The translations under genes were made by a program, and so were the position numbers. A DNA stretch of 33,538 bases from Candidatus Moraniibacteriota bacterium. GTDB taxonomy: Bacteria > Patescibacteriota > Minisyncoccia > Moranbacterales > UBA9337. The notes below the pieces were generated by a model. The model had not been told where the DNA came from. It saw only the letters and a list, made by a program, of their open reading frames with translations, and searched no databases. The DNA lies in NCBI GenBank assembly GCA_034007405.1, contig JAVEQZ010000001.1, positions 1-33,538 of the forward strand, in the 5' to 3' direction. How positions within the stretch are numbered: the stretch's first letter is position 1; the number at the start of each line of letters is the position of its first letter. Positions 1-33,538 of this stretch are shown here, in pieces.

Positions 1-88
1 TGTACAAAACCTCACTAATTTCTCTAAATGAAAAACCTTTCTTCCTTAAACTGATTGCCCTTTCTTTTAATTTAAGATTGTGTTTCAT
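1..88 (-). CDS. Partial gene at the window edge: N-terminal 29 aa of a helix-turn-helix protein (IS30/HTH_38-like N-terminus?)
   Basis: Reverse complement from the ATG at 86-88 reads MKHNLKLKERAISLRKKGFSFREISEVLY and stays open to position 1. The KERAISLRKKGxSxREIS pattern resembles the HTH that begins IS30-type transposases and small regulators. It is too short for a firm call. A TATAAT lies 9 nt upstream of the ATG and there is no SD. Confidence 0.4.
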   Translation of the reverse strand, partial: MKHNLKLKERAISLRKKGFSFREISEVLY

Positions 89-161
89 AGAACACTAATT
101 ATAGGTTATATAACTCCCTATAAAGATCCTAACACAATCTTAAAAAAACCACCAATATTGA

Positions 162-320
162 TTACTTCTTCATTTCCTTATGCAAAGTATGAGTTTTGCA
201 AAATTTACAATGTTTTTTCATTTCCAACTTTTCTTTGATCTTCTTCTTGTTTCTACCGGTATAATAATTTATATTCTTACACTCGGTACATCGCATTTTT
301 ACCAGATTTTCATTGGCCAT
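162..320 (-). CDS. rpmG: 50S ribosomal protein L33
   Basis: Hand translation gives 52 aa: [52 protein letters not shown]. It has the CxxC...CxxC zinc ribbon and the size typical of L33. It is below the ORF-track length cutoff. Confidence 0.85.
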
Positions 321-436
321 ATTTTTATAAATCAGCTTTTTAGGTGATTAGTCTTTAGCTTTTTAGGTAATTTCCTACAAGCTACCAGCTAAATTCTACA
401 AGCTAAACAAATTAATTCTTAAAATTATACTTCCTG

Positions 437-509
437 AGCCGTTGCGCAGAATCGAACTGCGGACCTTTTCCTTACCATGGAAATGCTCTACCATCTGAGC
501 TACAACGGC
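437..509 (-). tRNA. tRNA-Thr (anticodon GGU)
   Basis: Reverse complement: GCCGTTG TA GCTC AGATGGTA GAGC A TTTCC AT-GGT-AA GGAAA AGGTC CGCAG TTCGATT CTGCG CAACGGC T. This is a full cloverleaf with a canonical T-loop. No CCA is encoded. Confidence 0.85.
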
Positions 510-586
510 GGATCACTAGTATATAACACAAAAACATACAAAAATAATCTCTTTTGTTTTATGTTTCATACTGAATGATTTATGAT

Positions 587-660
587 TGTGGGCTGGGACG
601 AATGCCTGCCGGTAGGCAGGGATTTGAACCGCCGTAGACCGAAGCCCTTTACGTCTACAG
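587..660 (-). pseudogene. tRNA-Tyr-derived 3' fragment interrupted by a 20-nt GC-rich hairpin insertion
   Basis: Positions 587-600 and 621-644 match the 3' acceptor, T-arm and variable-arm part of the adjacent tRNA-Tyr (679-716) with one mismatch. They are split by aatgcctgccggtaggcagg (601-620). No D-arm, anticodon arm or 5' acceptor is present. Confidence 0.6.
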
Positions 661-680
661 TTTTTTCCTAATCATTTTTG

Positions 681-763
681 TGGGCCGGGACGGATTTGAA
701 CCGCCGTAGACCGAAGTCGTCAGATTTACAGTCTGATGCAATTGACCGCTCTGCCACCGACCC
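681..763 (-). tRNA. tRNA-Tyr (anticodon GUA), long variable arm
   Basis: Reverse complement: GGGTCGG TG GCAGAGCGGTCAATTGC A TCAGA CT-GTA-AA TCTGA, variable arm CGACTTCGGTCTAC, GGCGG TTCAAAT CCGTC CCGGCCC A. The 7-bp acceptor pairs fully. Confidence 0.85.
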
Positions 764-912
764 AACAATACTAATTTCGAATTTCAAAATTCGAAATCCG
801 AAACAAATCATAAATTCAAATCTTCAAAATTCAAAACATTTTGAATTTGATATTCTGGTAATTCGATATTGTTTAGAATTTCGTGCTTCGAATTTCAAAT
901 TTAAAGTACTTG

Positions 913-985
913 AGCCACCTGTCGGGCTCGGACCGACGACCTACTGTTTACAAAACAGTTGCTCTACCAACTGAGCTAAGGTGGC
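913..985 (-). tRNA. tRNA-Thr (anticodon UGU)
   Basis: Reverse complement: GCCACCT TA GCTC AGTTGGTA GAGC A ACTGT TT-TGT-AA ACAGT AGGTC GTCGG TCCGAGC CCGAC AGGTGGC T. All stems pair. The T-loop reads TCCGAGC, so position 55 is C rather than U, which is unusual. Confidence 0.78.
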
Positions 986-1017
986 TTATTTATCTTTTGA
1001 TAAAAATTCTTCTTTTA

Positions 1018-1139
1018 GGGCTCGCCCTATCATCCGATAGGGCGCCATGTCGGATGACATGGCGGACCGACGACCTACTGTTTACAAAACAGTGCTCCCT
1101 GCCTGCCGGTAGGCAGGTACCAACTGAGCTAAGGTGGCT
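1018..1139 (-). pseudogene. Degenerate tandem copy of tRNA-Thr(UGU) carrying three GC-rich hairpin insertions and lacking the 3' acceptor strand
   Basis: It is collinear with 913-991 apart from four differences. (1) A 20-nt insert at 1098-1117 in the D-loop. (2) A 40-nt insert at 1023-1062 (two hairpins) in the T-loop. (3) A 1-nt deletion. (4) No counterpart to the GACAGGTGGCT 3' end. Confidence 0.6.
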
Positions 1140-1234
1140 TATTTTTCAATAAACTTCCTAATTTTATTCGTCCGGATAATCGCCTCAAAATCCGACAAGG
1201 TGCAACATCTTTTTTAAAAAACAAATACTAAATA

Positions 1235-1263
1235 ATTCTATGCTAAAATAGAAAAATTGTAAA
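1235..1263 (-). promoter_or_regulatory. Candidate sigma70-type promoter for the tRNA operon
   Basis: The minus strand reads TTTACA-17 nt-TAGAAT, about 90 nt upstream of the first tRNA-like element. Confidence 0.4.
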
Positions 1264-1268
1264 CCCTC

Positions 1269-2036
1269 CTAAAACCTTTGACGTTTGAAACGACTCAATT
1301 TGTTTCTGACACTCAGGCTCTGCGGATTTAATTTCAAAACTTGTTTATAACAAGCTTCCGCATCGGATCTGTTTCCCTGACTGACATAATAATCCCCCAA
1401 CCTCTCATAAGCCTCGATATCCCTGGGATCGGTGGCGATTCTTTCGACCAAAATATTTTCCAACTCCTCCTTCTTTTCCGGATAAGTCGCTTCTTCGCTA
1501 ATCATAACACGCTCCTCTTTGAAGGTAAAAAAATCATCTTTTTCCTTTTCCGGTGTCGCAATCGGCGCTTCCTTTTTGGCAAAAATTCTCCTAATTCGAT
1601 TAATTCGCCCGCCCTTAACGACATCCATAGAATTTGCTTTTTCTTCTTTTTCCGGAAAAACAATTTTTTCCTCCCGATTCTCCTCGACTATCGGCAAATC
1701 CTCATTAAAATAATCGATTTTTTCTTTATTTTTTTCCGCCTCTCTTTTGTCTATATCGGATTCTATCTCATTTTTCTGATTTTTGATAAAAACCAAGCGC
1801 TTCTCCACCCAGTTATGCAGTCGCAAAGAAAAAATTTTAAACCAATGGGCCAATTTCTCCAAAAGATGCAACCAGCGACTCTTGACTTCCATTTTCAAAC
1901 GACTCTCCTTATCTCTCTTTTCTCCGATTATAATTTCTCTTTCTATATCCAATGCTTTGCGAGAAATCAAAAAAATCACCAAAGCCAAACTCAATACTAT
2001 AATAACCGGCGGTAAAATAAAACTCAGATAAAACAT
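1269..2036 (-). CDS. Membrane-anchored protein with a C-terminal TPR-like repeat; function unknown
   Basis: 255-aa ORF. It has an N-terminal hydrophobic helix (ILPPVIIVLSLALVIFLI), a Lys/Glu-rich middle and a C-terminal TPR-like segment AYERLGDYYVSQGNRSDAEACYKQVLKLNP. It lies 4 nt downstream of the preceding gene. Confidence 0.7.
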   Translation of the reverse strand: MFYLSFILPPVIIVLSLALVIFLISRKALDIEREIIIGEKRDKESRLKMEVKSRWLHLLEKLAHWFKIFSLRLHNWVEKRLVFIKNQKNEIESDIDKREAEKNKEKIDYFNEDLPIVEENREEKIVFPEKEEKANSMDVVKGGRINRIRRIFAKKEAPIATPEKEKDDFFTFKEERVMISEEATYPEKKEELENILVERIATDPRDIEAYERLGDYYVSQGNRSDAEACYKQVLKLNPQSLSVRNKLSRFKRQRF

Positions 2037-2040
2037 TTTT

Positions 2041-2829
2041 TTATTTCAAATCCTCTTTTTTAATTATTACAAATTCATCGGTCAATAATCTCACTTTGAT
2101 TTCCTGTGTTAAAGGATTTATTTCAATTACATCTCCTTGCCCCTTGGCAATTTTGATTCGACTGCCCACTTCCGGCAAACCGCGTAACATTTCTCGGTAT
2201 TGTTCCGCCTCGTAAGAAAGACAGCACATCAACCTTCCGCAAATTCCGGAAATTCTGTCGGAACCGCGCTGAGAAACATTTTGCAATTTGGCCATTTCAG
2301 TCGAAATACTGGGAATTTCACCCAAAAATTTCACACAACACAATTCCTTACCGCACACTCCGCAACCACCCAAATTTCTGGCTTCGTCTCTGGAACCGAT
2401 CTGTCTCATCCGAACCGAGCGATGAAAAATACGAGAAAGATTTTTGACCAACTGGCGAAAATCCACTCTTCCGTCAGCAATAAAAGTTATAATAATAACC
2501 CCCTTGCCCAAAGTTATAAAGACATCCACAAATTTCATCTCCAATTGCATCCGCTTAGCTTCTTTTCGACAAATTTCCAGAATTTCTTTTTCTTTTTTTT
2601 CGTTTCTTTCGAAAGACTTAAGATCTTTGGCGGCAGCTTCCCGAACTATATTGAAAACCTCCCCCTCAAAATCCGCCTTATTTTTCCTATCGGATTCTTT
2701 TTTGATAACTCCCAAAACTCCCCCGGTTTCGTCTTCCACAATCACCTTTATTCCTTTTGAAAACTCGACCGAACTGACACATTCCTTGAGATCTCCCCAA
2801 CCCGACAAATTAACCAAATATTTAAACAT
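2041..2829 (-). CDS. ricT: PSP1-domain protein (YaaT/RicT-like)
   Basis: 262 aa. The Cys-rich PSP1 signature GGCGVCGKELCCVKFLGE...GICGRLMCCLSYE is present. Confidence 0.8.
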   Translation of the reverse strand: MFKYLVNLSGWGDLKECVSSVEFSKGIKVIVEDETGGVLGVIKKESDRKNKADFEGEVFNIVREAAAKDLKSFERNEKKEKEILEICRKEAKRMQLEMKFVDVFITLGKGVIIITFIADGRVDFRQLVKNLSRIFHRSVRMRQIGSRDEARNLGGCGVCGKELCCVKFLGEIPSISTEMAKLQNVSQRGSDRISGICGRLMCCLSYEAEQYREMLRGLPEVGSRIKIAKGQGDVIEINPLTQEIKVRLLTDEFVIIKKEDLK

Positions 2830-2911
2830 AATTAGAATTTTAAACAGACCGTCAACCTCTCTGCTTGTTTATTATAGCACAAAATAAGAAACGGAAAAAA
2901 TTGCCAAAAAA

Positions 2912-3493
2912 CTACAGCTCAAACCTGACAAATTCCCCGATTTCTATTTTTTCTCCGATTTTCCCAATCTTCTCATTTATCAAATCACCGATATTAATAT
3001 CCGGATTTTTGACAAAAGATTGGGTCAGCAAAGAAATTTCTTCTCTGAATTTTTTCTCTTTTCCCTCCATTATCTTATCCATTATTTCTTGCGGTTTTTT
3101 TTCGCCTTTCATTTGCTCCGCCCAAATCTCGCGCTCTTTGACAATTAATTCCTCATCAACCTCCTCCGGCTTCAAAAATTTCGGATTCATGGCGCTGATA
3201 TGCATAGCGATATCCTTGGCCAACTCCTTGAATTCCTCGTTCCTAGCCACAAAATCGGTCTCACAATAAAGTTTGACCATAGCGCAAATCTTATAATTGG
3301 AATGGATATAAGAACCGATTACACCCTCCTTGGCTTCTCTTTCGCTTTTTTTCAAAGCTTTGGCCTGACCGCTTTTTCTCAAGATTTCAATCGCCTTATC
3401 TTCTTTTCCGCCAGCCTCTTCAAGAGCCTTTTTGACATCCACCATACCCGCTCCGGTTATTTCTCTTATTTTTTTTATTTGCTCCAAAGACAT
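2912..3493 (-). CDS. tsf: Elongation factor Ts (short form)
   Basis: 193 aa. The N-terminal UBA-like motif IKKIREITGAGMVDVKKALEEAGG is present, and the gene sits immediately downstream of rpsB, the conserved rpsB-tsf pair. Confidence 0.9.
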   Translation of the reverse strand: MSLEQIKKIREITGAGMVDVKKALEEAGGKEDKAIEILRKSGQAKALKKSEREAKEGVIGSYIHSNYKICAMVKLYCETDFVARNEEFKELAKDIAMHISAMNPKFLKPEEVDEELIVKEREIWAEQMKGEKKPQEIMDKIMEGKEKKFREEISLLTQSFVKNPDINIGDLINEKIGKIGEKIEIGEFVRFEL

Positions 3494-3522
3494 ATTTTTA
3501 TTTTTTAATTGATTAAAAAAAA

Positions 3523-4293
3523 TTATTTAACGATTGCGCCGGAAAAATATTCCATTACAGTCTTGAGCGAAGAAACGGCATCATCATTGGCCGGGATAGG
3601 ATAATCGACTTTTTCCGGATTGACGTTGGTGTCCACGATAGCAATAATCGGAATTTTGATACTCATCGCTTCCCTGAGCGCAATCTCATCGGTCTTGATG
3701 TCGGAAATAAAAATAGCTGCCGGCAAATTCCTCATTTCTTTAAGTCCGCCCATTCTTTTTTCCAATTTTTCCAACTCTTCAAATTTCTTAAGTTTTTCAA
3801 GCTTGGTGTATTTATCAAAACCGCCTTTTTCCATTTGTTCCTGAGAATCCCGTAAATACTGAGTTCTCTTGCGAATGACTCCGAAGTTGGTAAAAGTTCC
3901 TCCCAACCAACGTTCATTTACAAAAGGCATCTCGCAAGCTTGGGCCGCCATTTTGATAATAGCTTTGGCTTGCTTTTTGGTTCCTACAAACAAAATCTGT
4001 TTCTCTTCTTTTTTGACACTCTTGGCAAATTCAATCGCTTTCTCGAGGCAATCTTTGGTTTTTTCCAAATCGATAATATTAATTCCTCTTTTTGAACCGA
4101 AAATAAACTTATCCATTCTCGGATCGCGACAAGATTTATTGTGTCCGAAATGCACTCCGTTTTTTAGCATTTTTTCCAGACTGATCGCCTCTTTGGAAAA
4201 ATTCAATTTATATCTTTCTTCCAGAGACTCTTTTTTGTCAGCGTTTTTTTTAACATCTTCTGCGACAACAGATGCTTCTTTTTTCTTGATCAT
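3523..4293 (-). CDS. rpsB: 30S ribosomal protein S2
   Basis: 256 aa containing GVHFGH...RMDKFIFG...INIIDLEKT. About 30-40 aa lie N-terminal to the usual S2 start, so Met42 is an alternative start. An AAGGA lies upstream of the ATG at 4293. Confidence 0.88.
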   Translation of the reverse strand: MIKKKEASVVAEDVKKNADKKESLEERYKLNFSKEAISLEKMLKNGVHFGHNKSCRDPRMDKFIFGSKRGINIIDLEKTKDCLEKAIEFAKSVKKEEKQILFVGTKKQAKAIIKMAAQACEMPFVNERWLGGTFTNFGVIRKRTQYLRDSQEQMEKGGFDKYTKLEKLKKFEELEKLEKRMGGLKEMRNLPAAIFISDIKTDEIALREAMSIKIPIIAIVDTNVNPEKVDYPIPANDDAVSSLKTVMEYFSGAIVK

Positions 4294-4448
4294 TTTCCTT
4301 GTTATTATTTAATTAATCCTCTGCTCTTTCCGTTTTTACGACTCATAATCCCGATAAGCATCGAGACAGGAACGAGTCCGAAAAAAGCATGTTTTAAATT
4401 GCCTCCTAAAAGCAAAATCAAAAAATAATGCCTCGGGGACACAAAAAC

Positions 4449-4476
4449 AGTATAGCAAAATAAGCGCTCTTGTCAA
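4449..4476 (-). promoter_or_regulatory. rpsB promoter (TTGACA-16-TGcTATACT)
   Basis: The minus strand reads ttgacaagagcgcttattttgctatact. The -35 is consensus and the -10 is extended. It implies a 5' UTR of roughly 150 nt before the rpsB ATG. Confidence 0.55.
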
Positions 4477-4498
4477 TTATTTTTTTCTGTGCTAGTAT
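4470..4498 (+). promoter_or_regulatory. rpmE promoter (TTGTCA-17-TGcTAGTAT)
   Basis: The plus strand reads ttgtcaattatttttttctgtgctagtat. Its -35 hexamer overlaps the rpsB -35 on the opposite strand. Confidence 0.5.
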
Positions 4499-4592
4499 TT
4501 CTTTTGTACCGAACTGCCGGCGAATCGGCTTTATTTTTGGTTATACTTTATTTTTAAATCTAATTATTTCATTTTTTGAAATCGATAAAATT

Positions 4593-4883
4593 ATGAAAAA
4601 AGATATTCATCCTCAATACCACAAAACCGCTATAAAATGCGCCTGCGGGGCAATCTTGGAAACCGGTGCCACCAAAAAAGATATGGAAGTGGAAATCTGT
4701 TCGCAATGCCACCCTTTCTTTACCGGAGATAAGAAAGTGGTTGATACCGCCGGACGAGTGGAGCGATTCCGCAAATTAACCGAGGCTTCCGCCAAATTGA
4801 AAAGCGTAAAAAAAGAAAAAAAGGTCGCCAAGGTCGCCAAAAAAAAGAAAGCTCCGGCCAAAAAAGCGATTGAAAAAAAATAA
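4593..4883 (+). CDS. rpmE: 50S ribosomal protein L31 with a Lys-rich C-terminal tail
   Basis: 96 aa from the internal Met of ORF 4470..4883. [20 protein letters not shown]...[10 protein letters not shown] is the canonical L31 N-terminus. The last ~30 aa are a [19 protein letters not shown] tail. Confidence 0.88.
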
Positions 4884-4909
4884 TCACTTTCTATGATAAA
4901 AAATAAAAA

Positions 4910-4933
4910 CACTTCAAGATGGAGTGTTTTTTT
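4910..4933. terminator. Bidirectional intrinsic terminator between convergent rpmE and gpmI
   Basis: Hairpin cacttc-aagat-ggagtg, with an A-run upstream and ttttttt downstream. Confidence 0.6.
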
Positions 4934-4997
4934 ATTTTTAATTTTTGAAAATAAACCCTGATAAATCTTGTCCGTCAGTCATGATTGGGTATTTTCA

Positions 4998-6557
4998 TCA
5001 GCCAAAAAGCGAATCGCATTTCATTTCCTTGGGTTTTTCAATATCCATAATTTCCAAAATCGTTGGAGCGATATTACCCAGCTTTCCTCCAATTTTTAAT
5101 TCCTTTTTGGTTAATCCTCCGCCCAACACGGAAAAACCGACTTTATTTTTAGTATGAAAAGTATTGGAAACTTCCTTTCCTTCGACAATATCAATCATAT
5201 TGTCGGCATTACCATGATCGGCGGTTATTATTAAAGTTCCTTTTCTTTTTTGAAGTTCCTCCCACAAAGAAGCCAGTTTTTTATCTACATACTCAACCGC
5301 CTTTACAGTCGCTCCGATATCTCCGGTGTGTCCCACCATATCGGCATTGGCATAATTGATAGCGTAAAAATCATATTCCGAATTCCTAATCTTGCCCAAA
5401 ACATAATTGGTTATCTTTTCTGCTCGCATCTCCGGCGCCTGAGAATAAGATTCCACCTTCATCGAGGGTACCAACAAGCGATCCTCCCCCGCGACCGAAT
5501 CAGCATATCCGCCATTAAAAAAATACGTTATATGCGCATATTTCTCTCCCTCGGCAATATAAAGTTGCCTCTTATCCGCCAATGCTTGAGGCAAAGAATT
5601 TTTCAGCGGACTGTCCACAAAAGCGACTGCCACATCAATATCGGGACCAAAATCCCCCAAAGTGGTAAAATTTATTCCTTTTATTTTTTTAAGCTTGGGC
5701 AATTGATCATTCCTCTTGATCTCCTCGCTCACCTCGACAAACAATTTGGTAAATTGCCTAGCGCGGTCGGAACGAAAATTAAAAAAAATGATACTGTCCT
5801 CTTCGTCCAATTTGGCCACCGGCTTATTTTTTTCAAAAACTACCGTCGGAAAAAGTTTTTCATCAAAAATATTCTTTTGATAAGATTGCTCGATCGCCTC
5901 TTCGGCCGAACCGGCTCGCTCACCCTTGGAAAAAACAATCGCCTCATAAGCCTTTTGCAATCTATCCCAATTTTTGGCCCTGTCCATAGCCCAAAACCTC
6001 CCGCTAAGAGTGGCGATTTTACCTATTCCCTCCTCTTTCATAATCAGTCGAAATTCTTTTAGCAAAGCAAGCGCGCTTTGCGGATAAGAATCTCGCCCGT
6101 CGGTAAACAAATGACAGTATACTTCTTTGATGCCCTCCTTCTTGGCCAATCGCAAAATCATCCTAAAATGCTGAGGATTACTATGTTGACTGTCAGTCGT
6201 ACTCATCAAACCCATCAAGTGAAATCGGCGCCCCTTAATTTGACAGTTTCTGACAGCCTCTATTAAGGCCGGATTGGTAAAAAATTTTCCTCTTTTTATC
6301 TCTTGGTCAATTTTGTAACAATCTTGCGACACCACTCTTCCCCCGCCGATATTGATATGACCGGCTTCCGAACCGCTCAACTGATCTTTGTTTAGCCCCA
6401 CCGCCTTGCCGGTCGCCTCCAAAAGAGTAAAAGGAAATTTCTCTCTCGTTTTATCGATAAAAGGAGTCTTGGCCAGAGAAATGGCATTGGCTCTGCTTTT
6501 TGGCGCCTCTCCCCATCCGTCCAAAATCGCCAAGACTAAAGGCTTTTTATTTTGCAT
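4998..6557 (-). CDS. gpmI: 2,3-bisphosphoglycerate-independent phosphoglycerate mutase
   Basis: 519 aa. The N-terminal PLVLAILDGWG motif, SEAGHINIGGGR, and the C-terminal ADHGNAD metal-site motif are all present. Confidence 0.92.
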   Translation of the reverse strand: MQNKKPLVLAILDGWGEAPKSRANAISLAKTPFIDKTREKFPFTLLEATGKAVGLNKDQLSGSEAGHINIGGGRVVSQDCYKIDQEIKRGKFFTNPALIEAVRNCQIKGRRFHLMGLMSTTDSQHSNPQHFRMILRLAKKEGIKEVYCHLFTDGRDSYPQSALALLKEFRLIMKEEGIGKIATLSGRFWAMDRAKNWDRLQKAYEAIVFSKGERAGSAEEAIEQSYQKNIFDEKLFPTVVFEKNKPVAKLDEEDSIIFFNFRSDRARQFTKLFVEVSEEIKRNDQLPKLKKIKGINFTTLGDFGPDIDVAVAFVDSPLKNSLPQALADKRQLYIAEGEKYAHITYFFNGGYADSVAGEDRLLVPSMKVESYSQAPEMRAEKITNYVLGKIRNSEYDFYAINYANADMVGHTGDIGATVKAVEYVDKKLASLWEELQKRKGTLIITADHGNADNMIDIVEGKEVSNTFHTKNKVGFSVLGGGLTKKELKIGGKLGNIAPTILEIMDIEKPKEMKCDSLFG

Positions 6558-6705
6558 AATTTATCAGTATTTAGTATTTTGTATTGTGTATTATATATTT
6601 TGCAACACATTAATGTATAGATTCTCTTTGTCATATAATATATCCATCGTCTTTGCGGATAAATAATAACAACAAAAAAAACTATTTAACTAATCAACCA
6701 TTTAA

Positions 6706-7956
6706 CTATTTTAACTTCTCACTAATTCTCAACATTCGATTGTATTTGCAAATTCTCTCCCCCCGAGAAAGAGAGCCGGTTTTGATAAAATCAGCTTCGG
6801 CTCCGATCGCCAAATCGGCGATAAAATCATCGGTAGTTTCTCCGCTTCGATGAGAAACGATAGTTTTCATATTATTTTCCTTGGCCAATTTCATACAATC
6901 GATTGTTTCGCTCAAAGAACCGATTTGATTAACTTTTATCAAAACACTGTTACAAGCTTTTTCCGCGATAGCTTTTTGCAACCTCTTTACATTGGTAACC
7001 AAAAGATCGTCCCCGATAGTCATCACTTGAGAACCGATTTTTTCGTTCATCATCCTCCAACCTTCCCAATCTTCTTCCGCCAAACCGTCTTCTATTGATA
7101 TTACATTGTATTTTTCAATCCAGTCTTTATAAAGATTAACCATATTTTCCTTGTTTAATTTTTCATTTTCCGGCTTCAAGAAATAGTGATCCTCTTCCAA
7201 AAAAGAATTGGCGGCCACATCCAAACCGATAAAAACATCTTTTCCCGCCTCATATCCGGCTTCTGCAATAGCTTGATTGATCACCTCCAAAGCTTGGGAA
7301 TTGCTTTCCAAATGAGGAGCGAATCCGCCCTCGTCTCCGACCGCGGTACTCTGATTCATGGAAGTTAATATTTTTTTCAAAGCATAAAATATTTCACTGC
7401 CTGCTCGTAACTGCTCCGGATAAGTTGAAATTCCCTGAGGAATCAATTTGAATTCTTGAATGCTTAGACCGGAATCGGAATGCTCTCCGCCGTTTAAAAT
7501 ATTAAACATCGGAATTGTTTTGAAACTTTCCGCTTTAAACCCATAAGTATCGGCGATGTAAAGATAAAGTTCTTTGCCTTGTTCTTTGGCTGTGGCTCGA
7601 CAAACAGCCAAAGAAACTCCCAAAATCGCATTGGCGCCCAAACCGGTTTTATTTTCCGTTCCGTCCAAGTCCAACATTTTTTTATCAATCTTTCGCTGAT
7701 CCGAAGACTCCTCGTCAATCAAAATCGGAGCGATTTTTTCATTAACATTGGCCACCGCCTGCAAAACACCCTTGCCCTCATAGCGACTCTTATCTCCGTC
7801 TCTTAATTCCAAGGCCTCCTGAGAACCGGTAGAAGCTCCGCTGGGAACCCCCGCTACCCCCTCAGCTCCGCTTTCCAAAACCACTTCCACTTCGACTGTC
7901 GGATTACCTCTTGAATCAAGAATTTCTCGGGCAAATACTTTTTTTATTTTTGACAT
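6706..7956 (-). CDS. eno: Enolase
   Basis: 416 aa. MSKIKKVFAREILDSRGNPTVEVEV is the canonical N-terminus, and SHRSGETTD and KTGSLSRGERICKYN motifs are present. Confidence 0.95.
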   Translation of the reverse strand: MSKIKKVFAREILDSRGNPTVEVEVVLESGAEGVAGVPSGASTGSQEALELRDGDKSRYEGKGVLQAVANVNEKIAPILIDEESSDQRKIDKKMLDLDGTENKTGLGANAILGVSLAVCRATAKEQGKELYLYIADTYGFKAESFKTIPMFNILNGGEHSDSGLSIQEFKLIPQGISTYPEQLRAGSEIFYALKKILTSMNQSTAVGDEGGFAPHLESNSQALEVINQAIAEAGYEAGKDVFIGLDVAANSFLEEDHYFLKPENEKLNKENMVNLYKDWIEKYNVISIEDGLAEEDWEGWRMMNEKIGSQVMTIGDDLLVTNVKRLQKAIAEKACNSVLIKVNQIGSLSETIDCMKLAKENNMKTIVSHRSGETTDDFIADLAIGAEADFIKTGSLSRGERICKYNRMLRISEKLK

Positions 7957-7980
7957 ATCCTTTTTTTATTCTTTAAATTA

Positions 7981-8141
7981 TTAAATTAAGCGGTATCAAA
8001 CAAAGCCTACTTCAACGCTTTAGCATTGAATTTATTTCCCGAAAAAGAATTCTTTTTTTGTAGCTGCCATAAGAAATGAATGGCCGGAAAAAAAGAAACT
8101 TCATAGGGAAATAAATGGTCTATTCTCTACCGGTTCAATCC
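7981..8141 (-). repeat. Copy 1 of a ~160-nt dispersed intergenic repeat (structured-RNA or MITE-like), 25 nt upstream of the eno ATG
   Basis: It aligns by eye over its whole length with 11782-11942 and 33065-33222. Internal complementary blocks are 7991-7995/8128-8132, 8030-8040/8106-8116 and 8050-8059/8088-8097. The strand is assigned from the neighbouring gene and is uncertain. Confidence 0.7.
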
Positions 8142-8182
8142 TTTTTAAATTATACTCTTTTTTAAAATCAATCACAAGCATC

Positions 8183-8218
8183 AAAAAAACCATCCGCCTC
8201 GGGCGGATGGTTTGTTTT
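8183..8218. terminator. Bidirectional intrinsic terminator downstream of the KH-domain gene
   Basis: A 9-bp GC-rich stem ccatccgcc-tcg-ggcggatgg (8190-8210), flanked by aaaaaaa and tttgtttt. Confidence 0.7.
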
Positions 8219-8235
8219 CTATCAAAGAGAAAAAA

Positions 8236-8574
8236 TTACATTTTTTCAATCTCTCCCACTACATCGTCAATACTTTTCTTCTCCGGAGCAACAGAGGCTT
8301 GATTTCTCATAGCTCTTTCCGATCCTTCCGGTTCATTGATTTTTAGATTCACGCGAGCGTTATTTTTTGCTCCGATAACTCTTAGCAAAGTTCTTAGCGC
8401 TTTAGCTGTTTGTCCTTCGCGGCCGATGACTATTCCCATATCTTTTGGATCAACATCCAAAGTGATAAGAACACCCATTTCATCCACCTTTCTTTCTACT
8501 TTTACTGCACTTGGATTGTCAACAAGCATTTTGACCACCTGCTCGATAAATCCTGCGTCGATTGTTTCTGACAT
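8236..8574 (-). CDS. KH-domain RNA-binding protein (YlqC/KhpA family) with a C-terminal extension
   Basis: 112 aa. LVDNPSAVKVERKVDEMGVLITLDVDPKDMGIVIGREGQTAKALRTLL carries the GxxG KH core. Confidence 0.8.
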   Translation of the reverse strand: MSETIDAGFIEQVVKMLVDNPSAVKVERKVDEMGVLITLDVDPKDMGIVIGREGQTAKALRTLLRVIGAKNNARVNLKINEPEGSERAMRNQASVAPEKKSIDDVVGEIEKM

Positions 8575-8641
8575 ACTTTTTTCTTTTCTTACTAATTATC
8601 GAAACGACACTCTTTATATTTTTTAAATCGTTTCATTAAAG

Positions 8642-8670
8642 ATTATAAATTATTTACCAATTTCTGTCAA
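8642..8670 (-). promoter_or_regulatory. Consensus sigma70 promoter for the KH-domain gene (TTGACA-17-TATAAT)
   Basis: The minus strand reads ttgacagaaattggtaaataatttataat, with both hexamers perfect. It lies about 60-70 nt upstream of the ATG at 8574. Confidence 0.6.
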
Positions 8671-8753
8671 ACAAATCCGCCCCACCCAATCATTCTCCTC
8701 TAAATCTGCACCTCTCCGATAATTTGAATAAAAAAACCTTTCCATGAAATCGC

Positions 8754-9209
8754 TTAATCTCCGATACAATTCTTATCTCCGATATATCCTCGACCTTTTG
8801 CCTCCTCTTCGCTTTTGAAACAGATTAAGTTTTCCGGTTTAATGTTTTTTGCCCAACGACAATCCGGTTTGTGATATTTATTGGAATTTTTACTCCCCAT
8901 AAAAGCGCATTCTGTCTTTTGCGCCATTTGATTATCGGCAAGTTCGCTCTTTGGAGAGTTCTCCGCCCCCAAAACGGCTTGATCTAAATTTTCCGGCGCA
9001 ACCGTTTCTTTTTCCGGAGCGGTTTGGACCACCAAAGGGGCGACCTTTATTTTATGCCCCTCCAAAACCCCCACCTCAAAAGAAATTATCGCAATCAAAA
9101 AAATTCCCAAACTTAGGACGATTTTACTCTCATTTTTCTTCCAAAAATCAACAATTTGTCCGATTCGCCCCCCTGGGCCTTTAACCGAACTCTTATTTTT
9201 TATTGACAT
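8754..9209 (-). CDS. Membrane-anchored protein with a C-terminal Ada-like Cys/His metal-binding-type domain
   Basis: 151 aa. It has one TM helix (IVLSLGIFLIAIISFEVGVL). The C-terminus KYHKPDCRWAKNI...FKSEEEAKGRGYIGDKNC resembles the Ada N-terminal Zn-binding fold. Confidence 0.65.
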   Translation of the reverse strand: MSIKNKSSVKGPGGRIGQIVDFWKKNESKIVLSLGIFLIAIISFEVGVLEGHKIKVAPLVVQTAPEKETVAPENLDQAVLGAENSPKSELADNQMAQKTECAFMGSKNSNKYHKPDCRWAKNIKPENLICFKSEEEAKGRGYIGDKNCIGD

Positions 9210-9230
9210 TTCTTTGAAATTTGTTATACT
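9203..9230 (+). promoter_or_regulatory. rpmA promoter (TTGACA-16-TGtTATACT)
   Basis: The plus strand reads ttgacatttctttgaaatttgttatact. The -35 overlaps the start codon of the divergent gene 8754..9209. Confidence 0.55.
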
Positions 9231-9264
9231 TATTTCTGTTAGTTTAATATGCTAAATAAATTTT

Positions 9265-9549
9265 ATGGCACATCGTAAAGCCGGCGGGTCAACTCAGTAT
9301 GGTCGAGATTCCATCTCCAAAAGACTGGGAGTTAAAATTTTCGGAAGCGAAAAGGCAAAAACCGGAAATATAATCGTCCGCCAAAAAGGAACAAAATTTC
9401 ACCCCGGAAAAAATGTCGGTCGCGGAGAAAATGACACTTTATACGCTTTGACTGACGGAATTGTCCAATTCAGCAAAAAGAAAGTTATCGCTTTTACCGG
9501 CAAGATAGCTAAGCGCAGATTCGTCAGCATCACTCCGGAGAAAAAATAG
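9265..9549 (+). CDS. rpmA: 50S ribosomal protein L27
   Basis: 94 aa. [16 protein letters not shown]...[19 protein letters not shown] is canonical L27. Confidence 0.92.
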
Positions 9550-9570
9550 TTTCCGAACATATCTCACAAA

Positions 9571-9595
9571 CAGACAACACCGGTTGTCTGTTTTT
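9571..9595 (+). terminator. Intrinsic terminator after rpmA
   Basis: Hairpin cagacaac-accg-gttgtctg followed by ttttt. The T-run overlaps the pyrG stop codon. Confidence 0.6.
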
Positions 9596-11225
9596 ATTTT
9601 TTTATCGCATTGATGAAAGCGAAAAAAAGCGGATGCGAGCTTAACGGGGTTGATTTGAATTCCGGATGAAACTGAACGGCCAAGAAGAAAGGATGCTTCT
9701 CTACAGGCAATTCAACTATCTCCATCAAGCGGGAATCTTGGGACTTACCGGAAAAAATCATTCCACTCTCCTCAATCATCTTGATATAATCCGGATTAAC
9801 TTCCCAACGATGGCGATGGCGCTCGGAAATTTCTTTTTTACCATAAGCCTTATAAGCGATAGTGCCTTTGGTCAAAAATGCAGGATAAGCCCCTAAACGC
9901 ATAGTAGCTCCGTAATTTTTGTCCTCCAGATTCTTCTTTTGCTCCGGCATAATATCAATCACCGGATTTTTGGTATTTCGATCAATCTCGGTGGTATGCG
10001 CATCTTTTAAGCCCAAAACATTTCTAGCATATTCAATTACCGCCAACTGCATTCCGTAACAAAGACCCAAAAAAGGAATCTTGTTTTCCCGGCAATATTT
10101 TATAACATTTATCTTTCCTTCAATCCCTCGAGAGCCGAATCCGCCCGGCACCACTATTCCGTCAAATCCCTTCAATTCCTCCATATTTTTGCCTTTCTTC
10201 TCAAAATCCTCGCTGTTGAGCCATTCAATTTGCGGTTTGACTCTGGCTTTGAAACAAGCGTGCTTGATCGATTCAATCACGCTAATATAGGAATCTCCCA
10301 GCAAAAATTCACCGGTCCCAAAATATTTCCCGACAATTCCGATTTTAACTGATTTTTCCGATTTTTTGATATTTTCCACCAAATTATACCAACTCTTCAA
10401 ATCGGTCTTTCTCGTCGGCAGATTCATTTTTTTTAAGATTCTCCTACTCAAATCATCTCGCTCGAAATTTATCAAAACCTCGTAAACATTCTCCACATCC
10501 GGAGCGGAAATAATATCTTTTTCATTAACATTGCAAAAAAGAGCGATTTTTTGTTTTCTTTTATCGTCAATCGCCACTTCACTCCGAGCAATAATAATAT
10601 CCGGATTGATTCCGTTGGCATTTAGTTCTCTGACTGCCTGTTGAGTCGGCTTGGTCTTCATCTCGCCCACCTTGGGAGGATAAGGCAAATAAGTAATCAT
10701 CACAAAAATCACATCCTTCGGATTTTTCAATTTCATCTGTCGAGCCGCCTCCATAAAAAGCATATTTTCATAATCTCCGATAGTTCCCCCGATTTCAGTC
10801 AAAACGACATCCGCCTCATTATCTCTGGCCGCATTTTTAATTGTTCGAATCACTTCATCGGTAACATGCGGGATAATTTGAACACATTTGCCTTTATAGC
10901 CGAGATTTCTTTCGCGATTGATTACTCGCTGATAAACGCTTCCGGTAGTCATATAGTTTTGTCCGGGCAAAGTAATTTCCATAAAACGCTCGTAATTTCC
11001 CATGTCCTGATCAGTCTCCAAACCGCAATCCATCACAAACACTTCCCCGTGCTCGGTCGGGTTCATTGTGCCGGCATCAACATTGACATAAGGGTCGATT
11101 TTAACCGCTGTCGGCTTGTAGCCCCGCGCTTTCAAAATCGCTCCCAAAGAAGAAGTTGCCACTCCTTTACCGATTCCGCTCATTACTCCACCCAATACAA
11201 AAATATACTTTTTATTTTGCTTCAT
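9594..11225 (-). CDS. pyrG: CTP synthase
   Basis: 543 aa. YIFVLGGVMSGIGKG is the N-terminal synthetase motif. The C-terminal glutamine amidotransferase domain has GLCYGMQ and FHPEF. Confidence 0.95.
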   Translation of the reverse strand: MKQNKKYIFVLGGVMSGIGKGVATSSLGAILKARGYKPTAVKIDPYVNVDAGTMNPTEHGEVFVMDCGLETDQDMGNYERFMEITLPGQNYMTTGSVYQRVINRERNLGYKGKCVQIIPHVTDEVIRTIKNAARDNEADVVLTEIGGTIGDYENMLFMEAARQMKLKNPKDVIFVMITYLPYPPKVGEMKTKPTQQAVRELNANGINPDIIIARSEVAIDDKRKQKIALFCNVNEKDIISAPDVENVYEVLINFERDDLSRRILKKMNLPTRKTDLKSWYNLVENIKKSEKSVKIGIVGKYFGTGEFLLGDSYISVIESIKHACFKARVKPQIEWLNSEDFEKKGKNMEELKGFDGIVVPGGFGSRGIEGKINVIKYCRENKIPFLGLCYGMQLAVIEYARNVLGLKDAHTTEIDRNTKNPVIDIMPEQKKNLEDKNYGATMRLGAYPAFLTKGTIAYKAYGKKEISERHRHRWEVNPDYIKMIEESGMIFSGKSQDSRLMEIVELPVEKHPFFLAVQFHPEFKSTPLSSHPLFFAFINAIKK

Positions 11226-11272
11226 AGCTTGGTTTAAAAATAAATTATATTAAAAATATTTAAAGAGGAAAA

Positions 11273-11719
11273 TTACTTTTCCTCTTTGATTTCGATTATT
11301 ATAGCAGTTTTTATATTTTTCAGAAATTCAATTTCCACCTTTTTTTCTCCCAAATCTTTTATCGGAGCGATCAGCTTCACTTGTCCGCTATTCAATTCAA
11401 TCCCCAATTGGGACTTTATTTCTTGGGCGATTTTTGCTCCGTCTACCGAACCGAAAAGTTTTCCCCCTTTGGCTTTGGCAGAAACGGTTATTTTTTTATC
11501 TTTAATTTCTCGAGCCAACTTGGAAAAATTTTCCATCTCCGCTTTTTCCTTGGCCAGCTTGTCTGAATTATTTTTTTCCACTCTTTTTATCACATCGGGA
11601 GTCGCCACTTGCGCCAATTTTCTTGGAAGAAGCATATTTCTCGCATAGCCGTCGGAAACATTGACCACCTCTCCGACCTTGCCAAGTTTTTTTACATTTT
11701 CCAATAAGACAACTTTCAT
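11273..11719 (-). CDS. rplI: 50S ribosomal protein L9
   Basis: 148 aa. MKVVLLENVKKLGKVGEVVNVSDGYARNMLLPRKLA is the canonical L9 N-domain. Confidence 0.92.
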   Translation of the reverse strand: MKVVLLENVKKLGKVGEVVNVSDGYARNMLLPRKLAQVATPDVIKRVEKNNSDKLAKEKAEMENFSKLAREIKDKKITVSAKAKGGKLFGSVDGAKIAQEIKSQLGIELNSGQVKLIAPIKDLGEKKVEIEFLKNIKTAIIIEIKEEK

Positions 11720-11781
11720 AAGCCCTGAATAAAAATAAAATTAGCCCTCTTTTTAAGACTAAATATTTTTATATTTAAATT

Positions 11782-11942
11782 TTAAATTAAGCGGTATCGA
11801 GTAAAACCCATTTCAATGAAATGACATTGAATTTATTTCCCAAAAAAAGGATTCTTTTTTGTAACTGCCGTATGAAATGAAAGGCCGGAGAAAAAGAAAC
11901 TTTTTTGGAAAATAAATACGCTATTTACCGCCATTTCAATCT
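11782..11942 (-). repeat. Copy 2 of the ~160-nt repeat family, 63 nt upstream of the rplI ATG
   Basis: It is collinear with 7981-8141, and most positions are identical by eye. The outer pairing gcggta/taccgc is preserved, as are the inner A/T-rich pairings. Confidence 0.7.
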
Positions 11943-11990
11943 CTAACCCATTTTATATCAAAAAAATCAGTTTAGCAAGCCAGCCGGAAT

Positions 11991-12030
11991 ATTTAAAAAG
12001 GCGGAGGAATGACTTTTGCCATCCTCCGCC
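11991..12030 (-). terminator. Intrinsic terminator after orphan gene 12038..12409
   Basis: A 9-bp stem ggcggagga...tcctccgcc (12000-12030) is followed on the minus strand by ttttt. Confidence 0.5.
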
Positions 12031-12037
12031 CACCAGA

Positions 12038-12409
12038 TCAAATCTGTTCTTCTTTCATAAGTTCATTGATCCTGAAAATTATAAAAGTCAAATGATCAGA
12101 ACCAACTTTATCAATTATTGATTGAAACTTTTCCAGTCCTCCAAAAAGACATTCCTTATCTTGAATAAAAAAATCGACTTCTTGCTTTTCAAAAACCTTA
12201 TTGAGGTACGAAATTATTTCGTCCATCATCCTTCTCGTGTGATCATCTTTTGCTCTCTCCTCGACAAAAGAAGGATCGTTAAATTTAATGATGAGCCTCT
12301 TGTGCAAATGGGAAAAAATAGTTCTCTTTTGACTTGCGGTAACAATTTCCTCCGTCGAATAAGCTTCGTAAATTGATCTTATTTTTTCCATTACCGTTTC
12401 CGTTTCCAT
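12038..12409 (-). CDS. Hypothetical protein, no recognisable family
   Basis: 123-aa ORF with a good SD (aaaggagaagaaaATG). Its composition is acidic and helical-looking. It lies between its own leader and terminator. Confidence 0.6.
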   Translation of the reverse strand: METETVMEKIRSIYEAYSTEEIVTASQKRTIFSHLHKRLIIKFNDPSFVEERAKDDHTRRMMDEIISYLNKVFEKQEVDFFIQDKECLFGGLEKFQSIIDKVGSDHLTFIIFRINELMKEEQI

Positions 12410-12495
12410 TTTCTTCTCCTTTTTCCATTATTTTGCCTCACTTAGAAATTAAGTTTGGCGATAAAAGTTTCTCTCAATATTTTTCGTCAAAGAAC

Positions 12496-12521
12496 AAAAA
12501 AACCGGTCTCGGAGAGACCGG
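12496..12521 (-). terminator. Leader terminator/attenuator hairpin upstream of orphan gene 12038..12409
   Basis: ccggtctc-gga-gagaccgg (12503-12521) is followed on the minus strand by seven U (12496-12502). It sits inside a 5' leader, not after a gene. Confidence 0.55.
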
Positions 12522-12653
12522 CTTATTTTTATCAAGAAATTTTTTAATTTATTCTTTTCTCGGCAAAAACAAAACGGTCTCTCGTCATAAACCAGAAATA
12601 AAAGTAAAAATATAAAGTTTTTGCTGTTTTTTGAATCATATTTTTCTGAAATA

Positions 12654-12682
12654 ATATTATTCTTTTTTTTATTTTTTGTCAA
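12654..12682 (-). promoter_or_regulatory. Near-consensus sigma70 promoter (TTGACA-17-TAATAT) driving the leader of 12038..12409
   Basis: The minus strand reads ttgacaaaaaataaaaaaaagaataatat. The predicted TSS is near 12647, about 240 nt upstream of the ATG at 12409. Confidence 0.55.
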
Positions 12683-12729
12683 ATTTTAAAAGAGTAATAT
12701 CAAGAGGAACTTAAAAGTTGCAAAAAATG

Positions 12730-12738
12730 TGTTATACT
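12730..12738 (+). promoter_or_regulatory. Extended -10 element (TGtTATACT) upstream of dprA
   Basis: tgttatact lies 30 nt upstream of the dprA ATG. The -35 region (ttaaaa) is weak. Confidence 0.35.
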
Positions 12739-12768
12739 GAAAATACTTTTTCGCTAAAAATAAAATAA

Positions 12769-13845
12769 ATGCTCTATCTAAATGCACTCAATAAAATTCC
12801 CGGCATCGGTCCGCAAAAAATGAAGCTTCTCATGAACCGTTTCGGCGACAGTAAGAAAGTCTGGGAAAGCGATCTCTCGGAAATTATGGCCGGCGGAATA
12901 AATGAAAAATTAGCCCAAATCATTATCAGAGAAAGGGTCCGCATAAATCCCGAGCTGGAATGGGAAAAACTGACTCGCGAAAATATCCGCCTTATCGACT
13001 TCGACAGTCCCGATTACCCCCGCCTCCTCAAAGAAATCCCCTCAGCTCCCTATTTAATCTATTATAAGGGCGATTACGATTTCAATTCCCGACCGCTTTT
13101 AGCTATCGTCGGCTCCCGCAAATTCACCACTTACGGTCAGCAAGTGGCACTTTCTCTGGCTCGTGATTTGGCCGGTGCCGGCATAACCGTAGTTTCCGGC
13201 ATGGCCTTGGGGATCGACACTTTCGCCCATCGAGGAGCGCTCGAAGCGGGCGGACAAACTCTCGCCGTTTTGGGCAGTAGTCTGGAAGACAGTTTTATCG
13301 GACCCAGGACAAATTTCAATCTCTCTCGCCAAATAATCGCCAACGGAGCCTTGCTCAGCGATTATCCGCCCGGCACTCAAGCCACCGCTCAAACCTTTCC
13401 CGCCCGCAACCGACTGATGGCCGGTTTAACCACCGGCACAATCGTGGTGGAAGCCGCCCAACAAAGCGGGACTTTAATCACCGCCAATATGGCGCTTGAT
13501 TTCAATCGAGAAGTCTTTTCTGTTCCGGGCAACATTTTTTCTCCCGTTTCTCAGGGAACCAATTCCTTAATCAAACAAGGGGCCAAAATCATAACCGGCG
13601 TAAACGACATTTTGGAAGAACTGAATTTAACCGACTTTCGTCAAGAAAAAAAGATTCAAGAAATAATTCCCGCCTCCAAAGAAGAAGAAATTATTTTGCA
13701 AATTTTATCCAACGAACCGCAACACATTGACAGAATAATTAAACTCTCTAAAATAAACACTAGTATTGTTTCGTCCACCCTGATAATTTTGGAAATGAAA
13801 GGTTATATCAAAGACATGGGCGGTCAAAATTATATCCGGTATTAA
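12769..13845 (+). CDS. dprA: DNA processing protein DprA (Smf)
   Basis: 358 aa. The Rossmann-like core is present: LLAIVGSRKFTTYG...VVSGMALGIDTFAHRGALEAG...TFPARNRLMAGL...VVEA...SGTLITA. Confidence 0.9.
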   Translation: MLYLNALNKIPGIGPQKMKLLMNRFGDSKKVWESDLSEIMAGGINEKLAQIIIRERVRINPELEWEKLTRENIRLIDFDSPDYPRLLKEIPSAPYLIYYKGDYDFNSRPLLAIVGSRKFTTYGQQVALSLARDLAGAGITVVSGMALGIDTFAHRGALEAGGQTLAVLGSSLEDSFIGPRTNFNLSRQIIANGALLSDYPPGTQATAQTFPARNRLMAGLTTGTIVVEAAQQSGTLITANMALDFNREVFSVPGNIFSPVSQGTNSLIKQGAKIITGVNDILEELNLTDFRQEKKIQEIIPASKEEEIILQILSNEPQHIDRIIKLSKINTSIVSSTLIILEMKGYIKDMGGQNYIRY

Positions 13846-13905
13846 AAAATCGGATTGTTTTAGTTAAAAACAAAAATTAATTATTAATCAGAATCAAAAA
13901 AATAC

Positions 13906-16104
13906 ATGCAACTAGTTATCGTAGAGTCCCCTTCCAAATCGAAAACCATCAAAAAATATCTCGGCCCCGGATATGAGGTAAAATCTTCCATCGGCCACAT
14001 TCGCGATCTGCCCAAGAGTAATAAAAAAGCGATTGAAATAGAAAAAGATTTTTTGCCTCATTATGAAATTATCGCCGGCAAAGAAAAAGTTATCGAGGAT
14101 CTGAAAAAATCCGCCAAAAAATCAAAAGAGGTTTTGCTGGCAACCGACCCTGATCGCGAAGGAGAGTCGATCGCTTGGCATTTGGCCGAAGCTCTTCAAC
14201 TGAAAAATCCCAAAAGAATCGTTTTTAACGAAATTACCAAACAAGCCGTCACCGAAGCCATCAAAAAACCTCGTCACATAGACATCAATCTAAAAAATGC
14301 CCAAGAAGCCCGCCGTGTTTTGGACAGGCTTTTCGGTTATGATTTATCCGGTTTAATCTGGAAAAAGGTTCGCTACGGACTGAGCGCCGGCCGAGTGCAA
14401 TCCCCCGCCCTGAGAATAATCGTTGAAAGAGAAAAAGAAATTCAAAATTTCAAACCGGAAAAATATTGGACCATCAACTCTCAAATGGCTAATAAAAAGA
14501 AGAGTAAATTTGAATTAATCTGTAGCCAAGAACCGCGCGACAAAAAAGAAGTGGATAAAATTCTCAAAGCCGGCAAAAAAGAAAACTGGGTTGTCGAAAA
14601 TATCACCGAAAGAGAAATTCATCGAATGCCTCATCCGCCTTTTATCACTTCCACCTTGCAACAGGTGGCTAGTTCTCGACTCGGATTCGCTCCTTCCAAA
14701 ACAATGTTTTTGGCCCAAAAGTTGTATGAATCGGGACATATCACTTACATGCGAACCGACAGCACCAACCTCAGTACCTTAGCTCAAAAACAAATTTCCC
14801 AAATAATTGCCAAAAAATTCGGCAAGGAAAAAATAAAAATCAGAAACTTCAAAACCAAAAGCAAGGTCGCCCAAGAAGCGCACGAAGCAATTCGCCCCAC
14901 CGATTTTGAAAAAATATTTGCCGGCGCCAACCCCGATCAATCCAAACTTTATAATTTAATTTGGATCCGCACAGTCGCCTCTCAAATGGAAGAAACCGCT
15001 TTACTTAGCATGAAATTAACTGTCAGAATCGGAGAAGACCAGACTATTCCCCTCTTTCAGGCCAAAGGTTCTCGCGTTCTTTCCCCGGGTTGGCTCTTGG
15101 CCGACACTTATTCCAAGAACGAAGACATTCCTTTGCCCAAGGTGGAAAAAAGTGAATTATTGACCCTCCTTGACATAGTGGCCAAAGAAAAAGAAACTCT
15201 GCCTCCGCCTCGCTACACCGAAGCCGGCCTAATCAAAGAACTGGAAAAAAGAGGCATCGGTCGCCCCTCTACTTACGCTTCCATCATCAAAACTCTCCGA
15301 GACAGAATGTATACCGAAAAAGAAGGACGAGCCCTAAAACCGACCGACACCGGAGAAACGGTCAGTAATTTTTTAAATGAAAATTTTGAAAACTATATCA
15401 GCGATTCTTTTACCGCTCAAATGGAAGATGATTTGGATGATATCGCCAATGGCAAAAAAGAATACGCCAAAATTTTGAAATCATTTTACAAACCTTTTAC
15501 CAAAGACATTAAATCCAAAGAAAAAATGGATAAGGTCACCAATTTGGGACAAGCGGATAAAAAATTCAAATGTCCGCTCTGCAAGGGCCCGATGATTATC
15601 AAATTGGGTAAAACCGGCAAGTTTATGAGCTGTGAAAAATTTCCGGACTGCGCCGGCGCTCGCACTATCGACGGAGAAATTTTGGCCGGACCGCAAGAGA
15701 CCGGAGAAAAATGTCCGCAATGCGAAACCGGCAAACTGGTCATTCGCGAAGGAAGATTTGGAAAATTCATCTCCTGCAATCAATATCCGAAATGCAAATA
15801 CATCAAAGAAGATCCCGCTGAAGCGGAAAAAAAGAAAACCGGAGTTAAATGTCCCAAATGTCAAAAGGGAGAGATGATTGAGCGTCGCGGGAGATTCGGA
15901 ATATTTTATGCTTGTTCCAATTATCCCACCTGCAAACACGCTATCAAATCCAAGCCAACCGGAAAAATTTGCGGCTATCCCCGAAGCGACAAGCCGGGAG
16001 GAAAATGCGACGAACTGATGATGGAAGGTACCAAAACCATTCCTACTCGCTGTTCCGACAAAACTTGTCCCAACCATCGACCGGATAAACTTCAAAAAGC
16101 ATAA
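13906..16104 (+). CDS. topA: DNA topoisomerase I (type IA) with C-terminal Cys4 zinc ribbons
   Basis: 732 aa. It has a TOPRIM start (LVIVESPSKSKTIKKYLG, DPDREGE) and the active-site region ITYMRTDS. Three clear CxxC...CxxxxC ribbons are present, plus a degenerate fourth. Confidence 0.95.
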   Translation: MQLVIVESPSKSKTIKKYLGPGYEVKSSIGHIRDLPKSNKKAIEIEKDFLPHYEIIAGKEKVIEDLKKSAKKSKEVLLATDPDREGESIAWHLAEALQLKNPKRIVFNEITKQAVTEAIKKPRHIDINLKNAQEARRVLDRLFGYDLSGLIWKKVRYGLSAGRVQSPALRIIVEREKEIQNFKPEKYWTINSQMANKKKSKFELICSQEPRDKKEVDKILKAGKKENWVVENITEREIHRMPHPPFITSTLQQVASSRLGFAPSKTMFLAQKLYESGHITYMRTDSTNLSTLAQKQISQIIAKKFGKEKIKIRNFKTKSKVAQEAHEAIRPTDFEKIFAGANPDQSKLYNLIWIRTVASQMEETALLSMKLTVRIGEDQTIPLFQAKGSRVLSPGWLLADTYSKNEDIPLPKVEKSELLTLLDIVAKEKETLPPPRYTEAGLIKELEKRGIGRPSTYASIIKTLRDRMYTEKEGRALKPTDTGETVSNFLNENFENYISDSFTAQMEDDLDDIANGKKEYAKILKSFYKPFTKDIKSKEKMDKVTNLGQADKKFKCPLCKGPMIIKLGKTGKFMSCEKFPDCAGARTIDGEILAGPQETGEKCPQCETGKLVIREGRFGKFISCNQYPKCKYIKEDPAEAEKKKTGVKCPKCQKGEMIERRGRFGIFYACSNYPTCKHAIKSKPTGKICGYPRSDKPGGKCDELMMEGTKTIPTRCSDKTCPNHRPDKLQKA

Positions 16105-16143
16105 AGCATCGTTCATGGAGCACTAAAAATAGAAAATAAAAAA

Positions 16144-16171
16144 CCACATACTTCCAGTGATGTGGTTTTTT
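16144..16171 (+). terminator. Intrinsic terminator after topA
   Basis: ccacat-acttccagtg-atgtgg followed by tttttt. Confidence 0.55.
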
Positions 16172-16292
16172 AAAAAATTCCGAATATCAATTTAATCCAA
16201 AATATTAAATGCCCAAATGCAATTAATTGCTATTAAAAAATTTGAATCATAAATTTTTAATTTTTCATTTTTAATTTTCAATTAAACTCTTC

Positions 16293-16321
16293 TTGCCTCT
16301 TCCATCTAAATTAATTATACT
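16293..16321 (+). promoter_or_regulatory. Candidate rel promoter (TTGCCT-17-TATACT)
   Basis: The plus strand reads ttgcctcttccatctaaattaattatact, about 30 nt upstream of the ATG. Confidence 0.45.
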
Positions 16322-16353
16322 AATATCAGTTATAAAAAATCATTCTTTCGCAT

Positions 16354-17847
16354 ATGATAATGCAAAAAACGGCCCTCAAAAATCTACTCAATTCGATCAA
16401 GGTGCCCCTGACCACCCAGCGCAAAGATTTAATCACCAAAGCTTTTGAATTTGCCGAAAAAGCTCACCAAGGACAAAAGAGGCGCTCCGGGGAAGATTAT
16501 TTTAGTCATTGCATCGCAACCGCCAATATTTTGGCCGGCATCGGTATGGGAAGTAAAACTATCGCCGCCGGATTACTGCATGATGTGCCGGAAGACACTC
16601 CCGTTACCCTGACGGAAATCAGAAAAGAATTCGGACCGGAAGTGCATGATTTGGTTGAGGGAATCACCAAATTGGGAAAGATAAAACTGAGAGAAACCAA
16701 AGAAGAATACCTATTGGAAAATCTCCGCAAAATGTTTCTAGCTATGGCTGCCGATATTCGAGTAGTGATCATAAAACTGGCCGATCGCCTTCACAATATG
16801 CGCACTATGGAATTTAATCCGCCCGAAAAAAGACCCGGCATTGCCCGAGAAACTATGGAAATATTTGTTCCCTTGGCCGATCGTTTGGGAATCGGAGAAA
16901 TTAAAGCTGAATTGGAGGATTTATCCTTTAAATATCTCGACCCAAAAAATTATGAGATGGTCAAAAAACTCCGCGATGATTATTACCGCGAAGGAGAAAA
17001 ATTTAACACTCAAGCCATCAAGGAGCTGGAAAGAGAAATCAAAAATCGCAAAATAAAAATTATTCGCATTTACGGCCGAGCTAAAAATCTCCGCAGTCTT
17101 TATTTAAAACTCGAAAAAAAAGAAATGGATATCGGTCGAATTTACGATTTGATTGCTATCAGAATTATCGTCCCCACCGTTTCGGACTGCTACGAGGTTT
17201 TGGGCATTGTTCATAAAATCTACCGCCCAATGGTGGGTCGCATCAAAGATTACATCTCCCTGCCCAAGCCCAACGGATACCAGTCCATTCACACCACCAT
17301 CTTCGGACCGCAAGGAAGAATTATGGAGGTTCAAATCCGAACTCAAAAAATGCATGACGAAGCGGAATTCGGAATCGCTTCCCACTGGATTTATAATGAA
17401 AACAAGCGTCGGGATTGGAAAAATTATTTTCGCCAAAAAGAAACCTATTCGGAAAACGAATTAACTTGGATAAAACAATTGCACGAATGGCAAAACGAAG
17501 TTGGAAAAGATAATAATGCTTTTTTGGAGGGATTAAAAATTGATTTTTTTAAAAACAGAATTTTTGCCATCACACCCAAAGGGGACGCAATCGATCTCCC
17601 CGAGGAGGCCACTCCGGTCGATTTCGCTTATGCCATCCACAGCGAGATCGGCGACTCGATAACGGGCGCCAAAGCGGACGGCAAAATGGTCCCCATCGAT
17701 TACCAGATAAAAAACGGCCAGATGATCGAAATTATGACCTCCAAAGACAAAAAAAGTCCCAATCGCAAATGGCTGGAATTTGTCAAAACTTCCAATGCCC
17801 GCGCCCACATTCGTCGCCAATTGAAAAGAAAAGATGAAATTTTATAA
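16354..17847 (+). CDS. rel: Bifunctional (p)ppGpp synthetase/hydrolase, RelA/SpoT family, lacking the C-terminal ACT/RRM region
   Basis: 497 aa. The HD hydrolase motif is HDVPEDT. The synthetase motif is DYISLPKPNGYQSIHTTI...EVQIRTQKMHDEAEFGIASHW. The TGS domain reads IFAITPKGDAIDLPEEATPVDFAYAIH. The protein ends shortly after TGS. Confidence 0.9.
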   Translation: MIMQKTALKNLLNSIKVPLTTQRKDLITKAFEFAEKAHQGQKRRSGEDYFSHCIATANILAGIGMGSKTIAAGLLHDVPEDTPVTLTEIRKEFGPEVHDLVEGITKLGKIKLRETKEEYLLENLRKMFLAMAADIRVVIIKLADRLHNMRTMEFNPPEKRPGIARETMEIFVPLADRLGIGEIKAELEDLSFKYLDPKNYEMVKKLRDDYYREGEKFNTQAIKELEREIKNRKIKIIRIYGRAKNLRSLYLKLEKKEMDIGRIYDLIAIRIIVPTVSDCYEVLGIVHKIYRPMVGRIKDYISLPKPNGYQSIHTTIFGPQGRIMEVQIRTQKMHDEAEFGIASHWIYNENKRRDWKNYFRQKETYSENELTWIKQLHEWQNEVGKDNNAFLEGLKIDFFKNRIFAITPKGDAIDLPEEATPVDFAYAIHSEIGDSITGAKADGKMVPIDYQIKNGQMIEIMTSKDKKSPNRKWLEFVKTSNARAHIRRQLKRKDEIL

Positions 17848-17850
17848 AAA

Positions 17851-17888
17851 ATAAGATTGAATAAAATAGTTATTCAATCTTATTTTTT
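17851..17888. terminator. Bidirectional intrinsic terminator between convergent rel and parB
   Basis: A 13-bp stem ataagattgaata-aaatagt-tattcaatcttat, with A-run and T-run flanks. Confidence 0.6.
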
Positions 17889-17940
17889 AATCCCGGAAAA
17901 ACGAAAATATTTTTTCTTTCTAAAATTTTTCGAAAAATTA

Positions 17941-19089
17941 TTATGCGGATTTTAGCAAATCCTCTTCATCCGCTTTTTCAATCGCGATTTCTTTGAAATC
18001 GGCCTGTACCTCTCCCGCCTCCGTCTCACTTCCCAATCCCTCCTCCGCCTCAAGATTTACTCCGGGCTCAATGGCAAAATTATTTGCAGCTTCTTCTTCT
18101 TTTTCAGCTTCTTCCGCAAAGATGGGATTGGCGGGAATATTTTTATTTTCAATCGATAAATTATCCGCAATCTTTCGCAATTCGTCCTCCGAATAATAAT
18201 CGATGATAATCTTTCCGCCTTCTCCGCCTGAGCGGGTTATTTTGACTTTGGTCCCCATCAAGACCGATAATTTTTCTTCAATTTCTTTTATGGCCGGATC
18301 AATATTGGTCAAACGTCGAAAAGGTTTTTCGGAAATTTCCTTGGTTTTATTTTCCGCCTGACGGACAGTCCAATTATTCTTTATTATCAAATCCAAAAGA
18401 GCTCTTTGTTTTTCTTGATTTTCCAAAGATAAAATGGCCTTAGCATGACCCTCGCTAATAACCCCTTCTTTCAGAGCGCGCATTGCCTCGACCGGCAATT
18501 TCAAAAGTCGCACTTTGTTAGCAACCACACTTCTGTTTTTTCCCATCTTTTGCGCCACCTCCTCTTGATTCATTTGAAACTCGTCCATCAACTGCTGAAA
18601 AGACTGCGCTTCTTCAATCGGATTAAGATTATGCCTTTGAATATTTTCAATAATCGCCAGCTCCAATTTTTCTTTCTCCTTAACGTCCTTGACAATCACC
18701 GGCACTTTTTCCAACTTGGCCAATTTGGAAGCCTGCAAACGCCTCTCCCCGGCAATCAATTCGTAATCATCTCCGTTTTGTGTAACTACCAATGGTTGCA
18801 AAATTCCATGCTCTTTGATTGAATTGGCCAACTCCTTGAGTTTATCCTGATCAAAATCGGTTCTGGGTTGATAAGGATTGGCCTTAATTTTTTCCAATTC
18901 CACCTCCAAAATTCCCTGCGCCAAAACGCTTGTCTCTTCTTTTTTTTCCAATGGTTGATCTTCCGCACTCTCCAAACTTTTTACTTTGGAAAAATCAAAA
19001 TCGGTCTTTACCTGATTATCATCTCGACTGATTTTTTTTTGCGGAATTAAGGATGAAAGTCCTCTTCCCAAGCCGTAATTTTGACCCAT
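17941..19089 (-). CDS. parB: Chromosome partitioning protein ParB/Spo0J with a long acidic C-terminal tail
   Basis: 382 aa. GLGRGLSSLIP, the ParB box LQPLVV...YELIAGERRLQASKLA and an HTH are present. An extra Glu/Ala-rich tail of roughly 70-80 aa follows. Confidence 0.9.
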   Translation of the reverse strand: MGQNYGLGRGLSSLIPQKKISRDDNQVKTDFDFSKVKSLESAEDQPLEKKEETSVLAQGILEVELEKIKANPYQPRTDFDQDKLKELANSIKEHGILQPLVVTQNGDDYELIAGERRLQASKLAKLEKVPVIVKDVKEKEKLELAIIENIQRHNLNPIEEAQSFQQLMDEFQMNQEEVAQKMGKNRSVVANKVRLLKLPVEAMRALKEGVISEGHAKAILSLENQEKQRALLDLIIKNNWTVRQAENKTKEISEKPFRRLTNIDPAIKEIEEKLSVLMGTKVKITRSGGEGGKIIIDYYSEDELRKIADNLSIENKNIPANPIFAEEAEKEEEAANNFAIEPGVNLEAEEGLGSETEAGEVQADFKEIAIEKADEEDLLKSA

Positions 19090-19167
19090 TTTTTTATTTC
19101 AAAAATAATCCGGAATTTTTCTTTGTTAACCCTGAATTATTTTTTATTTTATTTTTTTATTAATTTT

Positions 19168-19953
19168 TTATAATTTTATATCTTGATATTTTTCATCCAA
19201 CTCGATTATTTCTCGCGCGACATTTTTGTAAGATCTGGCACCTTTGGAAAAAGCGTCAAAATTCAAAATCGACTTTCCGAAACTCGGCGCCTCCGCCAAT
19301 CGTACGCTCCTGGGGATAACTCCCTCAAAAACATGCCCCGGAAAATGCTCCCTTACCTCTTTTACTACCTGACGCGCCAACCGATTGCGCCGATCATACA
19401 TCGTGAGTAAAACCCCCTTAATTTTTAAATCCGGCTGAATATTTTCTTTGACCAAACTGATGGTTTCCAAAAGCTGACTAAGCCCCTCCAGAGCGTAGTA
19501 TTCGGTTTGAACCGGAATGATTATCTCATCGCTAGCCACCAAACCGTTTATCGTCAAAAGTCCCAAACTCGGAGGACTGTCAATTATGATATAATCATAA
19601 TCCGTCCTTATTTGTCGCAAGGTGTTGTAAAGCTTAAATTCCCGATTATCCATATGGATCATTTCTATCTCCGCTCCGGCCAAGTCTTGAGAAGACGGCA
19701 AGATATCAAAATCCAAAGACTTTTTATGCAAAATTATCTCCCGCGGATGTTTACCTAAAATCATCGCTTGATAAAGATCTCCGCTCAACTCGCCGATATT
19801 GACCCCCAAACCCGAAGAAGCGTTGCCCTGAGGATCCAAATCTACCAAAAGAACCCGCTTACCCATACTGGCGAGATAAGTGGTTAAATTGACGGAAGAA
19901 GTGGTTTTTCCCACTCCGCCTTTTTGATTGACTAAGGAAATTATTTTTGCCAT
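19168..19953 (-). CDS. parA: Chromosome partitioning ATPase ParA/Soj
   Basis: 261 aa. The deviant Walker A motif is NQKGGVGKTT, and LLVDLDPQGNAS is also present. Confidence 0.93.
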   Translation of the reverse strand: MAKIISLVNQKGGVGKTTSSVNLTTYLASMGKRVLLVDLDPQGNASSGLGVNIGELSGDLYQAMILGKHPREIILHKKSLDFDILPSSQDLAGAEIEMIHMDNREFKLYNTLRQIRTDYDYIIIDSPPSLGLLTINGLVASDEIIIPVQTEYYALEGLSQLLETISLVKENIQPDLKIKGVLLTMYDRRNRLARQVVKEVREHFPGHVFEGVIPRSVRLAEAPSFGKSILNFDAFSKGARSYKNVAREIIELDEKYQDIKL

Positions 19954-20009
19954 AATTAACTATATTATAGCTTTTTTTAAAAAGTTTGAAAAGGGGGAAA
20001 TAATCATTA

Positions 20010-20038
20010 TTGACTTTGTTTAAAAAAAATAATATTCT
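20010..20038 (+). promoter_or_regulatory. Candidate promoter for tRNA-Leu (TTGACT-17-TATTCT)
   Basis: The plus strand reads ttgactttgtttaaaaaaaataatattct, about 20 nt upstream of the tRNA 5' end. Confidence 0.35.
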
Positions 20039-20057
20039 AGAGTAGTTGAAGAAATAA

Positions 20058-20143
20058 GCCCGGATGGCGAAATTGGTAGACGCGCACGACTCAAAATCGT
20101 GTGGATCTGATCCATGAGAGTTCGAGTCTCTCTCCGGGCACCA
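20058..20143 (+). tRNA. tRNA-Leu (anticodon CAA), CCA encoded
   Basis: GCCCGGA TG GCGAAATTGGTAGACGC G CACGA CT-CAA-AA TCGTG, a long variable arm, GAGAG TTCGAGT CTCTC TCCGGGC A CCA. Confidence 0.88.
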
Positions 20144-20237
20144 AAACATTAAACAAAAATAACTACTGAAATAGGGTTTATTCATGTGAATTTTTACCAC
20201 ATTGAATAATCGTGGCAAGTCTCTCTCCGAGCACATC

Positions 20238-20267
20238 AAAAAAAGAATCGAAAGATTCTTTTTTTTA
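20238..20267. terminator. Bidirectional terminator between tRNA-Leu and the convergent folD
   Basis: aaaaaaa-agaatc-gaaa-gattct-tttttttt. The T-run overlaps the folD stop codon. Confidence 0.55.
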
Positions 20268-21104
20268 TTTTACCCCGGCCAAAAAAGTGTTCTCCAAAAG
20301 ACAAGCCACAGTCACCGGTCCGACTCCGCCGGGAACGGGAGAAACAAAAACATCTTGATTTTTAAAAGATTCGATATCAACATCCCCGTGCACTTTTCCT
20401 TCAATTTTGATTATTCCGCCATCGATTACAATCGCCCCCGCTTTAACCATTGCACTATTTATTATATTTATCACTCCGCAAGCCGTCACCACCACATCCG
20501 CCCCTTTTAGCTCCTCCGAATTACTAACCAAATTGTCACAAAAAATATATTGAGCTTCGATATTTATTTTTTTAAAAGCCTCTTGCATAATAATTCCAAA
20601 ATCATCCGACACACAAATGATCACGGCCTTATTAACATTTTCTAAAGAATTTTCCCCAATAGCAAATTCAATCATCTTTATAATTGCTTTGGGAAAAACC
20701 GGAAAAATCTTACACTCCGCACCACAACAGAATTTTTTTTGATTTTCACAATGGAAACCATCCACATCCTTCTCTGGACTAATAGCATTAATAATTTTAT
20801 TTTTATCCAGTCCCTCTGGTAAGGGTAGCTGCACAATTATTCCGCTTATATTCTTATCTTTATTTAAATCTTCTATTCTAGCTAAAATTTCTTGTTCATC
20901 GATATTAGCATCGTACCTAAACAGTTTAAAATCCATTCCGATATCCCGAGCTGCTTTCTCTTTAAGCCCTACATAAATCTTGGAAGCTTCATCTTCACCA
21001 ATCAAAAAAACTGCCAAAGTCGGTTTGGTTCCCATTTCTAATATCTTGCTTTTAATATCGACTAAAATATTATCCGCTATTTCCCTACCCCTAATCAACT
21101 GCAT
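20265..21104 (-). CDS. folD: Bifunctional methylenetetrahydrofolate dehydrogenase/cyclohydrolase
   Basis: The start was moved to Met9 of the track ORF: MQLIRGREIADNIL is the usual FolD N-terminus, and GAGGT lies 5-6 nt upstream of the ATG at 21104. YVGLKEKAA, VQLPLP, DVDGFH and VPGGVGPVT motifs are present. Confidence 0.88.
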   Translation of the reverse strand: MQLIRGREIADNILVDIKSKILEMGTKPTLAVFLIGEDEASKIYVGLKEKAARDIGMDFKLFRYDANIDEQEILARIEDLNKDKNISGIIVQLPLPEGLDKNKIINAISPEKDVDGFHCENQKKFCCGAECKIFPVFPKAIIKMIEFAIGENSLENVNKAVIICVSDDFGIIMQEAFKKINIEAQYIFCDNLVSNSEELKGADVVVTACGVINIINSAMVKAGAIVIDGGIIKIEGKVHGDVDIESFKNQDVFVSPVPGGVGPVTVACLLENTFLAGVK

Positions 21105-21183
21105 AATTACCTCACTTAAATTAAACAACTTAATTCTAACCTATTTTTATAGAAAAAATCAAATATTTTATAAAAATATTATC

Positions 21184-21218
21184 AAAAAAATTAATCCAAC
21201 TATCCTAAAATAGTTGGA
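21184..21218 (-). terminator. Intrinsic terminator after recA
   Basis: A 9-bp stem tccaactat-cctaaa-atagttgga (21195-21218). The T-run lies on the minus strand (21184-21190). Confidence 0.55.
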
Positions 21219-21242
21219 CCAATTTAAAGAGAAAATATAGAT

Positions 21243-22268
21243 TTAAGCATGCATAGCCGCCTTTAAAACTAATTTCTCTATTTCATTAAATAATTTCTGA
21301 TTTTCTTTCAAATAAGCCTTGGCTTTTTCTCTACCATTGCCTAATTTTTCCTCGCCAAAAGTATATGAATTACCGGATTTTTTTATTACTTCCAATTTTA
21401 CCCCCGTATCCAGTAAATCTCCCGAACGAGAAATTCCTTCATTGTACATAATATCAAACTCGGTTGTTTGGAAAGGCGGAGCTACTTTATTTTTTACCAC
21501 TTTCACCTTTACCCTATTTCCCACCACCTGATCGCCGGATTTGATTTGGGCACTTTTTCTAATTTCAATTCTTACTGAAGAATAGAATTTCAAAGCTTGT
21601 CCACCGGAAGTGGTTTCCGGATTACCGAACATCACTCCAATTTTCATTCTTATCTGATTGATAAAAATAACCACTGTATTAGACTTACCCATTATGGGAG
21701 TTAATTTTCTTAGAGCCTGAGACATCAGCCTAGCTTGACGCCCCACATGATGATCACCCATCTCTCCTTCGATCTCAGCACGTGGTACCAGGGCAGCCAC
21801 CGAATCCACCACTATCAAATCAACTGCATTGCTTCTCACCAAAGTCTCCACGATATCCAAAGCTTGCTCTCCGGCATCCGGCTGGGAAATTAATAATTCG
21901 TTAATATTAACCCCGATCTTCTTGGCATATTCGGGATCCATAGCATGCTCAGCATCTACGAAAGCCACGGTTCCCCCAGCCTTTTGAGCATTGGCCGCTA
22001 TATGCAAAGACAGTGTTGTCTTACCGGATGATTCTGGCCCATAAACTTCAATAACACGCCCCCTAGGCACTCCTCCGATACCCAGAGCGATATCCAATGA
22101 TATGGACCCTGTCGGAATAGCAGCTACGTCAACCTTTGCTATCTCTCCTAATTTCATTATCATCCCATCTCCAAATTTTTGCTTTATTTCCGCAACCACG
22201 CTATCTACCTTGCTTCCTTTATCATTTGTCTCATTCTCTACATTTTTTTCCTTCTTTTTTATTGCCAT
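21243..22268 (-). CDS. recA: Recombinase RecA
   Basis: 341 aa. The Walker A motif is [25 protein letters not shown] and the L2 loop GNPETTSGG are present. Confidence 0.96.
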
Positions 22269-22404
22269 ATTTTTTTAATTTATCGACCTCGACGGTTTCC
22301 CGGCACAGGTCACTTATTTATCTTCTTAATTTTAAACTATTTTCTGATAAATTCCAACACCCCGCAAATAAATATCTGGAAAGTTTTTTCCAATCGCATA
22401 AAAC

Positions 22405-23301
22405 CTAATCTTTCTTTTTCTTCTTGTCTTTTTCCTCAGTTTTTTCCTCCTCGACGGTCTCAACTCCCAAAACTTCGCTTTGAGTCTCTGCTTCTTGAAT
22501 CTCTACGCTATCCGATTCCGTCTGCGATTCATTCGTCGCTTCCTCACTCGGAGCATCATCGGCCTGAGGAGATTCTGAATTTTCTCCGACAGGCTGAGTT
22601 TCTTCCGGCTTCGACTCTTCCGGTTTACTATATCTAGCCTCCACCGAAACCGATTCAATCGCCTCTTTATTAAACTGATTAACACTTCTTGCCGTTATAA
22701 TATTCACCCCCTCTTTCAAAACTATGCTTTCACTAAAAAAACCTTCTTCATCCACCAAAACCGGCTGATTGTTTATAAATAAATTATTACCGATATCGGT
22801 TCGCCCCTTGATTGTCACGCCACTTTCTTCAATTATTGAATTATTGGCCGGATTCAAAATTACCAACTCCGGATTGGAAACGAAATTATTTAAATTCAAA
22901 TAAAGATAAAAAAGTAGACCCAAAAAAAATAAAGAAATAAAGAAAATGGATAAGATTTTGGGATTTAAGGAAAATTTGGATAAATTTATCTGTTTTGGTC
23001 CGTTCTCTTTCTTTTTATCACCGGCGATATTGTTTTGAATCCTCCTTTCCTTAATAAATGATTTTATCAAATAATCTTCATTTATACCGATGTATTCGGC
23101 AAAACTTTTCAAAAAACCTCGAACATAAACATCCGCCGGTAAATTATTATAATCTCCGTTTTCCAATTTTTCCAAATATTCCAACTGAATTTTAGTATTT
23201 TTGGCTATCTCCGGAAGGGTGATTCTTTTTTCATTTCTAGCCCTCCTCATCTTTTCACCCAAGGTCAGCGACTGGATTTTTTTTATCTTAAAACCGTTCA
23301 T
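22405..23301 (-). CDS. RodZ-like HTH (XRE-type) membrane protein
   Basis: 298 aa. The N-terminal HTH reads LGEKMRRARNEKRITLPEIAKNTKIQLEYLEKLENGDY...VYVRGFLKSFAEYIG. It has a single TM helix and an acidic C-terminal tail. Confidence 0.75.
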   Translation of the reverse strand: MNGFKIKKIQSLTLGEKMRRARNEKRITLPEIAKNTKIQLEYLEKLENGDYNNLPADVYVRGFLKSFAEYIGINEDYLIKSFIKERRIQNNIAGDKKKENGPKQINLSKFSLNPKILSIFFISLFFLGLLFYLYLNLNNFVSNPELVILNPANNSIIEESGVTIKGRTDIGNNLFINNQPVLVDEEGFFSESIVLKEGVNIITARSVNQFNKEAIESVSVEARYSKPEESKPEETQPVGENSESPQADDAPSEEATNESQTESDSVEIQEAETQSEVLGVETVEEEKTEEKDKKKKKD

Positions 23302-23320
23302 AAAAATTTCCCTAAAAAAT

Positions 23321-25777
23321 TTAAATCTGCCACTTGTCTCTCTCTTCCTGACTCACCTCTTCGGTTTTAGACGAAGATTCTTCTGCTGTCTCCCTCTCAC
23401 TTTCACCTACCAAAACTTCCCTTGGCTTAGCACCTTCACCCGGACCGACCATGCCATCTCTCTCCAAATAATCCAACAAACGCGCCGCTCGATTGTAACC
23501 GATCCTAAACCTGCGCTGAAAAAGAGAGGCTGAGGCCTTTCGACTCTCCAAAACAAATTCCTTAACTTCTTCATAAAGACTATCCTCCGCTTCTTCGCCC
23601 CCGTCAATTGAAAAATCGACTTGACTCAAATCGGTTCCACTCTCTTCACTTTTATCAAGAGGCAACAAATCCTCAGTTTCTTCTATTTCCCCCTTTTTAC
23701 TTTCTCTGATTTCTTTTTCTTGATTAATAATATAACTCACCACTCTTTTAACTTCATTCTCGGAGACAAATGAATTTTGCAATCGCACCGGCTTGGGCGA
23801 GCTGCCCGCCAGAAACAATAAATCCCCTTTTCCCAAAAGCTTTTCCGCCCCCGGAGTATCGATTATGGTCCTTGAATCGATATAATTGTTTACATGCAAA
23901 GCGATCTTATTGGTAATATTGGCTTTTATTATACCGGTAATAATGTTGGCGCTCGGTCTCTGAGTAGAAATAATCAAATGAATTCCAACCGCTCTGGCTT
24001 TCTGTGCCAATCTGGCAATAACCGCCTCCACATCTTTTCCTTGAGACATCATCAAGTCGGCCAACTCATCTATAATAATCACAATGTAAGGCATTTTTAT
24101 CAAATCCTCTTTTATACTTTCGCCCGTATCGGGATCAACTGTTGTTTTCTTGAGACCTTTTTCCACTTCCTCATTATAAGAATCCAAATCTCGAGTACCC
24201 ACCGACTCCAATAATTTATATCGACGCTCCATTTCCTGCACCGCCCAGCGAAGCGCGTTGACTACCTGTTTATTATCAGTAATCACATTTGTGATTAAGT
24301 GAGGGATTTTATTATAAAGAGACAACTCCACTCTCTTGGGATCAACCAAAATCATCTTAAGATCTTCCGGTGAATTTTTAAAAAGCAACGACAAAATGAT
24401 TGAATTAACACAAACGCTCTTTCCCGTCCCGGTGGCTCCGGCAATCAAAAGATGGGGCATATCACCCAAGTCAGCCACCACAAATTTACCCTCGACATTT
24501 TTTCCTAAAGCCAAAGAAAGTTTTGATTCGCTCCGCCTGAACTCCTGACTCTCCAATGCTTCTTTCAATCTCACTTTAATCGGTTTTTTATTGGGAACCT
24601 CGATTCCGATTAATGATTTTCCGGGGATAGGAGCCTCGATTCTAATCGGATGAGCCGCCAAAGCCAAAGACAAATCGTCGCCAAAAGAAACAATCTTGCT
24701 AAGTTTTACCCCGACAGCCGGACGAAAACTATACTGTGTCACCGAAGGACCGACGATACAACCGTTATATTCCAATTCTATTCCGAAATTGGCAAAGGCA
24801 TCTTTGATAATATCGATTCGCTCCTCAATATTTCCGCCATCCGCTTCCCCCTCATAGTCGTCCAATAAAGTCAAAGAAGGTAAAATCCAATCCGAAACGG
24901 AAGGCTTTTTCTCTCTTTCCTTTTTCGGAGAAACCTTTTCTATTTTTTCAAAAGAAACATTTTTTATGTTATCTTCACCTTCGGTTTTTTTAGATTCAGC
25001 ATCTCCCTCAGAATCATCTTCCTCACTTTCCAAATCGGACTCTTCTCCGATAAATTTGACATTTTTTATATTAAAATTCAAATCAGCCTCTTCGGTTTTT
25101 TCGACTTCTTCCGATTGAGAATCGGATTCATCTTCATTCTCGGAAACAACTTCCATTGTTGTCTTGTCTTCCATTACCACATTATTAATCCCCTCCTTGA
25201 TAGAATCCGAATTATTTTCCTTTTTAATTTTTTTCAAAAAATCCCAAAAAAACTCTACGATCGAAAAATTAAACGCCACCATTATTCCAATCGCTAAAAA
25301 TGAAATTAAAACTATAACTCCGACTATTTTGCCGGTTAACTTAATCAATCCCCAAGCGATCAAATAACCGATATAGCCCCCGCCTTCCCCGTTTTTGGCC
25401 ACCTCCAACAAAACACTCTGATCGTAAAAAATATGAAAAAATCCCAATAAGCTGAAAAAAGCGACCGTCAAACCGGCAATTTTAACCACATAAATAACCG
25501 TTTTTTTCTTGAAAAGCAATATCACCATCGCCAACAACAAAGCCAACGGAAACAACCATTTCCCCCAACCGAAGACAATTCCGGCAATCTTATTCAAAAA
25601 AACCCCGAAAGCTCCCCCGGCACCGAAAAAACCGAAAGAAAATAGCACCGCAAACAAAAATAAAAGCACAATAGTAATCCCTCGCTTAACGCTGTTTTTT
25701 AGATTTAAAGCAAACTCTATCTTTTTTTCTTGATTTTCGTCTTTTAGCTCTTTATTTTCTTTTGTTTTTCTTGACAT
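23321..25777 (-). CDS. ftsK: DNA translocase FtsK/SpoIIIE
   Basis: 818 aa. It has N-terminal TM helices and an acidic linker. The motor domain Walker A is GATGTGKS, and IIIDELADL is present. The C-terminal winged-helix gamma domain reads LFQRRFRIGYNRAARLLDYLERDGMVGP. Confidence 0.93.
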   Translation of the reverse strand: MSRKTKENKELKDENQEKKIEFALNLKNSVKRGITIVLLFLFAVLFSFGFFGAGGAFGVFLNKIAGIVFGWGKWLFPLALLLAMVILLFKKKTVIYVVKIAGLTVAFFSLLGFFHIFYDQSVLLEVAKNGEGGGYIGYLIAWGLIKLTGKIVGVIVLISFLAIGIMVAFNFSIVEFFWDFLKKIKKENNSDSIKEGINNVVMEDKTTMEVVSENEDESDSQSEEVEKTEEADLNFNIKNVKFIGEESDLESEEDDSEGDAESKKTEGEDNIKNVSFEKIEKVSPKKEREKKPSVSDWILPSLTLLDDYEGEADGGNIEERIDIIKDAFANFGIELEYNGCIVGPSVTQYSFRPAVGVKLSKIVSFGDDLSLALAAHPIRIEAPIPGKSLIGIEVPNKKPIKVRLKEALESQEFRRSESKLSLALGKNVEGKFVVADLGDMPHLLIAGATGTGKSVCVNSIILSLLFKNSPEDLKMILVDPKRVELSLYNKIPHLITNVITDNKQVVNALRWAVQEMERRYKLLESVGTRDLDSYNEEVEKGLKKTTVDPDTGESIKEDLIKMPYIVIIIDELADLMMSQGKDVEAVIARLAQKARAVGIHLIISTQRPSANIITGIIKANITNKIALHVNNYIDSRTIIDTPGAEKLLGKGDLLFLAGSSPKPVRLQNSFVSENEVKRVVSYIINQEKEIRESKKGEIEETEDLLPLDKSEESGTDLSQVDFSIDGGEEAEDSLYEEVKEFVLESRKASASLFQRRFRIGYNRAARLLDYLERDGMVGPGEGAKPREVLVGESERETAEESSSKTEEVSQEERDKWQI

Positions 25778-25804
25778 AATCCTTTTTTATTATTTTTGGA
25801 TTTT

Positions 25805-26983
25805 TTAAAATTCAACGGTCAGCTCAAGCTCTTCATCCCCCCTCAAAACCTTCAAAACCGCTGTAGAATCTTTCTCGTATTGACTGATAAAATTTGAAAG
25901 CGGATGAGCGGAATCAATTTCATTTCCGTCAATCGAAATTATGATATCATCGATTTTGAGACCGGCTTTCTCCGCCGGACTTTTGTCAATAATCGCCAAA
26001 CCCTGCTTGCCCGTAGCCGAATAAATCAAAGCTCCTCGATCAATTTTTAAATCTTTTAAAATCTTATAATAAGGATCCAGGGATAAATAATAAATTCCCA
26101 ATCTGGCGGTTTTATCCAAACGATTCTCACTTATCTTCTGCATCAAATCCTTGACAACATTGATAGGGATCTGAAAAAATTGATTTTCTCCGCCCCTGCT
26201 TGCAAACATATTGATACCCAAAAGCTCACCGCTATAGTTGATAATCGGACCGCCGGCATAATCCCGCCCTCCGACAGAATCCACCCGCAAAACTCCCTGT
26301 AACTTCTCCGAAGAAGCAACTTCCGTTCCGGTCAAACTGAATTTTTCGTCAAAACCGCTCAACACTCCGTCGGAAAGATAAATTTTTTGCAGACCGGAAA
26401 TCTCCCCTATCATTATAACTCTTTTTCCGAAATTTACCGCACTCGAATCAGCCATCGGCATCGTCGTTAAATTTGATCCCTCCGCCTTCAAAAAAGCCAA
26501 GTCGGTAAAATCATCCACCCCCAAAAGCTTGGCCTCCAGTATATTGCCTCCGTAAGTCAAAATCTTGTACTCAGCCTCTTCTTCAATAATATTAAACCGA
26601 CTGGTCACAATCAATCCGTCATTGGTCAAAATTGTTCCCGCTCCGCTTTTTCCTTGCTGAAATTTTTCTTCCTCATCGACAGTCAAAACTTTTTTGACAT
26701 TTTTATCCTCCGCTTCGACAGAAAAAGAAAAAACATCCACCACGGCGTAAATAGCGTTGGAAGAAACCTCCGTCACCGAATCACTCTCTCTAACCAAAAC
26801 CCGCTCGGTCTTATTTATGATAGTGGTGCTTTTATCATCATTTTTAAAAATTCCCATTTTGGCAAAAAAATCATTCCTAATCAAAATCGGAGTCAAATAT
26901 CGACCGAAAAAAAGACTGCCTATCCAACCGAAAGTCATCACAATAATCAAAATCGCAAATGTTTTTAAAATCTTTTTTTTCAT
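25805..26983 (-). CDS. HtrA/DegP-like trypsin-fold + PDZ protein with catalytic His and Ser apparently replaced (pseudoprotease?)
   Basis: 392 aa. It has an N-terminal TM helix, a trypsin-like core and a C-terminal PDZ domain (SPAEKAGLKIDDIIISIDGNEI). TSRFNI stands where TNxHV is expected, and DYAGGP where GNSGGP is expected. Confidence 0.8.
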   Translation of the reverse strand: MKKKILKTFAILIIVMTFGWIGSLFFGRYLTPILIRNDFFAKMGIFKNDDKSTTIINKTERVLVRESDSVTEVSSNAIYAVVDVFSFSVEAEDKNVKKVLTVDEEEKFQQGKSGAGTILTNDGLIVTSRFNIIEEEAEYKILTYGGNILEAKLLGVDDFTDLAFLKAEGSNLTTMPMADSSAVNFGKRVIMIGEISGLQKIYLSDGVLSGFDEKFSLTGTEVASSEKLQGVLRVDSVGGRDYAGGPIINYSGELLGINMFASRGGENQFFQIPINVVKDLMQKISENRLDKTARLGIYYLSLDPYYKILKDLKIDRGALIYSATGKQGLAIIDKSPAEKAGLKIDDIIISIDGNEIDSAHPLSNFISQYEKDSTAVLKVLRGDEELELTVEF

Positions 26984-27013
26984 ACTGAGTAATTAAACTT
27001 AAATAAATTAAAA

Positions 27014-27754
27014 TTAAATTTTTGTAAGCCAAGGAGAGCTATACAGAACGACCGCCGAGGTAAGCAGGAAAAAAATCAGATTGATAACCACTTTTCTAAT
27101 CGATAAAATATTCAAAAAATAATTTTGGGCGATATCCCAGATTATATAATAAAACATCAAGAGAATTACACCCGTAGTCAGATAGCCGAACGGCCAAAAA
27201 TTAACAATCCAAGCCATTTCCAAAGATACAAAGCCCAAAATCAAACTATATAAGGCGGCAATTTTTTTACGATTTTCTCCGATTAACAAGAAATATTGAT
27301 AACTCATCAAGCCGATATTCACAAAATAGAAAACCATTAGTGTCCAAGCGGAAACGTCAAAATTCAAATAAACTCCGTAAGTCGCCGTAAAAAACAAGAA
27401 AGCTACCGCCATCAGAGACATCGCTATTACAGCCTTGGCTGTTCGACTGTCCGGCTTGGACTTTATCCGATATATCCCGAAAATCAAAAAATAATTAACC
27501 AACCCGGCCAAAATAACAAAAATCCTCCTTTCAATATCATAATCGATAAGATGCAGAATTGTCCAAGCGGAGATAAAAAAAATCAACCCAATATACCAAC
27601 CGTCCCAAGTCTTGGCTGTTGGTCGAAAAGTCAAAAAGACATACACCAAAAAAACAAAAAACAAAAGCCAAAAAAAATTCCCGTAATAGGATATAAAACC
27701 CAGAATTAGGACGAAAAAAATAGATTGAAATATGGCGGGAAAATAAAAAAACAC
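27014..27754 (-). CDS. Polytopic integral membrane protein, function unknown
   Basis: 246 aa, extremely hydrophobic, with roughly 7-8 predicted helices by eye. No recognisable motif. Confidence 0.65.
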   Translation of the reverse strand: MFFYFPAIFQSIFFVLILGFISYYGNFFWLLFFVFLVYVFLTFRPTAKTWDGWYIGLIFFISAWTILHLIDYDIERRIFVILAGLVNYFLIFGIYRIKSKPDSRTAKAVIAMSLMAVAFLFFTATYGVYLNFDVSAWTLMVFYFVNIGLMSYQYFLLIGENRKKIAALYSLILGFVSLEMAWIVNFWPFGYLTTGVILLMFYYIIWDIAQNYFLNILSIRKVVINLIFFLLTSAVVLYSSPWLTKI

Positions 27755-27845
27755 AAAAAAATAAAAATTACCAATTTAAAAAATCCGCTTCTAAAAAACC
27801 TGACTAACTCACATACGCTGTTGAAAATTTTTAACCGGCTGGAAA

Positions 27846-28034
27846 CTATTCTTCAGTAGAAATAGCATTAACCGGACAAGCCTCCACAACTTCTTGACAA
27901 TTGCAATCTCCGCACTCCTCCGAAATAACCACTGACTTTCCCTTTTCGGGATCTATTTTAAAAACTCCGGGACAAACTGCTTCACAAGTTCCGCATCCGA
28001 TACACAAATTTTCATCTACTTTGGCTTTTGGCAT
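27846..28034 (-). CDS. Small ferredoxin (Cys-cluster protein)
   Basis: 62 aa. CIGCGTCEAVCP is present, plus the distal CGDCNCQEVVEACP. Confidence 0.8.
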   Translation of the reverse strand: MPKAKVDENLCIGCGTCEAVCPGVFKIDPEKGKSVVISEECGDCNCQEVVEACPVNAISTEE

Positions 28035-28242
28035 ACTTTTTTTCTGCTTTAAGGTGTTTTTTCACCCCAAAACATTAATATTAATTTTAAAAAATTATTT
28101 ATTAAACATTCGATGTTTTCCGACGAAAAACCTTTTAAAAAATTCCCCATCGGCATTTCAATAATATATTAGCACATTTTCAGACACAAGACCAGTTCCA
28201 TATATTAAAAAGGGTTTATTTTTTACAAAAAATTACCCTAAA

Positions 28243-29319
28243 TCAAAAAGTCATATAAGAATGATCTCCCTGAAAATTTTCCAAAGCCTTTTTTTCAAAT
28301 TCCTCCATGGATTTGTCCTTAAACTCCACCAGTCCGGTCTCTTTGTTCCAAACATAATCAGAAATTAAAACGCTAACCCCGGTCTCTTCTATTTTTTCAC
28401 TCAACCATAAGGCAAAAGATTTTTTTGGGAAAAATATTTGACTGATATTGTAAGTTTTTTCGCCATCCGCCTCTTTAATCTCATTTAGCTTGACAATATG
28501 ATAACCCAAACCGCTCTCCAACACATCGCTCGCTTTCCCGCTTTCCAACTTAATCACTCGATCCTTTATCTCTTTGGAGATCTGTTCCTCCTTAAACCAA
28601 CCCAATTTCCCTCCGGAATCGGAAGTATTTCCCTCGGAAACCTCCTTGGTCAGAGTTTCAAAATCCTCTCCGCTCTTCAATCTTTCCAGTATTTTTTCCG
28701 CCTTCTGCTTGGAAGACTCCTTTTTTTCTTTACCGTCGTTTTCTTCCAACCATTTCATCAACTCATCTTTATACAAATCGGGCTTAACCACCTTATTTTT
28801 GAAGTCATCCAATGACCAGCCGTAAAGATTTTTTAGGCTCTCTTTTACCTCCTTTTCATTGCCGGATTCATTTAACTCGCGCAAAAGTCTTTCGCTCACC
28901 ATTTTATCGCTAAGCGCTATCCCTCTGTCATGAGATAATTTTTCAATCATACGGTCCTCTATCATTTTGTTAATAAGCTCTTTTTCCCTTATTTTAAGCC
29001 TTTTTTTACCATCTTGAGTACTGAAATCGATTCGAATGCCCAGAGATGAAAAATCTTGTTTTTCGTAAAAACTCTTTATCGAAGCAAGATTATTGTTAAT
29101 CTCCCCGATTGAAATAGTTTCTTTTTTATCAATAATCACCGCCGGTAGAAAAATCCGCTCATCCAAATATTTTGGCAACGTAAAAGAATCCCCAAAACGA
29201 TAAATCGCAACAATCAAAACCGAGGAAACCAAAAATAAAAACAAAAAAATTCCTCCCACCAAAGTCGGCCATTTTATTTTTTTTATTTTATTTTTGAATA
29301 GTTCTTTTTCTTTACTCAT
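28243..29319 (-). CDS. Membrane-anchored PpiC/parvulin-type peptidyl-prolyl isomerase (PrsA/SurA-like)
   Basis: 358 aa. It has an N-terminal TM helix and a parvulin core: SDSGGKLGWFKEEQISKEIKDRV...SGLGYHIVKL. Confidence 0.8.
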   Translation of the reverse strand: MSKEKELFKNKIKKIKWPTLVGGIFLFLFLVSSVLIVAIYRFGDSFTLPKYLDERIFLPAVIIDKKETISIGEINNNLASIKSFYEKQDFSSLGIRIDFSTQDGKKRLKIREKELINKMIEDRMIEKLSHDRGIALSDKMVSERLLRELNESGNEKEVKESLKNLYGWSLDDFKNKVVKPDLYKDELMKWLEENDGKEKKESSKQKAEKILERLKSGEDFETLTKEVSEGNTSDSGGKLGWFKEEQISKEIKDRVIKLESGKASDVLESGLGYHIVKLNEIKEADGEKTYNISQIFFPKKSFALWLSEKIEETGVSVLISDYVWNKETGLVEFKDKSMEEFEKKALENFQGDHSYMTF

Positions 29320-29379
29320 TTTTTAAAACCCTGTCTTCTTGGAATAATATCCCACTTCTCTCTGTTAAAAACAAATTTC

Positions 29380-29769
29380 TTATTTCATTATGATTTCCCA
29401 CCATTTTTTATAATTGGGCTTCTCCGTTTCATCGCCGAAACTTTCCGTAGTCGTTTCTTCGCCAAGCGTTTTTTTGGAATTATCTTCTTTTTCCGCGTTG
29501 GGTTGAACCACCACCACCTTTTCACCTTTATTTCTAAGATTCAATCGATCCTTGGCCACACTTTCTTTGAAATGATCGGATTTCAGATATTCGATTTTCT
29601 CCCTCAAAAAATTATTTTCCGAATTTATTTTCTCCGCCTCAGTTCGCAAATTTTCAATTTCCGCTTCAATCATTTTTGAACGCCGAGCCTCTTTGATCGC
29701 CGGAACAGAAAAAAAAGCCACTCCTCCGGCTATTACCAAAAAAACTGCTATTGAAATAACAACGCGCAT
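29380..29769 (-). CDS. FtsB/DivIC-like septum formation initiator
   Basis: 129 aa. A single N-terminal TM helix is followed by a coiled coil: IEAEIENLRTEAEKINSENNFLREKIEYLKSD...AKDRLNL. Confidence 0.7.
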   Translation of the reverse strand: MRVVISIAVFLVIAGGVAFFSVPAIKEARRSKMIEAEIENLRTEAEKINSENNFLREKIEYLKSDHFKESVAKDRLNLRNKGEKVVVVQPNAEKEDNSKKTLGEETTTESFGDETEKPNYKKWWEIIMK

Positions 29770-29802
29770 TGAAGATAATTCTTAAAAAATTTTATTTATG
29801 TT

Positions 29803-29910
29803 TTAATATCCCGTAAAGGCCGGCAAAATCAAAAAACCGATCATTGACACAACCGCGATGACGGAAATAATTATCCAAATTATTCTGATTTTTTTTCTCA
29901 TTTTTCTCAT
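29803..29910 (-). CDS. Candidate 35-aa single-pass membrane micro-protein
   Basis: Hand translation: MRKMRKKIRIIWIIISVIAVVSMIGFLILPAFTGY. It has a basic N-terminus and one hydrophobic helix. The SD spacing fits the second Met (29901) better. Below the ORF-track cutoff. Confidence 0.35.
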   Translation of the reverse strand: MRKMRKKIRIIWIIISVIAVVSMIGFLILPAFTGY

Positions 29911-29933
29911 ATCCTTAATTTTAAACGATTTCC

Positions 29934-29979
29934 GACAAAAAAACAATAGCGCCGGAAAGGGCTGTTTACCCCTTCCGGC
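29934..29979 (-). terminator. GC-rich hairpin / possible terminator after the 40-aa ORF
   Basis: gccggaaaggg-ctgttta-ccccttccggc (one bulge). On the minus strand a ttttttt run follows after 7 nt. Confidence 0.4.
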
Positions 29980-29985
29980 TGAAAA

Positions 29986-30108
29986 CTAACAGAGCTTGGC
30001 CATCTCCTCCCTTTTTATCTTTTCATTTTTTTTATCAATCTTCTTCGCCAGAAAAAAGGCGATTGAGATTATTCCAAAAAAAATAGCCAAAAACGTTCCT
30101 ATTAACAT
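29986..30108 (-). CDS. Candidate 40-aa single-pass membrane micro-protein
   Basis: Hand translation: MLIGTFLAIFFGIISIAFFLAKKIDKKNEKIKREEMAKLC. A strong SD is present (GGAGGTgcggatATG). Below the ORF-track cutoff. Confidence 0.5.
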   Translation of the reverse strand: MLIGTFLAIFFGIISIAFFLAKKIDKKNEKIKREEMAKLC

Positions 30109-30175
30109 ATCCGCACCTCCTAATGATTGAGGAAGAAAAGATTAATTTTAACTGAAACACAAAAAAATATTTTTG

Positions 30176-31198
30176 TCAACAGATCCGCGGGATTAATTTG
30201 CCCCGCGGAGATTCAATTTTTCTCAAACTACCCAACTCCGTCCGGACAAAAACTCCTCGGCCCTTATCCACTTTTCCGATTACTCCGGCTTCTCGATTAA
30301 ATTTTCTGAGAATTTTAATAACTTTATCAATATTTTTTTCCGAAACCGAAGCGATAAAACGCCCTTCGGAAGCCAGGGAAAATTTGTCCAAACCCAAAAG
30401 CTCCGTCACCGCCACCACTTCTTTCTTGTAGGGCAAACTTTTTTCTTCCAAAATTATTTTAACTTTCGACTTATCGGCTATTTCATTCAGATTGGCGGCC
30501 AATCCGCCCCGTGTCGGATCCTTGCAAGCATTCAAAAATTTTCCCACTGTTTCCAATTCTTTGTTTAAGGGCTGGCAATCGCTCCTGATTTTGGTTTGAT
30601 AATTAAACCGCTGAGCCAAAAGCGTCACCGCGTGTTCCCCCAAATCTCCCGAGGAAATAATCAAATCTCCCGCTTTGGCTCCGCTGTTGGGAATTATCTT
30701 TTGCGCCAAACCTACTCCCGCCGTAGTGATGGCTATCTTATCAATTTTTCCTTTTTCGGTCACCTTGGTATCGCCGGTTACAACCGGCACGCCCGTTTTT
30801 TTTGAGACTGCTCCGATTGATTGCATTATTTTTTTTAAATCTTCCGCCGAAAAACCTTCTTCTATTACCAAACTCAAAGATATTCCGATCGGCTTGGCCC
30901 CCATTACTGCCAAATCATTAATCGTCCCGCAAATCGCAATTTTACCGATATCGCCTCCCGGGAAAAAAATCGGATCAACAATAAAAGCATCCGTGGTAAA
31001 AACCAATTTTTTTGCAAAAAAATCTGTCCCGAGCTCAATCGAGGAATCTCCCAATTCAAAACTCGCCCCATCATCTTCGATATTTTTCCACTTCGAAGAT
31101 TTGGGAAAATTTTTTCTGATATTCGAAATAATCTCCGCCGATTTCAATCCGCCTCCGCCCATATCTAATGTTATATTGCTATATTGTTTTATTGTCAT
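30176..31198 (-). CDS. hypE: Hydrogenase maturation protein HypE
   Basis: 340 aa with a PurM-like fold. The C-terminus ends ...GKLIPRIC, the conserved HypE PRIC motif carrying the carbamoyl/cyano Cys. Confidence 0.9.
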   Translation of the reverse strand: MTIKQYSNITLDMGGGGLKSAEIISNIRKNFPKSSKWKNIEDDGASFELGDSSIELGTDFFAKKLVFTTDAFIVDPIFFPGGDIGKIAICGTINDLAVMGAKPIGISLSLVIEEGFSAEDLKKIMQSIGAVSKKTGVPVVTGDTKVTEKGKIDKIAITTAGVGLAQKIIPNSGAKAGDLIISSGDLGEHAVTLLAQRFNYQTKIRSDCQPLNKELETVGKFLNACKDPTRGGLAANLNEIADKSKVKIILEEKSLPYKKEVVAVTELLGLDKFSLASEGRFIASVSEKNIDKVIKILRKFNREAGVIGKVDKGRGVFVRTELGSLRKIESPRGKLIPRIC

Positions 31199-31332
31199 AT
31201 CGTCTTTTTATCATAAAAATGATGCAAATTTAATACTTATACACGAATATGCAAATGTAATAAATGTTATTCTTTTGCTTCTGAATTAATTATTCTTTTT
31301 CTATATCATTTTTACACCTTAAATTCATCTTA

Positions 31333-31356
31333 TTGCCATATAAGGATATATGGCAA
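31333..31356. promoter_or_regulatory. Inverted repeat ttGCCATATA-agga-TATATGGCaa, copy 1 (candidate operator or RNA hairpin) upstream of hypE
   Basis: The 22-nt core tgccatataaggatatatggca is identical to 31835-31856. It has 9-bp arms (10 bp with the flanking t/a) and a 4-bp spacer. Confidence 0.6.
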
Positions 31357-31369
31357 TCTTTATAAATAT

Positions 31370-31783
31370 CTATAATCCAAATAAATCCTTAATAAATCGA
31401 TGATGGGCATATTTGTCCAGTGAACTTGTCGAGTAACGATAGCGCCTGGAGCTCTTTTCTTTTTTATCTTCGCCCACCAAGCATTTTTTTAGCCAAGTAA
31501 CGTTTTTCCCCTCGTTATTATACAGCCATTGCTCCACTCTCTGAATAGTATGACTGCTAGCTCCAACTTTTTCTCTTATATCCGAATAACTTTTTTTATT
31601 TAAAATCAACTTGGCAATCTGGATTCTTCTAGCCATCATCAATGCTTCGCTGGCTGTAAATAGTCCCAAAAGAAAATCGATTATTTCCTGTTTGGTTTTT
31701 AAACATTCAATAACTTCAAACATATCGTTTATTATTTCTTTCTTTTCTTTACTATCTATTTCGTGAGGTTTTATCTTGGACAT
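31370..31783 (-). CDS. TrpR-family YerC/YecD-like DNA-binding protein
   Basis: 137 aa. FLLGLFTASEALMMARRIQIAKLILNKKSYSDIREKVGASSHTIQRVEQWL matches the YerC/YecD (Trp repressor-like) HTH core closely. Confidence 0.75.
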   Translation of the reverse strand: MSKIKPHEIDSKEKKEIINDMFEVIECLKTKQEIIDFLLGLFTASEALMMARRIQIAKLILNKKSYSDIREKVGASSHTIQRVEQWLYNNEGKNVTWLKKCLVGEDKKEKSSRRYRYSTSSLDKYAHHRFIKDLFGL

Positions 31784-31833
31784 ATTTTTATTTTTTATCT
31801 CCGATTATTCATACATTCATATATTATCACAAA

Positions 31834-31857
31834 ATGCCATATAAGGATATATGGCAT
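31834..31857. promoter_or_regulatory. Inverted repeat aTGCCATATA-agga-TATATGGCAt, copy 2, upstream of the YerC-like gene and downstream of hypD
   Basis: It has the same 22-nt core as copy 1, in the same orientation. On the minus strand it starts 2 nt after a TATAAT and is followed by TTTTGTGATAAT, which reads as a T-run or as an extended -10. Confidence 0.6.
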
Positions 31858-31956
31858 TTATTATATTTCCAATTTAAATAGATTAAGTAGATAAGGTTTT
31901 ATCTGTTGATTACTTTTTGTAATCATTATTATATTACTACCAATAATACGAACAAT

Positions 31957-33006
31957 CTATTTTGCATAGCGAAAAGATACATTGCAGGCCCCCTCCACTG
32001 AAACCATGCACGGTCCGACCGGATTGTCCGGATTGCAAAATTTGCCGAACATGGGGCATTTTTGGGGATTTAAAATTCCCCGAATAACCTCTCCGCACTT
32101 GCAACCGGCCGGATCTTTGGATTTGGAAAAATCAACTTTACCCAAAATATCTCGATATTTTATTTTGGCATTAAATCTTTGATATTTGTTTTTGATTTCC
32201 AATCCCGAACCGGGAATTATCCCGAATCCCCGCCACTCCCCATCACTAATTTCAAAGACTTCCTGAATTATCTTCTGAATTTTTTTATTACCCCCCGTCT
32301 TTACCACTCGCGAATATTGATTAAGCACCCTCAAATCGTCATTTTTAATTTGATTGAGCAATAAAAAAATTCCCTCCAGCACATCTTGCATTTCAAAACC
32401 GGTAATTACTTGAGGGATTTTTAATTTTTGATAAGGTATCGAACCGATTATCGCACTCACATGACCCGGATCGATAAAACCGTCAATCTTTATCTTCTCG
32501 CTTCTAAGTAACTCCTCCATAGCCGGCAAAAATATTTTATGTGTCGAATAAACCGAAAAATTATTTTTTGCCAATCTCTCGACTGTTTGAATTGCCCAAG
32601 CGGTCATCGGCGTAGTCGTTTCAAATCCCAAACCGAAAAAAACTACTTCATTGTTCTTTCCCGCCAAATCCAAAACTTCGTCAACAGAATAAACAGCAAA
32701 AACTTGAGCGCCTTTTTCTCGCGCCTGATCCAAGCTACCGAAATATCCCGGCACCCGAAGCATATCCCCATAAGTGGCTACCGGAATTCCCGCCAAAGCC
32801 AAACTCACGATCGCATCGATATCTTTCTGGGCCGTTACGCAGACCGGACACCCCGGTCCGGTTATCAGTTTGACATTTTTGGGTAAAACCTCCCTGATAC
32901 CGTAATGGCTGATTGCCTGAGTATGCGTCCCGCAAACCTCCATCAAATTCACTTCTCGCCCGATTTCTTTAGAAATTTTATTTATTTGAGTTATTATTTT
33001 TTGCAT
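31957..33006 (-). CDS. hypD: Hydrogenase maturation protein HypD
   Basis: 349 aa. CGTHT, GPGCPVCVT, GFETT and PGHVS motifs are present, plus the C-terminal Cys cluster CKCGEV...CPMFGKFCNPDNPVGPCMVSVEGAC. Confidence 0.93.
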   Translation of the reverse strand: MQKIITQINKISKEIGREVNLMEVCGTHTQAISHYGIREVLPKNVKLITGPGCPVCVTAQKDIDAIVSLALAGIPVATYGDMLRVPGYFGSLDQAREKGAQVFAVYSVDEVLDLAGKNNEVVFFGLGFETTTPMTAWAIQTVERLAKNNFSVYSTHKIFLPAMEELLRSEKIKIDGFIDPGHVSAIIGSIPYQKLKIPQVITGFEMQDVLEGIFLLLNQIKNDDLRVLNQYSRVVKTGGNKKIQKIIQEVFEISDGEWRGFGIIPGSGLEIKNKYQRFNAKIKYRDILGKVDFSKSKDPAGCKCGEVIRGILNPQKCPMFGKFCNPDNPVGPCMVSVEGACNVSFRYAK

Positions 33007-33064
33007 AAGACTATGCAGAGAATTAAATATTAAGAATTATGAATTATGAGAAAATCAATTCTTT

Positions 33065-33222
33065 TAATTAATTGGCATCGAATGAAATCTATTTTAACGC
33101 TATAAAATTGAATTTATTTACCGAAAGAATTCCTTTTTGTAATTGCTGTATAAAATGAAAACCCGAAGAAAAAGAAACTTTTTTGGGAGGAGTAAATACG
33201 CTATCTGCTGTCAGTTTAATGT
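33065..33222 (-). repeat. Copy 3 (most diverged) of the ~160-nt repeat family, between hypC and hypD
   Basis: It is collinear with copies 1 and 2. Shared blocks are attgaatttattta, gaattc, aaaaagaaactttttt and taaatacgctat. It lies 59 nt upstream of the hypD ATG. Confidence 0.6.
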
Positions 33223-33347
33223 TGATTATTTTACTTGCATCCCCCAGTTTGTCGTTCCTATTTTAGCGAATTAAAATAAAATCATTGAAAAAGTTTCTGC
33301 ATAAATTAAAACAAAGTACTAATATAACTGCTCAACTAATCAACTCA

Positions 33348-33538
33348 TTAACTATTTAATAATTTATCAATTTCTCCCACTGCCACCTCATCAACTTTTT
33401 CAATCGCAAAACCGGCGTGCACTATCACAAACTCGCCGATTTTGACATCACCCACCAAAGAAATATTGATTTCCTTTTCTATTCCGTCAAAATCCACTAT
33501 GGCATTTTGACCGGTAATCTTTTTAATTTTTCCGGGAA
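33348..33538 (-). CDS. hypC: Hydrogenase maturation protein HypC/HupF (C-terminal 63 aa; N-terminus outside the window)
   Basis: Hand translation: PGKIKKITGQNAIVDFDGIEKEINISLVGDVKIGEFVIVHAGFAIEKVDEVAVGEIDKLLNS*. The VxVHAGFAI core is typical of HypC. Confidence 0.8.
   Translation of the reverse strand, partial: PGKIKKITGQNAIVDFDGIEKEINISLVGDVKIGEFVIVHAGFAIEKVDEVAVGEIDKLLNS

Follow-up and report, generated by a model that had tools for sequence, protein, structure and literature searches.

The window, that is the whole 33.5-kb stretch of DNA that was analysed and whose gene content identifies the host as a bacterium, carries on its minus strand a cluster of tRNA genes in which tRNA-Thr(UGU) and tRNA-Tyr(GUA) are each accompanied by a partial copy. 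The features of this region are as follows.

1235..1263, minus strand: promoter-like site TTTACA-17-TAGAAT upstream of the stub, a consensus match only
1018..1138, minus strand: truncated copy of tRNA-Thr(UGU), here called the stub (tRNA positions 1-57 plus AGCCC, read against the intact gene)
1098..1117, no strand assigned: 20-nt quasi-palindrome, CCTGCCTACCGGCAGGCAGG on the minus strand, inserted in the D-loop of the stub at a GGTA/GAGC junction
1023..1064, no strand assigned: double hairpin (DH) of two 20-nt palindromic modules, at TCCG^AG in the T-loop of the stub
986..1017, minus strand: AT-rich spacer of 32 nt from stub to intact gene, part of the 134-nt repeating unit of L219 and L260
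912..985, minus strand: intact tRNA-Thr(UGU) (ARAGORN; Rfam, 68 bits)
680..763, minus strand: intact tRNA-Tyr(GUA) (ARAGORN, Rfam)
587..660, minus strand: 3' partial copy of tRNA-Tyr(GUA), anticodon loop to 3' end, 20 nt downstream of the intact gene
601..620, no strand assigned: degenerate copy of the 20-mer (18/20) in the Tyr fragment, at the AATC^C end of its T-loop
436..509, minus strand: intact tRNA-Thr(GGU), last gene of the cluster before rpmG (ARAGORN, Rfam)

Direct reading bears out an earlier, sequence-only reading of this DNA in its central observation, that a second, partial copy of tRNA-Thr(UGU) lies on the minus strand upstream of the intact gene. The end of the stub at 1018 stands, but its minus-strand 5' end, G1, is at 1138 and not at 1139. 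With the inserts bracketed, the minus strand of the stub reads GCCACCTTAGCTCAGTTGGTA[CCTGCCTACCGGCAGGCAGG]GAGCA-CTGTTTTGTAAACAGTAGGTCGTCGGTCCG[CCATGTCATCCGACATGG CG CCCTATCGGATGATAGGG CG]AGCCC and then passes into the unrelated AT-rich spacer; the intact gene (912-985), for comparison, reads ...GGTAGAGCAACTG...GGTCCGAGCCCGACAGGTGGCT. The stub lacks one A after GAGCA as well as the 3' T-stem and acceptor strand, and three hairpins of exactly 20 nt have been inserted with the precision that the sequence-only reading had ascribed to them, one in the D-loop (1098-1117) and two in the T-loop, both inside 1023-1064. That last span counts the shared CG dinucleotides, the net insert being 40 nt (2 x 20); since CG recurs at each junction, the module boundaries can be placed only to within 2 nt. 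On the plus strand the DH is CG-CCCTATC ATCC GATAGGG-CG-CCATGTC GGAT GACATGG-CG, in which, two compensatory pair changes aside, hairpins A and B are reverse complements of each other, and the ATCC and GGAT tetraloops are complementary, as had been remarked. The TCCG (C55) T-loop, likewise noticed earlier in both Thr copies, is common to the stub, the intact tRNA-Thr(UGU), and their relatives.

The stub hairpins, first described as perfect and GC-rich, are the strongest such hairpins in the window, and 100 shuffles gave no match to any of the three. Four hairpin copies are found in the 33.5 kb, including the degenerate one in the Tyr fragment, and each lies inside a tRNA fragment. The recurrence of the D-loop hairpin in the Tyr fragment had also been reported; the copy is present and, at 601-620, matches the 20-mer in 18 of its 20 bases. 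The window also holds a 3' fragment of tRNA-Leu that is without any GC hairpin. The AT-rich spacer at 986-1017 shows a short similarity to KRRI codons, too weak to establish the internally deleted ORF remnant that it makes one suspect.

The loss of the 3' acceptor strand, which had been taken to mean that the stub cannot be charged, is confirmed by reading, and the stub is called by neither ARAGORN nor Rfam. In a search against Rfam 15 only the intact tRNAs of the window find a match, even at E <= 1. A hammerhead-like three-way junction formed by the T-stem and the two hairpins was considered, and on reading the conserved CUGANGA/GAAA core is absent. The promoter-like site, found with the same sequence in L001, L002 and L260, lies upstream of the stub, so that the stub, which has no tRNA function, is probably co-transcribed as the first part, or leader, of the tRNA operon.

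The sequence-only reading had allowed that the hairpins might occur nowhere else; both hairpin families, however, recur in hundreds of unrelated loci. The DH family is defined by the pattern CG-CC N5 ATYC N5' GG-CG-CC N5 GRAT N5' GG-CG, two adjacent 20-nt modules amounting to 40 nt net, to which window positions 1023-1064 are an exact fit. A metagenome scan yielded at least 120 DH loci; the loci of this family and of the 20-mer were both ascertained on the hairpins themselves, and either count is a lower bound. Nearly always the DH interrupts a broken tRNA copy at TTCG^AA, beside an intact tRNA of the same identity, and in 87 of 89 cases the neighbouring tRNA shares its strand. Of 104 sites, 90 have an insert of 40 nt, T precedes CG in 92% of half-sites, and the cut falls either in the T-loop (positions 55-58) or in an anticodon loop with TCGAA. 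The stub conforms to the site rule T(T/C)CG^A, its TCCG^AG lying on the same strand as the intact tRNA-Thr(UGU) and 32 nt upstream of it. Further, the break point of the duplicated segment is the DH site in both 5' and 3' geometries, 5'-half duplicates are common, and spacers of no more than 3-40 nt are found in dozens of independent loci. Tandem arrays also occur, as in L202, where there are 4.2 units of 80 nt with the distal unit diverged.

The stems of the DH covary. Self-complementary combinations, 4 of the 16 allowed by the search pattern, are used by 142 of 144 matched hairpins, and the partner hairpins, which the search left unconstrained, are paired in 97.6% of cells. Double-sided stem changes occupy 57 cells against 17 expected, a value reached in none of 500 shuffles, and G-U pairs make up about 1.4% of stem cells. 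The DH is moreover two-fold symmetric at the DNA level. As regards MITEs, which have terminal inverted repeats and duplicate their target site, the DH modules are themselves palindromes, and the CG on either side of each might represent a duplication of 2 nt; the D-loop 20-mer is without duplication. When, as a test for intron-bearing or permuted tRNAs, 38-44 nt around every DH were deleted in silico and the products submitted to ARAGORN, a convincing full-length tRNA was obtained only at L242, a complete tRNA-Ala(GGC) in which G3:U70 is kept, and at one or two other loci; a further candidate, L159, proved spurious. No DH was found in viral contigs.

The D-loop insert belongs to a second family. 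The identical CCTGCCTACCGGCAGGCAGG (of the CCTGCC...CAGG type) is present in at least 120 genome loci of many phyla and in 12 copies in viral contigs. Other pseudo-tRNA stubs carry it in the D-loop, at GGTA^GAGC (L112) and GGATA^GAGC (L158), and in other organisms it occupies the AATC^C end of the T-loop (L072, L232), which is the position that it has in the Tyr fragment of the window. It also stands in many non-tRNA contexts across many phyla, and is at the tip of a larger hairpin (flanking stem of at least 6 bp) in 11% of sites as compared with 1.8% of controls, an enriched minority. In other phyla the 20-mer lies in the loops of pseudo-tRNA stubs 27-84 nt upstream of a GIY-YIG ORF, and in all five sampled 20-mer loci with a GIY-YIG gene it precedes the ORF start by no more than 85 nt; no ORF is close by at about 96% of the 20-mer sites sampled, many of their contigs being short. 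No DH-type hairpins were seen in 0.8 Mb of 20-mer-ascertained loci, and thus the DH and the 20-mer are not simply carried along with each other.

The steady partner of the DH is a nuclease gene. In all seven contexts collected from the protein side, a standalone GIY-YIG nuclease gene of about 85 codons is flanked by a broken tRNA copy and a DH, and the same arrangement is found at 20 of 51 classified fragment sites ascertained on the DH. Wherever an interval of this kind separates the stub and its DH from the intact tRNA, it codes for a GIY-YIG protein (18 of 18 loci), with the ORF starting 10-25 nt past the DH in most of them; the stop codon was located in 11 of the 18, and in 8 of these 11 lies 0-7 nt from the 5' end of the tRNA. 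A mirror layout, tRNA-ORF-DH-3' fragment, is found too. About two thirds of DH sites are without a nearby ORF, and many of the contigs are short. The cassette proteins, 83-95 aa long, amount to the catalytic domain and have no C-terminal DNA-binding domain; the ORF of L260 and L219 matches Pfam PF01541 (E = 1.6e-14), no NCBIfam model matches the nuclease, and the best sequence match of the cassette protein is to UPF0213/Slx1-like GIY-YIG proteins (PDB 1ZG2, 1YWL; E about 2e-8). Domain-only GIY-YIG/UPF0213 proteins number 7,135 cluster representatives at E <= 1e-3. Phage records and PHROGs contain no close relatives of the nuclease, phage records offering only distant ones (<45% identity).

In the window itself, tblastn detects no GIY-YIG nuclease gene, and the window element is thus at most an ORF-less relic. 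Over 2768 bp the window and L260 show 99.0% identity, and they differ by the nuclease ORF and at least one stub unit: L260 has an identical stub, at least one further unit and the nuclease ORF at the same locus, L219 is similar, and the window keeps one stub unit and no ORF. This is a presence/absence polymorphism at a fixed locus between close genomes, and among strains related at 76-99% the stub is present once, at least twice or not at all. Since the stub sequence recurs in assemblies of other samples (L219, L260), it cannot be put down to faulty assembly. In both of these strains the ORF is situated downstream of the intact Thr gene, whereas in the canonical layout it lies between stub and gene; their stub array and ORF could come from separate events. 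For the window copy, which is without the gene, the link to the nuclease rests on these sister strains and on the family-wide association.

These observations make it fairly likely that the stub is a displaced, non-functional 5' half of tRNA-Thr(UGU), left behind by a tRNA-invading nuclease cassette with mobile palindromes. We hold with similar confidence that the full cassette comprises the gene for an Slx1/UPF0213-like GIY-YIG protein of about 85 aa, the 40-nt DH, and a replacement tRNA segment; it is apparently a widespread kind of selfish cassette that has gone undescribed. In such a scheme, the nuclease would cut a tRNA gene within its T-loop, at the palindromic motif TTCG^AA (here TCCG^AG), and repair by recombination against a cassette-bearing allele or sister copy would install the cassette, whose replacement segment would regenerate an intact gene and leave the stub as the displaced half. 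The DH would then split the presumed target in the dead copy, and repeated repair could cause a tandem array of stubs to grow and shrink. Two recombination proteins, RecA and DprA, are encoded in the window. The 20-nt palindromes, DH modules and 20-mer alike, may be passengers that are mobile at the DNA level and land in the loops of existing hairpins, for which the dispensable loops of tRNA stubs would be safe landing sites. The anatomy, the families to which the hairpins belong, their association with the nuclease gene and the polymorphism among strains are observed directly; the specificity of the nuclease, whose protein has no DNA-binding domain, the route of repair and the way in which the hairpins move are what we infer, and we know of no mechanism that inserts a 20-nt palindrome without target duplication. 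As a counterpoint, the intact tRNA copy retains the presumed target yet survives.

The first alternative is that the stub is an ordinary decaying partial duplicate of a tRNA gene, later colonised by independent palindromes, with GIY-YIG genes playing no causal part and merely sharing a tRNA-flanking habitat. The missing nuclease gene in the window, the missing ORF beside most DH and 20-mer copies, and the position of the ORF away from the stubs in L260 speak for such an origin, as do the 20-mers in non-tRNA contexts of many phyla and the hairpin-free tRNA-Leu fragment. Coincidence of habitat does not, however, readily account for seven of seven protein-ascertained nuclease genes lying between a DH stub and the matching intact tRNA with nucleotide-precise junctions, for a break point of the copied segment that is the DH site in both geometries, or for the placement of the 20-mer within 85 nt of the GIY-YIG start in five of five sampled loci. 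A duplicate of this plain kind, to which the sequence-only reading would have fallen back, is thus unlikely, if still deserving of attention; the stub appears to be more than that, namely the half that was displaced when a GIY-YIG nuclease cassette entered a tRNA gene.

Somewhat less plausible again is a selected, tRNA-derived structured leader RNA, serving as a 5' stabiliser, a processing platform, or a regulator of the operon or of the nuclease mRNA. The stub is positioned between the promoter-like site and the tRNAs, it is predicted to fold with great stability (-57.3 kcal/mol, z = -4.5), the DH stems covary, and decorated stubs recur 5' of the ORF across phyla. Selection on an RNA is nevertheless difficult to reconcile with a unit whose copy number and very presence vary among strains 76-99% related, with a Tyr fragment that has acquired three substitutions relative to L260 (where the fragment carries a perfect 20-mer), two of which break the hairpin, or with the scarcity of G-U pairs, unusual under RNA-level selection. 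In addition, the DH may be 5' or 3' of the ORF according to geometry, and its symmetry is that of DNA. As to whether the hairpins might act as insulators that keep the stub from mispairing with the 3' strand of the intact tRNA, equilibrium folding predicts this mispairing both with them (0.96) and without them (0.98), so that no effect of the hairpins is seen. Of the two possibilities offered by the sequence-only reading, therefore, the structured RNA finds no support in this decay, variability and near-absence of G-U pairs, whereas small mobile GC-rich palindromes directed at tRNA loops are supported in substance, by hundreds of unrelated loci and, for the DH, by a defined target, TTCG^AA.

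Integrases that target tRNA genes classically leave partial tRNA copies beginning in the T-loop or the anticodon loop, and the fragments could in principle be att-site leftovers of a phage or ICE that integrated into tRNA genes and has since been deleted; in L002 a large serine recombinase even adjoins tRNA-Trp. This is very improbable, as no integrase stands beside any DH locus examined, and neither integrase nor island accompanies the stub locus. The partner gene encodes a GIY-YIG nuclease and not a recombinase, a hairpin insert sits at the junction, and the tandemly repeated units measure some tens of bases, with spacers of 3-40 nt and with 5' halves frequently duplicated as well as 3' halves. 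Finally, a functional tRNA with removable intervening sequences of the archaeal type, or one half of a split tRNA, would suit insertions exactly in the D-loop and T-loop around a whole anticodon arm, and recalls the complete DH-bearing tRNA-Ala(GGC) elsewhere, but can be set aside for a bacterial stub that has no 3' acceptor strand or 3' exon, that after removal of the inserts ends at AGCCC and gives no tRNA with ARAGORN, that in its predicted fold has simple hairpins and no BHB at the junctions, and that lies 32 nt from an intact tRNA-Thr(UGU) gene in a window from which a complementary 3' half is absent.

For the nuclease cassette that we favour, the nearest precedent is SegB, a GIY-YIG endonuclease of phage T6 that cleaves within tRNA genes, has an enriched cleavage motif RAWTSGAAC (complement GTTCSAWTY), and drives recombination-dependent tandem amplification of tRNA segments (PMC13096335). 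In both cases the GIY-YIG gene is embedded among tRNA genes, and one enriched motif of SegB matches the T-loop consensus that is the DH and break-point site, TTCG^AA, of the cassette loci; variable presence between close genomes is likewise shared with SegB and other free-standing GIY-YIG genes of the T4/T6 type. However, the cassette resides in cellular chromosomes (of CPR and other bacteria) rather than in phages, its protein of about 85 aa is catalytic domain only, its gene abuts or overlaps the tRNA end, and its unit includes a conserved DH with partial, not whole, tRNA duplicates. A Seg-like cassette in the window proper was rejected, as the GIY-YIG ORF is absent and the cassette proteins have no C-terminal DNA-binding domain. 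If the proposed cassette is real, the phage finding of a GIY-YIG endonuclease acting at T-loop DNA with tRNA amplification would extend to cellular chromosomes.

The prokaryotic standalone Slx1-like/UPF0213 proteins have a minimal, domain-only architecture (PMC1564403). The cassette protein shares this architecture. Eukaryotic Slx1 is structure-specific, which would fit a hairpin or loop as the target. In the literature searched, no function, linkage to tRNA genes or hairpin partner was found for the standalone proteins, nor was any description found of the hairpin sequences or of hairpins in CPR tRNA fragments. Were the cassette confirmed, this very large orphan domain-only family would gain both a function and a habitat in the genome, and the cassette would explain the partial tRNA copies and GC-rich hairpins that litter the tRNA loci of CPR and other uncultivated bacteria, where they break assemblies and confuse tRNA annotation.

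The palindromes have parallels of their own. The mobile hairpins of mitochondria (double-hairpin elements of Allomyces, GC clusters of yeast, repetitive hairpin elements of sponges) are short and GC-rich in AT-rich genomes, insert intergenically and in the loops of structural RNAs, and are polymorphic for presence, with no known mechanism of movement. The hairpins described here resemble them as single or double GC-rich hairpins in AT-rich DNA and in RNA-gene loops, but those elements belong to eukaryotic organelles, have no sequence relationship to the DH or 20-mer, and are tied neither to a GIY-YIG cassette nor to the partial duplication of tRNA genes; nor do we know of a defined TTCG^AA target for them. 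REP, REPIN and BIME sequences are non-autonomous palindromes of 20-40 nt, often arranged as inverted doublets, with copies far in excess of the gene for their enzyme. REPs are species-specific, with hundreds of scattered intergenic copies, a 5' GTAG, and a RAYT transposase of the HUH (IS200/IS605-like) type. Short palindromes, often in inverted doublets, are the common ground, whereas the 20-mer is identical across phyla and the partner gene is GIY-YIG. A REP/REPIN identity was rejected for the window, where the four copies in 33.5 kb are all in tRNA fragments and have no terminal GTAG; a scan of 20 window ORFs gave no HUH transposase.

More speculatively, Slx1-like GIY-YIG nucleases and 20-nt palindromes may together form an unrecognised class of structure-targeting mobile elements across phyla, a possibility to which we lend limited credence. 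Here the nuclease would nick or break hairpin loops, tRNA T-loops foremost, palindromes would be copied into loops, including those of earlier modules, and the replacement half of the cassette would rescue the essential tRNA. If that class exists, the window element is a fossil of the process, and a rarer corollary would be that DH-bearing full-length tRNAs such as that of L242 stay functional. The analysis also brings to light 20-nt palindromes that stay identical across phyla and insert into hairpin loops. Taken alone, the window element carries a modest message, that of a non-functional relic that should be annotated neither as a tRNA nor as an ncRNA gene.

The window is a segment of bacterial chromosome (~38% G+C) that encodes S2, EF-Ts, enolase, CTP synthase, DprA, topoisomerase I, RelA/SpoT, ParAB, RecA and FtsK, and homologues of its PSP1/RicT protein place the host in Candidatus Moranbacteria, within the CPR/Patescibacteria lineage. 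The tRNA cluster is found on the minus strand, 3' of a TPR gene and a promoter-like site, with the following features:

1263-1235, minus strand: promoter-like site, TTTACA-17-TAGAAT
1138-1018, minus strand: truncated copy of tRNA-Thr(UGU), the stub
985-912, minus strand: intact tRNA-Thr(UGU) (ARAGORN, Rfam)
763-680, minus strand: intact tRNA-Tyr(GUA) (ARAGORN, Rfam)
660-587, minus strand: 3' fragment of tRNA-Tyr
509-436, minus strand: intact tRNA-Thr(GGU) (ARAGORN, Rfam)
after tRNA-Thr(GGU), minus strand: rpmG, last in the cluster

Within the cluster, ARAGORN and Rfam call the three intact genes alone, even at E <= 1, leaving the stub and the Tyr fragment uncalled.

The sequence-only reading of the stub as a second, incomplete Thr(UGU) copy with three precise insertions is borne out, as the stub and the intact gene agree over 12 nt of 5' flank and on through position 57, after which the stub ends in AGCCC; three added blocks, each precisely 20 nt long, interrupt the match. 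The D-loop block, CCTGCCTACCGGCAGGCAGG (the 20-mer), is placed between GGTA and GAGC. The T-loop blocks are, as proposed, two hairpins, located after TCCG with stems of 7-9 bp and loops ATCC and GGAT; apart from two compensatory pair changes, the second is the first in reverse complement. The D-loop element is indeed also present in the Tyr fragment, where it is again inserted as a 20-nt block (at AATC^C, 18 of 20 bases shared). The three hairpin sequences have no further occurrence in the window, and none in shuffles.

The locus is polymorphic among strains. L260, a sister strain's version from another sample, matches the window at 99.0% identity across 2768 bp with the same synteny, and carries an identical stub, including the 20-mer and the double T-loop hairpin (DH). 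L260 also possesses at least one additional stub unit that lacks the 20-mer, followed by an intact Thr(UGU) gene, a GIY-YIG ORF and Tyr; no GIY-YIG ORF is present in the 33.5-kb window. The Tyr fragment of L260 holds a perfect 20-mer, and the window fragment differs from it by three substitutions, two of them within the hairpin, a sign that the window copy is decaying. Further variation is seen in more distant relatives: in L001 (PSP1 85% identical), the stub D-loop carries a different hairpin, L005-L007 have short Thr 5' and 3' fragments with other hairpins, and L002-L004 have no stub.

Other differences were noted around the cluster. The window Thr-Tyr spacer (764-911, minus strand) consists of AT-rich palindromes based on GAAATTCGAA / TTTGAAATTCGAAAT, with a 14-bp stem at 804-774, and is dissimilar to the spacer of 99%-identical L260, where a nuclease gene occupies that place. 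Conserved in L002 (7895-7965) and L005 (8510-8585), between tRNA-Thr(GGU) and rpmG, is a Thr(GGU)-like 3' fragment with an AT-rich hairpin (AACCAAAAC..GTTTGTGGTT) ahead of it; both relatives share its deviations from the intact gene, and the window lacks it. Just 3' of rpmG, L002 has a large serine recombinase gene (8260-9861; Resolvase + Zn_ribbon_recom) adjoining the tRNA-Trp 3' end and followed by primase-like genes, probably an integrated element, that is found in neither L003 nor the window. A short hairpin similar to the 20-mer core, CTGCC-TGAC-GGCAG, lies 3' of tRNA-Tyr in L219 (~255-275, minus-strand reading), a strain without the Tyr 3' fragment.

Metagenome contigs were scanned with a pattern spanning both T-loop hairpins that permitted 16 combinations at four positions, yielding at least 120 loci. 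Among the matches listed, 142 of 144 have one of the four self-complementary combinations, and at nearly every listed locus the hairpin is half of a 40-nt DH, with the consensus CG-CC N5 ATYC N5' GG-CG-CC N5 GRAT N5' GG-CG. For the partner hairpins in these matches, which the search did not constrain, 97.6% of cells pair, only ~1.4% are G-U, and double-sided changes number 57 versus 17 expected, a value reached in 0 of 500 shuffles. The insert is 40 nt long at 90 of 104 listed sites and is flanked as TTCG^AA, a palindrome that forms the core of the tRNA T-loop, with T preceding CG in 92% of the listed half-sites. A minority lie in anticodon loops with the same motif, as in Arg-UCG (CTTCGAA) and Ser-CGA (CTCGAAA), and in L140 one DH is nested inside the TCGAAT loop of another. 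The DH is therefore a DNA palindrome with two-fold symmetry and a defined loop target.

Among the matches listed, DH and intact tRNA are on the same strand in 87 of the 89 sites where the fetched DNA includes an intact tRNA, and two mirror geometries recur. In geometry A (19 listed sites), a DH-bearing 5' fragment precedes the intact gene, with an intervening ORF in 16, the window stub being one of the three ORF-less sites; in geometry B (32 listed sites, intervening ORF in 4), the intact gene is followed by GGGTTCG-DH and a 3' part. Tandem arrays also occur, for instance 4.2 units of 80 nt in L202, where the DH has diverged in the distal-most unit and the 3' end differs too, probably being the original one, and at least two units of 134 nt, identical in design to the window's, in L219. 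Elsewhere, L242 (6675-6830) has a complete stand-alone tRNA-Ala(GGC) gene with a 40-nt DH in its T-loop, G3:U70 retained, its own terminator, and neither a duplicate nor a GIY-YIG gene nearby; either this gene was killed recently, or its tRNA tolerates the insert or removes it.

The 270-300 nt interval of geometry A encodes a protein of ~85 amino acids in 18 of 18 cases (MFYVYIL..YTG.T..L..R..EH...E.YLKTTEGKRFLKQQ), consisting of a GIY-YIG catalytic domain only (Pfam, E about 1e-14). Among solved structures, the UPF0213 proteins 1ZG2 and 1YWL are nearest to this protein; both belong to the group that Dunin-Horkawicz et al. (PMC1564403) class as prokaryotic standalone Slx1-like proteins. In most geometry A loci the DH is followed after 10-25 nt by the ORF start, and in 8 of the 11 loci (of 18) with a locatable stop, that stop is 0-7 nt short of the intact tRNA. 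In geometry B, the ATG directly follows the tRNA 3' end, and the stop can fall in the first DH hairpin (...RPIIR*, TAG of GATAGGG; L146, ~690-745; L197, ~2925-2960).

To remove hairpin-ascertainment bias, contexts were also sampled from the protein. Named homologues are from CPR without exception, and all seven contexts (L263, L265, L267, L269-L272) show, in this order, a stub with DH, the ORF and an intact tRNA that matches the stub in identity, Gln-CUG or Ser-CGA. In the case of L269, the ORF stop overlaps the first bases of the intact tRNA (~900-915). The L263 stub has extra hairpins in the D-loop and anticodon loop, and older stubs with nested hairpins precede the main stub in L265, L269 and L270; this extra decoration is the same as in the window. 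Two tandem GIY-YIG ORFs, each followed by a tRNA stub, are seen in L271 (235-864) and L123 (7108-7640), suggesting arrays of whole cassettes.

The 20-mer family is separate from the DH and spread across phyla. A genome scan with its first 18 bases gave at least 120 loci, against ~17 expected by chance in random sequence, and the matches listed include Bacteroidota, several CPR phyla, Chloroflexota, Nitrospirota, Omnitrophota, Ignavibacteria, deltaproteobacteria and isolates such as Olivibacter. In these listed matches GG nearly always follows, completing the 20-mer, no target consensus is seen in the flanks, and 11% of sites (1.8% of control positions) cap a perfect flanking stem of at least 6 bp. 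One 20-mer lies inside the central loop of another (CCTGCCTAC[20-mer]CGGCAGGCAGG) in L014, L030, L038, L045, L047 and L082, and L047 has three copies in 2.5 kb. A GIY-YIG gene is present in 5 of 120 listed loci; all five have the 20-mer 27-84 nt upstream of its start, where a truncated tRNA copy carries it in its D-loop or anticodon loop, and four have an intact tRNA (ARAGORN) after the ORF. Thus, the arrangement of decorated stub, standalone GIY-YIG gene and intact tRNA occurs outside CPR with a different palindrome.

With anatomy, nuclease association and strain polymorphism shown, the best-supported mechanism is inferred from SegB of phage T6, a GIY-YIG endonuclease that cuts within tRNA genes. 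One motif enriched where it cuts is RAWTSGAAC (23/83; complement GTTCSAWTY), and SegB drives tandem amplification of segments with tRNAs in a recombination-dependent way (PMC13096335). The complement agrees with the tRNA T-loop consensus. By analogy, the CPR nuclease would break T-loop DNA, and repair off a cassette-bearing copy would insert ORF and DH plus a duplicate of part of the tRNA, which keeps the gene intact; the DH would split the target in the dead copy, and repeated events may grow or collapse the stub array. The recombination and DNA uptake involved would need RecA and DprA, both encoded in the window. The 20-nt palindromes themselves point to propagation at the DNA level, rather than selection of RNA structure, because their stems are near-purely Watson-Crick, their design is symmetric, copies are nested, and solo copies are far more common than those linked to an ORF.

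The chief rival still in play is that nuclease genes and palindromes simply occupy the same habitat. The strain polymorphism, the decay and the finding that the DH can be on either side of the ORF speak against a selected leader RNA, and an integrase att remnant does not fit the tiny spacers, the duplicated 5' halves or a partner gene that encodes a GIY-YIG nuclease. An intron-bearing or split tRNA is excluded at this locus by the missing 3' strand. No earlier description of the hairpins or the cassette was found in the open-access literature.

The sole other strong GC-rich perfect hairpin in the window, CCGGTCTC-GGA-GAGACCGG (12503-12521, 8 bp), is in the 12410-12768 intergenic gap 5' of dprA, and shows no sequence relationship to the hairpins associated with tRNAs. 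A third window tRNA with a partial duplicate broken at the T-loop is tRNA-Leu(CAA) (20058-20143, plus strand), where GTCTCTCTCCGAGCAC, ~75 nt 3' (20219-20234), matches the gene's own T-stem 3' and acceptor 3' strands at 15 of 16 positions; the break point is again directly after TTCGA, and the spacer holds only an AT-rich inverted repeat, with no GC-rich hairpin. Lastly, tRNA-Thr(UGU) of this lineage has C55 (T-loop TCCGAGC; window 912-985 and 1018-1138, L002, L005, L219, L260) versus the near-universal U55, the intact L219 gene reading TCCGAGT, and C55 is kept in relatives whose neighbouring genes are 76-99% related.

Follow-up and report, generated by a model that had tools for sequence, protein, structure and literature searches.

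Background

The Correia elements (CREE/NEMIS) of Neisseria are MITEs of 100-155 bp with inverted-repeat ends, which very often lie immediately upstream of genes and are co-transcribed with them; their hairpin RNA is bound or cut by RNase III, and the expression of neighbouring genes is altered (PMC10969869, PMC2649163, PMC2229807). They have inverted repeats of 26 bp and carry internal promoters and an IHF site (in part PMC10969869). The enterobacterial and Yersinia palindromic repeats and the pneumococcal RUP and BOX elements lie in transcribed intergenic regions and may influence the stability of mRNAs (PMC3184786, PMC3049150). The REP2 repeat of Neisseria is found upstream of many unrelated genes in one orientation and has been discussed as a derivative of a 5' regulatory region (PMC3184786).

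The window analysed here is the whole stretch of 33,538 nucleotides from Candidatus Moraniibacteriota bacterium. A first-pass annotation of it had described a repeat of about 160 nt with rod-like self-complementarity, present in three copies just upstream of unrelated genes, and had offered a structured leader, a small RNA or a MITE-like mobile repeat as candidates. The last of these is retained and the other two are not: the repeats are very probably a non-autonomous DNA transposon (MITE) of Moranbacteria (Parcubacteria, CPR), with about three quarters of the insertions at the predicted starts of pre-existing promoters. The family is new; in kind it is ordinary, and its insertion pattern is unusual and well supported. 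MITEs are common in bacteria, and what is worth recording here is the CPR host together with the anchoring on the -10 box, with a spread of about 1 nt, and the sense orientation. The literature searched contained no description of MITEs in candidate-phyla-radiation bacteria, and no precedent for a bacterial transposon that lands at transcription starts, anchored on the -10 box and in one orientation; absence there is not proof in either case.

Results

Three copies in the window

Three collinear copies were found by reading, alignment and profile search in the places first proposed, all on the minus strand, which is the sense strand of the neighbouring genes (Table 1). The profile search of the window (nhmmer) gave the three copies with E = 1e-45 to 1e-53 and, with the threshold relaxed to E<=10, no fourth one. 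Aligned together with their flanks, the three have a mean column identity of 80%, and the boundaries of the first-pass annotation lie within about 5 nt of the three cores. Each core is bordered on both sides by AAT on the plus strand, that is, by ATT in the sense of the element. The flanking genes had been named as those of enolase, L9 and HypD, and Pfam supports all three. The two promoters proposed earlier for copies 1 and 2 were recovered by a promoter scan, in both cases 12 nt before the core; the end of the eno -10 box is 9 nt before the duplicated triplet. A strong terminator ends the upstream KH-domain gene, so that eno is a transcription unit of its own. The identity of the window copies to their nearest relatives is 79-87%. 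The three are old relics, and copy 3 is structurally dead.

Table 1. Features of the window around the three copies of the element.
Feature	Position	Strand	Remarks
Copy 1 core, 150 bp	7987..8136	(-)	sense 5' end GAACCGGTAGAG at 8136, 3' end GATACCGCTTA at 7987
Copy 1 target-site duplication, upstream triplet ATT (sense)	8137..8139	(-)	
Copy 1 target-site duplication, downstream triplet ATT (sense)	7984..7986	(-)	
Native eno promoter TTGTGA-17-TATAAT	8149..8177	(-)	promoter scan; -10 box ends 12 nt before core
Intrinsic terminator of upstream KH-domain (KhpA-like) gene	8187..8213	(-)	scan
KH-domain (KhpA-like) gene upstream of copy 1	8236-8574	(-)	Pfam
eno (enolase)	6706..7956	(-)	Pfam; start codon 27 nt past copy 1 downstream duplication
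Copy 2 core, 150 bp	11788..11937	(-)	
Copy 2 target-site duplication, upstream triplet ATT (sense)	11938..11940	(-)	
Copy 2 target-site duplication, downstream triplet ATT (sense)	11785..11787	(-)	
Promoter TTGCTA-17-TAAAAT before copy 2	11950..11978	(-)	-10 box ends 12 nt before core
rplI (L9)	11273..11719	(-)	Pfam; start codon 65 nt past copy 2 downstream duplication
Copy 3 core, 149 bp, decayed	33069..33217	(-)	
Copy 3 target-site duplication, upstream triplet ATT (sense)	33218..33220	(-)	
Copy 3 target-site duplication, downstream triplet ATT (sense)	33066..33068	(-)	
-10-like TAAAAT in the hypC-hypD spacer	33228..33233	(-)	10 nt before copy 3 core; no clear -35 box
hypD	31957..33006	(-)	Pfam; start codon 59 nt past copy 3 downstream duplication
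hypC, upstream of copy 3	end at ~33348	(-)	

Two other features of the window were recorded. The gene upstream of copy 2 (12038-12409, minus strand) encodes 123 amino acids and has no Pfam match. It is hypervariable among strains that are otherwise 95-99.8% identical, with 40% of its alignment columns varying and a length of 118 or 123 amino acids depending on the strain; the proportion of varying columns is 4.0% for dprA and 1.1-1.3% for rplI and pyrG. The other feature is a second copy of the 3' part of tRNA-Tyr at 597-650 (minus strand), just downstream of the tRNA-Tyr gene itself (680-763). Positions 615-644 are 93% identical to 687-716, about 20 extra bases interrupt the copy, which is not called by ARAGORN or by Rfam; an integration or a duplication may have left it there as a tRNA fragment.

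Spread of the family

Two invariant blocks were joined into a gapped pattern, with which the JGI metagenomes and a set of genomes, one for each species, were scanned; matches were confirmed with the profile. The 49 confirmed matches represent 32 distinct sites and come from two Parcubacteria/Moraniibacteriota MAGs, one short contig binned elsewhere and 24 metagenome contigs (loci are given below by L numbers). All attributable sites belong to Moranbacteria/Parcubacteria, the relatives of the enolase identify the organism as one of the Moranbacteria, and several of the loci are the window's own organism sampled elsewhere. Diverged copies were recovered by running nhmmer with its filters off. 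The analysed set comprises 27 sites from perhaps ten related genomes, with gene calls made by a simple ORF heuristic.

The density of the family reaches one copy per 2-5 kb on some contigs. Triples on the same strand occur within 4-6 kb at L028:291-6120, L026:2412-6414 and L035:379-5184, against only three copies in the 33.5 kb of the window. Short-read contigs were seen to terminate inside the element (L056:1-58, L024:3158-3282), which suggests that the repeat fragments assemblies and that copy numbers in MAGs are underestimated.

Ends of the element and target-site duplications

The core is 149-151 bp long, with a range of 143-152 bp across copies. Three loci of a single MAG (L006, L017 and L020) have identical 149-bp cores in unrelated flanks, and the ends of the element are thereby fixed, from GAACTGGTAGCG... 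to ...GATACCGCTTA. The terminal inverted repeats are imperfect (GAACTGGTAGCGAGTA against TAAGCGGTATCGAGTA, with about 11 of 16 positions matching), and the outer helix is 78.5% paired. There is no conserved ORF; the ATG found in copy 1 is AAA in the other copies.

Direct repeats of 3 bp flank the core perfectly in 16 of the 27 copies, where 3.5 are expected from mismatched pairings (0 of 20000 permutations). The duplicated triplets vary and include ATT, TAT, AGA, GAT, AAA, AAT, GAA, TTT and TAA. They match only in the exact register, and the match is lost when either side is slid by one to three bases. The flanking triplets are a 3-bp target-site duplication. A 10-nt direct repeat around copy 1, ATAATTTAAA, was considered as a long duplication and rejected; it is out of register and is not found in the other copies, and only 3 bp are supported.

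Placement at promoters

Hexamers on the sense strand with at least 5/6 matches to TATAAT end 10-12 nt before the core in 17 of the 27 copies, against a background of about 0.3 per position, and no such peak was found on the antisense strand or downstream of the element in these copies. For the 20 sites that have both a -10 box and a downstream gene, the distance from the box to the duplicated triplet is 8.0 +/- 1.0 nt with a range of 6-9, and from the triplet to the start codon the median distance is 32 nt, with a standard deviation of 65. Extended -10 boxes (TGn) are present at 10 of the 20, and a TTG signal at -39/-38 is at the right distance for a -35 box. With an interval of 6-9 nt from -10 box to triplet, the insertion coincides with the predicted transcription start or misses it by a few bases. 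Judged from these promoter-like sequences, the element is at about three quarters of independent sites located 6-9 bp past a pre-existing sigma-70-type -10 box and oriented with the gene. The 5'-UTR position first suggested is supported by this, the element being between promoter and gene where transcript starts are predicted from the -10 boxes.

The promoters themselves are outside the duplication, are wholly different between identical copies and are present at empty sites. No target motif at a fixed position was found except A/T at the third duplicated base. The genes downstream of the copies are unrelated: eno, rplI and hypD in the window, and elsewhere a glycosyltransferase, a putative prfB and uncharacterised proteins. 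Promoter placement is seen in seven of the nine youngest copies, which is as often as in old ones, and no copy is inside a long ORF, save one that clips a 3' end.

Between co-directional genes, as called by the ORF heuristic, 22 copies are in sense and one in antisense orientation. Random orientation had been named beforehand as the sign of a pure MITE, and this ratio departs from it; target-site duplications, which had been named as pointing away from a structured leader, were found, with a length of 3 bp. With duplications present and orientation non-random, the element is a MITE whose placement departs from chance.

Empty sites and strain comparisons

Three clean comparisons of filled and empty sites were obtained, one at eno (the window against L046 and L048) and two between L028 and L014. 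In L046 and L048, with enolases 82-84% identical, the empty eno site reads GAGTATAATTAAAAAAGATT^TTTAATC, and the filled site in the window reads GAGTATAATTTAAAAAGGATT, the 150 bp of the element, and ATTTAATAA. The promoter stretch AAAAAAGAGTATAAT is kept in both of these element-free loci, and L050 has the -10 box TAGTATAAT there. Because empty sites retain them, the promoters are native, and the element entered directly behind the -10 box. The synteny of L014 and L028 gave, besides the two clean empty sites, an insertion at an operon junction and an insertion upstream of a -35 box. Since such exceptions are tolerated, tolerance alone cannot explain the concentration of the element at promoters.

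The junction copy (L014:2807-2956, compared with L028:4645-4860) is positioned exactly between two operon genes, filled in L014 and empty in L028. In the empty form, GGCAAAATAAAATG, stop and start are one base apart, and the insertion in L014 altered the last codons of the upstream gene of 258 amino acids. The gene downstream resembles release factor 2 (prfB), as read from a CTTTGA frameshift site.

Copy 2 was present in all eight strains or samples examined, and no empty site was found there. Its proportion of variable sites in these eight is 4.7%, against 1.1% for rplI and 1.3% for pyrG, and copy 2 thus evolves at roughly the neutral rate. No clean empty site was found for copy 3, L058 being too diverged and the L056 contig ending inside the element. 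At L057:1-88, which is 96.8% identical to the window over the next 4 kb, hypC and hypD are only about 21-39 nt apart, and both the element and the spacer of about 340 nt (window 33007-33347) are missing. The divergence between L057 and the window reaches into the last hypC and the first hypD codons, so that the segment looks replaced by another allele rather than cleanly excised.

One element-free leader, L050:520-545, is orthologous to the site of the copy at L022:4074-4222 and contains a perfect palindrome, GCTTAATTTAAGC, which resembles the 3' end of the element plus its flank (CCGCTTAATTTAA). The palindrome could be due to chance, or be a footprint or a preferred target.

A second insert with the same ends

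An insert of 221 bp at L048:2686-2906 (identical in L049) starts with GAACTGGTAGCGAATAAG, ends with AAAGCACTTA and has an ATA duplication. It shares its first 16 and last 6 bases with the family in the window; the interior is unrelated, is richer in GC and has several local hairpins (z = -4.66). A TTGCTA-N17-TAAGAT promoter ends 12 nt upstream of it, and the ATG of a lipase-like gene of 1028 amino acids follows after 19 nt. This insert, a single case of a second family with shared ends, probably represents a second MITE family moved by the same enzyme.

RNA structure

The nested pairings described for copy 1 are present and belong to a long irregular hairpin. The fold of copy 1 has -50.5 kcal/mol on the minus strand (z = -5.45) and -36 kcal/mol on the plus strand (z = -2.07). 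The minus-strand fold of copy 2 is moderate (z = -3.4), and the sense strand of copy 3, also the minus strand, has no fold (z = +1.25).

The outermost pairing, described as kept in all three copies with different sequence, had been taken as a hint of selection on structure. This could not be upheld: the G-U pairs of copy 3 form on the plus strand only, which is antisense to hypD, and with regard to RNA structure in general covariation is not supported on robust measures, there is no strand asymmetry, and there are diverged copies without a fold. Covariation was tested on the full hairpin of copy 1 with 500 shuffles. The number of pairs changed on both sides was 16, compared with 14.1 in the shuffles (115/500), and that of further pair types was 57, compared with 57.1 (301/500). 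The number of cells changed on both sides, a measure inflated by relatedness, was 47 against 30.7 and exceeded all shuffles (0/500), which leaves room for some structural or terminal-repeat constraint. The RNAalifold consensus of the 24 distinct copies contains central stems only, with an energy of about 0.

Compared with mononucleotide shuffles, the mean z of the copies is -2.76 for the sense and -2.78 for the antisense strand; the sense strand is the more stable in 15 of 24 copies (p = 0.09). About seven of the 24, which are diverged and include copy 3 of the window, have z near 0. An excess of G-U (162) over A-C (68) on the structure derived from copy 1 was considered as a sense-strand signal and set aside because that structure came from a fold of the sense strand; no asymmetry appears when the two strands are compared without this bias. 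The earlier statement that the repeat belongs to no named RNA family agrees with Rfam, which at the gathering threshold gave only tRNAs and in a permissive scan nothing near threshold. The interior of the element is a long imperfect palindrome, and a rod can therefore be drawn for either strand; the rod-like complementarity comes from this palindromic build and not from a selected RNA fold.

Search for a transposase

No transposase was found by Pfam among the 19 proteins of the window. A search with the terminal repeats over all loci for an autonomous partner gave only the L048 insert, the all-against-all protein comparison gave no multi-copy protein in the fetched loci, and two scans of viral contigs for an autonomous partner gave chance matches only. 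In L035 a gene of 271 amino acids lies between a full copy and a 3' half copy; its N-terminal sequence has no obvious transposase features.

Discussion

Proposed mechanism

A transposase acting in trans would cut the target with a 3-bp stagger, which would give rise to the 3-bp duplications. Duplications of this length are typical of IS3- and IS30-type DDE enzymes, and the transposase would be of one of these kinds. What the transposition machinery recognises may be the promoter itself, melted or bent DNA at that place, or the RNA polymerase bound to it. The element being located at the predicted start and oriented with the gene, the host mRNA should begin with the element hairpin: 3-7 nt would be followed by the 150-nt hairpin and then by the native leader and the ribosome-binding site. 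By analogy, the likely consequence for the host is a 5'-terminal stem-loop on the mRNA, which could change its stability or be a target of RNase III.

The favoured reading is that position and orientation mainly reflect the target choice of the transposition machinery rather than selection, two causes that fixed insertions alone cannot separate. Targeting is preferred because the anchor is the -10 box and not the start codon, because other positions are demonstrably tolerated, because no terminator by which antisense insertions would do harm was detected on either strand of the element, and because a second cargo that shares the ends is placed in the same way. A tentative form of this reading, held with rather less than even confidence, is that the transposition system directs insertion in one orientation to sigma-70 starts, perhaps by way of the open complex or the promoter-bound RNA polymerase and not of the DNA sequence.

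Alternative explanations

The placement and the 22:1 sense orientation could also result if an element that arrived by transposition had been domesticated as a structured leader, kept by positive selection for a beneficial 5'-terminal hairpin, one that, for example, protects the mRNA from 5'-end-dependent RNases or brings genes under common RNase III control. The position at predicted starts, the folds of copy 1 and several young copies, which are far better than those of shuffles, the fixation of copy 2 in eight of eight strains or samples and the excess over shuffles of cells changed on both sides would all fit. Such a leader is nevertheless unlikely: the robust covariation measures give no support and the consensus has an energy of about 0, folding is as good on the antisense as on the sense strand, and about 7 of 24 copies, including copy 3 of the window, have lost the fold and yet persist. 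Copy 2, moreover, varies at 4.7% of sites against 1.1-1.3% in the adjacent genes, the genes behind the copies are unrelated in function, eno is driven by the same promoter in close relatives that lack the element, and the L048 insert combines the same ends and placement with a different interior. Somewhat less probable still is an ordinary MITE with a preference for AT-rich DNA only, for which purifying selection in a compact genome has left few harmless places, the stretch from the -10 box to the ribosome-binding site being one of them. Insertion spread uniformly over the leader would make the distances to the -10 box and to the start codon exchangeable, whereas the observed standard deviations are 1 nt and 65 nt, and in 19 of 20 sites less of the presumed leader precedes the insertion than follows it. 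The genomes are indeed compact with short spacers, no fixed target motif exists beyond A/T at the third duplicated base, and long ORFs are free of copies apart from the one that clips a 3' end; but insertions between two operon genes and ahead of a -35 box are tolerated as well, the element, with no terminator detected on either strand, gives no evident reason for antisense insertions to be lethal, and the youngest copies already have the pattern in 7 of 9 cases.

Independent small-RNA genes with their own promoter and terminator, upstream of genes by chance, are very improbable. Most copies do have a promoter directly upstream, but these are the promoters of the downstream genes, present also in relatives that lack the element; no terminator is found at the 3' end of the element on the sense strand, the median distance to the start codon is 32 nt, and no Rfam match was obtained. 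The least probable explanation is a single-strand element of the IS200/IS605 or REP/RAYT type, whose orientation bias would follow the replication strand and not transcription. Elements of these types make no target-site duplication and insert beside a fixed tetra- or pentanucleotide, whereas the duplication here is a variable one of 3 bp without a fixed flanking motif and the anchor is a -10 box at 8 +/- 1 nt; what speaks for them is the strong orientation bias and the hairpin-rich ends.

Implications

If insertion is indeed directed to transcription starts, MITEs would become the 5' ends of host mRNAs, in a bacterial counterpart of Ty3-like integration at start sites, and the system would be a natural tool for tagging promoters, with the L048 insert as a second cargo of the machinery. 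Should the transposase itself be responsible for the anchoring, a new way of choosing targets would be indicated. Many mRNAs of Moranbacteria would then begin with the same 150-nt hairpin, and their stability could be coupled. In organisms that cannot be grown in culture, the element is also a marker of probable promoters and transcription starts.

Comparison with known elements

The Moranbacteria element is like Correia in that it lies just upstream of genes, should be co-transcribed with them and forms a hairpin of the kind cut by RNase III. Unlike Correia, which is found in both orientations, it is almost always in sense orientation and 6-9 bp past a -10 box of the host. Its ends are different, and it has a variable 3-bp duplication where Correia duplicates TA. 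Correia carries its own promoters, whereas the promoter scan found no internal promoter in the Moranbacteria element.

ERIC/IRU, the similar palindromic repeats, RUP and BOX measure about 100-130 bp and are imperfect palindromes located in transcribed spacers. The Moranbacteria element is likewise an imperfect palindrome in intergenic DNA; it differs from all of them, for which no anchoring at starts is reported, in its ends, its duplication size and its hosts. REP2 has been described as containing the regulatory region, whereas the promoter next to the Moranbacteria element is host DNA outside the triplets and is present at empty sites.

Targets defined by structure or by transcription are known from other mobile elements. 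IS1397 and ISKpn1 of the IS3 family insert into the loops of REP/BIME sequences, with duplications of 3-4 bp in the case of IS1397, and the eukaryotic retrotransposon Ty3 integrates within a few bases of the transcription start of RNA polymerase III. With the Moranbacteria element these share an analogy of mechanism only.

Follow-up and report, generated by a model that had tools for sequence, protein, structure and literature searches.

A leader upstream of an orphan gene in Moranbacteria is probably an aromatic-codon transcription attenuator of a widely reused cassette family

What controls a small orphan gene that stands behind a consensus promoter and a leader able to fold in two mutually exclusive ways? 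The question is raised by a locus in a Candidatus Moraniibacteriota bacterium, within a window (the whole stretch of DNA analysed, 33,538 nucleotides, GCA_034007405.1 JAVEQZ010000001.1:1-33538) that is contig C45 of a 0.9-Mb genome. The minus strand carries, in order, the leader, the orphan gene, a terminator (12030-11995), a MITE copy, rplI and pyrG, and dprA lies divergently on the plus strand. The initial annotation, made from the sequence alone, offered leader-peptide attenuation, a riboswitch and a free-standing sRNA as readings of the leader. The unit is very probably a ribosome-mediated leader-peptide transcription attenuator, which would sense the supply of aromatic aminoacyl-tRNAs and control the 123-aa orphan.

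The consensus promoter reads letter for letter as first described, TTGACA-17-TAATAT on the minus strand (12654-12682). The -35 hexamer TTGACA (12677..12682) was found by eye and by promoter scan and is kept in the congener G007, and the -10 hexamer TAATAT (12654..12659) follows after a 17-nt spacer, the scan giving 10/12 matches. Transcription probably starts near 12647. Over the 7 kb scanned, 25 promoter-like hexamer pairs were seen against 14.5 expected, and the same scan of this AT-rich DNA returned 14 terminator-like sites against 8.5 expected. Taken alone, the hexamer pair is not significant in the window DNA; the conservation of the whole unit among relatives is, judged by sequence comparison, far beyond chance.

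The -10 hexamer ends 14 nt before the ATG of an ORF of 31 codons plus TAA, MIQKTAKTLYFYFYFWFMTRDRFVFAEKRIN (12544..12639, minus strand), for which a 5' UTR of about 8 nt without a Shine-Dalgarno sequence is predicted. Codons 10-17 (12589..12612) encode the regulatory run Y-F-Y-F-Y-F-W-F, eight aromatic codons in succession. Both the ORF and its run are present as the initial annotation gave them, and translation of related copies adds that the ATG and the reading frame are retained. Leader indels in relatives come in multiples of three, and a C-terminal R/G-F-V-F-A motif of the leader is kept at the residue level across relatives.

The leader ORF is separated from the structural gene by an intrinsic terminator (12496..12521, minus strand), the position expected in an attenuator. 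It consists of CCGGTCTC (12521-12514), TCC, GAGACCGG (12510-12503) and seven U (12502-12496), exactly as originally read, and was found again by a terminator scan that lengthens the GC-rich stem from 8 bp to 11 pairs. Upstream, GAGAGACCG (12583-12575) is fully complementary to CGGTCTCTC (12520-12512). This confirms the 9-bp antiterminator proposed by the initial annotation and places it at the base of a much longer structure, an interrupted hairpin of 26 bp (12583-12556 / 12539-12512). The 5' arm (12556..12583), identified by MFE folding, RNAalifold and covariation, lies inside codons 19-28 of the leader ORF, where a ribosome could cover it. The 16-nt apical loop (12540..12555), placed by folding and translation, holds the leader stop TAA (12546-12544). 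The 3' arm (12512..12539), identified by folding and covariation, ends in the 9 nt (12520-12512) that also form the 5' arm and loop of the terminator, and these shared nucleotides make the two helices exclusive. The MFE fold has an energy of -39.5 kcal/mol (z = -4.2), and 0/200 shuffled sequences fold equally well. A further segment, CUGGUUU (12595-12589), which carries the F-W-F codons, can also pair with the 3' arm of the terminator.

The proposal of a terminator/antiterminator switch was followed up by comparative alignment. The RNAalifold consensus of 25 aligned copies is the long hairpin, with 22 pairs, 9 of them showing compensatory changes. For the antiterminator and its extension, 93.0% of alignment cells are paired and 13 pairs are double-changed, a result matched by 0/500 shuffles, and control pairings slid along the alignment reach 36-60%. 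The terminator is paired in 88.9% of cells in 25 relatives, with double changes in 4/8 pairs. Given covariation in both helices, both alternative structures are under selection. The sequence in the middle of the long helix (GTTTGTTTTTGC / GATAAAAATAA) is more conserved than pairing alone would need.

Two side features were seen around the terminator. Just 3' of the U-tract lies GTTCTTT (12489..12495, minus strand), which is near-invariant across families of the order in two alignments and more conserved than a distal U-tract would require. An A-rich stretch before the terminator gives rise to a weaker plus-strand terminator-like call at 12503-12521, and no plus-strand gene ends there.

How far does this unit extend beyond one genome? 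Over 153 nt the leader and its G007 counterpart share 97% identity, compared with 38% for the downstream orphan protein, and blastn across the order finds stretches of 140-160 nt that are 70-83% identical in several families. A covariance model (R1) was built from the switch part alone, with the codon run deliberately excluded. Full-length R1 matches occur in 81/151 genomes of the order (Moranbacteria), often with 2-5 per genome, and in a phylum-wide sample 2/150 other Patescibacteria genomes have a full-length copy; both of those copies also carry aromatic mini-ORFs. The window copy scores 99.8 bits, which is high by construction given its place in the seed alignment, and independent members score 35-107 bits. 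A cassette was assigned to the family if it combined a full-length R1 match, an ATG-initiated ORF ending in the hairpin loop and a promoter abutting the ORF, and the window copy has all three. The cassette always lies directly upstream of a gene and in the same orientation. The element thus defined belongs to an apparently undescribed family, which the lineage reuses with different codon runs before many genes.

In G007, an insertion of about 170 nt (L002:680-850, minus strand) separates the leader ATG from the conserved promoter, sitting exactly between the two. Compared with 11775-11950 and 7975-8150 of the window, it proves to be a copy of the MITE found there at 11782-11942 and 7981-8141, with 78% mean column identity. 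Tandem cassettes occur in many relatives, both in genus g102 (L020-L030) and in the window's own genus (L007, L009, L010). Their order is an aliphatic leader, a small fast-evolving ORF, an aromatic leader, a small ORF, and then pheA/tyrA or rplI-pyrG. The g102 tandem cassettes directly follow rpoD, and the window has the aromatic cassette only.

A total of 122 non-redundant elements were gathered, with the ORF count made on 120 and the promoter and codon-run counts on 117. An ATG-initiated ORF spans the region upstream of the hairpin in 113/120 elements, compared with 10.0 expected from shuffles and 3 in a reverse-complement control. Among the 122 elements, most leader ORFs have 24-36 codons and terminate within the apical loop, the median position of the stop being +34 counted from where the model begins. 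Variability of the ORF by codon position is 25/29/35, and therefore residue identity is little constrained. Promoters with a TTGACA-type -35, a 16-18 nt spacer and a -10 could be placed in 91/117 members, with the distance from -10 to ATG most often being 6 nt (in 30 elements), followed by 8-9 nt (in 25). This spacing suggests that the mini-ORF is leaderless or near-leaderless in the family, where the typical 5' UTR would be 0-3 nt. The efficiency of initiation in the window copy is uncertain because its predicted 5' UTR of about 8 nt is longer than the family norm and lacks a Shine-Dalgarno sequence.

Does the codon run follow the genes behind it? The 117 leaders fall into 62 aromatic, defined as at least 6 aromatic residues within a 10-residue stretch, 33 Ile/Leu/Val, one Asn/Asp and 21 with no clear run. 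The element nearest to genes for prephenate dehydratase or dehydrogenase (pheA/tyrA) is aromatic in 10/10 cases and that nearest to LeuA-family genes aliphatic in 3/3 (Fisher p = 0.0035), a test that, like the counts, overstates independence because the genomes are related. On a single contig of G011, an Ile-rich leader, MKKQINIITISIIMICDIIAHRDRFVFARKI, precedes a gene for citramalate synthase (TIGR00977, 671.6 bits) and a Leu-rich leader, MKSIKRQLQILLGLELLEKRGQFAFVWKR, precedes one for 2-isopropylmalate synthase (TIGR00970, 744.6 bits). The Asn/Asp-rich leader, MQKYQICKNDNNDNDDSL..., stands before a gene for an Mqo-like oxidoreductase. Among the relatives, an aromatic leader can also stand before proS, csoR-copZ/A-like (csoR-HMA) genes, a ROK kinase gene, genes for the gamma and delta subunits of 2-oxoacid:ferredoxin oxidoreductase, and many orphan genes; the window's own target is likewise an orphan and no gene of an aromatic pathway. 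Therefore, the logic is not strictly one of a leader placed before its cognate pathway.

The genome of the window (G000) holds a second leader of this design. With its CCC-run peptide, MKKINFIFSCCCSPQIIPRLCFVC (C1:13643-13757, minus strand; L039), it is a weak R1 match, and 34 nt beyond it comes a gene of the cysteine synthase family (TIGR01136, 326.5 bits, just below the cut-off). Within this ORF, UUCCGAG can pair with the terminator 5' arm CUCGGAA, and the stop lies at the start of the loop. The Cys leader is one of five weak R1 matches in this genome; the other four were rejected as ordinary gene-end terminators. A scan of the whole genome for the same architecture yielded 6 candidates, and codon runs are found in the window copy and the Cys copy only. 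The tyrA-pheA pair of G000 is on another contig (C34, L043:1036-2021) and has a plain TTGACA promoter and no such leader; this differs from several relatives, in which an aromatic cassette precedes tyrA/pheA.

The codon run thus corresponds to the pathway in family members that have pheA/tyrA, citramalate synthase, isopropylmalate synthase or cysteine synthase genes behind them. This correspondence, like the anatomy of the unit, its conservation and the covariation of both helices, is an observation on the DNA and its relatives. A point against attenuation is that codons for Phe, Tyr, Leu and Ile arise easily in T-rich DNA. The suspicion in the initial annotation that the aromatic run might simply reflect T-rich sequence is met by the occurrence of one and the same chassis with Ile, Leu, Cys and Asn/Asp runs. 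The attenuation option of that annotation has gained support from the conserved ORF, from the stop in the loop and from a codon run that follows the pathway. Matches of this kind would be predicted by leader-peptide attenuation and by none of the micro-protein, sRNA or riboswitch readings.

The general mechanism of leader-peptide attenuation, as outlined in PMC1183508 and PMC3082878, can be mapped onto the window copy as follows. RNA polymerase would initiate about 8 nt ahead of the AUG of the 31-codon mini-ORF, and a ribosome would load on the near-leaderless RNA and trail the polymerase. With ample Tyr-, Phe- and Trp-tRNA, the ribosome would pass codons 10-17 and reach the stop in the apical loop, where it would melt the 5' arm (12583-12556) and release the 3' arm. 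The end of the released arm could then pair with 12510-12503 to form the terminator, such that the transcript would end near 12496. With scarce aromatic tRNA, the ribosome would stall within codons 10-15, still at least about 12 nt short of 12583. In that case the long hairpin would be the first to form and would sequester the 5' arm of the terminator, allowing read-through into the orphan gene. We infer the stalling, the coupling of ribosome to polymerase and the termination response from the arrangement of these segments. The antiterminator hairpin has a computed energy of -28.8 kcal/mol, compared with -12.9 kcal/mol for the terminator hairpin; given so much more stable an antiterminator, termination would need tight ribosome-polymerase coupling. 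There is no segment-1 pause hairpin, and therefore an untranslated leader should default to read-through.

Could the RNA itself be the product? If the unit of about 150 nt were a free-standing, trans-acting sRNA, as the initial annotation suggested as an alternative, the ORF and the alternative pairing would be accidental features. The unit does have its own promoter, a strong terminator and a highly conserved sequence, and in Sinorhizobium a terminated attenuator RNA is described as acting in trans (rnTrpL, PMC6614838). Such a reading is nevertheless very improbable here. The ORF, its frame and the position of its stop in the loop are all conserved, and the codon run is the most variable part of the unit and changes amino-acid class together with the downstream gene. 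Moreover, the unit always lies directly upstream of a gene in the same orientation, and no Rfam sRNA family matches. A trans role added to attenuation could coexist with it and would leave these features unexplained.

A similarly small chance is given to the peptide as the product, in which case the 31 residues would form a functional micro-protein, perhaps a membrane peptide, with the hairpins serving only as its terminator region. The conservation of the ORF, the C-terminal motif held at the residue level and the hydrophobic stretches of many family members all fit this idea. However, the hydrophobic stretch spans 8-12 residues and is interrupted by charges, which is too short for a membrane helix, and base pairing accounts for the conserved C-terminus, whose codons fall on the 5' arm of the antiterminator. 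Within a class the residues of the run vary freely, with little third-position bias, and Asn/Asp- and Cys-run versions exist. Nor would a micro-protein lead one to expect that the runs match pheA/tyrA, cimA, leuA and cysteine synthase genes.

Control without translation, in which a ligand, a protein or an uncharged tRNA stabilizes one of the helices, is extremely unlikely. The mutually exclusive terminator and antiterminator would suit a riboswitch or an antitermination system, as would the conservation of the helix middle beyond pairing, but the unit is one long hairpin with no multi-helix junction and no conserved unpaired pocket resembling an aptamer. The remark in the initial annotation that no known riboswitch class was recognized agrees with an Rfam scan of 11500-13300 (E up to 10), which returned no match near a gathering score, and with a gathering-score scan of six related loci, which returned no family. 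The best leader-type match is Phe_leader (RF01859) at 23.7 bits (E = 0.42), against a gathering score of 55. It and the other sub-threshold matches (MicF and the L10, L20 and Thr leaders) align chiefly to the terminator. A tRNA/tmRNA scan of the region was also negative. Riboswitch control has no need of a conserved ATG, an open frame or class-specific codon runs. Finally, chance coincidence of a promoter-like pair, a gene-end-type terminator and a T-rich frame has a practically negligible probability. Sites resembling promoters and terminators do abound in this AT-rich sequence, but the whole unit is kept across families with covariation and ORF retention.

If leader-peptide attenuation is accepted, what is the gene that it would control? 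The Shine-Dalgarno sequence AGGAG (12420-12416) and the 123-aa orphan gene (12038..12420 including this site, minus strand), with its ATG at 12409, were identified by ORF translation. The ATG lies 87 nt past the U-tract, close to the 90 nt or so first estimated. The gene is followed by a terminator, GGCGGAGGAT...ATTCCTCCGCC plus T5 (11995..12030, minus strand), read from the sequence, and the same hairpin follows the homologue in G007. Therefore, the unit is closed as a monocistronic one. The orphan protein matches no Pfam or NCBIfam family. A word-based protein search found 2 proteins, and an exhaustive phmmer search found only 3 relatives among 1.84 billion representative proteins; the single clear relative in 60 related genomes is that of G007, with 38% identity. 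An AlphaFold model is all-helical with a pLDDT of 77.6, and a Foldseek search of the PDB gave no match with E < 2. The possibility of a divergent AroQ chorismate mutase was considered, and nothing supports it. A homologous family of about 120 aa is found behind the aromatic leader in 8 elements of the genus, the window's own included, and in the congener G006 the homologue lies between the aromatic leader and pheA. At a set of loci that includes the one with the Asn/Asp-rich leader (L064 on G125:C12, L012/L024, L033, L034, L084 and L107), several 300-470-aa proteins without a Pfam family are encoded behind the cassettes. Some of these have ATP-grasp-like motifs, and their genes are often followed by M20-type peptidase-like genes.

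Classical attenuation requires a ribosome closely behind RNA polymerase. Conserved switches of this kind in several copies would thus imply transcription-translation coupling in the ultra-small, uncultured Patescibacteria. The family also would imply that charged-tRNA supply is sensed gene by gene despite the reduced genomes of the CPR. In practical terms, the cassettes may flag genes that respond to shortage of a given amino acid, including orphans with no other functional clue, and adding the family to RNA-family libraries would let the mini-ORFs and leaders be annotated. The arrangement is in effect a compact natural design, in which one conserved terminator/antiterminator chassis takes interchangeable codon runs and the start is leaderless. 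A bolder reading, which is tentative and rather doubtful, is that a portable cassette has been duplicated and re-tuned by swapping of the run, wiring both the few biosynthetic genes that are left and dozens of fast-evolving, lineage-specific small proteins into starvation "ribulons". The orphan might then take part in the response of an ultra-small symbiont to the loss of aromatic amino acids supplied by its host or community.

How does the unit compare with known systems? A literature search that covered sources outside subscription journals found no paper joining leader peptides or attenuation with Patescibacteria or CPR. The nearest counterparts are the classical attenuators of E. coli, pheL-pheA together with trpL, hisL, leuL, ilvL and thrL. 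These likewise have a short upstream ORF with a regulatory codon run, an intrinsic terminator before the structural gene, and an antiterminator that shares a terminator strand and reaches into the final part of the leader ORF, such that the position of the ribosome decides the outcome. As with pheL-pheA, aromatic runs precede pheA/tyrA in Moranbacteria relatives. However, there is no sequence or covariance-model similarity to the Rfam Phe_leader family, the score cited above being far below gathering. The run is a mixture of Tyr, Phe and Trp here and Phe only in pheL, the leader has 31 codons here and about 15 there, and here the mini-ORF is near-leaderless without a Shine-Dalgarno sequence and the target is an orphan gene. 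Unlike the classical attenuators, the unit works with three RNA segments instead of four and lacks a 1:2 pause hairpin. In contrast to the enterobacterial leaders, one sequence-conserved chassis serves several amino acids; we know of no recognizable homology among the enterobacterial attenuator leaders themselves.

Mycobacteria are also described as having sensory mini-ORFs that are leaderless and carry a codon run, with several per genome forming a "ribulon"; these polycysteine short ORFs, as outlined by Canestrari et al. (10.1101/834739), act on translation and not on termination. The window's genome likewise pairs a Cys-run copy with a cysteine synthase gene downstream. In addition to the difference in phylum, the competing structure here is an intrinsic terminator with a U-tract, and therefore transcriptional control is implied. 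Leader-peptide attenuators outside the Proteobacteria include those predicted by comparative genomics for Actinobacteria (PMC1262725) and the Corynebacterium ilvB uORF (PMC10272879). They are recognized by the same comparative criteria, a codon run and alternative helices upstream of amino-acid genes, and are set apart, at the level of abstract descriptions, by their other lineages and unrelated sequences. The terminated transcript and the peptide of rnTrpL/peTrpL in Sinorhizobium meliloti are outlined as able to act in trans (PMC6614838, PMC7298713); with no known sequence relation to that system, the product of about 150 nt may, by analogy, have a second job in trans. The mechanism itself is, on the analogy drawn here, already known as classical attenuation. 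What would be new as a class is one sequence-conserved chassis with different runs, a leaderless start, a three-segment logic and frequent orphan targets.

What the first reader, a model, noticed from the sequence alone, without database searches (positions are those of the whole stretch)
31333..31857. YerC/TrpR-like regulator inserted between hypD and hypE, bracketed by two identical 22-bp inverted repeats
hypD and hypE are normally adjacent. Here a 137-aa YerC/YecD (Trp-repressor-fold) gene sits between them. The exact sequence tgccatata-agga-tatatggca occurs on both sides, at 31334-31355 and 31835-31856, in the same orientation and 501 bp apart.

Copy 2 begins 2 nt after a TATAAT on the minus strand, overlapping the predicted TSS region. 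It overlaps the -35 and spacer of a second TGtGATAAT element. This is the position expected for an autoregulatory operator. Copy 1 lies about 135 nt upstream of the hypE ATG.

The simplest model is a dimeric repressor binding both sites and controlling itself plus hypE. That would link a TrpR-fold regulator of unknown ligand to hydrogenase maturation.

There are two alternatives. The repeats could be RNA hairpins: copy 2 is followed by UUUU on the minus strand, so it could terminate hypD. Or they could be the boundaries of an inserted cassette.
Basis: partly seen in the sequence, partly recalled or inferred. Interest (0 to 1): 0.62.

Follow-up and report, generated by a model that had tools for sequence, protein, structure and literature searches.

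The report
Repressor gene bracketed by twin palindromes
A small Trp-repressor-like DNA-binding gene sitting between two hydrogenase-maturation genes is flanked by two identical copies of what is most likely its own binding site, an arrangement I found to be typical of this protein family in ultra-small (CPR) bacteria rather than special to hydrogenase genes.

Summary
The 22-mer TGCCATATAAGGATATATGGCA occurs exactly twice in the window, and exactly twice in the whole 898-kb genome even with 3 mismatches allowed. The two copies bracket a 137-aa TrpR/HisR-fold gene lying between hypD and hypE.

The bracket is not peculiar to this locus:
- All three TrpR-family genes of this genome carry their own, different palindrome on both sides.
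- In 47 of 71 homologous loci from other Patescibacteria, the upstream and downstream flanks share at least 16 nt. Mismatched control pairs do so in 7 of 599 cases.

In three species whose synonymous sites are near saturation (dS about 1 or more), the only conserved intergenic blocks are the two palindromes, an extended -10 box abutting the upstream copy, and the leader just before the ATG.

Best reading (about 0.55): an operator-repressor-operator module. The upstream site autoregulates. The downstream site lies on the path into hypE.

The hypD-yerC-hypE order holds in orthologues down to 74% identity, and the yerC-hypE junction down to 62%. Paralogues sit before unrelated genes such as tatD, and no further site exists in this genome. 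There is therefore no hydrogenase regulon.

The terminator reading is weak. A mobile or REP-like reading is not excluded. Binding has not been tested.

The parts
31832..31859 (.). Palindrome copy 2 (core 31835-31856), upstream of the yerC-like gene and 100 nt after the hypD stop. Probable operator O1 over the gene's promoter.
   Evidence: Exact 22-mer. 12-bp arms. The 19-nt core is conserved in G007 and G008.
31823..31831 (-). Extended -10-like box TGTGATAAT, 3 nt downstream of copy 2 on the minus strand. Candidate promoter of the yerC-like gene.
   Evidence: Read from the sequence. Conserved as TGTGATAAA in G007 and TATGGTAAT in G008, while the rest of the spacer diverges.
31784..31795 (-). 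Conserved A-rich leader AAAAATAAAAAT immediately before the ATG.
   Evidence: Identical in three species.
31370..31783 (-). 137-aa TrpR/HisR-fold (YerC/YecD family) gene. It has a roughly 40-aa C-terminal extension ending in the invariant motif LDKYAHHRF.
   Evidence: dN/dS is about 0.04 against G008.
31332..31357 (.). Palindrome copy 1 (core 31334-31355), 14 nt after the yerC stop and 135 nt before the hypE ATG. Probable second operator O2.
   Evidence: Exact 22-mer. Conserved in G007, G008, L089 and L092.
31327..31356 (-). Promoter-like TTGCCA-18-TAAGAT, overlapping copy 1 and facing hypE. This is a weak consensus match only.
   Evidence: 9 of 12 matches; the region has no more such matches than shuffled sequence. 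A -10-like TAAAAT or TAAAAA sits at the same place in L092 and G007.
30176..31198 (-). hypE, the downstream co-directional gene.
   Evidence: TIGR02124, 339 bits.
31957..33006 (-). hypD, the upstream co-directional gene.
   Evidence: TIGR00075, 422 bits.

Best explanation
The locus is a self-contained operator-repressor-operator module. The 137-aa protein is a HisR/TrpR-fold helix-turn-helix protein and presumably a dimer. I infer that it binds the palindrome tgCCATAT-N6-ATATGGca.

Copy 2 covers the -35 and spacer region of the gene's own extended -10 promoter, so binding there would autorepress the gene. This step is inferred from position and conservation.

Copy 1 lies 14 nt behind the stop codon, on the only transcriptional path from yerC (and from hypCD) into hypE. 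Bound protein there could act in three ways:
- as a roadblock to transcription;
- by occluding a weak promoter embedded in the site;
- by bridging to copy 2 as a loop.

Any of these would make hypE expression depend on the repressor's unknown ligand. This step is also inferred.

The module is one paralogue of a family spread across Patescibacteria. In that family each member is bracketed by its own palindrome. This paralogue became fixed upstream of hypE in a small group of Moranbacteria. It is not a hydrogenase-wide regulator.
For: **Family and fold**
- Pfam and TIGRFAM scores are above cut-off.
- The closest solved sequences are the HisR-type proteins 3FRW (5.6e-15), 3G1C and 3KOR.
- The AlphaFold model (pLDDT 80) matches only TrpR/HisR structures, with TM-score 0.7-0.8 normalised by target length.
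- HisR and TrpR bind 20-bp palindromes, and HisR's site is TTTA-N6-TAAA (PMC9413887). The site here has the same N6 geometry.

**Constraint on the sites**
- In G000, G007 and G008 the spacers are otherwise unalignable.
- All six copies still keep CATATATCCTTATATGGCA, and the -10 box next to copy 2 is kept as well.
- yerC dS is 1.0-2.6 between these species.

**Generality**
- 47 of 71 GTDB loci share at least 16 nt between upstream and downstream flanks, against 7 of 599 mismatched pairs.
- Most of the roughly 45 loci from relatives show the same.
- All three TrpR-family genes of this genome have different, private palindromes.

**Specificity in this genome**
- There are only two copies genome-wide.

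**Link to hypE**
- hypC-hypD-yerC-hypE order is found in G007, G008 and L089. yerC followed by hypE is found in L090 and L092, down to 62% identity.

**Co-directional downstream genes**
- Downstream genes are mostly co-directional. Some start only about 2-30 nt after the palindrome, so they must be transcribed through it.
Against: - No binding, transcript-end or expression data exist. RNA-labelled runs were too thin to interpret.
- A crude partial Mantel test found that palindrome similarity tracks overall protein relatedness (p = 0.005). It did not track the recognition helix specifically (r = 0.02, p = 0.41).
- Many palindromes are perfect over 28-44 bp, longer than one TrpR-type dimer should need. 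Each copy extends its symmetry independently.
- Orthologue L089 carries the same 8-bp central duplication in both copies. L074 has an N14 centre.
- Relatives have solo copies. Some lie between convergent genes. One 40-contig draft assembly (G009) has three solos and no PF01371 gene.
- The distance from copy 1 to hypE is not conserved (about 105-360 nt).
- The promoter-like match at copy 1 is no better than chance for this AT-rich region.
Confidence: 0.55

Rival explanations
1. Selfish or mobile cassette, REP/RAYT-like in layout. The palindromes would be the ends or recombination substrates of a small unit (palindrome-gene-palindrome). The unit would move or be lost by recombination between its direct repeats. 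The HTH protein would maintain or mobilise its own palindromes. Solo palindromes elsewhere would be footprints or landing sites. Its position before hypE would be an accident of insertion into a permissive spacer.
For: - The family is patchy and multi-copy: 33 of 61 relatives have it, with up to 7 copies per genome.
- The module is absent from six of nine congeners at both of its loci.
- The hypD-hypE spacer holds other small, typically mobile ORFs in relatives: GxxExxY type, four-helix-bundle type and an IS200-like gene.
- The flanking copies are mostly direct repeats (33 direct, 6 inverted).
- Both copies show concerted changes: an 8-bp duplication in L089 and a central deletion in G020.
- Solos occur in several genomes, including one without the gene.
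Against: - The protein has no catalytic domain (HTH only).
- This genome has only 2 copies, and relatives have at most about 10. REP families usually number hundreds.
- Paralogues keep synteny over family-level distances, for example metG-yerC-tatD and yerC-hypE.
- dS of about 1 or more between orthologues argues against recent transfer.
- Empty metG-tatD sites carry no solo palindrome.
- No excision or empty-site contigs were seen in four metagenomes that hold the strain.
- The direct orientation can be explained by descent from one duplication followed by purifying selection.
Confidence: 0.2
2. RNA hairpins. Each palindrome would act in the transcript as a terminator or 3'-end stabiliser for the gene ahead of it: copy 2 for hypD and copy 1 for yerC. 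The protein would not be involved.
For: - Both copies fold as stable hairpins: -16.2 kcal/mol (z -5.2) and -14.2 kcal/mol (z -2.8).
- Copy 2 is followed by UUUUGUG on the coding strand.
- The scan calls copy 2 terminator-like on the opposite strand.
- Some solos in relatives lie between convergent genes with A-tract / T-tract flanks.
Against: - Copy 1 has no U tract.
- The stems have only 3 G-C pairs in 9-12.
- The motif is not reused at other 3' ends (2 copies genome-wide).
- Unrelated terminators have no reason to be identical on both sides of one gene in 47 of 71 loci.
- Arm mismatches show no sense-strand G-U bias: 8 sense, 8 antisense and 26 other.
- The asymmetric loop sequence is itself conserved.
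Confidence: 0.08
3. Site-specific recombination sites, dif-like or attC-like, delimiting a gene cassette handled by a host tyrosine recombinase.
For: - The architecture of 9-12-bp inverted arms around an asymmetric 4-6-bp centre, in direct orientation, resembles recombinase core sites.
- G019 shows four palindromes punctuating four consecutive small genes.
Against: - No recombinase gene was seen among the ORFs read next to the module in the loci inspected; these were not profile-searched.
- The palindrome sequence differs for every paralogue, which one host recombinase could not serve.
- No excised or empty forms were seen.
Confidence: 0.04

Closest known systems
HisR (B. subtilis YerC and orthologues), the TrpR-family histidine repressor (PMC9413887; structures 3G1C, 3FRW, 3KOR)
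   Same: - Same Pfam and TIGRFAM family and the same fold.
- The recognition helix is similar: GASSHTIQRV here against GASTATISRV in 3FRW.
- The operator type is a palindrome with a 6-bp centre, and autoregulatory sites occur upstream of the regulator gene.
   Different: - 137 aa rather than under 100 aa, because of a conserved C-terminal extension (LDKYAHHRF).
- The site is CCATAT-N6-ATATGG, not TTTA-N6-TAAA.
- Only 2 of HisR's 6 conserved acidic helix-2 residues are kept in the 3FRW alignment.
- There is no his-gene context and no convincing HisA/HisF gene in the genome.
- A second identical site lies behind the gene.
E. coli TrpR with its trpR, trpEDCBA and aroH operators
   Same: The fold, the dimeric HTH logic, and autoregulation through a palindrome overlapping its own promoter.
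   Different: - The TIGR01321 equivalog score is 24 bits against a cut-off of 67.
- There is no tryptophan-pathway context.
- The operator is duplicated downstream of the gene.
- No dispersed regulon exists in this genome.
REP/RAYT units (REPtrons, REPIN-RAYT)
   Same: - A single gene is flanked on both sides by its own family-specific palindromes.
- Different paralogues pair with different palindromes.
- Solo palindromes occur in intergenic regions of some relatives.
   Different: - The protein is an HTH repressor fold, not an HUH Y1 transposase.
- Copy numbers are 2-10, not hundreds.
- This genome has no solo copy.
Two-operator repression with a downstream auxiliary operator (lac O1/O2, gal OE/OI) and transcription roadblocks (for example PurR in purB)
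   Same: One site lies at the promoter and a second identical site lies some hundred bp downstream on the transcribed path.
   Different: Here the second site lies behind the regulator's own stop codon. The pair encloses the whole gene. Looping or roadblocking is only inferred.

Membership tests
TrpR family / YerC-YecD (PF01371, TIGR02531) | Profile score above the curated cut-off | tested here: met
   PF01371 54.6 bits (cut-off 27). TIGR02531 50.9 bits (cut-off 42.2)..
TrpR family / YerC-YecD (PF01371, TIGR02531) | All-helical TrpR fold with a helix-turn-helix | tested here: met
   AlphaFold model with pLDDT 80. The top 43 Foldseek PDB hits are all TrpR/HisR-type, with TM-score 0.7-0.8 normalised by target length.
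TrpR family / YerC-YecD (PF01371, TIGR02531) | Intertwined dimer binding a palindromic operator | not testable with these tools
   A palindrome of fitting geometry is present. Binding and oligomeric state are not tested.
HisR (histidine repressor) | Short protein (under 100 aa) with a conserved acidic helix 2 | tested here: not met
   137 aa. In the 3FRW alignment 2 of 6 acidic positions are kept.
HisR (histidine repressor) | Operator cacTTTA-N6-TAAAgtg upstream of his biosynthesis or transport genes | tested here: not met
   The site is tgCCATAT-N6-ATATGGca between hyp genes. The best His_biosynth match in the genome is a partial 22-bit hit.
TrpR equivalog (TIGR01321) | Score above the equivalog cut-off | tested here: not met
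   24.3 bits against 67.25.
REP/RAYT unit | Gene flanked on both sides by its own palindromic repeat | tested here: met
REP/RAYT unit | Flanked gene encodes an HUH Y1 transposase | tested here: not met
   Only Trp_repressor and HTH_23 matches. TrpR fold.
REP/RAYT unit | Many dispersed copies of the repeat in the genome | tested here: not met
   2 copies in G000 at up to 3 mismatches. At most 10 in relatives.
Intrinsic terminator | G+C-rich stem followed by a U tract on the transcribed strand | tested here: inconclusive
   Copy 2 has a 9-12-bp stem with 3 G-C pairs, then UUUUGUG. Copy 1 has no U tract.
Intrinsic terminator | RNA-level constraint (G-U tolerated on the sense strand) | tested here: not met
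   8 sense G-U, 8 antisense and 26 other mismatches.
Insertion sequence / MITE | Transposase, terminal inverted repeats, target-site duplication, and empty sites | tested here: not met
   No transposase domain. The repeats are direct copies of a palindrome. Empty metG-tatD sites carry no remnant. No joints in metagenome contigs.

The most novel reading that the evidence does not exclude
The palindrome-gene-palindrome unit would be a portable 'operon gate'. It would be a non-catalytic TrpR-fold protein plus two copies of its private site that can become lodged inside an operon, here between hypCD and hypE. There it would take control of the downstream gene by roadblock or looping.

Over evolutionary time the unit would spread, be lost and leave solo palindromes through recombination at its own repeats. 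This would be a REPIN/RAYT-like partnership built on a repressor rather than a transposase.
Probability: 0.15. Interest if true: 0.8.

Novelty: new variant of a known kind. Interest (0 to 1): 0.5.

Why it matters
Almost nothing is known experimentally about gene regulation in Patescibacteria (CPR). This family offers ready-made, orthogonal regulator-site pairs, three of them in this one genome. They can be tested in vitro without cultivating the organism.

If the downstream site gates the next gene, it would show how streamlined genomes wire single genes (hypE, tatD, Maf, HAD phosphatases) to a sensor with a minimal module.

For hydrogenase biology the claim is narrower. In one small Moranbacteria clade, hypE alone may be under separate control from hypCD. 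I found no description of the twin-site architecture in the searchable literature.

Tried and rejected
- **Generic terminator or REP in this genome.** Rejected. There are only two copies at up to 3 mismatches. Single half-sites elsewhere (6) sit in no visible palindrome context.
- **Hydrogenase regulon.** No further site exists anywhere. [NiFe] large-subunit motifs are present on C72 and C27 but carry no palindrome.
- **Recognition-helix against half-site covariation (partial Mantel).** No helix-specific signal. My registration of half-sites was crude, so this is a failed test, not a refutation.
- **-10 boxes after palindromes compared with their mirror side.** Uninformative in this AT-rich DNA.
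- **Sense-strand G-U bias.** None found.
- **Transcript evidence.** RNA-labelled runs hold only a few 151-nt pieces. One 'joint' had a 21-nt side and is probably from another organism.
- **Excision or empty-site variants.** None in four metagenomes. Contigs drop rare variants, so absence is weak evidence.
- **Solo palindrome at empty metG-tatD sites of congeners.** None.
- **First literature search.** The term 'YerC' by word start returned place names only.

Full report
**Observation**

The 22-mer TGCCATATAAGGATATATGGCA is present at 31334-31355 and 31835-31856, in the same orientation and 501 bp apart. None of 100 dinucleotide-preserving shuffles gave any match.

The window is contig C45 of an 898-kb, 38% G+C, 88-contig genome, labelled Candidatus Moraniibacteriota through its close relatives. 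A whole-genome search allowing 3 mismatches finds only these two copies.

Each copy is palindromic beyond the shared core. Copy 1 has 11-bp arms and copy 2 has 12-bp arms.

On the minus strand the gene order is hypC, hypD (31957-33006), a 137-aa gene (31370-31783), then hypE (30176-31198). All were identified with profile scores far above cut-off.

**The protein**

- It scores above the curated cut-offs of Pfam Trp_repressor and TIGR02531 YerC/YecD. It fails the true TrpR equivalog.
- Its nearest solved relatives are the HisR-type proteins 3FRW, 3G1C and 3KOR.
- An AlphaFold model (pLDDT 80) matches only TrpR/HisR structures.
- B. subtilis YerC is HisR, a histidine-responsive repressor that binds 20-bp palindromes of the form TTTA-N6-TAAA (PMC9413887).
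- The site here, tgCCATAT-N6-ATATGGca, has the same geometry but a different sequence.
- The protein is not a HisR orthologue in the functional sense:
  - it carries a roughly 40-aa C-terminal extension ending in an invariant LDKYAHHRF motif;
  - it keeps only 2 of HisR's 6 conserved acidic helix-2 residues in the 3FRW alignment;
  - the genome has no convincing HisA/HisF gene.

**The bracket is a family trait, not a hyp-locus curiosity**

- In 61 related genomes the roughly 135-aa family is patchy and often multi-copy.
- In most loci the same 19-34-nt sequence, usually a palindrome, lies both upstream and downstream of the gene.
- In an independent set of GTDB species, 47 of 71 loci share at least 16 nt between the 160 nt upstream and the 160 nt downstream. 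Mismatched locus pairs do so in 7 of 599 cases. The set spans records labelled Moran-, Yanofsky-, Taylor- and Nomurabacteria, the Parcubacteria group, Peregrinibacteria/Peribacteria and Saccharibacteria.
- The palindromes are clade-specific, for example TTACCATAT..., CTCCCATATAT..., TCCATATAACCACATATGGA, CAATAT...ATATTG and TACAGTAT...
- All three TrpR-family genes of this genome have their own private palindrome on both sides:
  - C45, the gene studied here;
  - C80, between metG and tatD;
  - the 185-aa type on C32.

**Functional constraint at this locus**

G007 (82% protein identity) and G008 (93%) have the same hypD-yerC-hypE order. yerC dN/dS is about 0.04, with dS of 1.0-2.6, so neutral sites are close to saturated.

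In the three-way alignment of the two spacers, only the following blocks are conserved:
- both palindromes (the 19-nt core CATATATCCTTATATGGCA is identical in all six copies);
- the TTTTGTGATAAT box directly after the upstream copy;
- the A-rich leader before the ATG.

This is what an operator overlapping an extended -10 promoter should look like. The downstream copy stays 12-14 nt behind the stop codon, while its distance to hypE varies from about 105 to 360 nt. It therefore belongs to the yerC unit rather than to a fixed hypE promoter.

**The link to hypE**

- Orthologues at 74% identity (L089) show hypC-hypD-yerC-hypE. A 62% orthologue (L092) shows yerC followed 62 nt later by hypE, with the palindrome and a TAAAAT box in between.
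- Below about 58% identity the homologues sit next to other genes (map, Maf, CYTH, HAD, a nucleoside deoxyribosyltransferase-like gene). A second paralogue keeps metG-yerC-tatD across families.
- Downstream genes are mostly co-directional. Some start within about 2-30 nt of the palindrome, so they must be transcribed through it.
- This fits a general design. The upstream site controls initiation. The downstream site lies on the path to the next gene.
- It also means the protein is not a hydrogenase regulator as such. No further site exists in this genome.
- Six of nine congeners lack the module.
- In relatives the hypD-hypE spacer is empty, or is occupied by other small ORFs: GxxExxY type, four-helix-bundle type and IS200-like.

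**Tests of the rival readings**

*Terminator.*
- Both copies fold well as RNA.
- Copy 1 has no U tract, and the stems are A+T-rich.
- The motif is not reused at other 3' ends.
- Arm mismatches across the family show no sense-strand G-U bias (8 sense, 8 antisense, 26 other).

*Mobile or REP-like element.* In favour:
- patchy distribution;
- mostly direct orientation of the two copies (33 direct, 6 inverted, 8 symmetric);
- concerted changes in both copies, namely the same 8-bp central duplication in L089 and the same central deletion in G020;
- solo palindromes in relatives, some between convergent genes;
- three solos in an assembly without any PF01371 gene.

Against:
- there is no catalytic domain;
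- copy numbers are low;
- synteny is long-lived and dS is high;
- empty metG-tatD sites carry no remnant;
- four metagenomes that hold this strain show no excised forms.

Direct orientation can also be explained by descent from one duplication followed by purifying selection on an asymmetric centre.

**What remains weak**

- Binding is inferred, not shown.
- My covariation test did not separate the recognition helix from overall relatedness.
- The promoter-like match in copy 1 is no better than chance.
- Available RNA-labelled runs are too thin to interpret.
- Three features are not predicted by a simple one-dimer operator: the long perfect symmetry of many sites, the N14 variants, and the solos in a genome without the gene.

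**Earlier notes from this scan**

Earlier notes describe the same architecture in many other genomes. I used them only as leads and re-derived the pattern here. I found no published description.

**Verdict**

- The repressor/operator reading is the best supported (about 0.55).
- Control of hypE is plausible, and the gene order is conserved in a small clade.
- The hydrogenase framing is too narrow, because this is one instance of a CPR-wide self-bracketing TrpR-like module.

Noticed in passing
G000:C80:18361-18777 (L068 1962-2381) and G000:C32:5169-5726: The two other TrpR-family genes of this genome are each flanked by their own palindrome. C80 has TACTCCAATATTACAGTATATTGTAGTA, between metG and tatD. 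C32 has CTTCCACGC-N6-GCGTGGAAG around a 185-aa type.
   Followed up: partly
hypD-hypE spacers of relatives (L026, L029, L032, L038, L039): In this family the hypD-hypE spacer is a hotspot for unrelated small ORFs: GxxExxY type in G003 and G004, four-helix-bundle (23S-IVS) type in G009, an IS200-like Y1 transposase in G023, and an unknown 198-aa ORF in G010. In more distant families hypD and hypE abut.
   Followed up: partly
L089 2389-2500 and 2906-3010; L074; L011/L133: Both palindrome copies of a 74% orthologue carry the same 8-bp central tandem duplication (ATATCCTC). Another paralogue has an N14 palindromic centre. In G020 both copies lack the centre and share a 40-nt direct repeat. The two flanking copies therefore evolve in concert.
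   Followed up: partly
G019 contigs C4, C20, C28, C38, C56 (L058-L061) and C25 (L062): CCATAT-N6-ATATGG palindromes lie about 100 nt from several contig ends, next to the 3' end of a multi-copy gene. On C25 four copies punctuate four consecutive small genes, giving a cassette-array look.
   Followed up: partly
G009 (L055-L057): Three near-identical 26-28-bp palindromes of the TTACCATATTACGTAATATGGTAA type occur in a 40-contig draft assembly (marker-gene completeness estimate 100%). That assembly has no PF01371 gene.
   Followed up: partly
G000:C45 beyond window end (about 33539-33780): A run of N lies just after the window, with the same hypC sequence on both sides. This is probably a scaffolding artefact that duplicates part of hypC.
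   Followed up: no
window 31194-31363: Three RNA-labelled wastewater runs (X26, X27, X28) each contain a 151-nt piece covering the yerC-hypE spacer including copy 1. Depth is too low, and the libraries too uncertain, to interpret.
   Followed up: partly
window 31128-32107 versus flanks: In metagenome contig X3 the 21 differences from the window all fall in hypE (31092-31127) and hypD (32108-32257). None falls in the roughly 980 nt spanning the yerC module. This suggests strain-level recombination in hypD, or homogenisation of the module.
   Followed up: no
L094 2470-2554: A tandem ATACATA-type repeat (ataatacata repeated about 7 times) lies directly upstream of the gene that follows a yerC module.
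   Followed up: no
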